This document shows, in pieces, positions 1 to 64,000 of a stretch of DNA of 64,000 nucleotides. Origin of the DNA: Candidatus Poribacteria bacterium. Lineage in GTDB: Bacteria; Poribacteria; WGA-4E; JAJDTR01. Numbering within the stretch: position 1 is the first letter of the stretch; each line of letters opens with the position of its first letter. The notes below the pieces were generated by a model. That model was given only the letters and a program-made list of their open reading frames with translations. It ran no database searches and was not told the origin of the DNA. Where the stretch lies: contig CBDBEE010000003.1 in the NCBI GenBank assembly GCA_965204085.1, positions 387,240 to 451,239 of the forward strand, given 5' to 3'. Made by a program: the position numbers and the translations under genes.

Positions 1-674
1 CGGAGATGGCGGAGGCACGCGGTCTGAAAATCGTTGTGACTCAACAGTGGCGCTACATGCCGGGACGACGCACGATTCGCCGCTTGATGACGGATAAGGT
101 ATACGGCGAACTCCAAACCGGGCACATGGTGACCTACAAGGCTCGCGGGGGCGAATATCCGGATTCCGAGCACTCGCAGCTTTGGCAGATGACCGTCCAC
201 GAAATTGACGCACTGGTCGCCATGGTGAACCAGAACGTCGCCGAGGTCTACGGACATTCCTACCGTCCGCCTGCGACCACGTGGCGCCGCGAATCGACCG
301 CCACAGCCGAGATTACCTTCGAGAGCGGTGCACGCTTTGTGATTGTTTCCACGTCCGATGCGCGCGCCGAGGGCAACGAGTTCCGAGCCGAATGCGAACG
401 CGGCGCTGTGGTGTTGCACTCTACCGGAGCGTTTGGTGGAGAGGAAACCTTGCTCGTTGGGACGGACCGCAGCGTTGGATTGCAGCCGCTGGAAATTGAT
501 CCCGGGCTGTCCGACGATGAACTTGACCAACACGTTGCCGTGACATTTGCCGATTGGGTGAACGGAGGCCCAGAACCGGAGACCAGTGGGCGCCAGAACT
601 TACACGTCCTGGCTATCCTGAATGCTCTCATCGATTCGGGCGCATCGGGAAGACCGGTAAAAGTGGTAGTTTAG
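1..674 (+). CDS. 3' portion of an oxidoreductase-like gene, tentatively a Gfo/Idh/MocA-family C-terminal domain; the 5' end is cut by the window edge
   Basis: The reading frame is open from position 1 and stops at 672-674. The 222-aa fragment has no obvious N-terminus. The family assignment rests only on general resemblance to the C-terminal alpha/beta domain of this family. Confidence 0.4.
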   Translation, partial: EMAEARGLKIVVTQQWRYMPGRRTIRRLMTDKVYGELQTGHMVTYKARGGEYPDSEHSQLWQMTVHEIDALVAMVNQNVAEVYGHSYRPPATTWRRESTATAEITFESGARFVIVSTSDARAEGNEFRAECERGAVVLHSTGAFGGEETLLVGTDRSVGLQPLEIDPGLSDDELDQHVAVTFADWVNGGPEPETSGRQNLHVLAILNALIDSGASGRPVKVVV

Positions 675-681
675 GTGTGGT

Positions 682-945
682 TTAGCCGTCTGCGGCCGAT
701 TTGGGGTTGGCTGCGTGCCATTCTAAATGTGTCGTAAATGTTTGACTATTTTGACGCACATCTCCAGCTAAGTCATCTACTTTCTTAGCCAAATTGTCGT
801 GTTCCCTTGTCATTTGCGAGCGCAAGTCATCAATGCGTTTATCAATGCCATCAATTCGTTTGTTTATCATGGTAGTTGTTATGGTATTTATCAACGCTAT
901 AATTGTAATTATCACGGCTGGCGGTAACCATGTTTCAATACTCAT
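682..945 (-). CDS. small protein with an N-terminal transmembrane helix and a coiled-coil tail (87 aa), hypothetical
   Basis: The ORF lies inside an AT-rich stretch (about 680-1190) that stands out from the surrounding ~55% GC. The hydrophobic segment is PPAVIITIIALINTITTTMI, followed by a charged heptad-like tail. Confidence 0.35.
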   Translation of the reverse strand: MSIETWLPPAVIITIIALINTITTTMINKRIDGIDKRIDDLRSQMTREHDNLAKKVDDLAGDVRQNSQTFTTHLEWHAANPKSAADG

Positions 946-1190
946 TTCTCAACTTCTTTCGCCACTCTGATAAGTTATAATGTCACGCTGTATTTTAGCA
1001 TATTATCCGTGCTAAACACCAGAAATTTGAACTTACATTACAGCCAACGTAGGTGGGTTAGAAAGCTGATCTACAATCAACTCACAAGCAATGATACCCC
1101 TTCTCTAAGACAATTCATACCCAAACAAAGGAGAGGCGGCGTTCCTCCCAACTATAGGAATACTCATCAGGAATCGCCGCAACTGAATCT

Positions 1191-1805
1191 ATGATTGCAA
1201 TACAGGAAGAAAAAATTTTAAGTGTGATTCACCGGTTGGAAGAGGAAGACACCGAAGATCGACGCATACGCACCGAACAGGGCAAAGATCCGAACCGAGA
1301 ACCGATGTTAACCCTTCACCCTCATTCTGCCCGGCTTTGTCACATCATGGTTCAATCCATCTGCGCCAACAAACTGGTAGAAATTGGCAGTTCATACGGT
1401 TACTCCTCCGTGTGGCTGGCTCACGCCGCGCGTATCACCGGCGGACAGTTTACCTCCCTAGAGGTGAATCCGAAGTTGGTTGAAATCGCAAAGCAAAACG
1501 TGGCGGAAGCCGGCCTAACGGATAACGTCTCCTTCATTGCGGGAGATGCACGCGAGACAATGACCTCCGTGGAAGGTCCCCTTGACTTCGTGCTGCTAGA
1601 CTGTTGGGAAGCGTTGTATGTCGAACTTCTCGACCTTATCGCTGCCAAATTACGTCCCGGCGGACTGCTAGTTGCGGACAACGTGATTCCCGGTAGAGAA
1701 GGATCGGACGAGTACATCCAGGCATTGACGGATCATCCCCTGATGGAAACTGTCAGTGTTCCAATCGGAAAAGAGATTGAAGTCAGTGTAAGAAGACTCG
1801 AATAA
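1191..1805 (+). CDS. class I SAM-dependent O-methyltransferase (family 3, caffeoyl-CoA OMT / YrrM-like)
   Basis: ATG at 1191. The SAM-binding block VEIGSSYGYSSVWLA is present, along with acidic motifs typical of O-MTase family 3 (LDFVLLD, LLVADNV). Confidence 0.8.
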   Translation: MIAIQEEKILSVIHRLEEEDTEDRRIRTEQGKDPNREPMLTLHPHSARLCHIMVQSICANKLVEIGSSYGYSSVWLAHAARITGGQFTSLEVNPKLVEIAKQNVAEAGLTDNVSFIAGDARETMTSVEGPLDFVLLDCWEALYVELLDLIAAKLRPGGLLVADNVIPGREGSDEYIQALTDHPLMETVSVPIGKEIEVSVRRLE

Positions 1806-1952
1806 GCTGAGTGGGGTTCAGACTATCTGACGAAAGCGGCTAGACTGATCGGGTTAAGTTTGCATATTCAAACGTCAGAGAGCCGTTGCAGGAGCGATCA
1901 GACCGACGAAGGGTGACTGCGATAAAATTTTCATGGAACACAATCAACCCCA

Positions 1953-2630
1953 TTATTGAGCCGATTCTACGCCCTCAAACGGGCACTCATTCCGAAGCAC
2001 ACACACCTCGCAACGCGGTGTCTTTCGACATATTCTAGAGCTGTGACGGTCAATTAGTGCATGAAATTCGTTAAACAAACGCACGTCATGAGGGAGTGCA
2101 TCCATAAAGATTCCTTGGAGCTTATTATAGTCGTACTTTCCCCCTATCCAGCCCAATCGAGAGAGCAAACGATGCGTATAAGCATCAATCACAAAGATTG
2201 GCTTCTCCGCCGCATAGAGTATAATGGAATCGGCGGTCTCATTCCCGATTCCATAAATCGACAGCAACTCCTCCCGCAACGTTAGCACGTCGGCGGCAAA
2301 CAATGAATCCAGCCGATAGCGGTGGTGTACCTTCAAATGCGTCAAGAATGCTCTTAGCTTCTTCGCTTTGACGCGGAAATAGCCGGAAGGACGCACGAGT
2401 TCCTCCAATTGCGGCTGCGGAATCGCCCCCAGCTTTGAAGGTGTTAGAAGATTCGCGTCCCTCAGATTATTGATAGCTTTGACCACATTTCGCCATGCGG
2501 TCGATTGCACCAAGATGGCTCCGACAATCACCTCGAATGGTGTTTCTGCCGGCCACCACGCCTGCGAACCATACGCCGATTTAAGCTGATCATAAAGTTT
2601 CAGCAGCTTGTCTCGCGTCAGTTCGTTCAT
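1953..2630 (-). CDS. HhH-GPD base-excision DNA glycosylase (endonuclease III-like) with a C-terminal 4Fe-4S cluster loop
   Basis: ATG at 2630 with an AGGAGTT Shine-Dalgarno sequence. The helix-hairpin-helix/Gly-Asp region is LLSIYGIGNETAD. The C-terminal spacing C-x6-C-x2-C-x5-C (CRKTPRCEVCVLRNEC) fits the FeS loop. Confidence 0.75.
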   Translation of the reverse strand: MNELTRDKLLKLYDQLKSAYGSQAWWPAETPFEVIVGAILVQSTAWRNVVKAINNLRDANLLTPSKLGAIPQPQLEELVRPSGYFRVKAKKLRAFLTHLKVHHRYRLDSLFAADVLTLREELLSIYGIGNETADSIILYAAEKPIFVIDAYTHRLLSRLGWIGGKYDYNKLQGIFMDALPHDVRLFNEFHALIDRHSSRICRKTPRCEVCVLRNECPFEGVESAQ

Positions 2631-2651
2631 TCAAACTCCTGGGTATAAACT

Positions 2652-3884
2652 TTACGAATTGTGCACCTTTTCCGCCGCACCGGTATCAACTGCAACCACT
2701 CCTTCGTACAATCCCTGCAGTTTTTCCCCAATTCGCCGCCAATCGTATTCGGCTTCGACACGCCGCCTTCCATTTTCTCCAAGTTTCCGCCGCGTCGATT
2801 TGTCTTCCATCAATTGGACAACGGTATCGGCAAATTTGGTTGGCTCGTCGGCAATCATAATCTCATCCCCCGCCGTTAAATTCAATCCCTCCGCGCCAAT
2901 GCTTGTCGAAAGCACTGCCTTGCCCATAGCCAATGCCTCCAAAATCTTCAGACGTGTGCCTCCTCCAATCCTCAACGGTACAACATAGACCGTGGCGCGT
3001 GCGATATACGGTTTAACGTCGTCAACTCGGCCGGTGACGACGACTCCGGGACGGTTGCCGTAACGTTTTAAGCGCTCGCCGGGAAACTGTCCGACAACGT
3101 AGAATTTCAGGTTCGGGCGCTTTATGTGAATCGCGGGAAGGATTTCGTCTATGAAGTAGACAGCCGCATCTTCGTTCGGAAACCAATCCATACTGCCCGT
3201 ATAAATCAGCGCTGTCTTCTCTTCAACTTCATGACTTGGCTGGTATAATTCGGTATCAACGCCGTTGGGAATTACGTCCGCGCCAATCCCCGGACAAATT
3301 CCTTCCATGAGCTCACGGTCAACCTCCGATGCACACGCGACAAGGTCAAAACGAGTATTCATAGTGCGCTCAAATTGTCTAAACGCGCACTCCTGCGTCC
3401 AATAAACGCATTTTCGAAGAGGATTTGATGTTTGTTCGCGAAGGCGGCGCCAAATGTGCGAATCAACATTCTGGAGCGACAGCAAACTCTTTGTGTTCGT
3501 TTCAAGGTGATATTGACCAGTATGGAGCATCTCATAGTGAATGAGATCAAAGCGGCTCGTTTTAAGCAATGAATGAAACATTCGCCGAAATGCGGGTACA
3601 TCATACCGTGCAACCGTCAGCGGTTTCCGCTTCAAAACTGCTTGGCTTCCGGATCGTAGGTTGGCAAGTGGTAACCTGGAGGCATGTGGAACAAGATGTG
3701 CTTCAATCCCCAGGCTCCGAAGATACTCGATCCCCTCCCCGTCCGTCGGTTGAGTCTCCAACGCTATAAACGAAACCTGGTTCCTCTGAGCGACCTGTTT
3801 CAACAGATTCAGCACCCGAAGCCGACCGCCGTCAGTCGCCGGAAAAGGAACCGTAATCGATAGGAAAAGGAGTCTCATTGGCAT
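2652..3884 (-). CDS. GT4-family glycosyltransferase (glycosyl transferase group 1)
   Basis: ATG at 3884. The C-terminal GT-B signature is EGFGLxxLEA-like (RIGGGTRLKILEALAMGKAVLSTSIGAEGL), and the N-terminal half is typical of GT4. Confidence 0.8.
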   Translation of the reverse strand: MPMRLLFLSITVPFPATDGGRLRVLNLLKQVAQRNQVSFIALETQPTDGEGIEYLRSLGIEAHLVPHASRLPLANLRSGSQAVLKRKPLTVARYDVPAFRRMFHSLLKTSRFDLIHYEMLHTGQYHLETNTKSLLSLQNVDSHIWRRLREQTSNPLRKCVYWTQECAFRQFERTMNTRFDLVACASEVDRELMEGICPGIGADVIPNGVDTELYQPSHEVEEKTALIYTGSMDWFPNEDAAVYFIDEILPAIHIKRPNLKFYVVGQFPGERLKRYGNRPGVVVTGRVDDVKPYIARATVYVVPLRIGGGTRLKILEALAMGKAVLSTSIGAEGLNLTAGDEIMIADEPTKFADTVVQLMEDKSTRRKLGENGRRRVEAEYDWRRIGEKLQGLYEGVVAVDTGAAEKVHNS

Positions 3885-4064
3885 GCTTCAAAAATTAGTT
3901 TCACATGTTGACGGTGATGTGGAAATAAGATTCAGCTTGCTCCTGCTGTATTGGCAAATTCCACACATTTTATTGCTTCCCTTCTTCCGCTCTTCTGGTC
4001 TTCCTAGTCGATGTAGAGGATAAACTATATTATTCAAGCTCTCGTAGAAACAGGGCTCAAACGA

Positions 4065-4400
4065 TCAATACAATTTGTCTGTCTTTGCCGCCGCAATGAA
4101 GTCGTTACGGTGCAATCCTCGTATTTTGTGAGTCCACCACGTCACCGTAACTCTACCCCATTCCGTCAGAAGTGCGGGGTGATGCCCCTCCGACTCCGCC
4201 AATTCTCCCACCTTGTTCGTGAACGACAGGGCTTGGGGAAAATCGTCGAATTTGAAAGCGCGCTCCAGCCTTTTGATGTTTTCGCGTTCCACAATCTCCC
4301 ATTCCGGCGTCTGTGGAAGATATTCCGCAATCTCCGCCTCCGTAACTTGGGGGGCGTCTCTCCGACATGCGACACACTTCATTTGCGATAACTCAGCCAT
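4065..4400 (-). CDS. phhB: pterin-4a-carbinolamine dehydratase (PCD/DCoH)
   Basis: ATG at 4400, 111 aa. The canonical PCD core is [38 protein letters not shown]. Confidence 0.85.
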
Positions 4401-4732
4401 TATTCTTAGCTCCTATAAATTGTTTAGCGTTTCCACTACTCACACATTTCCGCCAATCCAATTCTATTATCCTAAATCCGAGAAAATTTTTCAACAGATA
4501 TAGGATTTAACGTAGTTCGGTCTTTAGATGGGTCCTATGTGGATGTCCAATTCATGTAAGGACAACCCCCTGTGGTTGTCCTGTCGCTCTGTTTTCAATT
4601 GACTCCACAAACCTGTTGGAAGTATACTCTCTCAACACCGGAATCATCCACGCTGCACATCCAGACTTCGGGCTCGGAAATCCTACCTGGCGTCAACAAC
4701 CAATTCTTCGAAATATAAGGACAAGTTCCCAC

Positions 4733-5779
4733 ATGCCGAATCTTTCAGTACTCATGCGTCATAAACCCTTATTTCTATTTATCATGCTCCTTACCGTAAC
4801 TTACGGCTGCAACAACCAAAAATCCAAGGATGCAAAACCGCGAGAAACTCAAGCCAAGAACGAGAAAATATGGCTATCCATCCTCGGTGGAGCTACGGGC
4901 GGCACTTTTTCCCCCTTTGCTGCCGGCATAGGTAACGTGGTCTCGAAGGCGGAATCCCACATCAAAATCTCTGTCGAAGCATCCGCCGGATCCATTGAGA
5001 ACGTGCGTCGGGTCAACAGTAGTCCAGAATACCTTGGGGTAGCATTTGCTTCAGATGCTTATCTGGGCTATCATGGACAAGAGGTGTTTGCCGAAGAGGG
5101 AATGAAAGAGAACATCCGCGTGGTAACGCTGCTTTATATTGCGTACAACCAGTTTTCCACACTTGCCAACAGTGATGTCCACCAATTTGAGGATATCATC
5201 GGGAGAAAAGTCGCGATGGGTGCGGCAGGTTCCGGATCCGCGCAAACCCTTGAACGACTGGCAACATTGGCGGGAATCCAAGGCAAATATACGCCCATTT
5301 ACAAAGGCGGAATGTCGGGAGGTAACGCCCTGCGAGATGGGCAAGTATCCGGTTTTCAGTGGTTGGTTAGCGCTCCCAATGCGGCGATTCTCGAAGTCGC
5401 CACAATCAAATCCATTCGACTCATCGACTTTGATGTGCCAGCCAAGAAATACGGCTTCTATGAGAAATACCCGTTCTACCTGTCGGGAACGCTGCCGGGA
5501 GGCGTTTACAAGGGCATAGATCAACCAGTCAATACGCTCCTCATGCCAACCCTGCTAATCGCGCATAAAGACACAGATGAAGAGATCATCCACACGATGT
5601 TAAAGCGTGTATACTCAACCGAGGGACATGAAACCTTGGTCCACACCCACCACGCAGCCAAAGACATGACTATGGAAAATGCACCGACGGCATTTGTGAC
5701 TCCCCTACATCGCGGCGCATACCGCTTCTGGAATGAACAGGGGGTCGAAATCCCTGAAGCCGCCCAACCCATTGATTAA
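4733..5779 (+). CDS. TAXI-family TRAP transporter solute-binding lipoprotein
   Basis: The track ORF begins at 4616. An ATG at 4733 is preceded by AAGGA and followed by a lipobox-like signal (LLTVTYGC). The mature protein carries TAXI-type motifs (GGATGGTFSPF, SAGSIENVRRV). Confidence 0.75.
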   Translation: MPNLSVLMRHKPLFLFIMLLTVTYGCNNQKSKDAKPRETQAKNEKIWLSILGGATGGTFSPFAAGIGNVVSKAESHIKISVEASAGSIENVRRVNSSPEYLGVAFASDAYLGYHGQEVFAEEGMKENIRVVTLLYIAYNQFSTLANSDVHQFEDIIGRKVAMGAAGSGSAQTLERLATLAGIQGKYTPIYKGGMSGGNALRDGQVSGFQWLVSAPNAAILEVATIKSIRLIDFDVPAKKYGFYEKYPFYLSGTLPGGVYKGIDQPVNTLLMPTLLIAHKDTDEEIIHTMLKRVYSTEGHETLVHTHHAAKDMTMENAPTAFVTPLHRGAYRFWNEQGVEIPEAAQPID

Positions 5780-5868
5780 AAGCATGTTAACGAATCTCCA
5801 CTGTACCTAGACACCTCAAATAGTCATTGGGATAATTGATAGAACAGGATTTGTGCAGTTGAACACCC

Positions 5869-5902
5869 GGTAGGAGCGATCTCCGAATCGCGACCGCGAT
5901 TC
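5869..5902. repeat. REP-like element: GGTAGG head plus the hairpin GAGCGATCTCCGAATCGCGAC
   Basis: The same unit recurs at 32537-32562 and 49739-49766, with a partial copy at 14849-14870. Confidence 0.6.
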
Positions 5903-6148
5903 ACGTCGTTGATGCACTGTCATTTTAAAGAGGTGTTATCACAACTCATATGACCAAGGAAGGCTTTTCCTCTTAATCCTCAAACAGACTGTTAGCATTT
6001 TCTGTGCGAGTTTGATTAATCATAGTTGGGACGTTCCCCAATCTATGATAAGCCCGCTAATCCGCGACACTCAGATATTCGGCACCCTAAGATCTTCTTA
6101 TCTGCTCTTCCATCCTTCCCCTCTTCCAATCTTCCGTTCCTATGAGAT

Positions 6149-8593
6149 CTAATCACTGAATCGGATTTTTTTGGTTGTAGGCTGCAAGCAGATTTGATCG
6201 TTGCACGCTTGATAATGAAGTTCTAGTTCAAGCGGCACATCATTTTCATCAGATTTTAGCCGGAGCTTCACCGGTATTGTAAACTTCCCTTCGTACACGG
6301 ACAGAGACTCCTCGCTAAAATCGAAATGCACGATTTTCCCTTCGGGATAATCCACCGATACTACCGCTGCAGGTGCCTGCGAATCGAGCGAAACAGAGGT
6401 AGGAATAAGCATATCTTGAGAAGCTGGGTTGGCGTTGATGTGCCAACCCTCGGCAATCTCAAGATGAACCTTTACATCAATAAAACGAGAAGGAGAACCC
6501 TTCCCTCCGCTTGGTAGGATGGATGCGCTAACCTCCACGATTTCAGTTTCAGTGCCGGTAGTTGGAGGGGAAATGTAAGAAGGGATTCGTTGTTGCCTGA
6601 AAATTGGCCGAACGTCCCAATGGCGATTCGCGGCAAGGAGCATGTGCATAAACCCGCCGGAGGATTTCGACATCATGCCCGCAAAATTCTGCAAGGTTTT
6701 CTCCGCTAACTTAAAGTAGTCGAATGTATCGGTTATTTTCGCGAGCGACAAGAGGTTATTCGCGGCGACCGCGTTTCCTGACGGAATCGCTGAATCATAC
6801 GGCTGTTTTGTGCGAACTAGCAGATGTTCCGCCCCCTCCAGCGTAAAATAAAACGCACCGTCCGTGTCATCCCAAAATAGTTCGACCATTGTATCAGTCA
6901 GTGCACGTGCTTCGCTGAGCCAACGTTTATCACCTGTTGCCTGATGCAATCCCAGTATACCGCGAACAAGGAAAGCGTAGTCATCAAGATACCCGTCGTA
7001 TTTGAGCACGCCATCCCGATATGTGTGCATCAGTTGCCCCTTAGCGTTTTTCATCTCTTCAAGAATGAATGTCGCCGCCTGTTCGGCAGCATTACGATAG
7101 CGGGTGTCTTTGAGCACTTCATACCCGAGAGCAAAAGCATCAATCATTAATCCGTTCCAGTTCACAATCACCTTTGTGTCGAGTAGGGGACGCTCCCGTT
7201 TTTCTCGTGCGCGCAGCAGTTTCGTCTTGAGTGGCTCAAGTTGCGCTAAGAATTCTTCTTCGGATTTTCCTTCCGCTTTCGCCGCATTTGCAATCGGAGC
7301 AGGTAAATACAGGATATTCTTGCCTTCGAAGTTCGGTCCTTTCGTCACGCCGTACACCTTCATCAACTGTTTCGACTTCCTCCGACCGAGAACATCGCGA
7401 ATCTCTTTATCTGTCCAAACGTAGTATTTTCCCTCCTCCGCATCGGTTTCGGCGTCGATCGCGGAATAAAATCCGCCCTCTGGCGATGTCATCTCTCGGA
7501 ACGCAAATTCAAAAATTTCTTCGGCCACACGTCGATACAACGGTTTCTGAGTCCTTTGATATGCGAGTAGATAGACCTTAGCCAACTGCGCGTTGTCGTA
7601 AAGCATCTTTTCAAAATGCGGCACAAGCCACCTCGCATCGACCGAATACCGATGAAACCCGCCGCCAATCTGATCATACATCCCGCCGTACGCCATCATA
7701 TCAAGCGTGTGAGTAATCATCTCAAGCAACTGCTCATCTTCTTCGCGGTCATATTCGCTAAGTAGAAGTTCGAGATTCGTCGGCGACGGAAATTTTGGCG
7801 CTTCGCCGAAACCGCCGTATGCCGAATCATAAGTTGACCGCAAAAATTCGACGGCGGATGTGACCAACTTCCGCTCCAGAGGTATTTCCTCTGATCCAAC
7901 AAGGCCCCCGCCTGTCGCCTGTCTGATCACCTCCGTAATCTTCTTCCCATGCTCGACGACCTCTTCCCGCCGATTCGCCCAGTAATCGTGAAGAGTTTTT
8001 AGCACACGCGGAAAACCTGGTCGGTTATGGCTATCCATAGGTGGAAAGTAGGTTCCCGCGTAAAAAGGATGTAGATCCGGCGTAAGAAAGACGGAGTTGG
8101 GCCATCCTCCTCCCCTCGTCATAATCTGAGTTGCCGTCATGTAGATTTCATCAAGATCGGGGCGCTCCTCCCGATCCACCTTGATGTTGATGTACATCTC
8201 GTTCATCATCGCCGCTATATCGGGATCCGCGAACACTTTCCGCTCCATGACATGACACCAGTAGCACGTTGAATAACCCACCGATAGAAAAATTGGTTTA
8301 TTCTCCGCTTTCGCGCGTTCCAACGCGTCCGCTCCCCACGGATACCAGTCCACCGGATTGTGCGCATGGAGCAGAAGGTACGGACTTGTCTCATTGATGA
8401 GTTTATTCGTCCATTTCCATGTGCCATCGCGGTTTTTCAATGCTTGTTCCCCATGCTTATCTGAGGCGGCTGCTGAAACATCGACAATTCCGCAAAAACA
8501 TATAGCTGCGTAGAAAACGATAGGCAGTAAGATCATGCGTGAAACGAAAAGCACGAAGGGAAACTTATTTCGCCAGCCATTTTGTTCTCTCAT
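6149..8593 (-). CDS. thioredoxin-domain protein, YyaL/DUF255-type (thioredoxin-like plus six-hairpin domain), with a C-terminal DsbD-N-like extension
   Basis: ATG at 8593 with a signal/TM N-terminus. The DUF255 signature is PVDWYPWG...[17 protein letters not shown]. The protein is 814 aa, about 130 aa longer than typical YyaL proteins. The last ~130 aa resemble the DsbD N-terminal (DsbC-like) beta-sandwich; this is an inference. Confidence 0.7.
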
Positions 8594-8696
8594 TGTTCGC
8601 TTTAATACCTCACCACGAATAATTGTTGGTCAAATGAAACCGAGTTTTTTCCTCGTTCGAGTCACTGCTAACCTCGGCTAACATGGGTGTGTAGCG

Positions 8697-8894
8697 TCAA
8701 TCTTTAGGGGCTTGGTTTGGAGTCATGAGATTTTTCGATTCTCTAACTGCTTTACCCGCACTTACCTCAACAAGCCGACCGTTGAAGGATAGTTCACCAT
8801 CAACACCGGGCAAAAATTCACCGTGCAGAAGGTATCTATGCCCAGCTTTGACATCGGCGGAAAAGGTCGTCCACTCTTGATGCGTACTCGGCAT
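8697..8894 (-). CDS. small hypothetical protein (65 aa), possibly translationally coupled to the upstream lipoprotein gene
   Basis: An ATG at 8894 lies 4 nt after the lipoprotein TGA. The track ORF 8697..8993 shares this frame. A single frameshifted gene cannot be excluded. Confidence 0.3.
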   Translation of the reverse strand: MPSTHQEWTTFSADVKAGHRYLLHGEFLPGVDGELSFNGRLVEVSAGKAVRESKNLMTPNQAPKD

Positions 8895-8898
8895 TGCT

Positions 8899-9264
8899 TC
8901 AGAAAAAGATCGGTGTATTATCCCCCACCGACAAGTCATGTTGACCCGACGACACCAAGATGTCCTCGATAGGTTCATTTCTATCCGTATCAAGTTTCTT
9001 CTCCAAGGCTATTCTGCCATCGATTCGCACCGCAAATTGTTTAATCCTCTGCAGCCAACCACTCTCCGAATCTATCTGGATGGCGGCAAGTTCCGCTCTT
9101 GGGGATGTAGGGGGTTCGTACTTGCCCTTTGACAGAGCAGTGTTTACAATTTTTCCACAACCCATTAACAGCAAACATAGCAAAATGTTCGCTGACAGAA
9201 CAAGCATGCTCGGTTGTCGATTTAACACTTTCGTGACTAAAGCTCTGAAAGCGTGTTGTTTCAT
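8899..9264 (-). CDS. lipoprotein, hypothetical (121 aa)
   Basis: ATG at 9264 with a lipobox (LLLMGCG). The stop is at 8899-8901. Confidence 0.5.
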   Translation of the reverse strand: MKQHAFRALVTKVLNRQPSMLVLSANILLCLLLMGCGKIVNTALSKGKYEPPTSPRAELAAIQIDSESGWLQRIKQFAVRIDGRIALEKKLDTDRNEPIEDILVSSGQHDLSVGDNTPIFF

Positions 9265-9582
9265 TTTTTCCTCCTAATGAAAATCAATCATCCCAAATCA
9301 ACGTACTAATACCCAATTTGAAAAGCGATCTGTAGCAGAGCTGAACAGCCTAGAGCATTGACGGGAATCAACAACCGTCAAATCTGTGCAATCTGTGTAA
9401 TCCGTTTAATCCGTGATTCAGACAATTACCAAAAAGCCCACACCTGAAATCCTCAATCATCAAATCTCCGACATCCCATCTTTTCTTAGATACGATTTTG
9501 ACAGGTAGAAGCCCTGTAGGAACAATCTCCCGATAGCGACTTCATGTAGAATCTTCGATCGTCACACCCTCACTTTCTACCC

Positions 9583-9756
9583 TTATTTGTCCAACTGCAT
9601 CTGCTTCGCAAGATCCTGAACAGATTCTGCAAGCTTCTCGTGCGCATCGGCGATTCTTTCGTGTGCCCGCATCGCCCGCCACACGACGACCACAACAAAA
9701 ATATAAACGGCTATCACGATCAGTAAACAGAGAATTGTTAGTGCGAAATCGTGCAT
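9583..9756 (-). CDS. unlisted small ORF (57 aa) encoding a transmembrane helix plus an amphipathic helix
   Basis: Hand translation of the minus strand gives ATG 9756-9754 (overlapping the upstream stop as TAATTATG). The product is MHDFALTILCLLIVIAVYIFVVVVVWRAMRAHERIADAHEKLAESVQDLAKQMQLDK, ending at TAA 9585-9583. It falls below the track's 60-aa cutoff. Confidence 0.25.
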   Translation of the reverse strand: MHDFALTILCLLIVIAVYIFVVVVVWRAMRAHERIADAHEKLAESVQDLAKQMQLDK

Positions 9757-9758
9757 AA

Positions 9759-9953
9759 TTAATTCCTTTCCGGGGCGTCCGACATCATTGCAGTGCCTGG
9801 TGCAGATACTGGTTGGCGTTTACGTGGAATCGTATTGAGCAATTTTGAACGCGAAAACAGAAGATTATCCTTAAAGACCAAAACAGGTCTCTTTTTCGAT
9901 CGTTCCAAATCACTGAAATAAAACTCACATAACACAACATCGGCTACATTCAT
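9759..9953 (-). pseudogene. PemK/MazF-like toxin, N-terminal half only (64 aa); likely truncated or degenerate
   Basis: An ATG at 9953 lies 2 nt after the antitoxin stop (the track lists a TTG start at 9965). The N-terminal motif DVVLCEFYFSDLERSKKRPVLVF matches the PemK/MazF pattern G-D-[IV]-x-V-x-F-x-P-x-x-G-x-E-x-x-K-x-RP-x-[LV]-V. The C-terminal half of the ~110-aa fold is absent. Confidence 0.4.
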
Positions 9954-9955
9954 AT

Positions 9956-10168
9956 CTATTGCCAAACTTCATCCTCCGAGTCATCTAGCCATTCTTCAAC
10001 CAGATTGGCACTGTGATTTGAAAAAAGCAGTGTCTCTGCTTGATTATGTTGTGCTTTTCGCACTTGCTGTTTATGGCGTTGTTTTATAAACAGGAAAAAG
10101 TCATAAACTTCCTGTTGTGCTTGTTCGGATAAAGATTGCCATTCCTGATTATCAATGGGATCCATCAT
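9956..10168 (-). CDS. small acidic protein, putative antitoxin (resembles DUF2281-type antitoxins)
   Basis: ATG at 10168 with a GGAGG Shine-Dalgarno sequence. The 70-aa product has a QEVYDFFLFIKQRH segment reminiscent of DUF2281. Its stop nearly abuts the start of the downstream toxin-like ORF. Confidence 0.4.
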   Translation of the reverse strand: MMDPIDNQEWQSLSEQAQQEVYDFFLFIKQRHKQQVRKAQHNQAETLLFSNHSANLVEEWLDDSEDEVWQ

Positions 10169-10256
10169 AATCCTCCGTAAAATTATCTATTCAAAGCCTT
10201 CTCCTGAAGCGTCCCATGCTCATCTCATGACTGGCAGCGTGATTTTTGCGAAATTA

Positions 10257-10646
10257 CTACGCCCCCCAAGCCTCAGCCACTCGCTTCAACTCCCCCGCAG
10301 CCCATTGAACCGTTGCAATCGCTACGATTGACAACACAATCCCGCCGGCTGGTGCAAGTGTTCCTTTCCCAGGAGAGCGGCGCATTAGGACGATCAGATC
10401 AACAACCAAGGCGAAAAACCACGCGATGTTGACGAATGATACAATTTGATAAAGCGAAAGCCCCGCGTAAAAGGGACCAAGTATGTGGCTGTTGTATTCG
10501 GTCCGATCAGAAGCATGAAGAATCCAAATTACCGTAATTGAGAACAGAAAAACATAGACTGTCGTTCCGATCACACTTGCACGCCAGATCCGTATATGTC
10601 GTCGCCTCAACCTAGAACCGGCAGTTCCATTCTTGTATTTCCTCAT
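10257..10646 (-). CDS. small integral membrane protein (about 4 transmembrane helices), hypothetical
   Basis: 129 aa with several hydrophobic helices. It lies downstream of the TonB-dependent receptor on the same strand. Confidence 0.45.
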   Translation of the reverse strand: MRKYKNGTAGSRLRRRHIRIWRASVIGTTVYVFLFSITVIWILHASDRTEYNSHILGPFYAGLSLYQIVSFVNIAWFFALVVDLIVLMRRSPGKGTLAPAGGIVLSIVAIATVQWAAGELKRVAEAWGA

Positions 10647-10727
10647 GGGTGTATTGTGTAAAAAAGTTGAGGCGGGATTATACCCGCCTCAACCGATTGC
10701 TGACACAGACTGTGCGACAGATTGCGC

Positions 10728-13208
10728 CTAAAACGCATTCTCCCATCCGATATAATACAACCCGCCGTTGAAACCGAAAGGCGCCGACCGCCGCGAGTAG
10801 GTGAATACCCCCGGCGAATCAACAATAATGTTGCCCCACGCATCCACGATCTTCCCGCCGCGTGATTGACCGACACGATTCTCATCCGGCGTCACATTGA
10901 ACAAGTTATTCGCGCCAATCTTAATCCTGCCGTATTCGCCCAATCCGTAGCTGATTTGAACGTCGGTGAGGTACTTCGGCGTGAAGGTTTGCCTCTTACC
11001 GCCGTCAATCACCGTGTATTCCCCGTATCGATGGACTGCGTAGTCCACGGCGAGAGCGTCGCCTGTGTATCGGGTTGACATCGAGACGCGGTCTTTCGGT
11101 TGCCACGATTCAACGATAGAGCGGTCCTGCTCCGTGAACAGCGATTCGGGGAGATTGGCGGGCAGATTCACATCGGTGATCTCCGTTTCCGTGTAGTTCG
11201 CAGCGAAACTAAACGCGAGTGAGGCGCTATCCAACAAGGGATAGGTATACAACGCTACAAAATCAATTCCCTGTGTTTCGGTGTCTGCCGCGTTCATGAA
11301 GAATTGCGCCCCTGCCACACCTGAATCTGCGAGACTCGCTCGAATTCCTGCTGGAATCGCTTCATTGCCGCTCGACAGCCGTCCACTGATGATGATGCGG
11401 TCGCTGATCGTAGCCCGGTAAAAGTCCGTTGTAAGCGTCAACCGGGGCAGCGGGCGCAGGATGAATCCGCCGCTCAGGTTAACCGCAGTCTCCTCCGTCA
11501 ACTCGGGAATCCCGACGGCTTTCGCAATGTCGCTATCGTTTCGGAACGTGCCGATTTCTTGTGCCACTGACTGCCCGTCAACTGTATTAAATTGTGTGCT
11601 TACGTTGTTGAAATACAGTTGCTGCATGGAGGGCGCGCGAAATCCGGTGCTAGCCGAACCCCGAAGTGCGAGCGCGTCTGCCGGTTCATAGCGCAGCGCC
11701 AACTTTCCGTTTATCGTGGAACCGAAGTCGCTGTAGTTCTCGACGCGTGCCGCCGGATTGACGAACACCGATTCGATGGGATTTACCTCCACATCGGTAT
11801 AAAACGCAAAAGCGGTACGCAGTTCGTTTACCTCATTTGACGGCTGGAATCCGGGGAACACTTGAATACCGCCCGAGGCGCCTCCGGGACCGTCATAATC
11901 GTTATACGAAACCTCCTCGCCCGCGGTAATCTGATAGATGTCGTTCCGAAATCCGCCGCCGACCGCAACGTTGCCCCAGTCCATCGGCAGCGAGAAATCC
12001 AGGTCCACCGTGTTAAGGAAGAGTCGCAAATCCCCCGCATCCGCGGACGATGGACTCGAACCCTCTGCGGCGACAAGCGATGCGTTGTGCGAATTGCTGA
12101 CGTTGAACGCAAAGCTGTTGCCGCCCGTGACGACGCTCGCATCCATCCGCAAATCATTCCCGAACTTCTGCTTGACACCAACACCAATAGAGTAATCCAG
12201 TACACTTGTATTGATTAACGGAAGGAACCCGTCGGGGTAGTCCGAACCTTCAGGGTTGCGACTGAGTTGATTCGCCCTCCGGTAAAATCCCGCACTGGTG
12301 TTCTGCCGATTTGAGTAATCGAGGAAACTGTAGAAAGTGGCGCCCTCCCAAATGTTGTCAATCGGCTTGTCCAAATTCAGAACAACGGCGCCCTGACGCG
12401 ATTCCGCATCGCCGATACGGAAATTCTGGCGGTCAAAGCTATGTTCTTTGTTGCCGGCGTCGTTCGTAATCTGGACGGGAGCGCCATCCCCAACTTCAGT
12501 ATCGGGATACTGAATCACGCCCGTCATACCCGCGCGGTTGGTTGGCTGCCTATCTCGATACTCAATCGCGCCGTGAATCGTACCGTCATTGCCGAATTTG
12601 AACCCTTTATGCGCATTCAACGCGAACGTCTCGCCATCTCCCTCGTACGTCGAGCCGTAGGAGGTGCCAAACGCCCCATCGTAATCATCCTTGAGTACGA
12701 GATTTATGACCCCCGCCAGCGCATCCGAACCGTATTGAGCCGAAGCGCCATCCCGCAGAATCTCGATCCGTTTAATCGCGCTCGCGGGTATCGCGTTCAT
12801 GTCTACTCCTGCCGTGCCTCGACCGACTGAAGTATTCACGTGAATTAACGCACTCCCGTGACGCCGCTTCCCGTTGACGAGCACGAGCACCTGATCCGGA
12901 CCTAAACCCCGAAGCGTCGCGGGTCGTAGCGCATCCGTACCGTCGCTGATTGATGAACTTGAAAAATTGAACGATGGCGCCAACGTCTGTAACACACGTC
13001 CGATTTCGGTATGCCCCGTCTTTCGGATGGCGTCCTCGTTGATCACATCGACCGGCACCGGCGAATCCAATCGACTCCGCTCCGGCACACGAGTACCAAT
13101 CGTGACAATCTCCTCAAGTTCGATTGGGGTTGCCGCTTCCTCCTCCTGTGCGGTGAGTGATGAAGCAGACAATACTATTATGGTTGAAAGTAAAACGAGA
13201 ATCTTCAA
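10728..13208 (-). CDS. TonB-dependent outer-membrane receptor (plug plus 22-strand barrel)
   Basis: TTG start at 13208 with an AGGAGG Shine-Dalgarno sequence 9 nt upstream, followed by a signal peptide. Plug-domain motifs are present (IEILRDGASAQYGSDALAGVINLVLK). The protein ends in an aromatic residue (…GWENAF). Confidence 0.85.
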   Translation of the reverse strand: MKILVLLSTIIVLSASSLTAQEEEAATPIELEEIVTIGTRVPERSRLDSPVPVDVINEDAIRKTGHTEIGRVLQTLAPSFNFSSSSISDGTDALRPATLRGLGPDQVLVLVNGKRRHGSALIHVNTSVGRGTAGVDMNAIPASAIKRIEILRDGASAQYGSDALAGVINLVLKDDYDGAFGTSYGSTYEGDGETFALNAHKGFKFGNDGTIHGAIEYRDRQPTNRAGMTGVIQYPDTEVGDGAPVQITNDAGNKEHSFDRQNFRIGDAESRQGAVVLNLDKPIDNIWEGATFYSFLDYSNRQNTSAGFYRRANQLSRNPEGSDYPDGFLPLINTSVLDYSIGVGVKQKFGNDLRMDASVVTGGNSFAFNVSNSHNASLVAAEGSSPSSADAGDLRLFLNTVDLDFSLPMDWGNVAVGGGFRNDIYQITAGEEVSYNDYDGPGGASGGIQVFPGFQPSNEVNELRTAFAFYTDVEVNPIESVFVNPAARVENYSDFGSTINGKLALRYEPADALALRGSASTGFRAPSMQQLYFNNVSTQFNTVDGQSVAQEIGTFRNDSDIAKAVGIPELTEETAVNLSGGFILRPLPRLTLTTDFYRATISDRIIISGRLSSGNEAIPAGIRASLADSGVAGAQFFMNAADTETQGIDFVALYTYPLLDSASLAFSFAANYTETEITDVNLPANLPESLFTEQDRSIVESWQPKDRVSMSTRYTGDALAVDYAVHRYGEYTVIDGGKRQTFTPKYLTDVQISYGLGEYGRIKIGANNLFNVTPDENRVGQSRGGKIVDAWGNIIVDSPGVFTYSRRSAPFGFNGGLYYIGWENAF

Positions 13209-13276
13209 GGTGGTTATTCCTCCTTTGATGTTGAAGAATTAAAGAATTGAGCAGAACTGCCGCTCTGCTCGACAGG

Positions 13277-14518
13277 TTACTTCGCTTTGGACGGCGTTGC
13301 CGTGCCACCATCCTTTTCTATGATAGCCAATCTCACCATTCGCCATTCTACGCTATTGGCCCCAACGTCAGACCATTCCCCTGAAAAACCCATCATGACG
13401 AAATCTTCGTCACCCCAGTCGTCATCCTTCGGTTCATGGGGTGCCCAGTTAGTGAAGGTGAGCGGCTCGCCGCTCTCCCAAACCCATTCACCCTCTGTTG
13501 CGTAATCGGTCAATCCAATCCAATAGGGGCGATGCCCAAAGATATCTGAGAGCCACTTCTGCTCTGTGGCATCGTTAATCGTGACCAGATGTGCACTTTC
13601 GGCGACAGCTTGAATATTCGCATCGTCCCAGCTATTGCATCGAATTTTCTTGTAAGCGTTCCCGGTTTCCGGATTCACCACCCACGCTGCCTCGTCGCCG
13701 GGAACAGATGATGTCGACGCTTCTGCCGAGACTTCGATTCGACCAGTGGGGACATCAGGGGAAATTGGTTCACTATCAAACGTGAATACTAAATCCCCTT
13801 TATTTTCCCCTTCTCTTAATAGGAACGGTTCCGCTGTCGCCGAAAGCCCTTGATAATTCACCGTCACCGTGTAGATTGCCGTCTCATCCACATGGTACAT
13901 AAAGTAGCCGTCGGCGTCCGTCTCGCTAGAGGAACTTGAGCTACCACTCCCCATCCCGTCGGGCGAACGACGTCTTGCACTGATTTGAATTCTTGCACTA
14001 ACAAGGGGTGTTCCATCGGCGAACACGATTCTCCCCCGAATATGCTGACGTGACTTCACTCTGATTTCAACGTTCTCGACGTGCGTATCCGGTTTTATGA
14101 CAACCGCTACTCCCCCAAACGGCGACGGTACATGTTGATGCACTGTCAACGCTCCGACTTTCATGGATACGATTTCGTGACTAGCCGTCGACTCGTGTTC
14201 AGACAGGGTATGGGATGCTAATCGATACTTCACTGAGCGAATGTTGTGAATGGAAAAACGCCCCATTTTGTCAGTGCGCGACACAAAAATCGTAATTTCT
14301 TCTTGATGCTCCGAGTCACTAATAGTGTCAGCAGAAATATTTCCTGATTCAGACGGCATCGGTTCAAGGGTTAACCCGAATCCGGGCACCGGGTTCCCTT
14401 CCATATCGACAACACGACCGGATAAGGTAGACGTACCCTCCACAACCAACCCACGTTGCGGCGCAATGAAGAGAAGAACAATGACTGTGACTACAAGTGT
14501 GCAGCATAAACGGTTCAT
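13277..14518 (-). CDS. secreted protein with an N-terminal CarboxypepD_reg-like domain and a C-terminal C-type-lectin-like domain (CTLD)
   Basis: ATG at 14518 with a GGAGG Shine-Dalgarno sequence and a signal peptide. STLSGRVVDMEGNPVPGF matches the CarboxypepD_reg type. The C-terminus has the CTLD hallmarks WIGLTD...EGEWVW...TNWAPHEP...EDFVMM...GEWSDV (an EPN/WND-like Ca2+ and sugar site) but lacks the canonical disulfide cysteines. Confidence 0.65.
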   Translation of the reverse strand: MNRLCCTLVVTVIVLLFIAPQRGLVVEGTSTLSGRVVDMEGNPVPGFGLTLEPMPSESGNISADTISDSEHQEEITIFVSRTDKMGRFSIHNIRSVKYRLASHTLSEHESTASHEIVSMKVGALTVHQHVPSPFGGVAVVIKPDTHVENVEIRVKSRQHIRGRIVFADGTPLVSARIQISARRRSPDGMGSGSSSSSSETDADGYFMYHVDETAIYTVTVNYQGLSATAEPFLLREGENKGDLVFTFDSEPISPDVPTGRIEVSAEASTSSVPGDEAAWVVNPETGNAYKKIRCNSWDDANIQAVAESAHLVTINDATEQKWLSDIFGHRPYWIGLTDYATEGEWVWESGEPLTFTNWAPHEPKDDDWGDEDFVMMGFSGEWSDVGANSVEWRMVRLAIIEKDGGTATPSKAK

Positions 14519-14589
14519 GGTAATGTCCTCCGCTGCGTTATTGGCTTTGAGAAACTTAATCTACAACCACTGTAGGTCGGGCTTCTATA

Positions 14590-15080
14590 CTTCACGCTGC
14601 TAGAAGTTGCGTGTTTCCAAGGGATCCTATCCCGATGGCGATAGATTCCCGTACCACAATCTGTTAGATTGTGATCGCATCTGTGCGACGAAAGATTCCT
14701 CTGTCATGCTATCTGTGCCGGTAAAGCGTCCAAATCCGCTTGTAGAAGCGATCAAACGAGTGGTTAACGAGTAAGATCTTCTATCGCCTTGGGATCCCTA
14801 TCGCACTCGCTATACGCTCGCTTGATCTATTCGGTCAGTTAATCGATAGAGATCCCTCTCCGAATCGCGACCTGCTGGTGCTGGGTAAGCCCTATTACAA
14901 ACCAGTATTGCTGAGAAAACAAGCGCAATATTACGCAACGCATGGTATAGTCCGACTCTACGAGAGATACCACTTAGTCAAACCTAATCCGTGAAATCCT
15001 TTAACTGTTTAATCCGATCAAACGAACCAACAGTGAGTGCGATAGAGATCTTGATAGCTAGGACGATAGAGGTCCCATGT
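14590..15080. repeat. repeat-dense intergenic block, with more than 6 degenerate copies of a ~38-bp unit GATCAAGCGACTGAWTAAGGAGCGCGATAGAGATCC plus AATCCGT heptamer runs
   Basis: Copies of the unit also occur at 28736, 34918, 36571, 56405/56456, 58270 and 59620-59700 (reverse orientation). Confidence 0.6.
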
Positions 15081-15320
15081 AGCACTGTGAGACCCAACAC
15101 CAAGCTAATCTATTGTAGGGTGGGCACTGCCCACCAGTCTTTTCTAAGCGCCATCGTCCGTCTTTTTCCCAAAGGTCCGAAGCAGCACTGGCGCGTATTG
15201 TTCAAACTGCGCCTGGAAGTCGATAATTAACGATACATGTGACACAATCTGGAATGCTTCTCATTCTATCGCTGTAACGCTAATGCGAAATATCCCACAA
15301 CAGCACGGTGCCGTCATAAC
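15081..15320. repeat. ~240-bp block shared by the 3' ends and downstream flanks of the two WD40 genes, containing the REP palindrome TTGTAGG-GTGGGCACTGCCCACC (15113..15135)
   Basis: It is about 90% identical to 17525..17762. Confidence 0.8.
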
Positions 15321-17148
15321 TCCCGCTTCCTAACGTTTGGCCATCAGTGCTGAACGAAAGGCTGGTAACCGTCGATCCGTGTCCTTTGAGTGTCTGCCGA
15401 TGTGTGCCCGTCTCAGCATCCCAAAGATGAATGTGAGAGTCATTACTCCCACTAGCTATTGTACTGCTCTCTGGGTCAAAAGCGACTGCAGTGACGGCCG
15501 ATGTATGTCGCTCCAGAATCCAGCGGCTCTTCCCGGTGACAACACTCCAGATGCGGGCAGTACGATCACCGCTCCCGCTTACCAGCATGTCGCCGTCCGG
15601 GCTAAACGCAACACTAATGATGTCAGCCGTATGACCTTCCAAGGTTCGTTGATGCGTACCCGTCGCGACATCCCAGAGACGGATGGTAGTGTCGAGACTA
15701 CCACCTGCTAACATAGCGCCATCTGGACTGAACGCTAAGGTCGAGCGAGCTGGTCTGTACACGTTGTGGGTAATCTTTGACGCGTCCCACCGGAGGGTAC
15801 GCAGTACCACGCCTTTGTTGGCATTCCACAAATGAATGATGGCCTCGCCGTTCCAGCTTGCCAGAGTTGAGCCATCCGGGCTAAATGCAATGCTATGGTC
15901 TCGCCCATCATCGTTTTGCAGTGTTCGCAGGCGTCTCCCCGTCCTGACATTCCAAAGGTCTACACTGTGGTAATCACTTCCGGTCGCCAGAGTTCGACCA
16001 TCCGGACTATAGGCGATGCTGTTGGTCCGCGCAAACTCCAAACCTAAAGATTGTTCGTACGCACCTGACACTGTGTCCCACAGACGCACGGGGTTGCTCC
16101 GACTCCCGCTTGCCAGTGTTGCGCCATCGGGATTAAAAGCGAGAGTATGGACAGGCCTCATGTGTCCCATTACGGTTGCCAGCTGTGCGCCTGTAGCCGT
16201 TTTCCAAAAACGAATAGTAGCGTCCCAACTTGCACTTGCCAACCTTGAACCGTCCGGACTGAAGGTGATGTCGCTAACCCAACCTGTATGCCCTCGCAAT
16301 GTTCGCAGAAGTTTTCCCGTTGCCGCCGTCCATAATCGGACAGAATTATCGTTGTACCCGCACGCCAGAATGTTCCCATCCGGGCTGAATTCCACGCACT
16401 TGACCCCATGAGCCCAATCCTCCAGTTGGCGTATGTGATCGCCCGTTGCAACATTCCACAATCGAATACTATCGCCCCAGCTCCCGCTTGCCAGCGTCGT
16501 GCTGTCTGGGCTGAAGGCAACGCTAGTAACATTTTGGGTATGCCCTTCTAGCGTAAACAGTTTCGCACCCGTCACAGCATTCCACACATGAATGGTGTTG
16601 TCTCGGTTCCCAACTGCCAGCACGTCGCCCTTCGCGTTGAATGCGGCGTTGGTGACGTAAAACGTATCTCCTTCCAGCGTGCGTAAGTGCTCACTTGTCG
16701 TCGCATCCCAGAGACGAATGGTCTTGTCCGAACTCACACTTGCCAAAGTGCTTCCGTCCGGGCTAAACGCGATGCTCGTAACGTTAAATGTATGTCCTTC
16801 CAGTGTACGCATGTGTTTACCCGTTGCGGCATCCCACAGACGGATGGTACTATCCGAGCTTCCACTTGCTAGTATGCTGCCATCTCGGCTGAACGCAACG
16901 CTCGGAATGACTCCCGAATGTCCGGTGAGCAAGGCGACCTCCTGATGGGTCGTTGTGTCGTAAATCCATATCCCGATGCCACTGCCCACGGCAAGCCGAG
17001 TGCCGTCGGGAGAATACTGTATTTCGCTTGCGGCGCCTTTTCCGAGACGTACTTTGACCCCTTCGGGCAAACTCCACTGAGGGAATTCTTGTGATGTGCT
17101 AAGTGAGGAAAATGTGAGAAATGAAAGTGAGGCCAAGAGTATTCTCAT
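15280..17148 (-). CDS. secreted WD40-repeat protein (about 14 blades, two beta-propellers)
   Basis: The track ORF runs to 17259. An ATG at 17148 starts MRILLASLSFLTFSSLSTSQ (signal peptide). The body has about 14 repeats ending in LWD/VWN/LWN with GH dipeptides. Confidence 0.85.
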   Translation of the reverse strand: MRILLASLSFLTFSSLSTSQEFPQWSLPEGVKVRLGKGAASEIQYSPDGTRLAVGSGIGIWIYDTTTHQEVALLTGHSGVIPSVAFSRDGSILASGSSDSTIRLWDAATGKHMRTLEGHTFNVTSIAFSPDGSTLASVSSDKTIRLWDATTSEHLRTLEGDTFYVTNAAFNAKGDVLAVGNRDNTIHVWNAVTGAKLFTLEGHTQNVTSVAFSPDSTTLASGSWGDSIRLWNVATGDHIRQLEDWAHGVKCVEFSPDGNILACGYNDNSVRLWTAATGKLLRTLRGHTGWVSDITFSPDGSRLASASWDATIRFWKTATGAQLATVMGHMRPVHTLAFNPDGATLASGSRSNPVRLWDTVSGAYEQSLGLEFARTNSIAYSPDGRTLATGSDYHSVDLWNVRTGRRLRTLQNDDGRDHSIAFSPDGSTLASWNGEAIIHLWNANKGVVLRTLRWDASKITHNVYRPARSTLAFSPDGAMLAGGSLDTTIRLWDVATGTHQRTLEGHTADIISVAFSPDGDMLVSGSGDRTARIWSVVTGKSRWILERHTSAVTAVAFDPESSTIASGSNDSHIHLWDAETGTHRQTLKGHGSTVTSLSFSTDGQTLGSGSYDGTVLLWDISH

Positions 17149-17282
17149 GTACATACACCTGCGACGAATGTAAGCAACTTTCGATAAAAAATCTCGCATT
17201 GTAACGAAAACCACGCCGCGCCAACCACTTAGCCACTCGTTCCAGATTGACAAATTCACCTAATCTTCCTCTGACTATTCGG

Positions 17283-17350
17283 TATTCTTGCATTCGCTCC
17301 GGAGGAGCGGAATGTCTGTAGAACGCTTCAATCTTCTGCTCCAGAGGAGC
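17283..17350. repeat. two short hairpins, CGCTCCGGAGGAGCG-GAATGT and TGCTCCAGAGGAGCA-GCATGT, of the same family as the 50640 and 57850 tandem repeats
   Basis: Sequence inspection. Confidence 0.55.
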
Positions 17351-17524
17351 AGCATGTTTGTAAAACTAGCAAAACTTCAATTCCTACCCAGTTGTTAGTG
17401 AAGCTGAAACACTATCTATTGAACCTTGCTTATGGTGTTCAGACAACAAAACTGAGGTCGTTTGACATTATGAATGTTTTATTCAATTCGTGAGCACAAT
17501 GTTGAGCTCGTAGTTCGGGCCGAA

Positions 17525-17762
17525 CAGAGTGAAACCCAACACCAAGCTAATCTATTGTAGGGTGCGCACTGCGCACCAGCCTCTTCCAAGCGCCATCGTC
17601 CATCTTATTCTCAAAGGTCCGAAGTAGCACTGACGCGTATTGTTCAAACTGCGCCTGGAAGTCGATAATTAACGATTAACGTAACTTCATCCGGAATGCG
17701 TCTCATTCTATCGCTGTAACGCTAATGCGAAATATCCCAAAAAAGCACCGTACCGTCGTCGC
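17525..17762. repeat. second copy of the WD40 3' block; its palindrome reads GTGCGCACTGCGCAC (17555..17577), with compensatory G>C / C>G changes in the two arms
   Basis: Direct comparison with 15081..15320. Confidence 0.8.
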
Positions 17763-19602
17763 CTCCACTAACTAGCGTACCGCCATCCGAGCTAAAAACG
17801 AGGCTGTTGACCGACCTACCGTGCCCCCTCAGTGTTCGCCGATGTGCCCCCGTCCCAGCCTCCCACAGATGAATGTTGCCGTCACTGCACCCGCTAATCA
17901 CTGTGCTGCCATCTGGGGTGAAAACGACACTCATGGCACGCGCTCCCGGCGCTTCAAGGGTCTGGCGACTCGCGCCTGTCTTAGTGTCCCAGATCCGCAC
18001 GGTTCTGTCACCGCCAACGCTTGCCAGCATGTCGCCAGTAGGGCTAAAGGCGACGCTGACAATGTCCGACGCATGCCCTTCCAGTGTGTGCAGAGGAGCG
18101 TCAGTTGCCACATCCCAAAGGCGAATCGTATAGTCGCCGCTGCCACTCGCAAACATTCGTCCATCGGCGCTAAACGCGAGACTTGAGCGAATCGGTCGGT
18201 ATGTAATATGCTCGACTTCTGGGGTTTCCCAGTTAAAGGTGCGCAGTTTCGCACCTGTATTGGCATCCCACAGGGTGGCGGAACTGTCGCCATCCCCACT
18301 CGCAATGGTAGAACCGTCGGAACTAAATGCAAAGATAACATCATCTTCGACATCTTCCACCAAGGTACGTACTTCAGTGCCTGTCATAACATTCCAGAGA
18401 CTAATGGTATGATATTCGTCCCCGCCCACTAGTGTTTGACCTTCTGGGCTAAAGGTGAAATGTGATAGCCGCGACCAATCACTTTCCAACGACAGTTTGT
18501 AAGCACCTGTGGCGGTGTCCCACATGCGGATAGGAACTCGCGGACTCGCACTTGCCAGCATGTTGCCGTCCGGGCTAAGGGCGACGCTATGGATGGATTC
18601 CAAATGTCCACTCATGATTCCCAAGCGTGCGCCCGTAGCCGTTTTCCACAGACGGATGGTGGTAGCCGCACTTGCCAGCCTTGAGCCATCAGGATTGAAG
18701 GTTAGAGCAGCAACCCAATCCTGATGTCCTAGTAGCGTTCGCAGCAGTTCCCCCGTCGCCGCATCCCACAGTCGGGCGGAATTGTCGCTGTACCCGCACG
18801 CCAACGTGCTTCCATCCGGGCTGAATCCCATGCACGGGACTCCACTCTCCCAGTCCTCCAATTGACGCAAATGATTGCCCGTTGCAACATCCCACAAATG
18901 AACACTGTCACGCCAGCTAGCACTAGCCAGCATCGATCCGTCTGGGCTGAAAGCAACACTTGAAAGGTGCTCCGTATGTCCTTCCAATGTTCGCAGGTGT
19001 GTGCCTGTAGACGTATCCCACAGTGCAATGTTGTAGTTAGGGTAACTCCATGCCGCCAGCACCGAGCTATCCATGTTGAACGCGATGCCTCCGACGCTGA
19101 ACGCCTGATCTCCCTGGAGCCGTAATTCGAGAGATCGTTTCTGTTCCCCGGTTACGGCATCCCAAAAACGGACGCTAATGTCATGATCGACACTTGCGAG
19201 TGTGGCGCCATCTCGACTAAAGCTGACGCTTCTGATACTAGCGGTGTGCCCCTTCAGCGTGCCCAAATGCGCACCCGTTGAAGCATCCCACAGTCGAACA
19301 GTTTTGTTTGAACTCCCACTCGCTAGTACGCTCCCATCCGGGTTGTACGCTAAGCACCTGATGTCATCCGCATGCGCGGCGAACAAGGCGACATCCTGAC
19401 TGGTCATGGTGTCGTAAATCCAGATCCCGATACCCGTGCCTACCGCAAGCCGAGTGCCATCCGGGGAATACTCTATTTGGTTGATCTTGCCTTTTCCGAG
19501 ACGCATTGTGACCCCGTCAGGCAAGCCCCACTGGGGGAATTCTTGGGAAGCGTTAAGCGGCGAGAGCACGATGAGTAATAGTAAGGTCAAGAGTATTCTC
19601 AT
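17722..19602 (-). CDS. secreted WD40-repeat protein, paralog of 15280..17148
   Basis: An ATG at 19602 starts MRILLTLLLLIVLSPLNASQEFPQWGLPDG. The N-terminus and blade structure match the paralog. The last ~12 codons and ~200 bp downstream are nearly identical between the two copies. Confidence 0.85.
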   Translation of the reverse strand: MRILLTLLLLIVLSPLNASQEFPQWGLPDGVTMRLGKGKINQIEYSPDGTRLAVGTGIGIWIYDTMTSQDVALFAAHADDIRCLAYNPDGSVLASGSSNKTVRLWDASTGAHLGTLKGHTASIRSVSFSRDGATLASVDHDISVRFWDAVTGEQKRSLELRLQGDQAFSVGGIAFNMDSSVLAAWSYPNYNIALWDTSTGTHLRTLEGHTEHLSSVAFSPDGSMLASASWRDSVHLWDVATGNHLRQLEDWESGVPCMGFSPDGSTLACGYSDNSARLWDAATGELLRTLLGHQDWVAALTFNPDGSRLASAATTIRLWKTATGARLGIMSGHLESIHSVALSPDGNMLASASPRVPIRMWDTATGAYKLSLESDWSRLSHFTFSPEGQTLVGGDEYHTISLWNVMTGTEVRTLVEDVEDDVIFAFSSDGSTIASGDGDSSATLWDANTGAKLRTFNWETPEVEHITYRPIRSSLAFSADGRMFASGSGDYTIRLWDVATDAPLHTLEGHASDIVSVAFSPTGDMLASVGGDRTVRIWDTKTGASRQTLEAPGARAMSVVFTPDGSTVISGCSDGNIHLWEAGTGAHRRTLRGHGRSVNSLVFSSDGGTLVSGGDDGTVLFWDISH

Positions 19603-19776
19603 GTCTATACACCTGCGATAGTACAAAGATATTCTGAAATGCCCAAAATTGAGACTGTTTAATATCGTCAAAGATTCTTCTAGCTGCCGACACAACAATT
19701 ACGAAGACGCAAATCGCTCAGACGCGATGAATTATTCGGGGCGAACTCGCTTCCACGCGAATCCGTCAATCCCCGA

Positions 19777-29195: not shown

Positions 29196-30430
29196 GCCCC
29201 TATCATCAAGAACCCAAGTTCATGAAAACTTCGCGCAGCTTATCGAAGGTCGGGCGCGCGTTTCTTAAGCCTACCCCAAATTGTGGCTGTCTTGGAAGTA
29301 GGGGACACCGCTAGTGCTACCGGGTTAAAGTCGGGCTGGTAATCGATCCCATCATGATCATCGCTAAGTTGCTTAAGATATTTTCCATCTGCGGTCATCA
29401 AGTGAATCTTTGCGCCGAAGAGAAATTCATCAGAGCTCGCATATGCGATCGCCTCTCCATCGGGAGACCATGCGGGCCCCCGATGATTCTCTTGATTGTG
29501 TGTAAGCTTCTTGAGATTTTTTCCATCCACCCCCACCACATAGATGTGAAAGAATCCCGCCTCCTCGCCCCAGTATGCAATCCGTCCTCCGTCGGGAGAA
29601 AACGATGGGTGCCATTTAGGCACTAAATCGTGCGTTACCCGTTCAAGCCCCTGTCCGTCAGCGTCCATCACGTAAATTTCGTTGCCCCCATCTTTCCAAG
29701 ATACGAATGCAATCTGTCCCCCATCCGGAGACCATGATGGCTGCCTCGTTCGGTCTTCATACCTTACACGATTTCCTCCATCTGCGTCCATTACCTCGAT
29801 ATGATTTATCCCATCTTGGACGGTGAACGCAATCTTACCCCCATCTGGAGACCAGTCTGGATCCGCCTTTCTTTCCGGCCCATCTGTCAGTTTAATCAGG
29901 TTCGTACCATCGGCGTCCATGACGTAGATTTGATATTCGCCGGTTCGACGGGAAACGAATGCAATCTTCGTCCCGTCGGGAGACCAATCCGGATCCTCGT
30001 CATCCACTGGATTGTTTGACAAGTTTTCCCGGTTTCCGCCATCGGAATCCATTACATAGATTTCAAAGTTGTCAAATCCCTGGTGTGAAAAAACAATCCG
30101 TGGCCCCTGCGCGGCGAGTCCTCCTATAAACCACAACTCCGCACTTAACAGCATCACGGTTAACCCAATAAACGACACAAGTGTGCGCCTGAATCGCATT
30201 TTTTCCTCCTTGGCCGTGCCTAATATGAACAGTAAGGTAACCGGTTTTGAATGCGTGCTCAGGTACCGTTTGTACGCGCTCCTAATCCTTGCGCAATGTT
30301 CTCGGCACTGGCGATATTTTCAATGGCCCGTCCCAGTCTTCTAGCCCCATTGACATCATCACGGCTTCCCGGTGCGTTTGAGATCTCCCCAAGATATCGG
30401 CAACTTTCCGTTTGGGTTGACTGCCAATGC
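29196..30430. repeat. segmental duplication, copy 1 (about 1.23 kb; PD40 type-A gene, its upstream region, and the 3' end of the next type-B gene)
   Basis: It is about 98% identical to 32676..33910. The identity breaks down on both sides, as seen by direct comparison of the two stretches. Confidence 0.85.
29240..30199 (-). CDS. secreted TolB-like PD40 beta-propeller protein (type A, 319 aa)
   Basis: ATG at 30199 with an AGGAGG Shine-Dalgarno sequence and a signal peptide. Repeated PD40 blades follow the D-W-SPDG-x-IAF pattern. The C-terminal tail is …AVSPTSKTATIWGRLKKRAPDLR. Confidence 0.8.
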   Translation of the reverse strand: MRFRRTLVSFIGLTVMLLSAELWFIGGLAAQGPRIVFSHQGFDNFEIYVMDSDGGNRENLSNNPVDDEDPDWSPDGTKIAFVSRRTGEYQIYVMDADGTNLIKLTDGPERKADPDWSPDGGKIAFTVQDGINHIEVMDADGGNRVRYEDRTRQPSWSPDGGQIAFVSWKDGGNEIYVMDADGQGLERVTHDLVPKWHPSFSPDGGRIAYWGEEAGFFHIYVVGVDGKNLKKLTHNQENHRGPAWSPDGEAIAYASSDEFLFGAKIHLMTADGKYLKQLSDDHDGIDYQPDFNPVALAVSPTSKTATIWGRLKKRAPDLR

Positions 30431-31348
30431 ACCTTGCGGCCAAGAGGGATCTTTGTTATCAATACCGGGAGGAGTCTTCGTGAGTTTGACGGCGTTCCTC
30501 CCGTTGGTGTCCATCAAATAAATATTAGAATCTCCGCCGCGGTGCGACACATAGGCGATTTTCTTCCCATCCAGAACATAGACTGGTGACGTGCTGCGAC
30601 CGTCTTCCGTAAGCTGCTCTAACTCTTTCCCGTCAGTGGTAATCGCGAAAATGTCATCACGCGTGCGATCAGGGAAGCGGCGCCGCGAGTGGAAAACAAT
30701 CTTCTTGCCATCTGGCGACCAAGTAGGAAAGAAACTGTCCGTGAGGTCGCTGTCGCCGGTGAGATTACGCCTTCCCGTTCCATCTGCATTCATCACGAAG
30801 ATGTGAGCGGGATCAAAGTCGTCGAAAGGGGCGCCGACAAACGCAATCTTACTTCCATCTGGTGACCAACTCGGTACAACATCGTCCATCTTGTGTTCTG
30901 TCAAATTTATCTCATTTTCTCCATTGGCGTCCATCACGTAGATTTCCGAGTTGCGGACGTGAAAACGGGAAGATGAAAAGGCAATCCTCGTGCCATCCGG
31001 CGACCAAGTAGCGCGGCTGTCAAAAAAATTGTCATGGGTGAGTCTTACCACGTTATTGCCATCACTGTCCATCACATACAAGTCCTGTGTAACGCCGCGC
31101 TCTGATGTGAACGCAATCCTTCTCCCATCCGGCGAGCAAGCGGGATATTCATCGGATGCAGGGTGGTCGGTGAGTTGGAGGAGATTGTCTCCATTTACGT
31201 CCATGGAGTAAATGTCCCAGTCGCCGTCACGATTCGATGCAAAGACGATTCTCGGTTCGAACGTCTGCGCGGTGCTGTTAGAAGTAACTATTAACGCCAA
31301 TAGCAGTAGAAACAGGCATTTTCTCAAAAATGGGCTGATTTTAATCAC
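30359..31348 (-). CDS. secreted TolB-like PD40 beta-propeller protein (type B, 329 aa)
   Basis: GTG start at 31348 with a GGAGAA Shine-Dalgarno sequence and a signal peptide (CLFLLLLALIVTSNSTAQ). PD40 blades are present. The C-terminal tail is …AVNPNGKLPISWGDLKRTGKP. Confidence 0.75.
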   Translation of the reverse strand: MIKISPFLRKCLFLLLLALIVTSNSTAQTFEPRIVFASNRDGDWDIYSMDVNGDNLLQLTDHPASDEYPACSPDGRRIAFTSERGVTQDLYVMDSDGNNVVRLTHDNFFDSRATWSPDGTRIAFSSSRFHVRNSEIYVMDANGENEINLTEHKMDDVVPSWSPDGSKIAFVGAPFDDFDPAHIFVMNADGTGRRNLTGDSDLTDSFFPTWSPDGKKIVFHSRRRFPDRTRDDIFAITTDGKELEQLTEDGRSTSPVYVLDGKKIAYVSHRGGDSNIYLMDTNGRNAVKLTKTPPGIDNKDPSWPQGALAVNPNGKLPISWGDLKRTGKP

Positions 31349-31443
31349 CGGTCATATTCTCCTTTTTCGGGTTCTACGCTTTTAGACTATTCTCTAAATC
31401 CCGGCAATGCTGTGTTTGGGTGTCGCCACCGAGTTCATTGACA

Positions 31444-32457
31444 TTACCGCGGGTTGCCGGTGCGTTTGATATCTCCCCAAGATGTCGGCAACTTTCCGTT
31501 TGGGCTGACTGCAAACGCACCAGCAGCAAACAACCAGGAAGGAAGTATGTTATCAACACTGGGAGGAGTTCTCGTGAGTTTGACCGCGTTCCTTCCGTTG
31601 GTGCCCATCAAATAAATATTGTAATCTCCGTCTCTTGTTGACGCAAAGGCGATTTTTGTCCCATCCGGCGAATAGGCTGGAAACCTGTTGCTACCCTCCT
31701 CCGTAAGCCTTTCTAAGTTTTCCCCTTCAGCGGTAATCGCGTAAATGTGATAATGCAGGTCTGGATCAAAGAGGTGCTGCGAGTGGAAAGCGATCATGCG
31801 TCCATCTGGCGACCAAGCAGGGGACCGATTTTTCGTTAGGTCAGTATCGCCGGTGAGATTGCGCCTTTCCTTTCCATCCGCATTCATCACGAAAATATGC
31901 TCTGGACTAAACCAGTCGCCGTCACGGGCGGATACAAACGCAATCTTGCTTCCATCTGGCGACCAACTCGGCGAATTATCTTGCCATTTGTGTTTTGTCA
32001 AATTTATCGGGTTATTTCCATTCACGTCCATCGCGTAGATTTCCTGGTTGCCAACGACCGCACGGAAAGATGAAAAGGCAATCCTCTTGCCATCCGGCGT
32101 CCAACTAGGGTCGATTTCAACAAAATTGTCATGGGTGAGTCTTACCACGTTATTGCCATCGCTGTCCATCACATAAAGGTCATGTGTAACGCCGCGTTCT
32201 GATGTGAACACAATCCTTCTCCCATCCGGCGAGCAAGCGGGAGAGTAATCGTATGCCGGGTGGTCGGTGAGTTGGAGGAGATTGTTTCCGTTTTGGTCCA
32301 TGGAGTAGATGTCCCAGTTGCCAATCCAGTTGCCATCGTGGTTTGATTGAAAGACGATTCTCGGTTCGAAGCTCTGTGCTGTACTGTCCGAAGTAACCAT
32401 TAACGCCAATAGCAGTAGAAACAGGCATTTTCTCAAAAATGGGCTGATTTTATTCAT
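31444..32457 (-). CDS. secreted TolB-like PD40 beta-propeller protein (type B, 337 aa)
   Basis: ATG at 32457 with a signal peptide and PD40 blades. The tail is …AVSPNGKLPTSWGDIKRTGNPR. Confidence 0.8.
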   Translation of the reverse strand: MNKISPFLRKCLFLLLLALMVTSDSTAQSFEPRIVFQSNHDGNWIGNWDIYSMDQNGNNLLQLTDHPAYDYSPACSPDGRRIVFTSERGVTHDLYVMDSDGNNVVRLTHDNFVEIDPSWTPDGKRIAFSSFRAVVGNQEIYAMDVNGNNPINLTKHKWQDNSPSWSPDGSKIAFVSARDGDWFSPEHIFVMNADGKERRNLTGDTDLTKNRSPAWSPDGRMIAFHSQHLFDPDLHYHIYAITAEGENLERLTEEGSNRFPAYSPDGTKIAFASTRDGDYNIYLMGTNGRNAVKLTRTPPSVDNILPSWLFAAGAFAVSPNGKLPTSWGDIKRTGNPR

Positions 32458-32675
32458 CGGTCATGTCCTCCTTATTCCGGTATTTCAATTCTATAGTCAA
32501 TGCAACTGAAAAATTCACATTCGGGGAATTTAGCAGTTCAGTTTGCAGGAGCGATCTCCGAATCGCGAAGGAGCAACTCAATACTCGCTCCGATAGAGGT
32601 TGCGTTATGAATCGTGCTACTACGAGCCGAACCCAGTAAATCCTAAATGTGAAATCCTTGATTGATGCGATAATA

Positions 32676-33910
32676 GTCCCTATCATCAAGATTCACAGTT
32701 CAAAAGACAATCTCACAAGCTATCGAAGGTCGGGCGCGCGTTTCTTAAGCCTACCCCAAATTGCGGCTGTCTTGGAAATGGGTGACACAGCTAGGCCTAC
32801 CGGGCTAAAGTCGGGCTGGTAATCGATTCCATCATGATCATCGCTAAGTTGCTTAAGATATTTTCCGTCTGCGGTCATCAAGTGAATCTTTGCGCCGAAG
32901 AGAACTGCATCAGAACTCGCATATGCGATCGCCCCTCCATCGGGAGACCATGCGGGCCCCCGATGATTCTTTTCATTGGGCGTAAGCCTCTTGAGGTTTT
33001 TTCCATCCACACCCACCACATAGATGTGAAAGAATCCCGCCTCCTCGCCCCAGTATGCAATCCGTCCTCCGTCGGGAGAAAACGATGGGTGCCATTTAGG
33101 CACTAAATCGTGCGTTACCCGTTCAAGCCCCTGTCCGTCAGCGTCCATCACGTAAATTTCGTTGCCCCCATCTTTCCAAGATACGAATGCAATCTGTCCC
33201 CCATCCGGAGACCATGATGGCTGCCTCGTTCGGTCTTCATACCTTACACGATTTCCTCCATCTGCGTCCATTACCTCGATATGATTTATCCCATCTTGGA
33301 CGGTGAACGCAATCTTACCCCCATCTGGAGACCAGTCTGGATCCGCCTTTCTTTCCGGCCCATCTGTCAGTTTAATCAGGTTCGTACCATCGGCGTCCAT
33401 GACGTAGATTTGATATTCGCCGGTTCGACGGGAAACGAATGCAATCTTCGTCCCGTCGGGAGACCAATCCGGATCCTCGTCATCCACTGGATTGTTTGAC
33501 AAGTTTTCCCGGTTTCCGCCATCGGAATCCATTACATAGATTTCAAAGTTGTCAAATCCCTGGTGTGAAAAAACAATCCGTGGCCCCTGCGCGGCGAGTC
33601 CTCCTATAAACCACAACTCCGCACTTAACAGCATCACGGTTAACCCAATAAACGACACAAGTGTGCGCCTGAATCGCATTTTTTCCTCCTTGGCCGTGCC
33701 TAATATGAACAGTAAGGTAACCGGTTTTGAATGCGTGCTCAGGTACCGTTTGTACGCGCTCCTAATCCTTGCGCAATGTTCTCGGCACTGGCGATATTTT
33801 CAATGGCCCGTCCCAGTCTTCTAGCCCCATTGACATCATCACGGCTTCCCGGTGCGTTTGATATCTCCCCAAGATGTCGGCAACTTTCCGTTTGGGTTGA
33901 CTGCAAATGC
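32676..33910. repeat. segmental duplication, copy 2
   Basis: See copy 1. Confidence 0.85.
32720..33679 (-). CDS. secreted TolB-like PD40 beta-propeller protein (type A), a near-identical duplicate of 29240..30199
   Basis: It is about 98% identical to the copy at 29240..30199 at the nucleotide level, including flanks. The tail is …AVSPISKTAAIWGRLKKRAPDLR. Confidence 0.8.
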   Translation of the reverse strand: MRFRRTLVSFIGLTVMLLSAELWFIGGLAAQGPRIVFSHQGFDNFEIYVMDSDGGNRENLSNNPVDDEDPDWSPDGTKIAFVSRRTGEYQIYVMDADGTNLIKLTDGPERKADPDWSPDGGKIAFTVQDGINHIEVMDADGGNRVRYEDRTRQPSWSPDGGQIAFVSWKDGGNEIYVMDADGQGLERVTHDLVPKWHPSFSPDGGRIAYWGEEAGFFHIYVVGVDGKNLKRLTPNEKNHRGPAWSPDGGAIAYASSDAVLFGAKIHLMTADGKYLKQLSDDHDGIDYQPDFSPVGLAVSPISKTAAIWGRLKKRAPDLR

Positions 33911-34846
33911 ACCAAGAGTCAGCCAAGAAGGATATATGTTATGTACACCGCGCGGAGTGTTCGTGAGTTTGACAGCGTTCATCCCGTCGGTATCCATCAG
34001 ATAAATATTTGAATCACCGTTACGGTGTGACACATAGGCGATTTTTGCCCCATCCGGCGAATAGGCTGGCATCCTGTTGCTGCCCTCCTCCGTAAGCTTC
34101 TCTAACTCTTCTCCTTCAGCGGTAATCGCGTAAATTTGATAACGCGGGCCTGGAGCGAAGATGTGCTGCGACTGGAACGCAATCTTGCTTCCATCTGGCG
34201 ACCAAGTAGGGGACAGATTATTCGTTAGGTCGGTATCGCCAGTGAGATTGCGCCTTTCCTTTCCATCCGCATTCATCACGAAAATATGCTGGGGAGTATC
34301 CAAGCGGCCATCACGGGTGGATGCAAACGCAATCTTGCTTCCGTCCGGCGACCAACTCGGCGTTAAATCGTGCCACTTATGTTTTGTCAAATTTATCTCA
34401 TTTGCTCCATTGGCGTCCATCACGTAGATTTCCGAGTTGCGGACGTCAAAACGCACAGATTCAAAGGCAATCCTCGTGCCATCCGGCGACCAACTAGGTC
34501 TACCTTCAATAAAATTGTCACGGGTGAGTCTTACCACGTTGTTGCCATCGCTGTCCATCACATACAGGTCATGTGTGACGCCGCGCTCTGATGTGAACGC
34601 AATCCTTCTACCGTCCGGCGAGCAAGCGAGTAACCAATCAGATCCCGGATGGTCGGTGAGATGGGCCACATTGTCTCCGTTTACGTCCATGGAGTAGATG
34701 TCCCAGTTGCCAAGCCAGTTGCCATCGTGGTTTGATGCAAAGACGATTCTCGGTTCGAAGATCTGCGCTGTGCTGTCTGAAGCAACCATTAACGCTAGTA
34801 ACAATAGAAACAGGCATCTTCTAAAAAATGGGCTGATTTTATTCAT
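33839..34846 (-). CDS. secreted TolB-like PD40 beta-propeller protein (type B, 335 aa)
   Basis: ATG at 34846 with a signal peptide and PD40 blades. The tail is …AVNPNGKLPTSWGDIKRTGKP. The last ~30 codons fall within the duplicated block. Confidence 0.8.
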   Translation of the reverse strand: MNKISPFFRRCLFLLLLALMVASDSTAQIFEPRIVFASNHDGNWLGNWDIYSMDVNGDNVAHLTDHPGSDWLLACSPDGRRIAFTSERGVTHDLYVMDSDGNNVVRLTRDNFIEGRPSWSPDGTRIAFESVRFDVRNSEIYVMDANGANEINLTKHKWHDLTPSWSPDGSKIAFASTRDGRLDTPQHIFVMNADGKERRNLTGDTDLTNNLSPTWSPDGSKIAFQSQHIFAPGPRYQIYAITAEGEELEKLTEEGSNRMPAYSPDGAKIAYVSHRNGDSNIYLMDTDGMNAVKLTNTPRGVHNIYPSWLTLGAFAVNPNGKLPTSWGDIKRTGKP

Positions 34847-35091
34847 CTGTCATTCTCTCCTTATTCGGGTTCTTTTCTTCTAGAGAATTGTCTAACCTAA
34901 GTTGCCGACATTGTAGCACGATCAAGCGACTGATTAGGGAGCGCGATAGAAATCCCATAGCGAAGGCGATAGTAAATCCCACAGGTAGCAGCAGCTCAAA
35001 TATACAAAATTGCTATGTCACCTCTTTTTCAAACAGGCTCTTATGCACTTGTCTATGGCTTGTCGTCGAACTTCAACAAAGCGGGCGTAGA

Positions 35092-36075
35092 TTATCGGAG
35101 GTTGGACGCGCGTTTCTTCACCCTGCCCCAAATTGTAGTTGTTTTGGAGATGGGGGACACAGCTAATCCGAACGAGCGAATGTCGGGCTGAGAATCATTC
35201 GCACCATCGACATTGCTAAGTTGCTTAAGATATTGTCCATCGGCCGTCATCAAGTGAATCGATGAAGGACCATCATTGTCCCAGACATAATATGCGATCC
35301 TCCGTCCGGAGACAGACCATGCAGGGCCTCCATGATTCTGTTGATTCTGTGTAAGTCTCACCCGATTTTTCCCATCTGCCCCTACCACAAATATTTGAGG
35401 GTATAATCTGTCGATGGCCACGTATGCAATCCGTTTTCCGTCAGGAGAAAACGCCGGACTGTGTCCACCCCATAATTCCCGTAATTCATGCGTTACCCTT
35501 CTAAGCCCCTGTCCGTCAGCGCCTATCACGTAGATATCAGACCACCACTCCCCAGCTCTAAAGGATGAGAATGAAATCTCACGTCCATCAGGAGACCATG
35601 ACGGATCCCTCGCGTGGTTTTTAAACCTCACCCGATTATTTCCATCGGCATCCATCACGGCGATGTGAGATTCCCTTATTGCAGCCGGTTGGACCGTGAA
35701 GGCAATTTTACCCGCATCGGGAGACCAGTCTGGTGCCCACTTGCTCCGCGGTCCATCTGTCAATCTAATCGGGTTCTTTCCATCGGCGTCCATGACGTAG
35801 ATCTGATTTCCGCCGTTTCTGTCGGAAACGAATGCAATCTTCGTCCTGTCAGGAGACCAATCCGGATCGCTGTCATACGCTGGATGGTTTGTCAAGTTTT
35901 CTCGGTTTCCTCCATCAGCGTCCATTACATAGATATCAGTGTTGTCAGGTTTCGCGTAGAATGTAAAAACAATTCGATTTGTGCTGAAGGCGAACCCGCT
36001 TCTCAACCACAACTCCCCACTCAACAGCAACACCGTTAGCCCGATAAACGACACAAGCGTGCGTCCGAATCGCAT
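35092..36075 (-). CDS. secreted TolB-like PD40 beta-propeller protein (type A, about 327 aa)
   Basis: An ATG at 36075 (MRFGRTLVSFIGLTVLLLSG…) has an AGGAGG Shine-Dalgarno sequence 6 nt upstream. The track start at 36093 lacks one. The tail is …AVSPISKTTTIWGRVKKRASNLR. Confidence 0.8.
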   Translation of the reverse strand: MRFGRTLVSFIGLTVLLLSGELWLRSGFAFSTNRIVFTFYAKPDNTDIYVMDADGGNRENLTNHPAYDSDPDWSPDRTKIAFVSDRNGGNQIYVMDADGKNPIRLTDGPRSKWAPDWSPDAGKIAFTVQPAAIRESHIAVMDADGNNRVRFKNHARDPSWSPDGREISFSSFRAGEWWSDIYVIGADGQGLRRVTHELRELWGGHSPAFSPDGKRIAYVAIDRLYPQIFVVGADGKNRVRLTQNQQNHGGPAWSVSGRRIAYYVWDNDGPSSIHLMTADGQYLKQLSNVDGANDSQPDIRSFGLAVSPISKTTTIWGRVKKRASNLR

Positions 36076-36320
36076 TTTCTCCTCCTTAGTCATGGGTGTA
36101 ATGCGCAGCCCGTAGGTTGGGTTGAGCGGAGACCCTGAAAATATCCAAGAAGTCAGATTGCTTTAGAGCCTGTTTGAGAAGTACATTTGTAGGGGACGCA
36201 GATCTGCGTCCCCATACGGATCAAGTTAAGGGAGTTCGTCTAGTATTGGTGAGTTCTTCGCCGCAAAACCCTTAACTTAGTCCCCATTGGGCGAGGAGTA
36301 AATCTCAATCTCACCCCATA

Positions 36321-36478
36321 CGGTAGGTGCGGTTTCCAACCGCACCGGTCCCCACGGAAACCAGCGTCATGAGTCATCTTCTGTGGTGCACCCATCAACG
36401 AATGGGTTGGTATTCCATCGTCCATGTCTACATGGAGATTAACAGTTTAAGACATTAGAAACCGCGTGACTTGCGACT
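36321..36478. repeat. ~160-bp dispersed repeat (a REP plus ~130 bp), present in inverted orientation at 59455..59615 (about 95% identity)
   Basis: Reverse-complement comparison. It contains the short track ORFs 36240..36425 (minus strand) and their counterpart. Confidence 0.75.
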
Positions 36479-36791
36479 CAAAACGCTTAACTTGATTCCT
36501 ATGGGGTGGGCACTGCCCACCAGCCTCTAAAAGCCCCAGCGTGGGATCAAATGAGCGGATAGCGAACGATCAAATGACTGATTAAGGAAGGCGCGATAGA
36601 GATCCCATAGAGATCCACTAATCACTAGCCAGCAACGGAGCGGATAGCGACGGCGGTAGAAATCCACTAAGCACTTATCTTTAGGGTTTCCGTTTCGCTT
36701 GAAATCTCCAAATCCGAGCGAAACCCAACCCGCATTTTCCCGCTTTCTTCTTTCAACTAGCCACTGAACACTAGTCACTGGCCACTGCCTT

Positions 36792-39700
36792 TCAATCCGC
36801 CGGCTGCGGCGCCAGTTCAGGGCTTGCGGTTTCCTCCGACTCGTCGTCCTCTTGACGTCCGCGCTCATGGAATTCGCCTCGAACATCCGGGCTAAGCGTC
36901 CGCCAGATCAGCAACTGCTTCCGAATCAAGTTCAAGAACCGACGATTCACACGCTTCCACGACGCTATTTCGCCGCTCTCGCGGGTAATATCAAGTTTAA
37001 TCTGGTACAGTTCCTCCTCCTCGCCGCCAACCGGCGACGTCACGAACCGAATGGCTTGGCTCACGCCCAAATCGTACGGCGCCAACCAAACCATCATACT
37101 GACGGCGTACGACTCCTGTTCCCTATCTCCTGATTCCTCCATAAACCTGGCGAAGGCAACTTGGTTCGTATAAAAATCACTCGCCGACTCGTCCGCGTGC
37201 GCATCAAAGTAATCGCGCATAAATATGTTCAGACCGAGAGCTTCCTCGGACAGCACCGTGAACGGTAGGTTGAAGTGCCATTCATCGCCTGTAGGTTCCG
37301 GCAACTTCCACTTTCGTTCCAAATCGGGAACCGCCATCCGGCTCGCTTTAATCGCCGGGTACAGTGTGCTGCCCACCACTACTATCATCACGATAATCGT
37401 CGCTACGACCGTGGACATGGACGAGTAATTTAGGGTCAGACCGGAAAGCCAACCGAAATTCACCAGCAGCGTCGCCACGACTTGACCCAACAGGTAACCG
37501 AGCACCGCGCCGACAATCGCATAAACACACGCCTCCGCGAGGAACAGAAACGCGATATGCACCGGCGCCAATCCGACAGAGCTGTAGATGCTAATCTCTC
37601 GAATCCTCTCGTAGACCGCGCCAAGCATGGTGTTTAACACAATCAGCGATGCGATGAGAATCGGAATGAACAGGTTCCCCATGCCGGAGAACGAGGTCAT
37701 CCCGATTGAGCTGTACAGATACGTGTTCTTGTCCCGAGCCACGAAAAAATCGAGCGCAATTCGGCTCATCAGCGGCGCCATGATGAGATCCAGTTTGTCG
37801 ACCGCACCCGGTACCGGCGGATCTTCGGGTTGAGGCTCCATATTGACAGCCACCGAGCGCAGCGTGCCGCCTTGGTTGATAATCACCTGATACGGCAGTA
37901 TGGCAACGCTGTCCGGCGTCAGGTGGATATATTTCTGCAATTCGCTGGTGCTGCTCTGGTTCCCTTGCGCTCCCCGCGAGCTTTGCTGTTTCATCAATTG
38001 GTGATCGATGGGCGTCAGCTCCTCGCCATCGTTGTCGGTCAAATCCTTGAAACCGATTCCGAGCACCCCGGTCACGGTAAAGTCCGCGCCGTAAACCGAA
38101 ACAGTGGCTTTGCCCATATCGGCTTCGACAATTCCCAGCAGATCTGCAACTCCTTTCGGCAGCACACATGCATAGGGCCATCGCGTGGGCCATTCCTCCT
38201 CATCCGCGGGATCGAACCACTTACCGTAATACAGATAGCGGTTTATGCCGGTGATTCGCGGCTCGGCGGCGCTCATCCCGACCAGCATGTTGGCGGAGAA
38301 GGTGTAGGGTTGACCGGTCAAGGCGTCCTCGGGGGGCACGGGATCCTTGACGTTGGAGGTGCGTCTCAATTCGATAAACGACTGATCTCCCGTGCCTGAT
38401 GATTGGTACCACGCTCGGGGACCTACCGCGTTGTGAACCGTCAACATCGAAGAGGGCTGGTAAACCTTCAATTCATCCCCGTCTTTCCTCACCGTGTATG
38501 TGCTCCTGTTGCCGGTGATTTCCCATCTTTCTTCGTCCGTGACCGGCTGAATAGATGTCTGAGGCGCAAGAAGGAATCCGCGTCTGTCAAATTCATGGTT
38601 TAAACTTGCGGAAATTTCGCCCTTCGCAAACTCATCCTGAAGTTCTGAATCCATGCTGAACAGGAATGTCGGTTCGGCGCTGACGCTGGCGAGCGTCCCC
38701 GCCTCGCTTAGCTGAGCAATGGTATCCTCAATCTCCTCCGAGGGCGTGCCTCGCCTTTTCAACATCATCCGAAAATCAGGTTCGGGAAGCTGTGTCTTCC
38801 TCAGATCATTCATAATCGAGCTGATGACCGGCGCTTCAAGCGGACGCCAATACTGATCTCGAATCAACATCCCGGTGTAGCGCGGTGTCACGGCGGGCAG
38901 GTTGGTCTTGTTGGGGTGCATGAAGGTGCGCACGGAGGTGAACGAGATAACGGTGAAGGTCAATATCACCAGCGTGGCGCATGTCAGAATGGTGCGGCCC
39001 TTCCGTTTTCGCATATTCGACACGCCGAGACTGAAAGCCGCGGCGGAAGCCGCCAGGCGGCCCACGTCCGCTTTATACACCTTCGAACTTTCCTGTCTGA
39101 TTTTCTCGAGTTGCTCCTCGAATTTTCGCAAGATGATGGCGATTACGAACACCGTTAGCACCAGCACCACGAAGGCGATAAGAATGATGACGGGCGTGGT
39201 CGTAATTTGGAACGCGGGATGCACCTGCGCCAAAAAGAAGAACACCAGGATGAAAATCCCAGCCGCGCCGCCAATCCGTTTGTGCACGTCGGGAGAGGCA
39301 AAGATCAGACGTTCCATAAAGTAGGAGAACGGCAGGAGTAAGGCGAGGTAGAACATGACCCCGTTGACGACATCGTTACCCGTTTTCTTGACATCGGGAT
39401 AGGCGCGCGATTCGTATCCCCACGCCGCTCGCGCCAGTTTCATTGCCGTGGAGTATTCTTTCTTGGCGAGCGCCGTTTCCGCTTGATCCAGGTGCTCGTG
39501 CGCATAGAAATGGAGTTGATCGAGCCGATCGCTGCTGATGCCGAACCGTTTGTATAAGCTCGTGCGGTTTTCGTCGAGCCACCACATATCTCGGACGACA
39601 ACGTAGGGCGTGACGCGGATGGAACCGTTCTCGCGGACGACAAACCCCGATCCGGTGTATAGTGCCGGATTCTTCGCGCCGCTCTTGCCCGCTTTGATAA

Positions 39701-42700
39701 GCAGCAACCGCTTGCCGATCTGCCCGTATGCCATGCCAATCTTTATACGTGTATCCGGTTCGGAATAGACAAGCGCGATCGGCTCGGTGGCGGACACGCC
39801 CTGCTGCTGCCACGGTTTGGACATCCCGTATTTTTCCGGCGGGCTATCGCTTAAACCGTCAAACACTTGCAACTCGCGCAGCGTGCGCAGGTACCGCTGA
39901 TCGACGAGGTCGTAAATGGTAGTGGACACACACGGGAAAACGATGACGCGGCAGCCTCGTCGCCGGTTTTGGATCCGAAGTTTATTGGATGTGAGTTTGG
40001 CGCCGAAGTTGCCCAAATCCGGGGCATACACGATGTCGCCGGAGTCGGAGTCAAGGAGGTAGGCATCAACCTCTTGCAACCCGCCAATGCGGTGAGTTGC
40101 TCGTCCCTCCATCGCCAGACCCGGCACATCAAACTGAGCTTTGTTGTTGCCCATGGCGATGAGGTCGCCGCGAACACCCATCATGGTCTTGTGCTTGCGT
40201 CGTATAGCGACGATAGGATAGGGCACCGGCGTGTTAGGTAGCGCGCTCTCCCGGGCGTCGTATTCGACGACATCGCCGAACAAATTGCAGTAGAAGTTAC
40301 TCACCTTGGCGCCGGTGGGCATTTTCGGATCGAGCATGGCTTGGATGAGGATGCCGGTCAGCGATTTTACCTGCCTGTGAAGATTGCCGTCATACGTGAG
40401 ATCCATTCTGTCAATCGTGTCCAACGGTGTGTCAGTCAGCAGCCGCCCGTCTTCGATCGTGGCGAACGTAACGCCGGTCTTACCTATCAACGTGGCAACC
40501 TCGCTGTCAAAAGCAATCTTTCCCGGGATGTAGGTTCGCCACGTTTTGGCGCCGGTGGCACCGATAGCGTTGACGAAGTTCGTTTCGCCTCCCAGCCCGA
40601 CGATGTCGATTAACGTTTGGATATCTTCAATCTCGTCCGGGCTTAGTTGAGAAGGATCCTCATGACGCAGGGCAAGCATCATCGGCAGCCGATTGAGGAG
40701 TCGAATCGTGTTCTTGCGGGTTCGCTGCGCCTCGCGTAGGTCGTCTTGGATAAACCGTTCCACTTCGTTGCGGATGTATTCCATGTCTTTCAGCATCTCT
40801 TCCGAGGGCTCGCCGCGCGTCTGCATCTGCTCAAACTGCATCTTCATCAGGCGGGAGACATCGGTCAGCGCAACCAACGATTCGTAGTGGTCGGAAATCA
40901 GGGTCTCCAGAGACTTTCCTTCAATTTCTTTCTTCGTCTCTATCTCGAAAGCGGCTTCCCATTGGCTGTTCATGACCGCCTGACGAATTTGGTCATCGGT
41001 AAAACTCCAGAGCTTGCCGATGCGCACGCCGAAGTCGACGTCGTTGGCGTACTGCATGAGCTTGTTGCCAATGGGGGCAAACTCTCGCCGCAGCACAAAC
41101 TCGGGTTGCTGGTCGTAGAACCAGCCCTTGTTGAACACGGCGAATTTGTCGCTCTGCGTGGAGAGGTCAACCGAGATAAATAGGGAGGTGTAGTAGCGGT
41201 TGAAAAGGTCTTGAAGGGAGATGGCTTGCTCAACGGCGGCGATATTACGGTCATATTCCGATTTGCTGAATCGGGCGAGAATTGCAACGCGGGATTGGAT
41301 GTTGCGAATACGCGAGTTTCGGAGAGTAAGCATGTTGTCGCGGAGAAGGATTTTTATGTCGTCCGGAAAGTCGCGGTCAAAGTTGTCCAGTCCGTTCCTC
41401 AAGTTCTGAAGCTCGACAATATCCTCGCGCGCTTTCTGTTTGACAAACCGGAGCAGCCTGCGTTCTTCAAGGTGGGCAGCTATCTGTTCGCGCGCTTCGA
41501 TTGCGGCTTCCGCTTCGTCATTCTCAAGGTAGTGACGCAACACGAGTATCTCTTCTTCAAAGTACGGACGATTCAGCGAAGCGTGCCAATCATCCTCCAG
41601 CAGGGATTCCAGCCGCTTGCGCTCAAGCCGCGCGTTCCGCATGGCAATCTCAAAGATTCCCTGCTTGTCCTTCGTCAACTCCTCAATAAGGACGGCATGG
41701 GATTCCTTTATCACCCCGCCGCCGGCTGTTTCGTGAACATTCGCCACCTTCTGGCGCAGTTGCGTCTGGATCCCCTTCAACCGACTCATTATGGCTCTAC
41801 TCAGAAAAGGTGCGAATATCCCGTCGACATCATCAGGCATGTAGTCGCGTTGGGTGCGCAACCGGCTTATGCTCGTCTTGATGGGTGACTCAAAATCCGC
41901 ATCCGAAGAAATTCTTTGAAGCGCGTTCTCAAGCTGAAGTTTTTCTTGAGCAATATAGTCGTCCAAACTCCTGTTCGCCTGCCTGGCGCGATCCACAACC
42001 TTGCGCGCGTCCTTCATCGCCTTCAGACCGTGGAAATCCAAGTGTCGATCTAGCACGCGCTCTTGGGCGTATTGGAGCGCAAATTTACGAGAATCGGAAA
42101 ACTCCCAATCCGCCAAATAGTCGGACAGTAGTTTCAAATCCGAGGCTACAGATGTTCCAATGAGATTAGACGGAATTGGGAGATGATAGGCGTCATCTTC
42201 ACCTTTTTCCGGAATGAGGTATGAATCACCCGGCTGCCGTCCGTAGCTTCCACCGACGCGCCCGGCATTCAAATCGGCTTCCAACTGTTCCAACACCCAC
42301 GCGTCCAACCGTGCCATGGGTAGCGCAACGTTTTCAATTAGTTCCAATTGCGCTTCTCGGCACGCCGTCAACGCCATGATCTGGAGGTCATGCATGCGGT
42401 CAACGACCATGCGCAAGAATTGGGTTGTCTGCAGCGCATCTTTCTTGAATTTTGCGAGATTGGTCTCAAGCGTGGATTTTTCCTCCAGCGTATAGCCCTG
42501 CTTCTCGCGTTTTTTCACGACGCGGCGGCGTCTTTTCTGCTTCTCTTTGAAATCTCGTTGTTTGTTGCGCAGCGAGTTGATTCGGTTGTACGTTTTCCCG
42601 ACATCGGATACAGTGGATTTCAGTGACAGAATGGCATCGTCAAGCTGGTGGATTTCGTAGAAGAATTCGGGAGGCAGATCGACGAGCACACTACGGTCAA

Positions 42701-44468
42701 TCGAGAGCAGCAGTTTACGACTCAATTCCTTGAACGGACGGAGATCCAGTCCCAGCCCTTTTGCCATCCCTCCCATGGTTGGAATCCCGGGCGCTTCGCC
42801 CGAGTTGATGTTGAAGTCCGCCCTCGCGATTATATCTTGTCCAATTCCGAACATAAAGAATCGCATACCGGCAAGCCCCTGGAAGTGCCCGTCCGTCGCG
42901 ACAAAAAGCATGGAGCGTCCGGGACGGTATTCCTCTTTGCTGAGGATTCGCGCCACCTCCAAAAGCGCCGCGATTCCGCTTGTAGGATCGGCGCCGGGGG
43001 CAAGTGACGGGACGACCGACATGGAGTCGTAGTAGGCGGTAACGACAACCATCTCGTCTTTCAGAATCGGGTCGCTGCCTTCAAGGAATCCGCGGATGTT
43101 TTGGCCAATTCGGCGTTCCCACGTCATGGTAGAATTCAACCGAACCATTAACGGCTCTGATTTGGAATTCCGATCTGCGTTTCCTGCCTCGGATTCGCCT
43201 AGAAGATTAAGTAACAGATCCGCATCCGTCCTTGAAATCCAGAATCGAGGGATGTTCGCAGGCACCGTCAAGAATTTGTTTTCGGCTTCACCGCGAATAG
43301 TGGTTTCGGGTTCAATAAACACCACAGCTTTCGCGCCAAGCATGGCAGCATTTATCCATTGCGTGCTGGAATTGAAATCTACCAGCAGAACGCTTCCGCG
43401 CGGAATGAAGAGACTGGACTCCGATGCGGCAATAAACTCACCGTCCTCATCAATTAGACCGTCGTTGTTGTTGTCAACGCCATCGTAGGCATTGCCGGGC
43501 GTTTCGTCAACATACCCGTCAGCATCGTTATCAATACCGTCACTGTCCCAATAGACGATGTCGGCAAGCAACGGGATTTCGCCGTATTCGTCAATTTCGC
43601 CGTCTTCGTTGTTGTCAATGCCGTCTTCGGTTTTCTGTAGGTGGCTATTGAGCACATCGTCGGTGATACTCCCCACGGTAACACGATGCCTGTGAGCGAT
43701 GTCTTCAAGCGTATCGCCCCTCTGAACGGCGTACCAGAATCCGCCGATATCTTTGCCGTTGAAGTCCTCCAGATTGGCGTCACCCCCGTAAAAGAGTGGG
43801 GCGCGAAGACCACCGGTGGGAACGAATACCGTGCTGCTCGTCGTTAACGCCACCTCGCCGGGTTCGTCGATTTCGCCATCCCTGTCGTTATCCTGTCCAT
43901 CAGCGGCTTGATTTTGCAGATATTGATTATGGGAATCCTCAAGAATGGATCGAGGCTCTACCTGATATGACTTGGCAATGGATTCGACGGTTTCGCCATC
44001 TTGCACGAGGTGCTTGATCCCGGTGGGCAGCAGTGAGGTACGAATGAGGTTGGGCCACACGGGCCATATCTTTATGGTTCTGAGCACCTCATCGTTTGAG
44101 GAAAGCACCTCCAGTCTTCCGTCGCCGTGGTCAACGGGAACGGCGATCCGAAATTCGCGGCTCTCGACGTTCTGTAAGCCGGTCTCGACGAACCGATCGA
44201 AGACGTACTTACTTGCGGCAGTCGCTTCGGGATAGCCTGTGACCCGACTCTCCAGACTGGAGAGCCGCGCGATATCCTTTCGCATTCTACCGACATCAAC
44301 CTCATCCCGAATCTTGACCGCGATTTCAGAGAGACCGACGGTTGTATCCCTTTCCGCAGTCAGAGGCGTGGATGTCATGATCAGTGCGATGAGACAAACC
44401 CATAGAATATGGAGACTCCTATTCTTGATTGCAATTCGACATTTATCTTTGTTTTTGAGATTGTTCAT
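36792..44468 (-). CDS. giant (2558 aa) membrane protein: N-terminal signal anchor, LysM-like repeats with Asp-rich Ca-binding-like repeats, an M28-peptidase-like domain, about 1000 aa of coiled coil, and FtsX/MacB-type permease modules at the C-terminus
   Basis: One uninterrupted ORF starting at ATG 44468. The tandem segments VQDGETVESIAKSY…/VQRGDTLEDIAHRH… are each followed by D-x-D-x-DG-x-ID-E repeats. VVVTAYYDSMSVVPSLAPGADPTSGIAALLEVARIL resembles the M28 signature HxDS…APGAxDxxSG. The C-terminal block (RKRKGRTILTCATLVILTFTVISF, a ~500-aa periplasmic insert, then GAVYERIREISIYSSVGLAPVHIAFLFLAEACVYAIVGAVLGYLLG) is a clear FtsX-like permease domain. No Walker A motif occurs anywhere in the protein. 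Confidence 0.8.
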   Translation of the reverse strand: MNNLKNKDKCRIAIKNRSLHILWVCLIALIMTSTPLTAERDTTVGLSEIAVKIRDEVDVGRMRKDIARLSSLESRVTGYPEATAASKYVFDRFVETGLQNVESREFRIAVPVDHGDGRLEVLSSNDEVLRTIKIWPVWPNLIRTSLLPTGIKHLVQDGETVESIAKSYQVEPRSILEDSHNQYLQNQAADGQDNDRDGEIDEPGEVALTTSSTVFVPTGGLRAPLFYGGDANLEDFNGKDIGGFWYAVQRGDTLEDIAHRHRVTVGSITDDVLNSHLQKTEDGIDNNEDGEIDEYGEIPLLADIVYWDSDGIDNDADGYVDETPGNAYDGVDNNNDGLIDEDGEFIAASESSLFIPRGSVLLVDFNSSTQWINAAMLGAKAVVFIEPETTIRGEAENKFLTVPANIPRFWISRTDADLLLNLLGESEAGNADRNSKSEPLMVRLNSTMTWERRIGQNIRGFLEGSDPILKDEMVVVTAYYDSMSVVPSLAPGADPTSGIAALLEVARILSKEEYRPGRSMLFVATDGHFQGLAGMRFFMFGIGQDIIARADFNINSGEAPGIPTMGGMAKGLGLDLRPFKELSRKLLLSIDRSVLVDLPPEFFYEIHQLDDAILSLKSTVSDVGKTYNRINSLRNKQRDFKEKQKRRRRVVKKREKQGYTLEEKSTLETNLAKFKKDALQTTQFLRMVVDRMHDLQIMALTACREAQLELIENVALPMARLDAWVLEQLEADLNAGRVGGSYGRQPGDSYLIPEKGEDDAYHLPIPSNLIGTSVASDLKLLSDYLADWEFSDSRKFALQYAQERVLDRHLDFHGLKAMKDARKVVDRARQANRSLDDYIAQEKLQLENALQRISSDADFESPIKTSISRLRTQRDYMPDDVDGIFAPFLSRAIMSRLKGIQTQLRQKVANVHETAGGGVIKESHAVLIEELTKDKQGIFEIAMRNARLERKRLESLLEDDWHASLNRPYFEEEILVLRHYLENDEAEAAIEAREQIAAHLEERRLLRFVKQKAREDIVELQNLRNGLDNFDRDFPDDIKILLRDNMLTLRNSRIRNIQSRVAILARFSKSEYDRNIAAVEQAISLQDLFNRYYTSLFISVDLSTQSDKFAVFNKGWFYDQQPEFVLRREFAPIGNKLMQYANDVDFGVRIGKLWSFTDDQIRQAVMNSQWEAAFEIETKKEIEGKSLETLISDHYESLVALTDVSRLMKMQFEQMQTRGEPSEEMLKDMEYIRNEVERFIQDDLREAQRTRKNTIRLLNRLPMMLALRHEDPSQLSPDEIEDIQTLIDIVGLGGETNFVNAIGATGAKTWRTYIPGKIAFDSEVATLIGKTGVTFATIEDGRLLTDTPLDTIDRMDLTYDGNLHRQVKSLTGILIQAMLDPKMPTGAKVSNFYCNLFGDVVEYDARESALPNTPVPYPIVAIRRKHKTMMGVRGDLIAMGNNKAQFDVPGLAMEGRATHRIGGLQEVDAYLLDSDSGDIVYAPDLGNFGAKLTSNKLRIQNRRRGCRVIVFPCVSTTIYDLVDQRYLRTLRELQVFDGLSDSPPEKYGMSKPWQQQGVSATEPIALVYSEPDTRIKIGMAYGQIGKRLLLIKAGKSGAKNPALYTGSGFVVRENGSIRVTPYVVVRDMWWLDENRTSLYKRFGISSDRLDQLHFYAHEHLDQAETALAKKEYSTAMKLARAAWGYESRAYPDVKKTGNDVVNGVMFYLALLLPFSYFMERLIFASPDVHKRIGGAAGIFILVFFFLAQVHPAFQITTTPVIILIAFVVLVLTVFVIAIILRKFEEQLEKIRQESSKVYKADVGRLAASAAAFSLGVSNMRKRKGRTILTCATLVILTFTVISFTSVRTFMHPNKTNLPAVTPRYTGMLIRDQYWRPLEAPVISSIMNDLRKTQLPEPDFRMMLKRRGTPSEEIEDTIAQLSEAGTLASVSAEPTFLFSMDSELQDEFAKGEISASLNHEFDRRGFLLAPQTSIQPVTDEERWEITGNRSTYTVRKDGDELKVYQPSSMLTVHNAVGPRAWYQSSGTGDQSFIELRRTSNVKDPVPPEDALTGQPYTFSANMLVGMSAAEPRITGINRYLYYGKWFDPADEEEWPTRWPYACVLPKGVADLLGIVEADMGKATVSVYGADFTVTGVLGIGFKDLTDNDGEELTPIDHQLMKQQSSRGAQGNQSSTSELQKYIHLTPDSVAILPYQVIINQGGTLRSVAVNMEPQPEDPPVPGAVDKLDLIMAPLMSRIALDFFVARDKNTYLYSSIGMTSFSGMGNLFIPILIASLIVLNTMLGAVYERIREISIYSSVGLAPVHIAFLFLAEACVYAIVGAVLGYLLGQVVATLLVNFGWLSGLTLNYSSMSTVVATIIVMIVVVGSTLYPAIKASRMAVPDLERKWKLPEPTGDEWHFNLPFTVLSEEALGLNIFMRDYFDAHADESASDFYTNQVAFARFMEESGDREQESYAVSMMVWLAPYDLGVSQAIRFVTSPVGGEEEELYQIKLDITRESGEIASWKRVNRRFLNLIRKQLLIWRTLSPDVRGEFHERGRQEDDESEETASPELAPQPAD

Positions 44469-44780
44469 AGTGTTTTATTTCGATTTTGATTCGCCTTTCG
44501 GGATATCCCGCAAACCTCTGTGTACGCATGATACAAAGCCTGCTCTTTTCAGGCACTTAACAATCTGCTACTCTTTGCAAGGAGGGAAATCGGTGGTTTG
44601 ATCCGCGAACGGTTATTTTATCATCTTCTTCCAATAGATGTCTCCCTAAATTGCCAACCTGTATTGTAGCGCGGCGTTTGCGATCATAAAGTCGCGGAGG
44701 TTCCATCTTACTTCTCACCCACCATTCAAGATGTTCTACCGCTTGGCGGAATTCTCACTTCCGTGGAAAGCATTGTTAGG

Positions 44781-45194
44781 TCAGAGTTGGTCTTCAACCC
44801 AGTCATCGTCATGGTCTGGATTATAAATCAACCCCTTCCTCATATCAAGACATAGGTCAAGTAGTTCCAGTATCATATGTCCAACAAGCACAGGGGCATT
44901 GTCAGGCAAGTCTGTCACCCGGATGGTCTCTTTCCGCTCCAAGAGTGTGAATTCAACCTCCGAATAGACGGTACGGTCAACCATCCCGTTTGCGGTCATC
45001 GCTCTAGCTGTTCCGACGGGAGTCAATCCGAGTTGAGCAATTAGCGATTTGGGCAGGGACAATCTCGTCGCACCGGTGTCTACGAGTGCGTCTTCGACGA
45101 TTAGGCGTCGCACCGCCTCAGGATCAATAACGCCTTCTTCCGCCAAAACTTGATCTCTTCGATTAGCGATTACAATTCTCGTCGTATGTTTCAT
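44781..45194 (-). CDS. retropepsin-like (clan AA) aspartic peptidase, 137 aa
   Basis: ATG at 45194 with an AGGAGA Shine-Dalgarno sequence. The catalytic motif VDTGATRLSLP (D-T/S-G-A) sits in a size and context typical of bacterial and archaeal retropepsin-like proteins (TIGR02281 / AF_0612-type). Confidence 0.7.
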   Translation of the reverse strand: MKHTTRIVIANRRDQVLAEEGVIDPEAVRRLIVEDALVDTGATRLSLPKSLIAQLGLTPVGTARAMTANGMVDRTVYSEVEFTLLERKETIRVTDLPDNAPVLVGHMILELLDLCLDMRKGLIYNPDHDDDWVEDQL

Positions 45195-45284
45195 TTGTCA
45201 TCTCCTGCCGATTATAGATTGTAGTGAGCAACCATGAGGATTTGCTGCGTTTTTCCGGATAAACCAAGATCCGCTAGCCAAATT

Positions 45285-45470
45285 TCACCGGGGTAAGGGT
45301 TCATCGATTAGATTCAGAACCTCCTGCTCTACGGAACGTGCTTGCATTATATCTAGGATACCTTGGTCCGCCAAGTCAATGATTTCTGCAATCTGTTTTC
45401 TGACCTCCGCCGCGGTATTTGGTTCCCATTCGCGTAATTTGGTGTCTAATTTTTCAACTATCGCGTCCAT
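45285..45470 (-). CDS. small acidic helical protein (61 aa) encoded just upstream of the retropepsin-like gene
   Basis: ATG at 45470 with a strong AGGAGGAAAA Shine-Dalgarno sequence. A 91-nt gap separates it from the next gene on the same strand. Confidence 0.45.
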   Translation of the reverse strand: MDAIVEKLDTKLREWEPNTAAEVRKQIAEIIDLADQGILDIMQARSVEQEVLNLIDEPLPR

Positions 45471-45543
45471 AATGTTTTCCTCCTACAATATCAAATCCTA
45501 CGGCTCTTGAAAAAACTTGGTTTCTCCAACCTACCTCCTGGTG

Positions 45544-48500
45544 CTATTTGACAACTACCATCCGGCGCATTTGCGAATAATCTCCCGCGCGGAATTGATA
45601 GAAATAAACACCGCTTGCTGCTGATTCTCCGTTCTCGTTACAACCGTCCCAATATGCGGCGCGTGCCCTATTCGTGTAAAATCCCGCCGGTTGGCGCCTC
45701 AAATCTAGCAGCCGAACCAATGCTCCTTTTGCGTCGTAAATCGAAATTTGGACATCGGAATCGCTAGCGAGGTGATACGGTATCCAAGTCTCCGGATTAA
45801 ACGGATTCGGGTAGTTGGGGTACAGCGCCGTCTCTTGTGGAATCAGCGAGGCTAACAGATTTTGAAGATTTGCAATGCCCTGCCGATAAGCAATCGAACC
45901 GTCGTCTTCAAGCCGCGCCTTGGCAATCCAGGCTTCTATTGTTGCAGCATCCACGTTTTCCGTCGCAATCGCAGGTGCGGCGGACTCGGTGGTATCTCCA
46001 ATTCTTTGTGCCGTGAAGGTGAGATCGAGGATGTTAACCACGCCGTCGCGGTTGACATCCGCCGGCGAGTTGGGAGACACGCTTTGCCCCAACTGCTGAG
46101 CAACGAGAATCAGATCGAGAATGCTGACAACCCCATCGCGGTTCACATCTCCGGTCGCCAATCGTCCCTTCACAGTGAAGCGGATTTCATGCGGTCCTGC
46201 AGCGATATTTTCCCCGATGCTAGATCCGAACTGGAAATTATCAAGCGCCAATACCGTTTCACCGCTGGTTTTCGCTTTGAGCTTCACCTGAAGCAGCGAG
46301 CCGGTGCCAGTGACTCCCCGGTTGCCCAGTAGTGCAGCACCGAGACCCGCGATCTTACCCGCAGCATTGTCAATGCTCCCAGTCCGAAAGAAGGTCGCTC
46401 CGCCATCCGACTCCAAGAAATCGCCTTCACTCACGTCAATCGCTTCGAATATGGCAGGGTCGAAGACAATGTCGAGCTGCCACCCCGCCAGATCGGAGAC
46501 ATTCTCCGCCCGGATATTGAAAGTAAAGGTATCGCCGTTGTGAATTGGCATCTTAGAAAAGGCATAGCTAACGCCAGTTACCACCGTATATTCGGTGCTC
46601 GGTTCAAACCCAAACAAGGCACCGGTTTCAGATCCGGGCGAGAAAACGGCGACTAATAACACATTCCTGCCTTGCTGCAGCGTGACCGGGAAAAAATCGT
46701 TGTACTCAAGTTCCATCGCTCTGTCACCCAACGCCTCGTAGACCAGTTCCCCGTTGAGCCAAACCTTTAGTCCTTCATCGTTGCCGACATACATGGTTGT
46801 TTTCTGTTCGCGCGGCGAATAGAGGGAGACAAACCCGTAAGTAACACCATGTTCACGTACAGCGCCCTTTAACATATTTCCGATATTGTGTCGATCCGTA
46901 GACGGGAGTTGGTCGAATCTCCACACGTTATCCCCGATAGGTTTTCCCACTGTCGCGCCATTGGTAGCAATTTTCTTCTCCGTCTCCTTGCCTTCAGTGG
47001 CTTCCGAGAGTAAATCAATGTCACGCTCCAGTCTTACGTCCGGCAACACGACCCATAACCAGGGACCCTCTATTTTCGTACCCCCTTTCGGGAACCCCGG
47101 ATTGATGTGCCAAACGAGTTTTGTATTCTTGAGAAGGCCGCCCAAAGGCGAAAAGTCGGAGATTTCGTTCTGGTTTACCGCCAGCCATTTCAGGTTGGTT
47201 AAGCCTGCAAGCGGCGATATATCGGATATGTCGTTGTGTTCAAGACTCAGACGATTTAGCCCGGTCAACCCCGCAAGAGGTGATATGTCCGAGATCCCGT
47301 TCCCTCTAAGATACAACTCTTTTAGGCTGGTCAGACTCGCCAAAGGCGAAAGGTCTGATAGCTTTGCGCCGCAAATGTCTAACCTATCCAGTTTTGGTAA
47401 CCCCGTTAGAGGTGATAAATCGGAGAAAGGGTTGCCCCACGTGTGGATGAATGTCAGGTTGCTTAGTCCTGCAAGCCCCGATATGTCGGATATGGTATCA
47501 TTGGAAAAAGCTAAGAACTCCAAACTAATTAGTCCGGCAACCGGCGATAGGTCGGATACGTTAGTATCGGCAATAACTAATTCTTTCAAATTGGTTAACC
47601 CTTCAAGGGTCGACAGGTCGGATATGTTGGTACCGGCAATATCCAAACGCCTCAGATTGATTGATCCCGCAAGCGGCGACAGGTCGGATAAATCGCCGTG
47701 AACCTCCACAAAATCCAGGTTCGTTAAGCCTGTCAAGGGTGATAAATCGGATACCCGGCTGTTATCAAGTTCTAAACGGGTAAGGCTTGTTGCAAATTGC
47801 AATCCTGTCAAATCGTAGACACGTCTATCATGCGAAAGTAGCCGTCTCACCCTCGCCAGTTCCTCCACGGTAATTGGGGCATTGGAGCTTTTGCCAAGTT
47901 CCTCCGCAATCATTGTGCGCAGAATCGGATCCGGGACATGGACATGTCTACCCGGTACTACATCGGGCTGTGTTTCAACAGAAGGCTCTTCTACGAGCTG
48001 CGGGTAATCCAGCGCAGAAATTACGTCTCGGAAACTTGATGTCCAAGTGTCGCGTTTCACACTCCCGTTCTCATTATCTAACGCCAGCAATCCTACGTTC
48101 TGAAGTCCCGTATTTTCACGAATCTTTTTGAGGAAGGTTTCGGTTTCTAACCCAACCACCGCAGCTGCGTATGCTGCGTCCACCGGTCCCTGAAACGCCT
48201 CATGGAAACGTGAAACCGGTTCAACTCCGCCAAACACACCGCCGGTGGCTGCAAGCGCTTTTCTATAGCGTTCCATGTCATCGCCCACAAGAGCGTCCAT
48301 CTCGGATTTCTCAACGTAGAGTCGCAGCGCCTGCGCTTTGTTGTAGGGTGGATTGGGATTGCTCTCAATCACGGAACGCACCTCGTCTTCAAAGGTTTTC
48401 ATGCCTTCCGTGTGGCAGCCGATACAGGAGATTCCGTTGCGCACCGTCGGGTCGCTGGCAGCAGGGTTGGAAACGATGTTAATCGGGGCATCATTCAATC

Positions 48501-49674
48501 GGAAACCGGAGGCATTGACAAGGTAGTATCCCTGCAACCCGTTCGGCAGATGGAAGATAACCTCTCCCCCATCATGCGTAAAATTTAGCGGGTGAGTGAG
48601 GATGTTCTGTGTCCCCACACTCCCGGAAAAGTCGTAGCTTTTCCAATACCCCCCATAGCGAGAGGTATGTCGTTCCACCACTCGGTTGTTCGTGGAGACG
48701 CCCGAATTGTTGAACCCCGCCCGCCACACACGAACCCCTGGCGCATTCACCAGATTGCGGGTGACATCGACCTCCAGTCGAGTCTCTAACTCCCTATCAG
48801 TGAATGGCAGCGAAAGTAGGTCGTGATATAGTGGCGGAGTAGATGCGGTTGCAATAAACCAGTCGACATGGACTGACGGTATTTCGGTCTTCATCTGTGA
48901 CTGTAACCGACCGAGTTGTTCCCGCAGGGCGGTCTGTTCGGGTGCATCAAATGCGATATGGTAGGGATATTCCGCTTCTATTTTCGTCCAGCCGTCGTTG
49001 ACGTCCCATTCGTAGTGCCGTAGGTCGATATGGAAGACAGTGGCTTGGGGGTCGATGGGCTGCGGGTTGGTAATCCCACTTCCCCATGAAAGGCTGTTGA
49101 CCAGTTTGTTGAGCGCTTTGCGGTACTCGGCAAGTATCGCGGGTGTCTCGCCCGCGTTATAGAGATGGGTTAGAGTGAAGTAGCGTGCAAAGGCGCGGTC
49201 AAACGGTTCGAGTGAGGTGAGATGTTCCTCAATGGTATCGAGTAATTCTTCGGGAGGGATGAACCGGCTATCGGTGATGCGCGCTGTCGACCATTCGGGG
49301 GCACCGGCTAATATCCAACGTCGAATCGTGTCAATCGACTGGTCGGACAGGGGGAGTTGTCCGAGTGGCATTCGTGCGCCGCCGTTTTCAGCGGTTCCGA
49401 GCAAGCGCCTGTACAACTCGGATTCATCGGGACTTCCCGGAACCACCGTGCCCTTCTCAATGAGCGTGGAATGCTCTATGAGGAGTGTCTCTCGATACGA
49501 GCCATCGGGGCCATGGCAGTTAAAGCAACTTCGCTCAAAGATGGCGTAAGCATCCTGAGCTAGCTGCTGTTGAGCAGAGACATTTTGAACACCTGCGGAG
49601 AGTGTCCATAAACCAATGAAGACGATACAATGTCGAGCAAAAATCAAATCGATTATGAAGAGACGTTTTAACAT
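45544..49674 (-). CDS. large secreted multidomain protein: PSCyt1 (CxxCH) and PSCyt2/DUF1549-like (CxxCH) heme-motif domains, internalin-like LRR, beta-sandwich, cohesin-like domain, two dockerin repeats, and a T9SS C-terminal sorting domain
   Basis: An ATG at 49674 gives MLKRLFIIDLIFARHCIVFIGLWTLSAGVQNVSAQ (signal peptide); the track ORF begins earlier at 49722. SCFNCHGPDG matches PSCyt1. RNGISCIGCHTEGMK matches the DUF1549/PSCyt2 type. There are about 14 22-residue repeats LxxLxxLxxLxLxxNxISDISPL. AGWQLDIVFDPAIFEAIDVSEGDF is cohesin-like. GDVNRDGVVSILDL appears twice (dockerin). The last ~90 aa, YPNYPNPFNPETWIPYHL…ISIYDAKGALVRLLDL…AYWDGCNENGE…SGVYFYQF…MVVVK, match the T9SS CTD (TIGR04183-type). 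Confidence 0.8.
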   Translation of the reverse strand: MLKRLFIIDLIFARHCIVFIGLWTLSAGVQNVSAQQQLAQDAYAIFERSCFNCHGPDGSYRETLLIEHSTLIEKGTVVPGSPDESELYRRLLGTAENGGARMPLGQLPLSDQSIDTIRRWILAGAPEWSTARITDSRFIPPEELLDTIEEHLTSLEPFDRAFARYFTLTHLYNAGETPAILAEYRKALNKLVNSLSWGSGITNPQPIDPQATVFHIDLRHYEWDVNDGWTKIEAEYPYHIAFDAPEQTALREQLGRLQSQMKTEIPSVHVDWFIATASTPPLYHDLLSLPFTDRELETRLEVDVTRNLVNAPGVRVWRAGFNNSGVSTNNRVVERHTSRYGGYWKSYDFSGSVGTQNILTHPLNFTHDGGEVIFHLPNGLQGYYLVNASGFRLNDAPINIVSNPAASDPTVRNGISCIGCHTEGMKTFEDEVRSVIESNPNPPYNKAQALRLYVEKSEMDALVGDDMERYRKALAATGGVFGGVEPVSRFHEAFQGPVDAAYAAAVVGLETETFLKKIRENTGLQNVGLLALDNENGSVKRDTWTSSFRDVISALDYPQLVEEPSVETQPDVVPGRHVHVPDPILRTMIAEELGKSSNAPITVEELARVRRLLSHDRRVYDLTGLQFATSLTRLELDNSRVSDLSPLTGLTNLDFVEVHGDLSDLSPLAGSINLRRLDIAGTNISDLSTLEGLTNLKELVIADTNVSDLSPVAGLISLEFLAFSNDTISDISGLAGLSNLTFIHTWGNPFSDLSPLTGLPKLDRLDICGAKLSDLSPLASLTSLKELYLRGNGISDISPLAGLTGLNRLSLEHNDISDISPLAGLTNLKWLAVNQNEISDFSPLGGLLKNTKLVWHINPGFPKGGTKIEGPWLWVVLPDVRLERDIDLLSEATEGKETEKKIATNGATVGKPIGDNVWRFDQLPSTDRHNIGNMLKGAVREHGVTYGFVSLYSPREQKTTMYVGNDEGLKVWLNGELVYEALGDRAMELEYNDFFPVTLQQGRNVLLVAVFSPGSETGALFGFEPSTEYTVVTGVSYAFSKMPIHNGDTFTFNIRAENVSDLAGWQLDIVFDPAIFEAIDVSEGDFLESDGGATFFRTGSIDNAAGKIAGLGAALLGNRGVTGTGSLLQVKLKAKTSGETVLALDNFQFGSSIGENIAAGPHEIRFTVKGRLATGDVNRDGVVSILDLILVAQQLGQSVSPNSPADVNRDGVVNILDLTFTAQRIGDTTESAAPAIATENVDAATIEAWIAKARLEDDGSIAYRQGIANLQNLLASLIPQETALYPNYPNPFNPETWIPYHLASDSDVQISIYDAKGALVRLLDLRRQPAGFYTNRARAAYWDGCNENGESAASGVYFYQFRAGDYSQMRRMVVVK

Positions 49675-49867
49675 GGGAAATATCTCCCAATTACAATCTT
49701 CCGGAAACACCCGGCCCAGCAACCGCTTCGCCTCTACTCTTGTAGGAGCGATCCCCAGGTCGCGACATCAAGGCGAATCGCATCAAAATTCCGTCAATTG
49801 CGTGCGAGTTTTCGTCCCGAATTCCGTTATTGCACGCATTCCAAAAAGCAAATTCTAGGTCACACTA

Positions 49868-50500
49868 TCAGACATCCTCTCTTTCGGACGTTGGCTCTCG
49901 CTCATCGGATTTGACGCTAGCGAGCATAACCGGTTTCGTCTCGGGAACCCTTTCCCTTTCTGTCCCGCCGAATTCCGCCACCAATATCGCTTTGGTAAGT
50001 TGTTCGAGTGCTTCATTTGTAATCTGCAGGCTGTTCTCCGAGCTATTTGCCTCAACGGGCTCGGGAGCTACTGCCTCCGATGCGCGCTGCAGTAATCTTT
50101 CATGAGCCGTCCCAACCTCCTGCGTTAGCTTCGATAACTTGAACACATGCTCCATCGTATCCGACAACTTGGTATATTCCGCCCCGTCGCTTTCCTGGAT
50201 AGAATCCGTCAGTTTACTCACATAGTTGCGCATTATCCCAGCCACTTTGGTTTCGATATCCAACCAGTTGTCGTTCGCGATGCGCGCTTTGTCAAGTCTT
50301 TCCTGCGCGAGTTCATCCTCCGTCGGCTGATGCCAATCGTATTGCTTCGCCCAACGGCGGATGGTGTTTGCATTTACCTGAACGGGGAGTTGGCGGCTGA
50401 TTTCGGTAGCGGGCACTCCTTGCAGCCACAGCTTCTTCGCTTCAGCTATCACTTTTTCGGGTGTTTTCGGTTTTCTTCGCGGCGCGATGGCGTTTTTCAT
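49868..50500 (-). CDS. helix-turn-helix DNA-binding protein; the N-terminus resembles phage terminase small subunits or transposase helix-turn-helix domains
   Basis: PKTPEKVIAEAKKLWLQGVPATEISRQLPVQVNANTIRRW has an HTH-like pattern, followed by an acidic coiled-coil C-terminus. No other phage or IS genes are nearby. Confidence 0.35.
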   Translation of the reverse strand: MKNAIAPRRKPKTPEKVIAEAKKLWLQGVPATEISRQLPVQVNANTIRRWAKQYDWHQPTEDELAQERLDKARIANDNWLDIETKVAGIMRNYVSKLTDSIQESDGAEYTKLSDTMEHVFKLSKLTQEVGTAHERLLQRASEAVAPEPVEANSSENSLQITNEALEQLTKAILVAEFGGTERERVPETKPVMLASVKSDEREPTSEREDV

Positions 50501-50639
50501 GTGATATGTGCCTCATTAGACATCATCGGGCTGGACGCTAAACTACATGCACTAGGTACTACAGAAGAGTGTAGGTTGATAGCACCCCATTATCCTGTCG
50601 GAATAATTCTTTCAGCAAGCAACACGTTTTAGTCGGAGT

Positions 50640-50965
50640 CCCTTTCCTCGATCCAGAGGATCGAAATGTCAATAGAATACGATGTGTCCAGATTTCCGCG
50701 CTCCAGAGGAGCGCAATGTGTCATGCATCATAAATTGACCCTCGTTTTTCGCTCTATGACTGGCTTCGATCGAGTGTTACTTGCTGAATGACTAGCCGTG
50801 AAAAGCGTTCCTTCGTGGTCTGGTTTTCACTCCAGCGGAGTGCTATGTCAATAGAATCGCGATGCGTCTAATCTCCGCGCTCCAGCGGAGCGCAATGTGT
50901 ATAGCGCATCATCAAATGACACTGATTCTGCTCTATAGCTGGCTTTGAAAAAGTGTTGCTTGATA
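50640..50965. repeat. two tandem copies of a ~180-bp unit, each carrying paired short hairpins (GATCCAGAGGATC…CGCTCCAGAGGAGCG-CAATGTG)
   Basis: The period is about 179 bp (50651 vs 50830). An inverted copy lies at 57850..58090. Confidence 0.75.
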
Positions 50966-50967
50966 GG

Positions 50968-51000
50968 GAAAACCGAGTATTCGACGGAATACTCGGTTTC
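50968..51000. terminator. 14-bp hairpin, GAAAACCGAGTATTC-GACG-GAATACTCGGTTTC, about 100 nt downstream of the LamG-like gene stop
   Basis: The palindrome is visible in the sequence. It belongs to the same AACCGAG/CTCGGTT stem family as 26413 and 57692. There is no U-tract. Confidence 0.3.
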
Positions 51001-51097
51001 TACACAAACGATGGTGGGCAATATGAGGGCAATCGACGATTTCATAATCACCGATTGTACCCTACAAGAATAGATGGAGCGAGCACGGCTTCAACAA

Positions 51098-51970
51098 TTA
51101 GAATCCACGTTTCAGTTTTCCCCACGTGGTGGACACTTTGCCCGATGGATCGACCGCGAACGAGCCGCGCACATTCTGGTTAATCTCATCTTCACTGAAA
51201 GCCCGGTCGTAGACGCGGTAGATGGCGATTGAGCAGTTGCAGGTGCGCACCTCTTCGGCGCGGCTATGAGAGAAGATAGCGTGCAGCGACATATCATGCT
51301 TCTTATTCCATTTTACACTTGGCCCCGTTCTTCCGACTTTTTCGCCGTCAACATAGGATGTGAAATTCTTCCCGCTCTCAAACACCATGTGTACCCAGTG
51401 CCACTCCTGTTCGCCGACCCTCAATCCGTGAGTTCCTTTGGGCCAGTCGTCGCGCAAGCCTAGCGCGCCTTGAGCAATGCTTATGTTCGCAAAATCTCCG
51501 TTCCCGCCGGCATCCAGCCAAATCCGAAAGTTCTGAACCGTTTCCCTTGGTTGCGCCTGTATTCCGACGAGATGATGTTCCTGCGCAAGCATGGGTCCAT
51601 TTATCCTCATAAGCAGCCCCATGGTGAAGTCTTCAAGGTTCACGACGGGTGTTTTGGCTCCCGGCGCTGCGTTGCTGAAGGTCATACCCGATGCGTCGGC
51701 GGTGTACCACTTCGTGTCTTCCTTGAAACCGATACCTTTAATCGAGATGACGCCCTCTTCGAGTTTAGGCTTGAGCTTACTATGCTCCAATTCTCCGCCC
51801 GCCTCGCCGGCGTTTCGCCAGACTTTATCCCTGTCGGTTTGATCGGTTTCGGCAGGGTTAAAGTATAGCACCGCTCCGGGGATCGGCTGAGCGAGTGCCG
51901 TTGAAAGTGTCATCGCCATACCAACCAATACAATAAAAATGGCGATGGGATAAATTGTGTTTCTTGTCAT
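51098..51970 (-). CDS. secreted concanavalin-A-like (LamG-type) lectin/glucanase-fold protein carrying the same C-terminal tail as the PD40 family
   Basis: ATG at 51970 with a signal peptide (IAIFIVLVGMAMTLSTALAQ). WHWVHMVFESGKNFTSYVDGEKVG is LamG-like. The C-terminus is …FAVDPSGKVSTTWGKLKRGF. Confidence 0.55.
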   Translation of the reverse strand: MTRNTIYPIAIFIVLVGMAMTLSTALAQPIPGAVLYFNPAETDQTDRDKVWRNAGEAGGELEHSKLKPKLEEGVISIKGIGFKEDTKWYTADASGMTFSNAAPGAKTPVVNLEDFTMGLLMRINGPMLAQEHHLVGIQAQPRETVQNFRIWLDAGGNGDFANISIAQGALGLRDDWPKGTHGLRVGEQEWHWVHMVFESGKNFTSYVDGEKVGRTGPSVKWNKKHDMSLHAIFSHSRAEEVRTCNCSIAIYRVYDRAFSEDEINQNVRGSFAVDPSGKVSTTWGKLKRGF

Positions 51971-52174
51971 GCTTCTGTCCTCCGTATCAATCTAATTGGT
52001 CTTGCAAAAGAAACTAATGGCCAAATTGGCGATTTCCATAATCCTAAAATTTTACAACATAACGCTACGAAATACAAGGTTTAAGCGCAAAGCAGTGACT
52101 TGTGGCCTTTGGCTATACTATGCGTTGGGTATTATTGCGCTTTCTTTCCCGGTAATTACTGTTTGTAATAGTGA

Positions 52175-52281
52175 TTGTAGGGTGGGCACTGCCCACCATC
52201 AACGCGGTCACGTTGCGCGCCCGGGGGAGCCAGCCATTTATCCCAAACTGATCGGAATGGTGGGCAGTGCCCACCCTACAA
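52175..52281. repeat. REPIN-like inverted doublet: TTGTAGGGTGGGCACTGCCCACC…(61-bp spacer)…GGTGGGCAGTGCCCACCCTACAA
   Basis: The two REPs lie in opposite orientation within the divergent intergenic region between 51970 and 52537. A third degenerate copy is at 52341-52358. Confidence 0.7.
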
Positions 52282-52536
52282 CTACTTTTAAAGGTTGGTG
52301 CGCAGGGGATTTCTATCGCCCGCGCTATCCGCTTGGTTGATCGCACCCTACAAATGTACTTTTCAAACAGGTTCTGAGGGGCTCAATAATGCGGAAGACA
52401 AGTTTGAATTTCGCATTTATTTGACGCGAACCCTGTTTTCTGTTATGCTAACCCTTGTCATTTTTCCAGCGTAATTTCCAATTATATGTACCGCAGCATG
52501 AACGAATCGCATCACCCAAAGGAGGGTATATTCCCG

Positions 52537-53799
52537 ATGTCTCTAGATGAGCGCGCGGATCTCTTTAACCGAACAGTGTTGGACGATGCAATGGATGAAT
52601 ACGGTCTGATACGCCACACCCTAACCTATCCCGATCGAAAACCGATACCCGACGAACTACTGGAAGATGTCCGAGAAAACACCGAACAACGCAAGCGATT
52701 AGGTCAGAAGTGGCATCCCCATGCCGGTACGCCGGCGTATGCCATGTACGAAGACGCCAACTATGTCGGCAACCGTTACCTGTTGTCTCAGGCGTGGCGC
52801 TGGTTGGCGACGAAGAACGAAACCGCCCGGAGCGACGCCGAGAAGGCGTATAACGCCACGATGTATCCCTATCACGAAGGACGAAAGATGGATCCCGGTT
52901 ATTGGCCCAAACCTTACGGTGCGCTGAAGGGAGACTACACCATCGATAAGGTGTACACCGAGACCAGTTTGGATCAGGCATACTCTCCCGTCATCGCGCT
53001 CTGGCGGTACTACCAGCATTTGGCAAGCGACGATGAGAAACTGGCAATCGCCAAAGCCGTGCAGGAGCATGGGCACTGGTGGATTCGGCACGAATACACC
53101 TACGACTACTTGGGCGAGGTGTGGAAGGTGTTCGAAGGTCGGATTGGCAGTCCCAGCAGCGCTTTGAAAATCCCTATCGGCATGCACATCGCCTATCGGA
53201 TCACCGGCGACACGGCGTTGTTGGACGAGTGTATGCGCATCATTAGGCAGGCTGTAAACGAAGGCGCGTTGTCGATGCACCGGGGACCACGCGGCGAGAT
53301 TAAGGAACTGTATCACTGGGCGGAAATGTACGACTATTTCATGCGCGAAACCGATTTGCAGGACGAAGCCGAATGGGAGCGTCTCATCCGCGAGTGCTGG
53401 CGCGCCGGAAAGAGCGCCGTTCAGGAGGATGGGCTGTGTATCGGTCAGGGGTTCTTCACCGACGATGGGCTGCTGGAGAAGTACGAACCCGGTCCCGCGG
53501 ACGACGTGCACCACGGCTACTGGAAGACCGACGCCGGACACCCCGCCTCCACCGCGCAAATTGCCGGTTTGGCGATGCTCATCCACGAATTGGGTTACGA
53601 CGATGACGCCGCGGATGTCGGGGTGAAGTTACTGGAGAACGTCACCGAAGCCCACACCGGGAAAAATTATCTCTACACCAGCGCCGAACAGATGCCCCCC
53701 GAATCACGCGAAAAGCCGCCGCAGGAATTCTTCCACACCCGCACCGTCGTGTTCTGGCTGGATGCCTACTGGCGCGGCAAGCTGCACGGCGTATTGTAA
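52537..53799 (+). CDS. hypothetical protein (about 420 aa), possibly an (alpha/alpha)6-barrel glycoside-hydrolase-like fold
   Basis: An ATG at 52537 lies 10 nt after an AGGAGGG Shine-Dalgarno sequence; the track begins at 52486. The protein is rich in W and Y with no clear motifs. Confidence 0.45.
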   Translation: MSLDERADLFNRTVLDDAMDEYGLIRHTLTYPDRKPIPDELLEDVRENTEQRKRLGQKWHPHAGTPAYAMYEDANYVGNRYLLSQAWRWLATKNETARSDAEKAYNATMYPYHEGRKMDPGYWPKPYGALKGDYTIDKVYTETSLDQAYSPVIALWRYYQHLASDDEKLAIAKAVQEHGHWWIRHEYTYDYLGEVWKVFEGRIGSPSSALKIPIGMHIAYRITGDTALLDECMRIIRQAVNEGALSMHRGPRGEIKELYHWAEMYDYFMRETDLQDEAEWERLIRECWRAGKSAVQEDGLCIGQGFFTDDGLLEKYEPGPADDVHHGYWKTDAGHPASTAQIAGLAMLIHELGYDDDAADVGVKLLENVTEAHTGKNYLYTSAEQMPPESREKPPQEFFHTRTVVFWLDAYWRGKLHGVL

Positions 53800-53909
53800 G
53801 GACGGCTACGAACCCGATTTCACACAGGGCGAATGGGGTGATTTTGGGAAGATGCGACGATTACGCATACCTGTACTGGGGAGACACCCATGATTAAAGG
53901 GAAAAATCA

Positions 53910-55937
53910 GTGAATTTCCTACAGAAAATCACACTCAGTCTTTTGCTCTATATCATTTTGGGCAGCGCTACGTTTGCCCAAGTCGTTGAGATACCCGACC
54001 CCAACTTGCGTGCCACCATCCGCAGTACTCTCAACCTCTCCGATGGTGTTCCTATCACACAAGCGGACATGCGGAAATTGACAGGGTTAGACGCACCTGA
54101 AAGCCGGATAACAAATCTCGCCGATATGGAATACGCCGTAAATTTGAAATCGCTAATCCTTTCCCACAACCACATCCGAGACATCACCCCCTTAGCCGGG
54201 TTGACAAAGTTGGTGGTATTGGCGGTCCATGATAATCCTATCCGAGACCTCACTCCAATTTCTGATATGACGCGATTGGACTATTTGGGTGTTAACGCTT
54301 GTCCCGTCTCCGATCTTCGTCCTTTGGCGACGCTTACGAGTTTGAGGCGATTCGACGCCATATACTGTGAGATAACCGACATCTCGCCAATTGCCAACCT
54401 CACACACCTCCACACGTTGCACTTAGAACACAATCAGATTGAAGATATAACCCCTCTCGCCGGTTTAACGGAGCTCCAGAAGTTGTATCTTGAGAATAAC
54501 CGTATTAAAGATTTAAGTCCACTCGTCGGGTTGATTAATCTTGAAATACTCCGGATCCACAATAACCTGTACACCGATACGTCTCCGCTTTCGGGGTTGA
54601 CCGTACCAGATTTGCAAATGGACGAAGAGTGCGACATGCCGAGATTGTCGGTTCGGGACAGACTGGCAAATCGCAACCTACCCTCTATCCCTCTCACTTG
54701 GCATGACGGCATATTCAACAGAGGCGGTGATTGGTGGGACCTTTCGATACCCTATCGGGAGCGCGTCGCATATCATGATATATGGTGGCATATTAACCTA
54801 TTCGACACAGAGTTCAAGTTGACACCGCAAGGGTACCGAATAACGGGTAACTTGCAGAATTCGATGAACCTGCGCGAGGAATTCCTCGCCCACAATCCCA
54901 ACATGCTATTTATCGCCGATGTTCGACAGTATTATGCACCCTTAGGAGGGCGTTTCCCGGAAGATTGGATAGGTTGGCTTCGCGACGAAAACGGCGATCA
55001 TATCTTTTTTGAATATCAGTATGAGGGTTTGATGATAGAACAGGCGATAATCGATTATGCCTCACCCGAAGTTCAAGATATCATCGTTCAACGGGCATTA
55101 GCTGTTTCACAATGCGGCTTGTTTGACGGCATCATATACGACCATTGGGGCGGCAACGACTACTCCATTCTCCGTAGGATACGCGAAAACGTGCCGGACG
55201 ATTTCCTTATCGTGGTCAATACCAACGAAAGAGTTATTCCGGGGTTAATCCCTTACATCAACGGCGCGTTCATGGAAACCTTCCCAATCGATCGGAAGAA
55301 AGGTTATACTCGCGATCGGATCATCGAGATAGAGGAAGTCCTCGTCTGGTACGAATCAAACGCATTGGAACCGAAAATCAACTGTTTGAGAGGACTCGGC
55401 ATTGGGACTGAGCCGCCGGACAGTCCCGCCAACCAACGATGGATGCGGCTCTTTACGACCATGAGTTTAACCTTGTCCGACGGGTATACTCTGTATAGCA
55501 TTGGCGATGTTGGAGGACAAGAGCACTTCCACAAACACATCTGGCACCCGTTCTGGGATGCCGATCTGGGGCAAGCCGTTGGTCCGATGGCTCAAAGTTA
55601 TCGAGGTATCGAGGGTGTGTATATCCGCGAGTTTACCAACGGATGGGCAGTCTACAACCGTAGCGGCGAGCCGCAGGTCATTACGCTGCCGGAGAAAGCG
55701 CAAGGCGTCGCCAGCGGCTTGGTGAACACGGAGCACGCCTTGCCGAATCTCGACGGGGAAATGTACTTGCGGGTTAAACAGAAGAATCCGGCGGACGTGA
55801 ATGGGGACGGGGTTGTGAACATTCTCGACTTGACAATTGTTGCGCAGGGGTTTGGCACGGATAGCAAGAAGGGGGATGTAAATGGCGATGGGCTTGTAAA
55901 CATTCTAGATTTGGTGTTTGTGGCGAATCAATTCTGA
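53910..55937 (+). CDS. secreted LRR protein with an uncharacterised central domain (~330 aa) and a C-terminal dockerin repeat pair
   Basis: GTG start at 53910 with a signal peptide. There are about 9 internalin-like LRRs (…IRDITPLAGLTKLVVL…). The C-terminus is DVNGDGVVNILDLTIVAQGF…GDVNGDGLVNILDLVFVANQF. Confidence 0.7.
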   Translation: MNFLQKITLSLLLYIILGSATFAQVVEIPDPNLRATIRSTLNLSDGVPITQADMRKLTGLDAPESRITNLADMEYAVNLKSLILSHNHIRDITPLAGLTKLVVLAVHDNPIRDLTPISDMTRLDYLGVNACPVSDLRPLATLTSLRRFDAIYCEITDISPIANLTHLHTLHLEHNQIEDITPLAGLTELQKLYLENNRIKDLSPLVGLINLEILRIHNNLYTDTSPLSGLTVPDLQMDEECDMPRLSVRDRLANRNLPSIPLTWHDGIFNRGGDWWDLSIPYRERVAYHDIWWHINLFDTEFKLTPQGYRITGNLQNSMNLREEFLAHNPNMLFIADVRQYYAPLGGRFPEDWIGWLRDENGDHIFFEYQYEGLMIEQAIIDYASPEVQDIIVQRALAVSQCGLFDGIIYDHWGGNDYSILRRIRENVPDDFLIVVNTNERVIPGLIPYINGAFMETFPIDRKKGYTRDRIIEIEEVLVWYESNALEPKINCLRGLGIGTEPPDSPANQRWMRLFTTMSLTLSDGYTLYSIGDVGGQEHFHKHIWHPFWDADLGQAVGPMAQSYRGIEGVYIREFTNGWAVYNRSGEPQVITLPEKAQGVASGLVNTEHALPNLDGEMYLRVKQKNPADVNGDGVVNILDLTIVAQGFGTDSKKGDVNGDGLVNILDLVFVANQF

Positions 55938-56390
55938 ATCACGGATTAACTGGATTACACAGATTTCGCGGATTAAAGGCGGACATTCTTTTAATCCACG
56001 ACAGTTTGGGAATCCTGAAGCCAACACATACGGGTAAATAGTCAACTGACACCAGTTGCGCCAAAACGTTGCAGATTGGTCGAATCTAATCCGTGAAATC
56101 CGTTAAATCCGTGATAATCAGTGATTCAGACAATTGCGCGAAGGTTCGGGACGGATAGTCTGGAAGGGGACGTAAACGGGGATGGGGTTGTCAATGTGTT
56201 TGACCTCGTGTTCGTGGCCAACGCATTCTGAATCGCGGATTAACCGGATTACACAGACTTCGCGGATTAAAGGCGGGTATTCTTTTAATCCACCACAGTT
56301 TGAGAATCCTGAAGCCAACACATACGGATAAATTGTCAACTGACACCAGTTGCGCCGAAAACGCCGCAGATTGGTCGAATCTAATCCGTG
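55850..56390. repeat. tandem direct duplication (about 290-bp period, two copies) spanning the 3' end of the LRR-dockerin gene and its downstream flank
   Basis: 55850-56095 is about 88% identical to 56143-56390, joined by AATCCGT-type heptamer runs. Confidence 0.75.
56143..56231 (+). pseudogene. gene fragment encoding a single dockerin repeat (…GTDSLEGDVNGDGVVNVFDLVFVANAF*), a tandem duplicate of the 3' end of 53910..55937
   Basis: It lies inside a ~290-bp tandem direct repeat (55850-56095 vs 56143-56390, about 88% identical). No start codon is present. Confidence 0.5.
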
Positions 56391-56529
56391 TAAATCCGAT
56401 CAACCGAACGATCAACTGAGTGAATAACGAAGGCGATAGCAATCTTCTACTGAGAGATCAAGCGAATGGATAATGAGCGCGATAGCGTTTCCATAGAGAT
56501 CCCATTCAGACAATTTTCAGAGGAATCAC

Positions 56530-57687
56530 ATGAAGATTACAGGCGTTAAACCCATCCCGGTCTGGGTGGGCGGCAGAAACCAACTCGTGGTCAAGGTGGA
56601 GACCGACGACGGCATTCACGGCTGGGGCGAATCCGGTTTATCCGGCAGGGAACTGGCGGTAGCCGGGGCGGTTAAGCACTACCGCGAGTTTCTCATCGGT
56701 CGAGACCCCATGTGTATCGGCGCGCTGTGGCAAGACATGTACCGCGGTCAGTATTTCGAGGGCGGACGGGTGCTCACCGGCGCCATTTCCGCGGTTGACA
56801 TCGCGCTGCACGATATCGCTGGCAAAGCATTGGGCGTGCCGGTGTACCAACTCCTCGGCGGCAAGCAGCGGGACCTCGTGCCGTGTTTCGCGACGACCGG
56901 TGCGGCGCCCGGTCCCGGACTCATCGACGAAGTGAAACTCTTGATGGAACAGGGATGGAACGTCATCCGCACCGTGCCGGGTCACCCGCCCGTAGAGGAT
57001 GCATCCATTTTCGAGCCGCGCGAATCGCTTGCCTTAACCGCGTCGTGGCTGACCAAGGTGCGAGAAGAGGTGGGACCGGAGCCCGTGCTCGGCATCGACT
57101 ACCATTGCCGTTTAAGCGTGGCGGAGGCGGCTTCGTTCTGTCAACGCATGCCGTCAGGCACGTTGGACTTCATTGAGGAACCCATTCGTGACGAAACGCC
57201 AGAGGCATACGAATCCCTGCGGAGTATGGTCGATGTCCCCTTCGCCATCGGCGAGGAGTTCTCCAGCAAATGGGCGTTTCTGCCCTACATCGAACGCGGC
57301 ATCACCAACTTCGCACGTATTGATGTTTGCAACGTGGGAGGGTTGACGGAATCCATGAAGGTCGCGGGCATGGCGGAGGCTCACTATATCGACTTAATGC
57401 CGCACAACCCGTTGGGGCCCATCTGCACCGCCGCAACTGCCCACTTGGCGGCGGCAATCCCCAACTTCGCGTGGCTAGAGGTGCGAAATTCGCCGACAGA
57501 ACCGACCGGCCGCCAGGATGCCGATCTATTTCCGGTGCAACTCACACAGGAGGGACCGAACATCGTCGTGCCCGACCAGCCAGGGCTTGGTGTCGAGTTC
57601 AACGAAGAGTTGGCGATGGAGCAGACCTTTGAATTCTGGGAGGCGCCTCGGCTGCGCCGCCGCGACGGCTCCTACACCAATTGGTGA
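56530..57687 (+). CDS. enolase-superfamily dehydratase (D-galactonate / D-mannonate dehydratase family)
   Basis: ATG at 56530 with a Shine-Dalgarno sequence. MKITGVKPIPVWVGGRNQLVVKVETDDGIHGWGE…AISAVDIALHDIAGKALGVPVYQLLGG matches the MR/MLE N-terminal and barrel-domain pattern of DgoD/ManD-like enzymes. Confidence 0.8.
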   Translation: MKITGVKPIPVWVGGRNQLVVKVETDDGIHGWGESGLSGRELAVAGAVKHYREFLIGRDPMCIGALWQDMYRGQYFEGGRVLTGAISAVDIALHDIAGKALGVPVYQLLGGKQRDLVPCFATTGAAPGPGLIDEVKLLMEQGWNVIRTVPGHPPVEDASIFEPRESLALTASWLTKVREEVGPEPVLGIDYHCRLSVAEAASFCQRMPSGTLDFIEEPIRDETPEAYESLRSMVDVPFAIGEEFSSKWAFLPYIERGITNFARIDVCNVGGLTESMKVAGMAEAHYIDLMPHNPLGPICTAATAHLAAAIPNFAWLEVRNSPTEPTGRQDADLFPVQLTQEGPNIVVPDQPGLGVEFNEELAMEQTFEFWEAPRLRRRDGSYTNW

Positions 57688-57691
57688 ACCG

Positions 57692-57785
57692 GAAACCGAG
57701 TTTTTCGCGGCGGAAAGGCGCAAGTTGGCAAAATCCGATTCATTCTGCTTACGATTTGAAACACGCGAAACAAAAACTCGGTTTC
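57692..57785 (+). other. long-range hairpin: GAAACCGAGTTTTT (57692-57705) pairs with AAAAACTCGGTTTC (57772-57785) around a 66-nt interior that begins and ends with CGCG
   Basis: It sits 5 nt after the dehydratase stop. It could be a terminator or a small structured RNA. Confidence 0.3.
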
Positions 57786-57849
57786 TCTGGAATCTGAAGG
57801 CATAGCTATACAACGACTCACCCTGGTCACTGGCAACTAACCACTGGCC

Positions 57850-58090
57850 ACTGCTTCTATCAAGTAACACTTTTTCAAAGCCAGCCACAGAGCGAAAAAT
57901 GACGTCATTTGATGATGCGTTATACACATTGCGCTCCGCTGGAGCGCGGGTATCTGGACATGTCGCGTTCTATTAACATTTCGATCCGCTGGATCGAGGA
58001 AAGGGACTCCGACTAGAACGTGTTACTTGCTGAATGAATTATTCCGACAGGGATAATGGGGTGCTCTAATGTGTCAACAATGGGTTGGGA
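57850..58090. repeat. inverted copy (about 90% identity over ~210 bp) of the 50640..50965 hairpin-repeat unit
   Basis: Reverse-complement alignment. Confidence 0.75.
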
Positions 58091-58324
58091 GACCCAACCC
58101 CTACGAAAGGGAGGTGTTCGCTCACCGCTCTTGATTGTCGGGTTGCGATGAAATTTCAACAGAACCTAGGGAATTTAACTTTCCATGTCCTACAAAGAAG
58201 GAATTACCCATGTGGTGTTGAGCATGAGTCGTTTTTGCACTGACCACTAGCCACTGGTCACTGACCAGCAACTGAGTGAATAGCGAAGGCGGTAGAAATC
58301 CGCTGCATTTCTAAAGGAACCAAT

Positions 58325-59404
58325 ATGAACAAAGGGAGACGTGCTTGGAGCGAATCCAATTTATCCAAACCCGCAGCGGAAATCGACATCCGTTACGGAC
58401 ACAACCTCTTGAGACAGGAGAGCGAAGACTGGCCCTCATACGCCGTTGTGACGACACCGAGCGCCATCAAAGCGGCCAAACCTCACTTGGGGAAACAACC
58501 CGCCGGTGTGGGTTACGCCACTCATCTTGATCACGGTCATCTGCAGGAAATCACTGACGGGCTTCCGGAGGGGGTAGATCTCATTGTCGGCGTTGGCGGG
58601 GGCACGGCGCTGGATGCGTCAAAATACGCCGCGCTCAAGCGAGATTTGCCGCTGATTTTGGTACCCACAGTTTTATCGACCGGCGCCATTATTCACGGCG
58701 TCCTTGCGATATGGGACGGGCGGACTATCGTTGGCGGCGGAAACAGTTGGCCCTGGATCGATTGCGAGCACGTTCTCATCGACTATGAAGTCGTTCTTCG
58801 TGCGCCCGCTCACCTGCACACCGCCGGGCTGGGTGATATTCTCTGCAACTACGCCAAAATCGCCGAATGGCAGCGAAACCATAGACACGGCATTGAACCG
58901 CCCTATGACGAAAAGATCGTTTCCGCCGTGGAGCAGTTCCACCAAGATTTCACCGATCGCTTCCACGCCTCCCTCGACGCCGAGGGGGAGTTAACGCCGG
59001 AAAGTGTCCGCGTCATCGGCAAAGCGCTCCAAGAACGCGACAGCCGGGAGCGAGCCTTGGCGAGCACAGTACCGAGCGGCGACCACGACTTCGCTTTTGC
59101 GCTCGAGCTTATGTGCGACAGGGGTTGGATCCACGGCGAGTTGGTCGCCATGGGCGCGGTCATCATCGCATGGTACTGCGACGCCAATCCCCAGCGTCTG
59201 CTTTCAAGGCTTGACAAATGTTTGGTGCGGTACCGCCCCTCGCAAATGGATATTTCGCGCGACACCCTGTGCCAAGTGCTAGAGTACGTCCCGGAATACA
59301 TGGTCGACCCGATTCGAGGGAAGGGCACCTCGTCGATTCTCCGTCATGAACCCATTGTGGGCGCAAAATTTGATGAATTGTGGACGTTCTTGGAGGGATG
59401 TTAA
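58325..59404 (+). CDS. DHQS-like / iron-containing alcohol dehydrogenase superfamily enzyme (glycerol-1-phosphate dehydrogenase-like)
   Basis: ATG at 58325 with an AAGGA Shine-Dalgarno sequence. The Gly-rich nucleotide loop is LIVGVGGGTALDASKYAA, followed by LILVPTVLSTGA. Confidence 0.6.
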   Translation: MNKGRRAWSESNLSKPAAEIDIRYGHNLLRQESEDWPSYAVVTTPSAIKAAKPHLGKQPAGVGYATHLDHGHLQEITDGLPEGVDLIVGVGGGTALDASKYAALKRDLPLILVPTVLSTGAIIHGVLAIWDGRTIVGGGNSWPWIDCEHVLIDYEVVLRAPAHLHTAGLGDILCNYAKIAEWQRNHRHGIEPPYDEKIVSAVEQFHQDFTDRFHASLDAEGELTPESVRVIGKALQERDSRERALASTVPSGDHDFAFALELMCDRGWIHGELVAMGAVIIAWYCDANPQRLLSRLDKCLVRYRPSQMDISRDTLCQVLEYVPEYMVDPIRGKGTSSILRHEPIVGAKFDELWTFLEGC

Positions 59405-59454
59405 TTAAAATGATACTATCGCATTTGTAGGGCATAGGGATCAAGTTAAGCGTC

Positions 59455-59615
59455 ATGGATCGCAGTCACGCAGTTTCTAATGTCTTAAACTGTTAATCTC
59501 CATGTAGACATGGGCGATGGAATACCAACCCATTCGTTGATGGGTGCACCACAGAAGATGACTCATGACGCTGGTTTCCGAAGGTACCGGTGCGGTTGGA
59601 AAGGGATCTCTATCA
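59455..59615. repeat. inverted copy of the 36321..36478 repeat
   Basis: See above. Confidence 0.75.
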
Positions 59616-59968
59616 GAATCTACTATCGCCTTCACTATTCGTTCAGTTGATCACTCATTATCCATTCGCTTGATCGATAGAGATTCCGCAGGTTTGTAGA
59701 AACGTGAACACACTAAATTCGAAAGCCCCAGCGGGGCGACAAGTGTAGGTGTTAAATTCGCACAAAACTATACGATATTGCCCTAAAAATGACAACAAAT
59801 GAGTTAGCGACCTTCTGTTTCAAGAGGATGCGATAGATTCAATTACTCGGCAAGTTCAACATGAGAATTGCTGTCAAATTGGGCTGATTTTCGTCCATTT
59901 CGTGTTTCCACGTCGGAAAAAACTCGGTTTCTGCGCCTCGTCAGACAAAGAGAGATAAAAGAGAAAAA

Positions 59969-61639
59969 ATGAGATATTTCGGCACCCAAGGAACTGTGCG
60001 CCCCAATCAACATTATGTTGTCCCGCGCACTGAGGAAATCAACAACTTCATCGACCGCGTCAAAGCCGGCAAGTTCATTGTGCTTTTCGCGCCGCGTCAG
60101 ACCGGCAAGACTACCTTTTTTCGATTTGCGCTGAAGGCGCTCGCCGCCGCGGATCCGACCTATTTCCCTATCCAGTTGGATTTCCAAACGATGCGGAACG
60201 TCACGCCCGCCGTTTTTTACGAGCATCTCTACTACATGATTCAAATGCAAATTGAGAGCGTCTTCCAAAGACGCGGCGGCATTCCATCCGAGGCTTTAAC
60301 GAAATTTTTAAAAGAGACAACACTGACCAATCATCTTTCTATGGTAAGGTTCTTTGAGAATCTTGAAGGTTTCCTGGACAGCGATTCTCACAAGGAGGTC
60401 CCCGCTTTCAAGAAGGTAGTGCTCCTTATTGACGAGTTTGACGGCATCCCCAAGACGGTCCTAAGCGATTTTTTGTATTCATTTCGCCAGGTCTATCTCT
60501 CCGATGAGATGAATTGTCCCCATAGCGTCGGCATTGTAGGCGTCAAGAGTATCGCCCAACTCGATTACGATCGGTCGGTCTCGCCGTTCAACATTCAAGA
60601 TGAATTCAAACTGCCGAACTTCACGCTTGAACAAGTTAAAGAGCTCTTTCAAGAGTATACGGACGAGGTCGGACAAACCTTTGCCCCGGAGGTGATTGAA
60701 TCCATTCACAAACAGACCGCGGGGCAACCGTTCCTCGTCAATCGGTTCGGCCAGATTCTCACCGAGGAAATGAGAATTCCGAAAACCGAGCCGATTGGCG
60801 CGGCGCACTGGACAACGGCGCATGCGCAACTTCTTGAAGAGGACAATGTCAATCTCACGCATCTAATTACCAATATCCGCAGAAGTCCTCGCTTTGAAAG
60901 TATGCTGATGCGGATTATGGCGCGTGATGAAAGTGTGGAATTCAATCTGCGCGACGACATCATTGGTGAACTTGCTTCGTATGGGGTGATAGCAAAAGGG
61001 ACCGACGGCATGTGTGAAATTGTCAATCCCATTTATCTATTCTGCATCCTGAAAGCGTTCAAGCCGTTGGTAAATGGATTGGAGGATGACTATTTTCCAG
61101 AGGACGCCGAGGACCCGTTTTCGGAGTACCTCACGTCTACCGGAGAGATCGCGTTAGAAGCGTTACTGGATAACTTCCGAGATTTCATCGCGCGAGTGGG
61201 GTTCAGGATTCTACAGGTGCCGGGCACACCGCGAGAGTCCGTGGGCAGGCATCTGCTGTTTGCCTACCTTGAACAGTTTGTTAAACTCGTCGGCGGCCTG
61301 ATGCACATCGAGGTGCAAACGGGACGCGGCAGGATGGATCTCATCATTAACCACAATCGGCGAAAATATATTGTTGAAACGAAAATCTGGAGAGGAGACC
61401 GCCGCTATCAGATAGGCAAAAAGCAACTCGCCGCATATCTCCAGTTGGAAAACGCGATGGAAGGGTATTATGTCGTATTCGATCATCGGAGGCAGCCGGA
61501 GCCGCGGGTGGAGACAGAAACGGTCGATGGCGTGAAAATTCGGAGTTATGTGATACCTGTGGTACAAGAACGACCCTCGATTCTCTCAGAGAAAGGTGAA
61601 CATTTTCTCTACAGTCGCCCGCGTTTACGCGGAGATTGA
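59969..61639 (+). CDS. AAA-ATPase-like domain plus C-terminal PD-(D/E)xK nuclease-fold domain protein (the 'predicted AAA-ATPase' / DUF1703 architecture)
   Basis: Walker A is FAPRQTGKTT and Walker B is VLLIDEFD. The C-terminal RGRMDLIINH…YIVETKIW gives a D…E-x-K nuclease motif. Confidence 0.7.
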   Translation: MRYFGTQGTVRPNQHYVVPRTEEINNFIDRVKAGKFIVLFAPRQTGKTTFFRFALKALAAADPTYFPIQLDFQTMRNVTPAVFYEHLYYMIQMQIESVFQRRGGIPSEALTKFLKETTLTNHLSMVRFFENLEGFLDSDSHKEVPAFKKVVLLIDEFDGIPKTVLSDFLYSFRQVYLSDEMNCPHSVGIVGVKSIAQLDYDRSVSPFNIQDEFKLPNFTLEQVKELFQEYTDEVGQTFAPEVIESIHKQTAGQPFLVNRFGQILTEEMRIPKTEPIGAAHWTTAHAQLLEEDNVNLTHLITNIRRSPRFESMLMRIMARDESVEFNLRDDIIGELASYGVIAKGTDGMCEIVNPIYLFCILKAFKPLVNGLEDDYFPEDAEDPFSEYLTSTGEIALEALLDNFRDFIARVGFRILQVPGTPRESVGRHLLFAYLEQFVKLVGGLMHIEVQTGRGRMDLIINHNRRKYIVETKIWRGDRRYQIGKKQLAAYLQLENAMEGYYVVFDHRRQPEPRVETETVDGVKIRSYVIPVVQERPSILSEKGEHFLYSRPRLRGD

Positions 61640-61771
61640 AAGTTTGAGACAAGGTGATGCTAATTTCTAATCAATGAGTACGCGCATGGCGGTCGTGATC
61701 GCGAAATCGATCCTACAGCGAATTTCTGGGAGCTTGATTGCGTAAATCAAATTATTTCGGAAGGAGCATTC

Positions 61772-64000
61772 ATGAAAGATTATCAACCTCTTGATGTGTC
61801 CGCGTTGTGTAACGCTGGTCTTGATATACTGAATGTTGACGCGGATGTTTCAATCGGAGAGCAGACGCTTCGCGGCTTGCCGTTTGTCGTAGGCTCATCG
61901 GAACACGACGGAAACTGCCTCATTGCTTTCGATGCCAAGCGCGAGAGCGCGACTATCCCCATCAACCAGTCAGCCCGCCGCGTGATTATCGCGCACGGCT
62001 TGCTTGAGTCGGAACTCACGAAGGGAGGGGCGTTGGCGAAGCCGATTGCCGACTACTTCTTCCGTATATCCGGCGGTGATGAGATTTGCGTCCCCATCCG
62101 TGAGAGATTTGAAATCGCCATTCCCGCTTTTGGCGGTTTGCCGTTCCGCGCACTACCGGACGAACCGAACTCACTCTACCCGCGCGATGCAGGGAGATGG
62201 GAGGACCTGGGACGTCGACAGACCGAGGCGGCACAGGGCAGATCGCGAGGGTTGTTTCTCTGGTCATGGGAGAATCCGCATCCCGATTCCGTCATCGAAT
62301 CACTGGAGATCATCCCCGGCGGAACACGTTTCGTCATCGGTGCAATCACACTCGGACACGCGGACGAACACCCCTTTGTCCGGCAGGGGCGCCGGGAAAC
62401 GCGCATTACCCTCACCAACCAGGAGGACGCGGAAAAACCGTTCGACCTCGACGTTGAGGTAGATCGAGGGCTCGCGACCTATGTGCACGCCCTGCCGGAA
62501 GCCTCCGCGGAAGAATTTGCCGAAGATTCTTTCAAAGGCTGGGGAGAAACCCAGAACCCGAAATCGAGTCCCGCCTACACCGAGATAGCGGCGCTCCCCT
62601 CTGCCACCGTGACGGTCAAGCAGGGCGAGGAGGAGGTCGGTCAAGTCAACTGGGGTGATGTCCAAGAAAAGGGCGCTGTCGACGTGCCACGGATGCGCGT
62701 CGAACTGCTTGATCGCGGCAGAAATTGGGTGCATGTCAATGTGCTTGATGAGGATACCGGCAAACCCGTGCCGTGCCGAGTTCATTTTCGATCACCGGAA
62801 GGAGTCCCTTACCAGCCGCACGGTCACCACAATCAGGTCAACTCGAATCTGGGCAGTTGGCACATTGATGTCGGCGGCGATGTTCGCATGGGGCAGATTA
62901 CCTACGCCTATATAGACGGCACTTGCCAAGGTTGGCTGCCGCGCGGCGAAGTCATCGTCGACATCGCGCGAGGTTTTGAATACGAGCCGCTTCGGACGCG
63001 CGTGAACATCGAACCCGGGCAGCGCGAACTAACACTCCGCCTCAAACGCTGGATTGACATGAACGAGAATGGGTGGTTTAGCGGAGATTCGCATGTCCAC
63101 TTCCTTTCGACCCAAGGCAGCCACACGGAGTCGCAGGGAGAAGACCTCAACGTGGTCAACTTGTTGCAATCGCAGTGGGGTAGCCTCTTCACGAACACCG
63201 AAGAGTTTACGGGCAAGGCAAGCGTTCTGCAGGAAGGCAACAACATTGTCTATATCACGCAGGAGAACCGTCAGCACTTTTTGGGGCATCTAATCCTATT
63301 GGGACTTAAAGAACCGGTAATGCCGTGGTGCAGCGATGGCCCCGGAGAAGCCGAACCCGGCGGAACGTTGGAAGTCACCATGAGCGACTGGGCGGACCAG
63401 TGCCACGCGCAAGGCGGCACCGTGATTATCCCGCATCTCCCGAACCCGAACGGCGAACCGGCGGCGCTAATTGCCACCGGCAGAGTGGATGGCGTCGAAA
63501 TGTTGCGGCACGAGCCGTTCAACCATCTTGAGTACTACCGTTACCTCAACTGCGGCTACCGTCTGCCGTTGGTCGGCGGCACGGACAAGATGTCGAGCGA
63601 TGTACCCGTCGGCATTTATCGAACCTATGCTCGCCTGTCTGAGGATGAGGAATTCAACTACGACAACTGGTGCAAAAATGTCTCACGCGGGCGAACATTC
63701 CACAGCGGCGGTCCCATCATCAACCTGACCGTGGAAGGCAATCAGATTGGCGACACGCTTCAGATGTCCGGTCCCGGCACGGTCGAAGTCGAAGCGTGGG
63801 CGGAGAGCATCTTTCCGATTCACACGCTCGAGCTCGTTCAAGCTGGACGCGTGGTGGCTTCGACTGAGGACGCAAAGGGCACACGCCGGTTGGAATTAAA
63901 GGCGAAAGTGAAAGCCGACGGACATACGTGGGTGGCGGCACGGTGCGGCGGTCCCAACTATACGAGCGTCAAGCATCACGACGGTTGGCAGCGCGGCATC
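61772..64000 (+). CDS. long ORF not listed in the track (at least 743 aa, runs off the window end); hypothetical, with a PHP/CehA-McbA-like metal-dependent phosphoesterase region
   Basis: An ATG at 61772 lies 5 nt after an AAGGAG Shine-Dalgarno sequence. Hand translation finds no in-frame stop through 64000. His-rich motifs include WFSGDSHVHFLST and TVIIPHLPNPNG. The track lists only short antisense ORFs across this stretch. Confidence 0.6.
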   Translation, partial: MKDYQPLDVSALCNAGLDILNVDADVSIGEQTLRGLPFVVGSSEHDGNCLIAFDAKRESATIPINQSARRVIIAHGLLESELTKGGALAKPIADYFFRISGGDEICVPIRERFEIAIPAFGGLPFRALPDEPNSLYPRDAGRWEDLGRRQTEAAQGRSRGLFLWSWENPHPDSVIESLEIIPGGTRFVIGAITLGHADEHPFVRQGRRETRITLTNQEDAEKPFDLDVEVDRGLATYVHALPEASAEEFAEDSFKGWGETQNPKSSPAYTEIAALPSATVTVKQGEEEVGQVNWGDVQEKGAVDVPRMRVELLDRGRNWVHVNVLDEDTGKPVPCRVHFRSPEGVPYQPHGHHNQVNSNLGSWHIDVGGDVRMGQITYAYIDGTCQGWLPRGEVIVDIARGFEYEPLRTRVNIEPGQRELTLRLKRWIDMNENGWFSGDSHVHFLSTQGSHTESQGEDLNVVNLLQSQWGSLFTNTEEFTGKASVLQEGNNIVYITQENRQHFLGHLILLGLKEPVMPWCSDGPGEAEPGGTLEVTMSDWADQCHAQGGTVIIPHLPNPNGEPAALIATGRVDGVEMLRHEPFNHLEYYRYLNCGYRLPLVGGTDKMSSDVPVGIYRTYARLSEDEEFNYDNWCKNVSRGRTFHSGGPIINLTVEGNQIGDTLQMSGPGTVEVEAWAESIFPIHTLELVQAGRVVASTEDAKGTRRLELKAKVKADGHTWVAARCGGPNYTSVKHHDGWQRGI

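Follow-up and report, generated by a model that had tools for sequence, protein, structure and literature searches.

GTAG-tagged REPs have been described as occurring in heads-out dimers, in several families per genome and in RAYT-specific families (PMC3733652); the same paper reports GTAG repeats in Cyanobacteria and Planctomycetes and some families common to distant organisms. REPINs were described in Pseudomonas fluorescens SBW25 (Bertels and Rainey 2011, PMC3116915), and RAYTs are reported to be inherited vertically (PMC3116915, PMC5581495), in a single-locus pattern (PMC5581495). In the E. coli REPtron, TnpA-REP (RayT/YafM, PDB 4ER8) is found with REP/BIME sequences (PMC3333891, PMC3479197, PMC8266576); TnpA-REP recognises the GTAG foot together with stem and loop features and cleaves at CT or CA (PMC8266576). 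Here we analysed a 64-kb stretch of Candidatus Poribacteria DNA (the window) and consider it highly likely that its headed intergenic hairpins are GTAG-tagged REPs, with a pair of REPIN/BIME type at 52.2 kb, belonging to a REP-RAYT (REPtron) system of this phylum.

The window elements resemble the GTAG-tagged families (Nunvar 2010; Di Nocera, De Gregorio and Rocco 2013, PMC3733652) in being stem-loops of 20-25 nt in which one end carries an unpaired GTAG, the stem has 6-9 bp and the loop 1-3 nt. Subfamilies differing by complementary stem changes, heads-out dimers and the presence of several families in one genome are further shared features. The host differs, Candidatus Poribacteria being absent from the reports found, and the literature searched yielded no report of REPs or RAYTs in this phylum. 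The 17-nt core of the most frequent class described below, GGTGGGCAcTGCCCACC, was not found in the literature searched or in the text and supplements of PMC3733652; the core may still match one of the family consensus sequences GTAG-1 to GTAG-24.

The window encodes proteins with WD40, PD40, LRR, dockerin/cohesin and planctomycete cytochrome c domains (Pfam), and a search with Rfam at the gathering threshold together with a tRNA scan returned nothing. About 15 intergenic elements combine a hairpin with a (Y)GTAGG head at its foot, and all of them are placed between long ORFs. In an unbiased list of all perfect window hairpins with a stem of at least 7 bp, GTAG was the commonest tetramer directly 5' of the hairpin (10 of 98 sides, compared with 0.48 expected from its frequency in the window). 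The four hairpin classes that an earlier note on this DNA had listed, here called A to D, were all located at the positions it gave. The class-A core is present in four exact copies, at 15119, 36505 and 52181 (+) and at 52259 (-), and had no match in shuffled sequence. These copies correspond to a singleton REP at 15115..15136 (+), a hairpin with the degenerate head ATGG at 36501..36522 (+) and the two units of the 52.2-kb doublet. A compensatory variant of the core, GGTGCGCAcTGCGCACC, lies at 17561, where a G:C pair is replaced by C:G; the corresponding REP, class A2, spans 17557..17578 (+) and reads GGTGCGCA-c-TGCGCACC.

Class B, GGAACGCAGATCTGCGTTCC, is found at 21382, 29026 and 36193. Two copies are headed hairpins, at 21378..21401 (+), where GTAG precedes GGAACGCAGATCTGCGTTCC, and at 36189..36213 (+), which reads GTAG(G)GGACGCAGATCTGCGTCCCC; the third is a palindrome at 29019..29052, annotated on neither strand, with CTAGG inside a 15-bp stem and no exact GTAG. 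Class C, GGTGCGGTTnnnAACCGCACC at 21497 and 36326, forms headed hairpins at 21494..21517 (+), of the form GTA-GGTGCGGTT-aga-AACCGCACC, and at 36323..36346 (+), and is also present in loci L002 and L095, there headed on both sides. Class D is marked by the motif GAGCGATCTCCGAATCGCGAC at 5874, 32549 and 49741, within repeats at 5870..5894 (+; GTAGGAGCGATCTCCGAATCGCGAC, headed, with a weak hairpin), 32545..32569 (+; head GCAG) and 49741..49766 (+; TGTAGGAGCGATCCCCAGGTCGCGAC). Two further elements were unlisted in the earlier note: a headed hairpin at 58082..58104 (-), in which GTAG is joined to GGGTTGGG-tct-CCCAACCC, and a headed element with a long loop at 52297..52352 (-), TTGTAGGGTGCGATCAA...GCGATAGAAATCCCCTGCGCACC (also given as TTGTAGGGTGCGATCAA...CTGCGCACC), which adjoins the doublet. 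What the 58.1-kb hairpin and classes B, C and D have in common with class A is the GTAGG foot only.

As single-stranded DNA, classes A, B and C gave clearly more stable folds than shuffled sequences (z -2.6 to -6.2), and their copy numbers are far in excess of those in shuffles; class D folded no better than its shuffles (z -1.1 and -0.3). Class D thus stands as a real repeat and is a poor hairpin, so that its earlier description as one of the hairpin families is only half borne out. Similarly, the proposed GTAG head shared by all classes agrees with the tetramer count given above and fails at three elements, with ATGG at 36501, CTAG at 29021 and GCAG at 32545. A composite element with B and C as its two ends was also considered and rejected because the sequence between B and C is unlike at the two sites where they occur together, 21.4 kb and 36.2 kb.

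The segment 12434-23214 of the window is syntenic with the Poribacteria chromosome OZ244829.1 (L028) at 78-95% nucleotide identity. Within it, the class-A singleton at 15115..15136 lies 145 nt downstream of the stop of a WD40 gene (15280-17259, -), and the corresponding intergenic region of L028 also carries a REP, at 2198. This WD40 gene and its tandem paralogue at 17722-19698 each have a REP 145 nt downstream (15119 and 17561), the flanks are near-identical, and the stems of the two REPs are one compensatory G:C to C:G change apart; L028 apparently has a single WD40 gene at this site. Elsewhere in the window, downstream of the class-A REP at 36505, positions 36555-36670 contain GCGGATAGCG...GCGATAGA(A/G)ATCC stretches. 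These resemble both the interior of the 52297-52352 long-loop element and stretches adjoining the RAYT gene in two other Poribacteria loci (L121, L123), and suggest a BIME-like mosaic composed of REPs and linker motifs.

The doublet at 52.2 kb (52166..52290, annotated on neither strand) consists of two inverted copies of TGTAGGGTGGGCACTGCCCACCA with their heads outward. Its left unit, 52177..52198 (+), is a class-A REP with a GTAG head followed by GGTGGGCA-c-TGCCCACC and A; its right unit, 52258..52279 (-), is inverted with its head facing outward as well. The arms (52166-52199 and 52257-52290) are 34 nt each, 91% complementary and 57 nt apart, and as single-stranded DNA the doublet is predicted to form one long hairpin with a 25-bp stem (-39.8 kcal/mol, z -6.3 against shuffles). 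The REPIN architecture that had been proposed for this inverted pair is therefore what was found. As in the SBW25 REPINs, an inverted REP pair makes one long hairpin and the doublet appears to recur as a unit: a 116-nt unit, spacer included, is present at 92% identity in another Poribacteria genome (L074, 6746-6859), which has no homologue there of the genes neighbouring the window doublet.

The spacer of the doublet has opposite orientations in the two genomes, and the alignment of L074 with window 52175-52290 gives the impression that the stretch lying between the inverted REP arms was flipped; the arrangement would fit either an inversion between the arms or an independent insertion. An intergenic motif of about 65 nt adjoins the doublet in both genomes, and therefore the repeated unit may exceed the doublet, or the two loci may be distantly related. 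This motif, TATACCWTGCGTTGGGTATTWTTGCGCTTTCTTTCCCGGTAATTAYTGTTTGTAATAGTGATT, is found at 52100-52175 (+) and 14892-14960 (-) in the window, at 6694-6754 in L074 and at 4623-4689 in L095, and directly abuts a class-A REP in three of these four copies. It could be a promoter, a leader or an element that inserts beside REPs. On the opposite strand of the left REP head (52174-52202, -), CCTACAAT gives a -10-like TACAAT, a promoter-like match by consensus only, directed toward the gene at 51098-51970.

A scan for the class-A pattern, the exact 21-mer GTAGGGTGGGCACTGCCCACC, with one genome per species, returned at least 120 sites. The exact 21-mer is present in at least five phyla, namely Poribacteria (9 sites among the matches listed), Cyanobacteria (56), Planctomycetota (30), Desulfobacterota (11 Desulfobacterota-type sites) and Gammaproteobacteria (10, including other Pseudomonadota), with 4 further sites unclassified. 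In the flanks of the listed matches, two features alone are conserved, an A that follows (105 of 137) and a weak preference for a pyrimidine before the G; conservation ends just outside the 21-mer, and the unit is therefore about 22-23 nt long. When those GGTGGGC-type hairpins in the 120 loci listed were taken that lay outside the search pattern, and hence had undergone no selection for a head, 29 of 33 had an exact GTAG on one side and the other four were near misses, so that the head, expected by the earlier note to be conserved among aligned copies, proved to be so.

Neighbouring REP copies in the 120 loci listed were arranged heads-out in 31 cases, in tandem in 7 and heads-in in none, and the gaps measure 13-131 nt. 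Roughly half of the copies in these loci are singletons, and this, together with the highly variable spacers, distinguishes the family from the SBW25 REPINs. A Y1-transposase/RAYT gene stands directly beside the REP in 5 of the 120 sites listed (L016, L024, L056, L061 and L089); in both the Isosphaeraceae locus L016 and the Poribacteria locus L089, the gene is bracketed by inverted REPs with heads outward. Phage carriage was considered too and rejected: the class-A 21-mer is present in 11 predicted viral contigs of IMG/VR (L209-L219; GC 57-65%), in up to five copies each, and these contigs contain neither a RAYT gene nor class B.

The earlier note saw no RAYT gene in the window; a homologue of the enzyme was identified among the closest relatives of the L089 RAYT. 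This protein, P0208 (191 aa), is recorded on a contig of 2,063,690 bp. Seven proteins of the window are recorded, from the same sources, on a contig of exactly this length, and P0208 is consequently taken to share the contig of the window, which is very probably the case. It scores 183.9 bits against the NCBIfam equivalog NF047646, 'REP-associated tyrosine transposase', passing the cut-off of 80, and 34 bits against Pfam Y1_Tnp (PF01797). It differs by one residue from P0003; its near-identical orthologue in L121/L122 is one residue different. The IS200/IS605 family offers a parallel, in that its HUH/Y1 enzymes act on single-stranded hairpins that are sub-terminal and have a tetranucleotide 5' of their foot; an insertion sequence of this kind was nevertheless rejected, as P0208 reaches 23.3 bits against the IS200 model NF033573 (cut-off 55), its gene is single and syntenic instead of multi-copy, and the hairpins are dispersed alone.

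The alignment of P0208 with E. coli TnpA-REP (4ER8; E 1e-33) covers the full length of the protein. Its HUH motif (DHIH), Y133 and N137-P138 are invariant in 33 relatives, and W112, Q113, E118, H119 and R122 align with W94, Q95, E100, H101 and R104 of the E. coli protein, which are the residues that contact GTAG (PMC6006769). With its catalytic residues kept and its ORF intact, P0208 is a RAYT by its sequence features. The likeness to the E. coli REPtron thus covers the HUH motif, the catalytic Tyr, the Asn, the GTAG-contact residues, the C-terminal extension and the inverted flanking REPs. The signature DH[LI]H, WE, YIHYNP of the Poribacteria RAYTs is that listed for subclass 2.2, or Bertels group 2, a placement made by signature only. 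This group is mainly proteobacterial and associated with long bulged REPs (PMC6006769), whereas the presumed cognate REPs here are short perfect palindromes with 8 bp and a loop of 1-3 nt, in hosts outside the Proteobacteria. Another difference lies in the C-terminal extension (P0208 residues 146-172), where C146, H148, C170 and C172 are invariant in this RAYT clade (CPHLW...DWCCxC) and the corresponding part of E. coli TnpA-REP has no Cys. These four residues may form a metal-binding site.

The RAYT locus is syntenic in six Poribacteria loci (L089 and L121-L125), in all of which the gene has an ORF of 166-181 aa as its neighbour in one direction and genes for an HD-domain protein and a TPR protein in the other direction; the RAYT proteins are 69-87% identical to that of L089. 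As the earlier note had anticipated, the gene is flanked in these relatives by the same type of REP. In L089, L121, L122 and L123, the flanking elements are class-A REPs with the stem GGTGGGCA; in L124 the stem is GGTGCGCA, the A2 type also found at 17557..17578 in the window, and in L125 it is GGCGCGCA. The TGTAGG head and the loop are constant across the six loci, while the stems vary by complementary substitutions. Relatives of the long-loop element adjoin the gene in L121, L123 and L124, and L124 also carries a D-like element beside its single RAYT. Local rearrangements were observed as well: in L124 (2501-3079) the gene is turned around with respect to its neighbours, in L125 (1057-3082) it occurs as three tandem copies, and in L089 its 3' end was duplicated together with a doublet (6343-6555). 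Judged by gene order, the locus is a match to the single-locus, vertically inherited pattern described for RAYTs, a further resemblance to the single-copy RAYT associated with the SBW25 REPINs. Class A, class A2 and the long-loop element are the predicted cognate REPs of the one RAYT identified.

Metagenome contigs were scanned with a RAYT alignment, and 80 loci were kept with up to 1,200 nt of sequence on each side. GTAG-headed perfect hairpins surround the gene in 76 of the 80. Their stems vary between loci (for instance GGTGGGC, GGTGCGAT, GGTACGC, GTCACGCAC and GTTGGGTT), and RAYTs with the first seven stem bases in common are 56.5% identical, compared with 49.3% for those that differ (permutation p = 0.0005, uncorrected for relatedness). 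The RAYT of Cyanothece (Rippkaea) PCC 8801, 62% identical to that of L089, is followed by GTAGGGTGGGCAAA-long loop-TTTGCCCACCCTAC, in which foot and stem are the same and the loop is long.

Separate REP families, each with its own RAYT paralogue elsewhere in the genome, could account for classes B, C and D and for the hairpin at 58.1 kb; to this tentative alternative we give a minor though appreciable weight. It is in keeping with the differences in stem between RAYT lineages and with the general rule, stated in PMC6006769 and PMC3733652, that each tnpA-REP has its own REP family and that a genome can hold several. On the other hand, one RAYT locus was found in the Poribacteria DNA examined, and stems of class B, C or D stood beside the gene in none of 82 RAYT loci, which leaves the earlier suggestion of a distinct RAYT for each of these classes unsupported. 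The D-like element and the long-loop elements beside the single RAYT of L124 hint instead at one enzyme with several substrates.

Under the preferred reading, a REP-RAYT system, the mechanism would follow that worked out for related enzymes. The RAYT, as an HUH/Y1 enzyme, would bind the folded single-stranded REP hairpin strand-specifically (by analogy with PMC3333891, PMC3479197 and PMC8266576), and would read the GTAG foot together with stem and loop features, as work on E. coli, S. maltophilia and Marinomonas implies. It would then cut at a nearby CT or CA dinucleotide and rejoin the DNA, and this cutting and rejoining would copy or move REPs and doublets, while the RAYT gene itself would stay single-copy and be inherited vertically.

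The elements could instead be immobile relics of REPs that spread long ago, with a RAYT by now domesticated for another role and the present differences between genomes produced by decay, gene conversion and recombination between inverted copies. The synteny of the RAYT at a single locus across Poribacteria, with a protein differing by up to about 30%, is compatible with this, as are the degenerate heads at 36501, 29021 and 32545; the doublet spacer and the RAYT gene, both found inverted between inverted REPs, fit recombination. Against it, perfectly identical copies are present within the window and across genomes, the RAYT retains an intact ORF and conserved catalytic residues, and related genomes carry different REP classes at orthologous intergenic sites. 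The stretch preceding the Lhr helicase gene on its upstream side, for example, has B and C elements in the window and a class-A REP in L028, and only its REP-free part aligns. No transposition event was observed, and recombination or decay could also be sources of such REP differences between genomes. We regard the relic reading as unlikely. It is very improbable that the hairpins are mainly terminators or mRNA-stabilising or regulatory structures maintained by selection, with an incidental transposase link: many elements lie just downstream of genes, as after both WD40 genes, and E. coli REPs have such secondary roles (PMC6006769, PMC3733652), but neighbouring genes show no T-run on the transcribed strand, several elements occupy divergent promoter regions (21.4 kb and 52.2 kb), the same 21-mer flanks RAYT genes and recurs in five phyla, and the intrinsic terminator reading was rejected because terminator-like sites were no commoner than in shuffles, the single fit, 15119 (+), having no + strand gene upstream.

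Other repeats and compositional features were noted in the same region. A repeat of about 190 bp is present at 50577-50780 (+), 50840-50915 (+, partial) and 57880-58059 (-), as well as in L002 (3320-3465) and L095 (7482 and 7812), and is about 90% identical in another Poribacteria genome. It holds two to three hairpin motifs, YCC-GCGCTCC-AGM-GGAGCGC-AATGT and CCTCGATCC-AGA-GGATCGA-AATGT, which have no GTAG head, and two of its copies, in inverted orientation and separated by 7.3 kb, bracket the genes at 51-57.7 kb. Hairpins of another family, which are long and AT-richer, are built on GAAACCGAGT...ACTCGGTTTC and have 13-14 bp in the stem; they occur at 26413-26444, 50970-50999 and 57692-57785. 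GC skew changes sign at about 50000-52500, its cumulative curve being lowest at about 50-52 kb, and the doublet marks a turn of gene orientation from - to +. In the window, 8 elements to the left of about 52 kb have their REP heads on the + strand, and 3 elements to the right of it have theirs on the - strand. An association of head strand with skew or coding strand was rejected as a general rule, since 69 singletons elsewhere, among the matches listed, gave Fisher p values of 0.63 for local skew and 0.81 for the coding strand.

With the REP family known and the RAYT almost certainly on the same contig, the locus represents an ordinary system in a little-studied sponge-symbiont phylum, and no new mechanism is revealed. 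Only two observations go somewhat beyond the textbook picture, namely the identical 21-mer in five phyla and the several hairpin classes that have only their foot in common. A bolder interpretation, which we judge rather unlikely, is that a 21-nt REP identical to the letter across five phyla, with enzymes at about 55-60% identity, reflects repeated RAYT-REP transfer between phyla or a long-frozen recognition code, that one enzyme serves several unrelated hairpins (A, B, C, D and long-loop) sharing only the GTAGG foot, and that a group-2-like RAYT clade uses short perfect REPs. If true, repeated moves of RAYT-REP pairs between phyla would run against the mainly vertical picture of their inheritance.

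The findings extend the REP/RAYT system to Candidatus Poribacteria, an uncultivated phylum of sponge symbionts, and show in a clean case how stems co-vary between RAYT orthologues of a single syntenic locus. The GTAG-headed repeats explain many of the intergenic palindromes and are likely assembly break points in such genomes, which is of use for annotation. The identity of one REP across phyla offers a handle on horizontal spread over long time scales.
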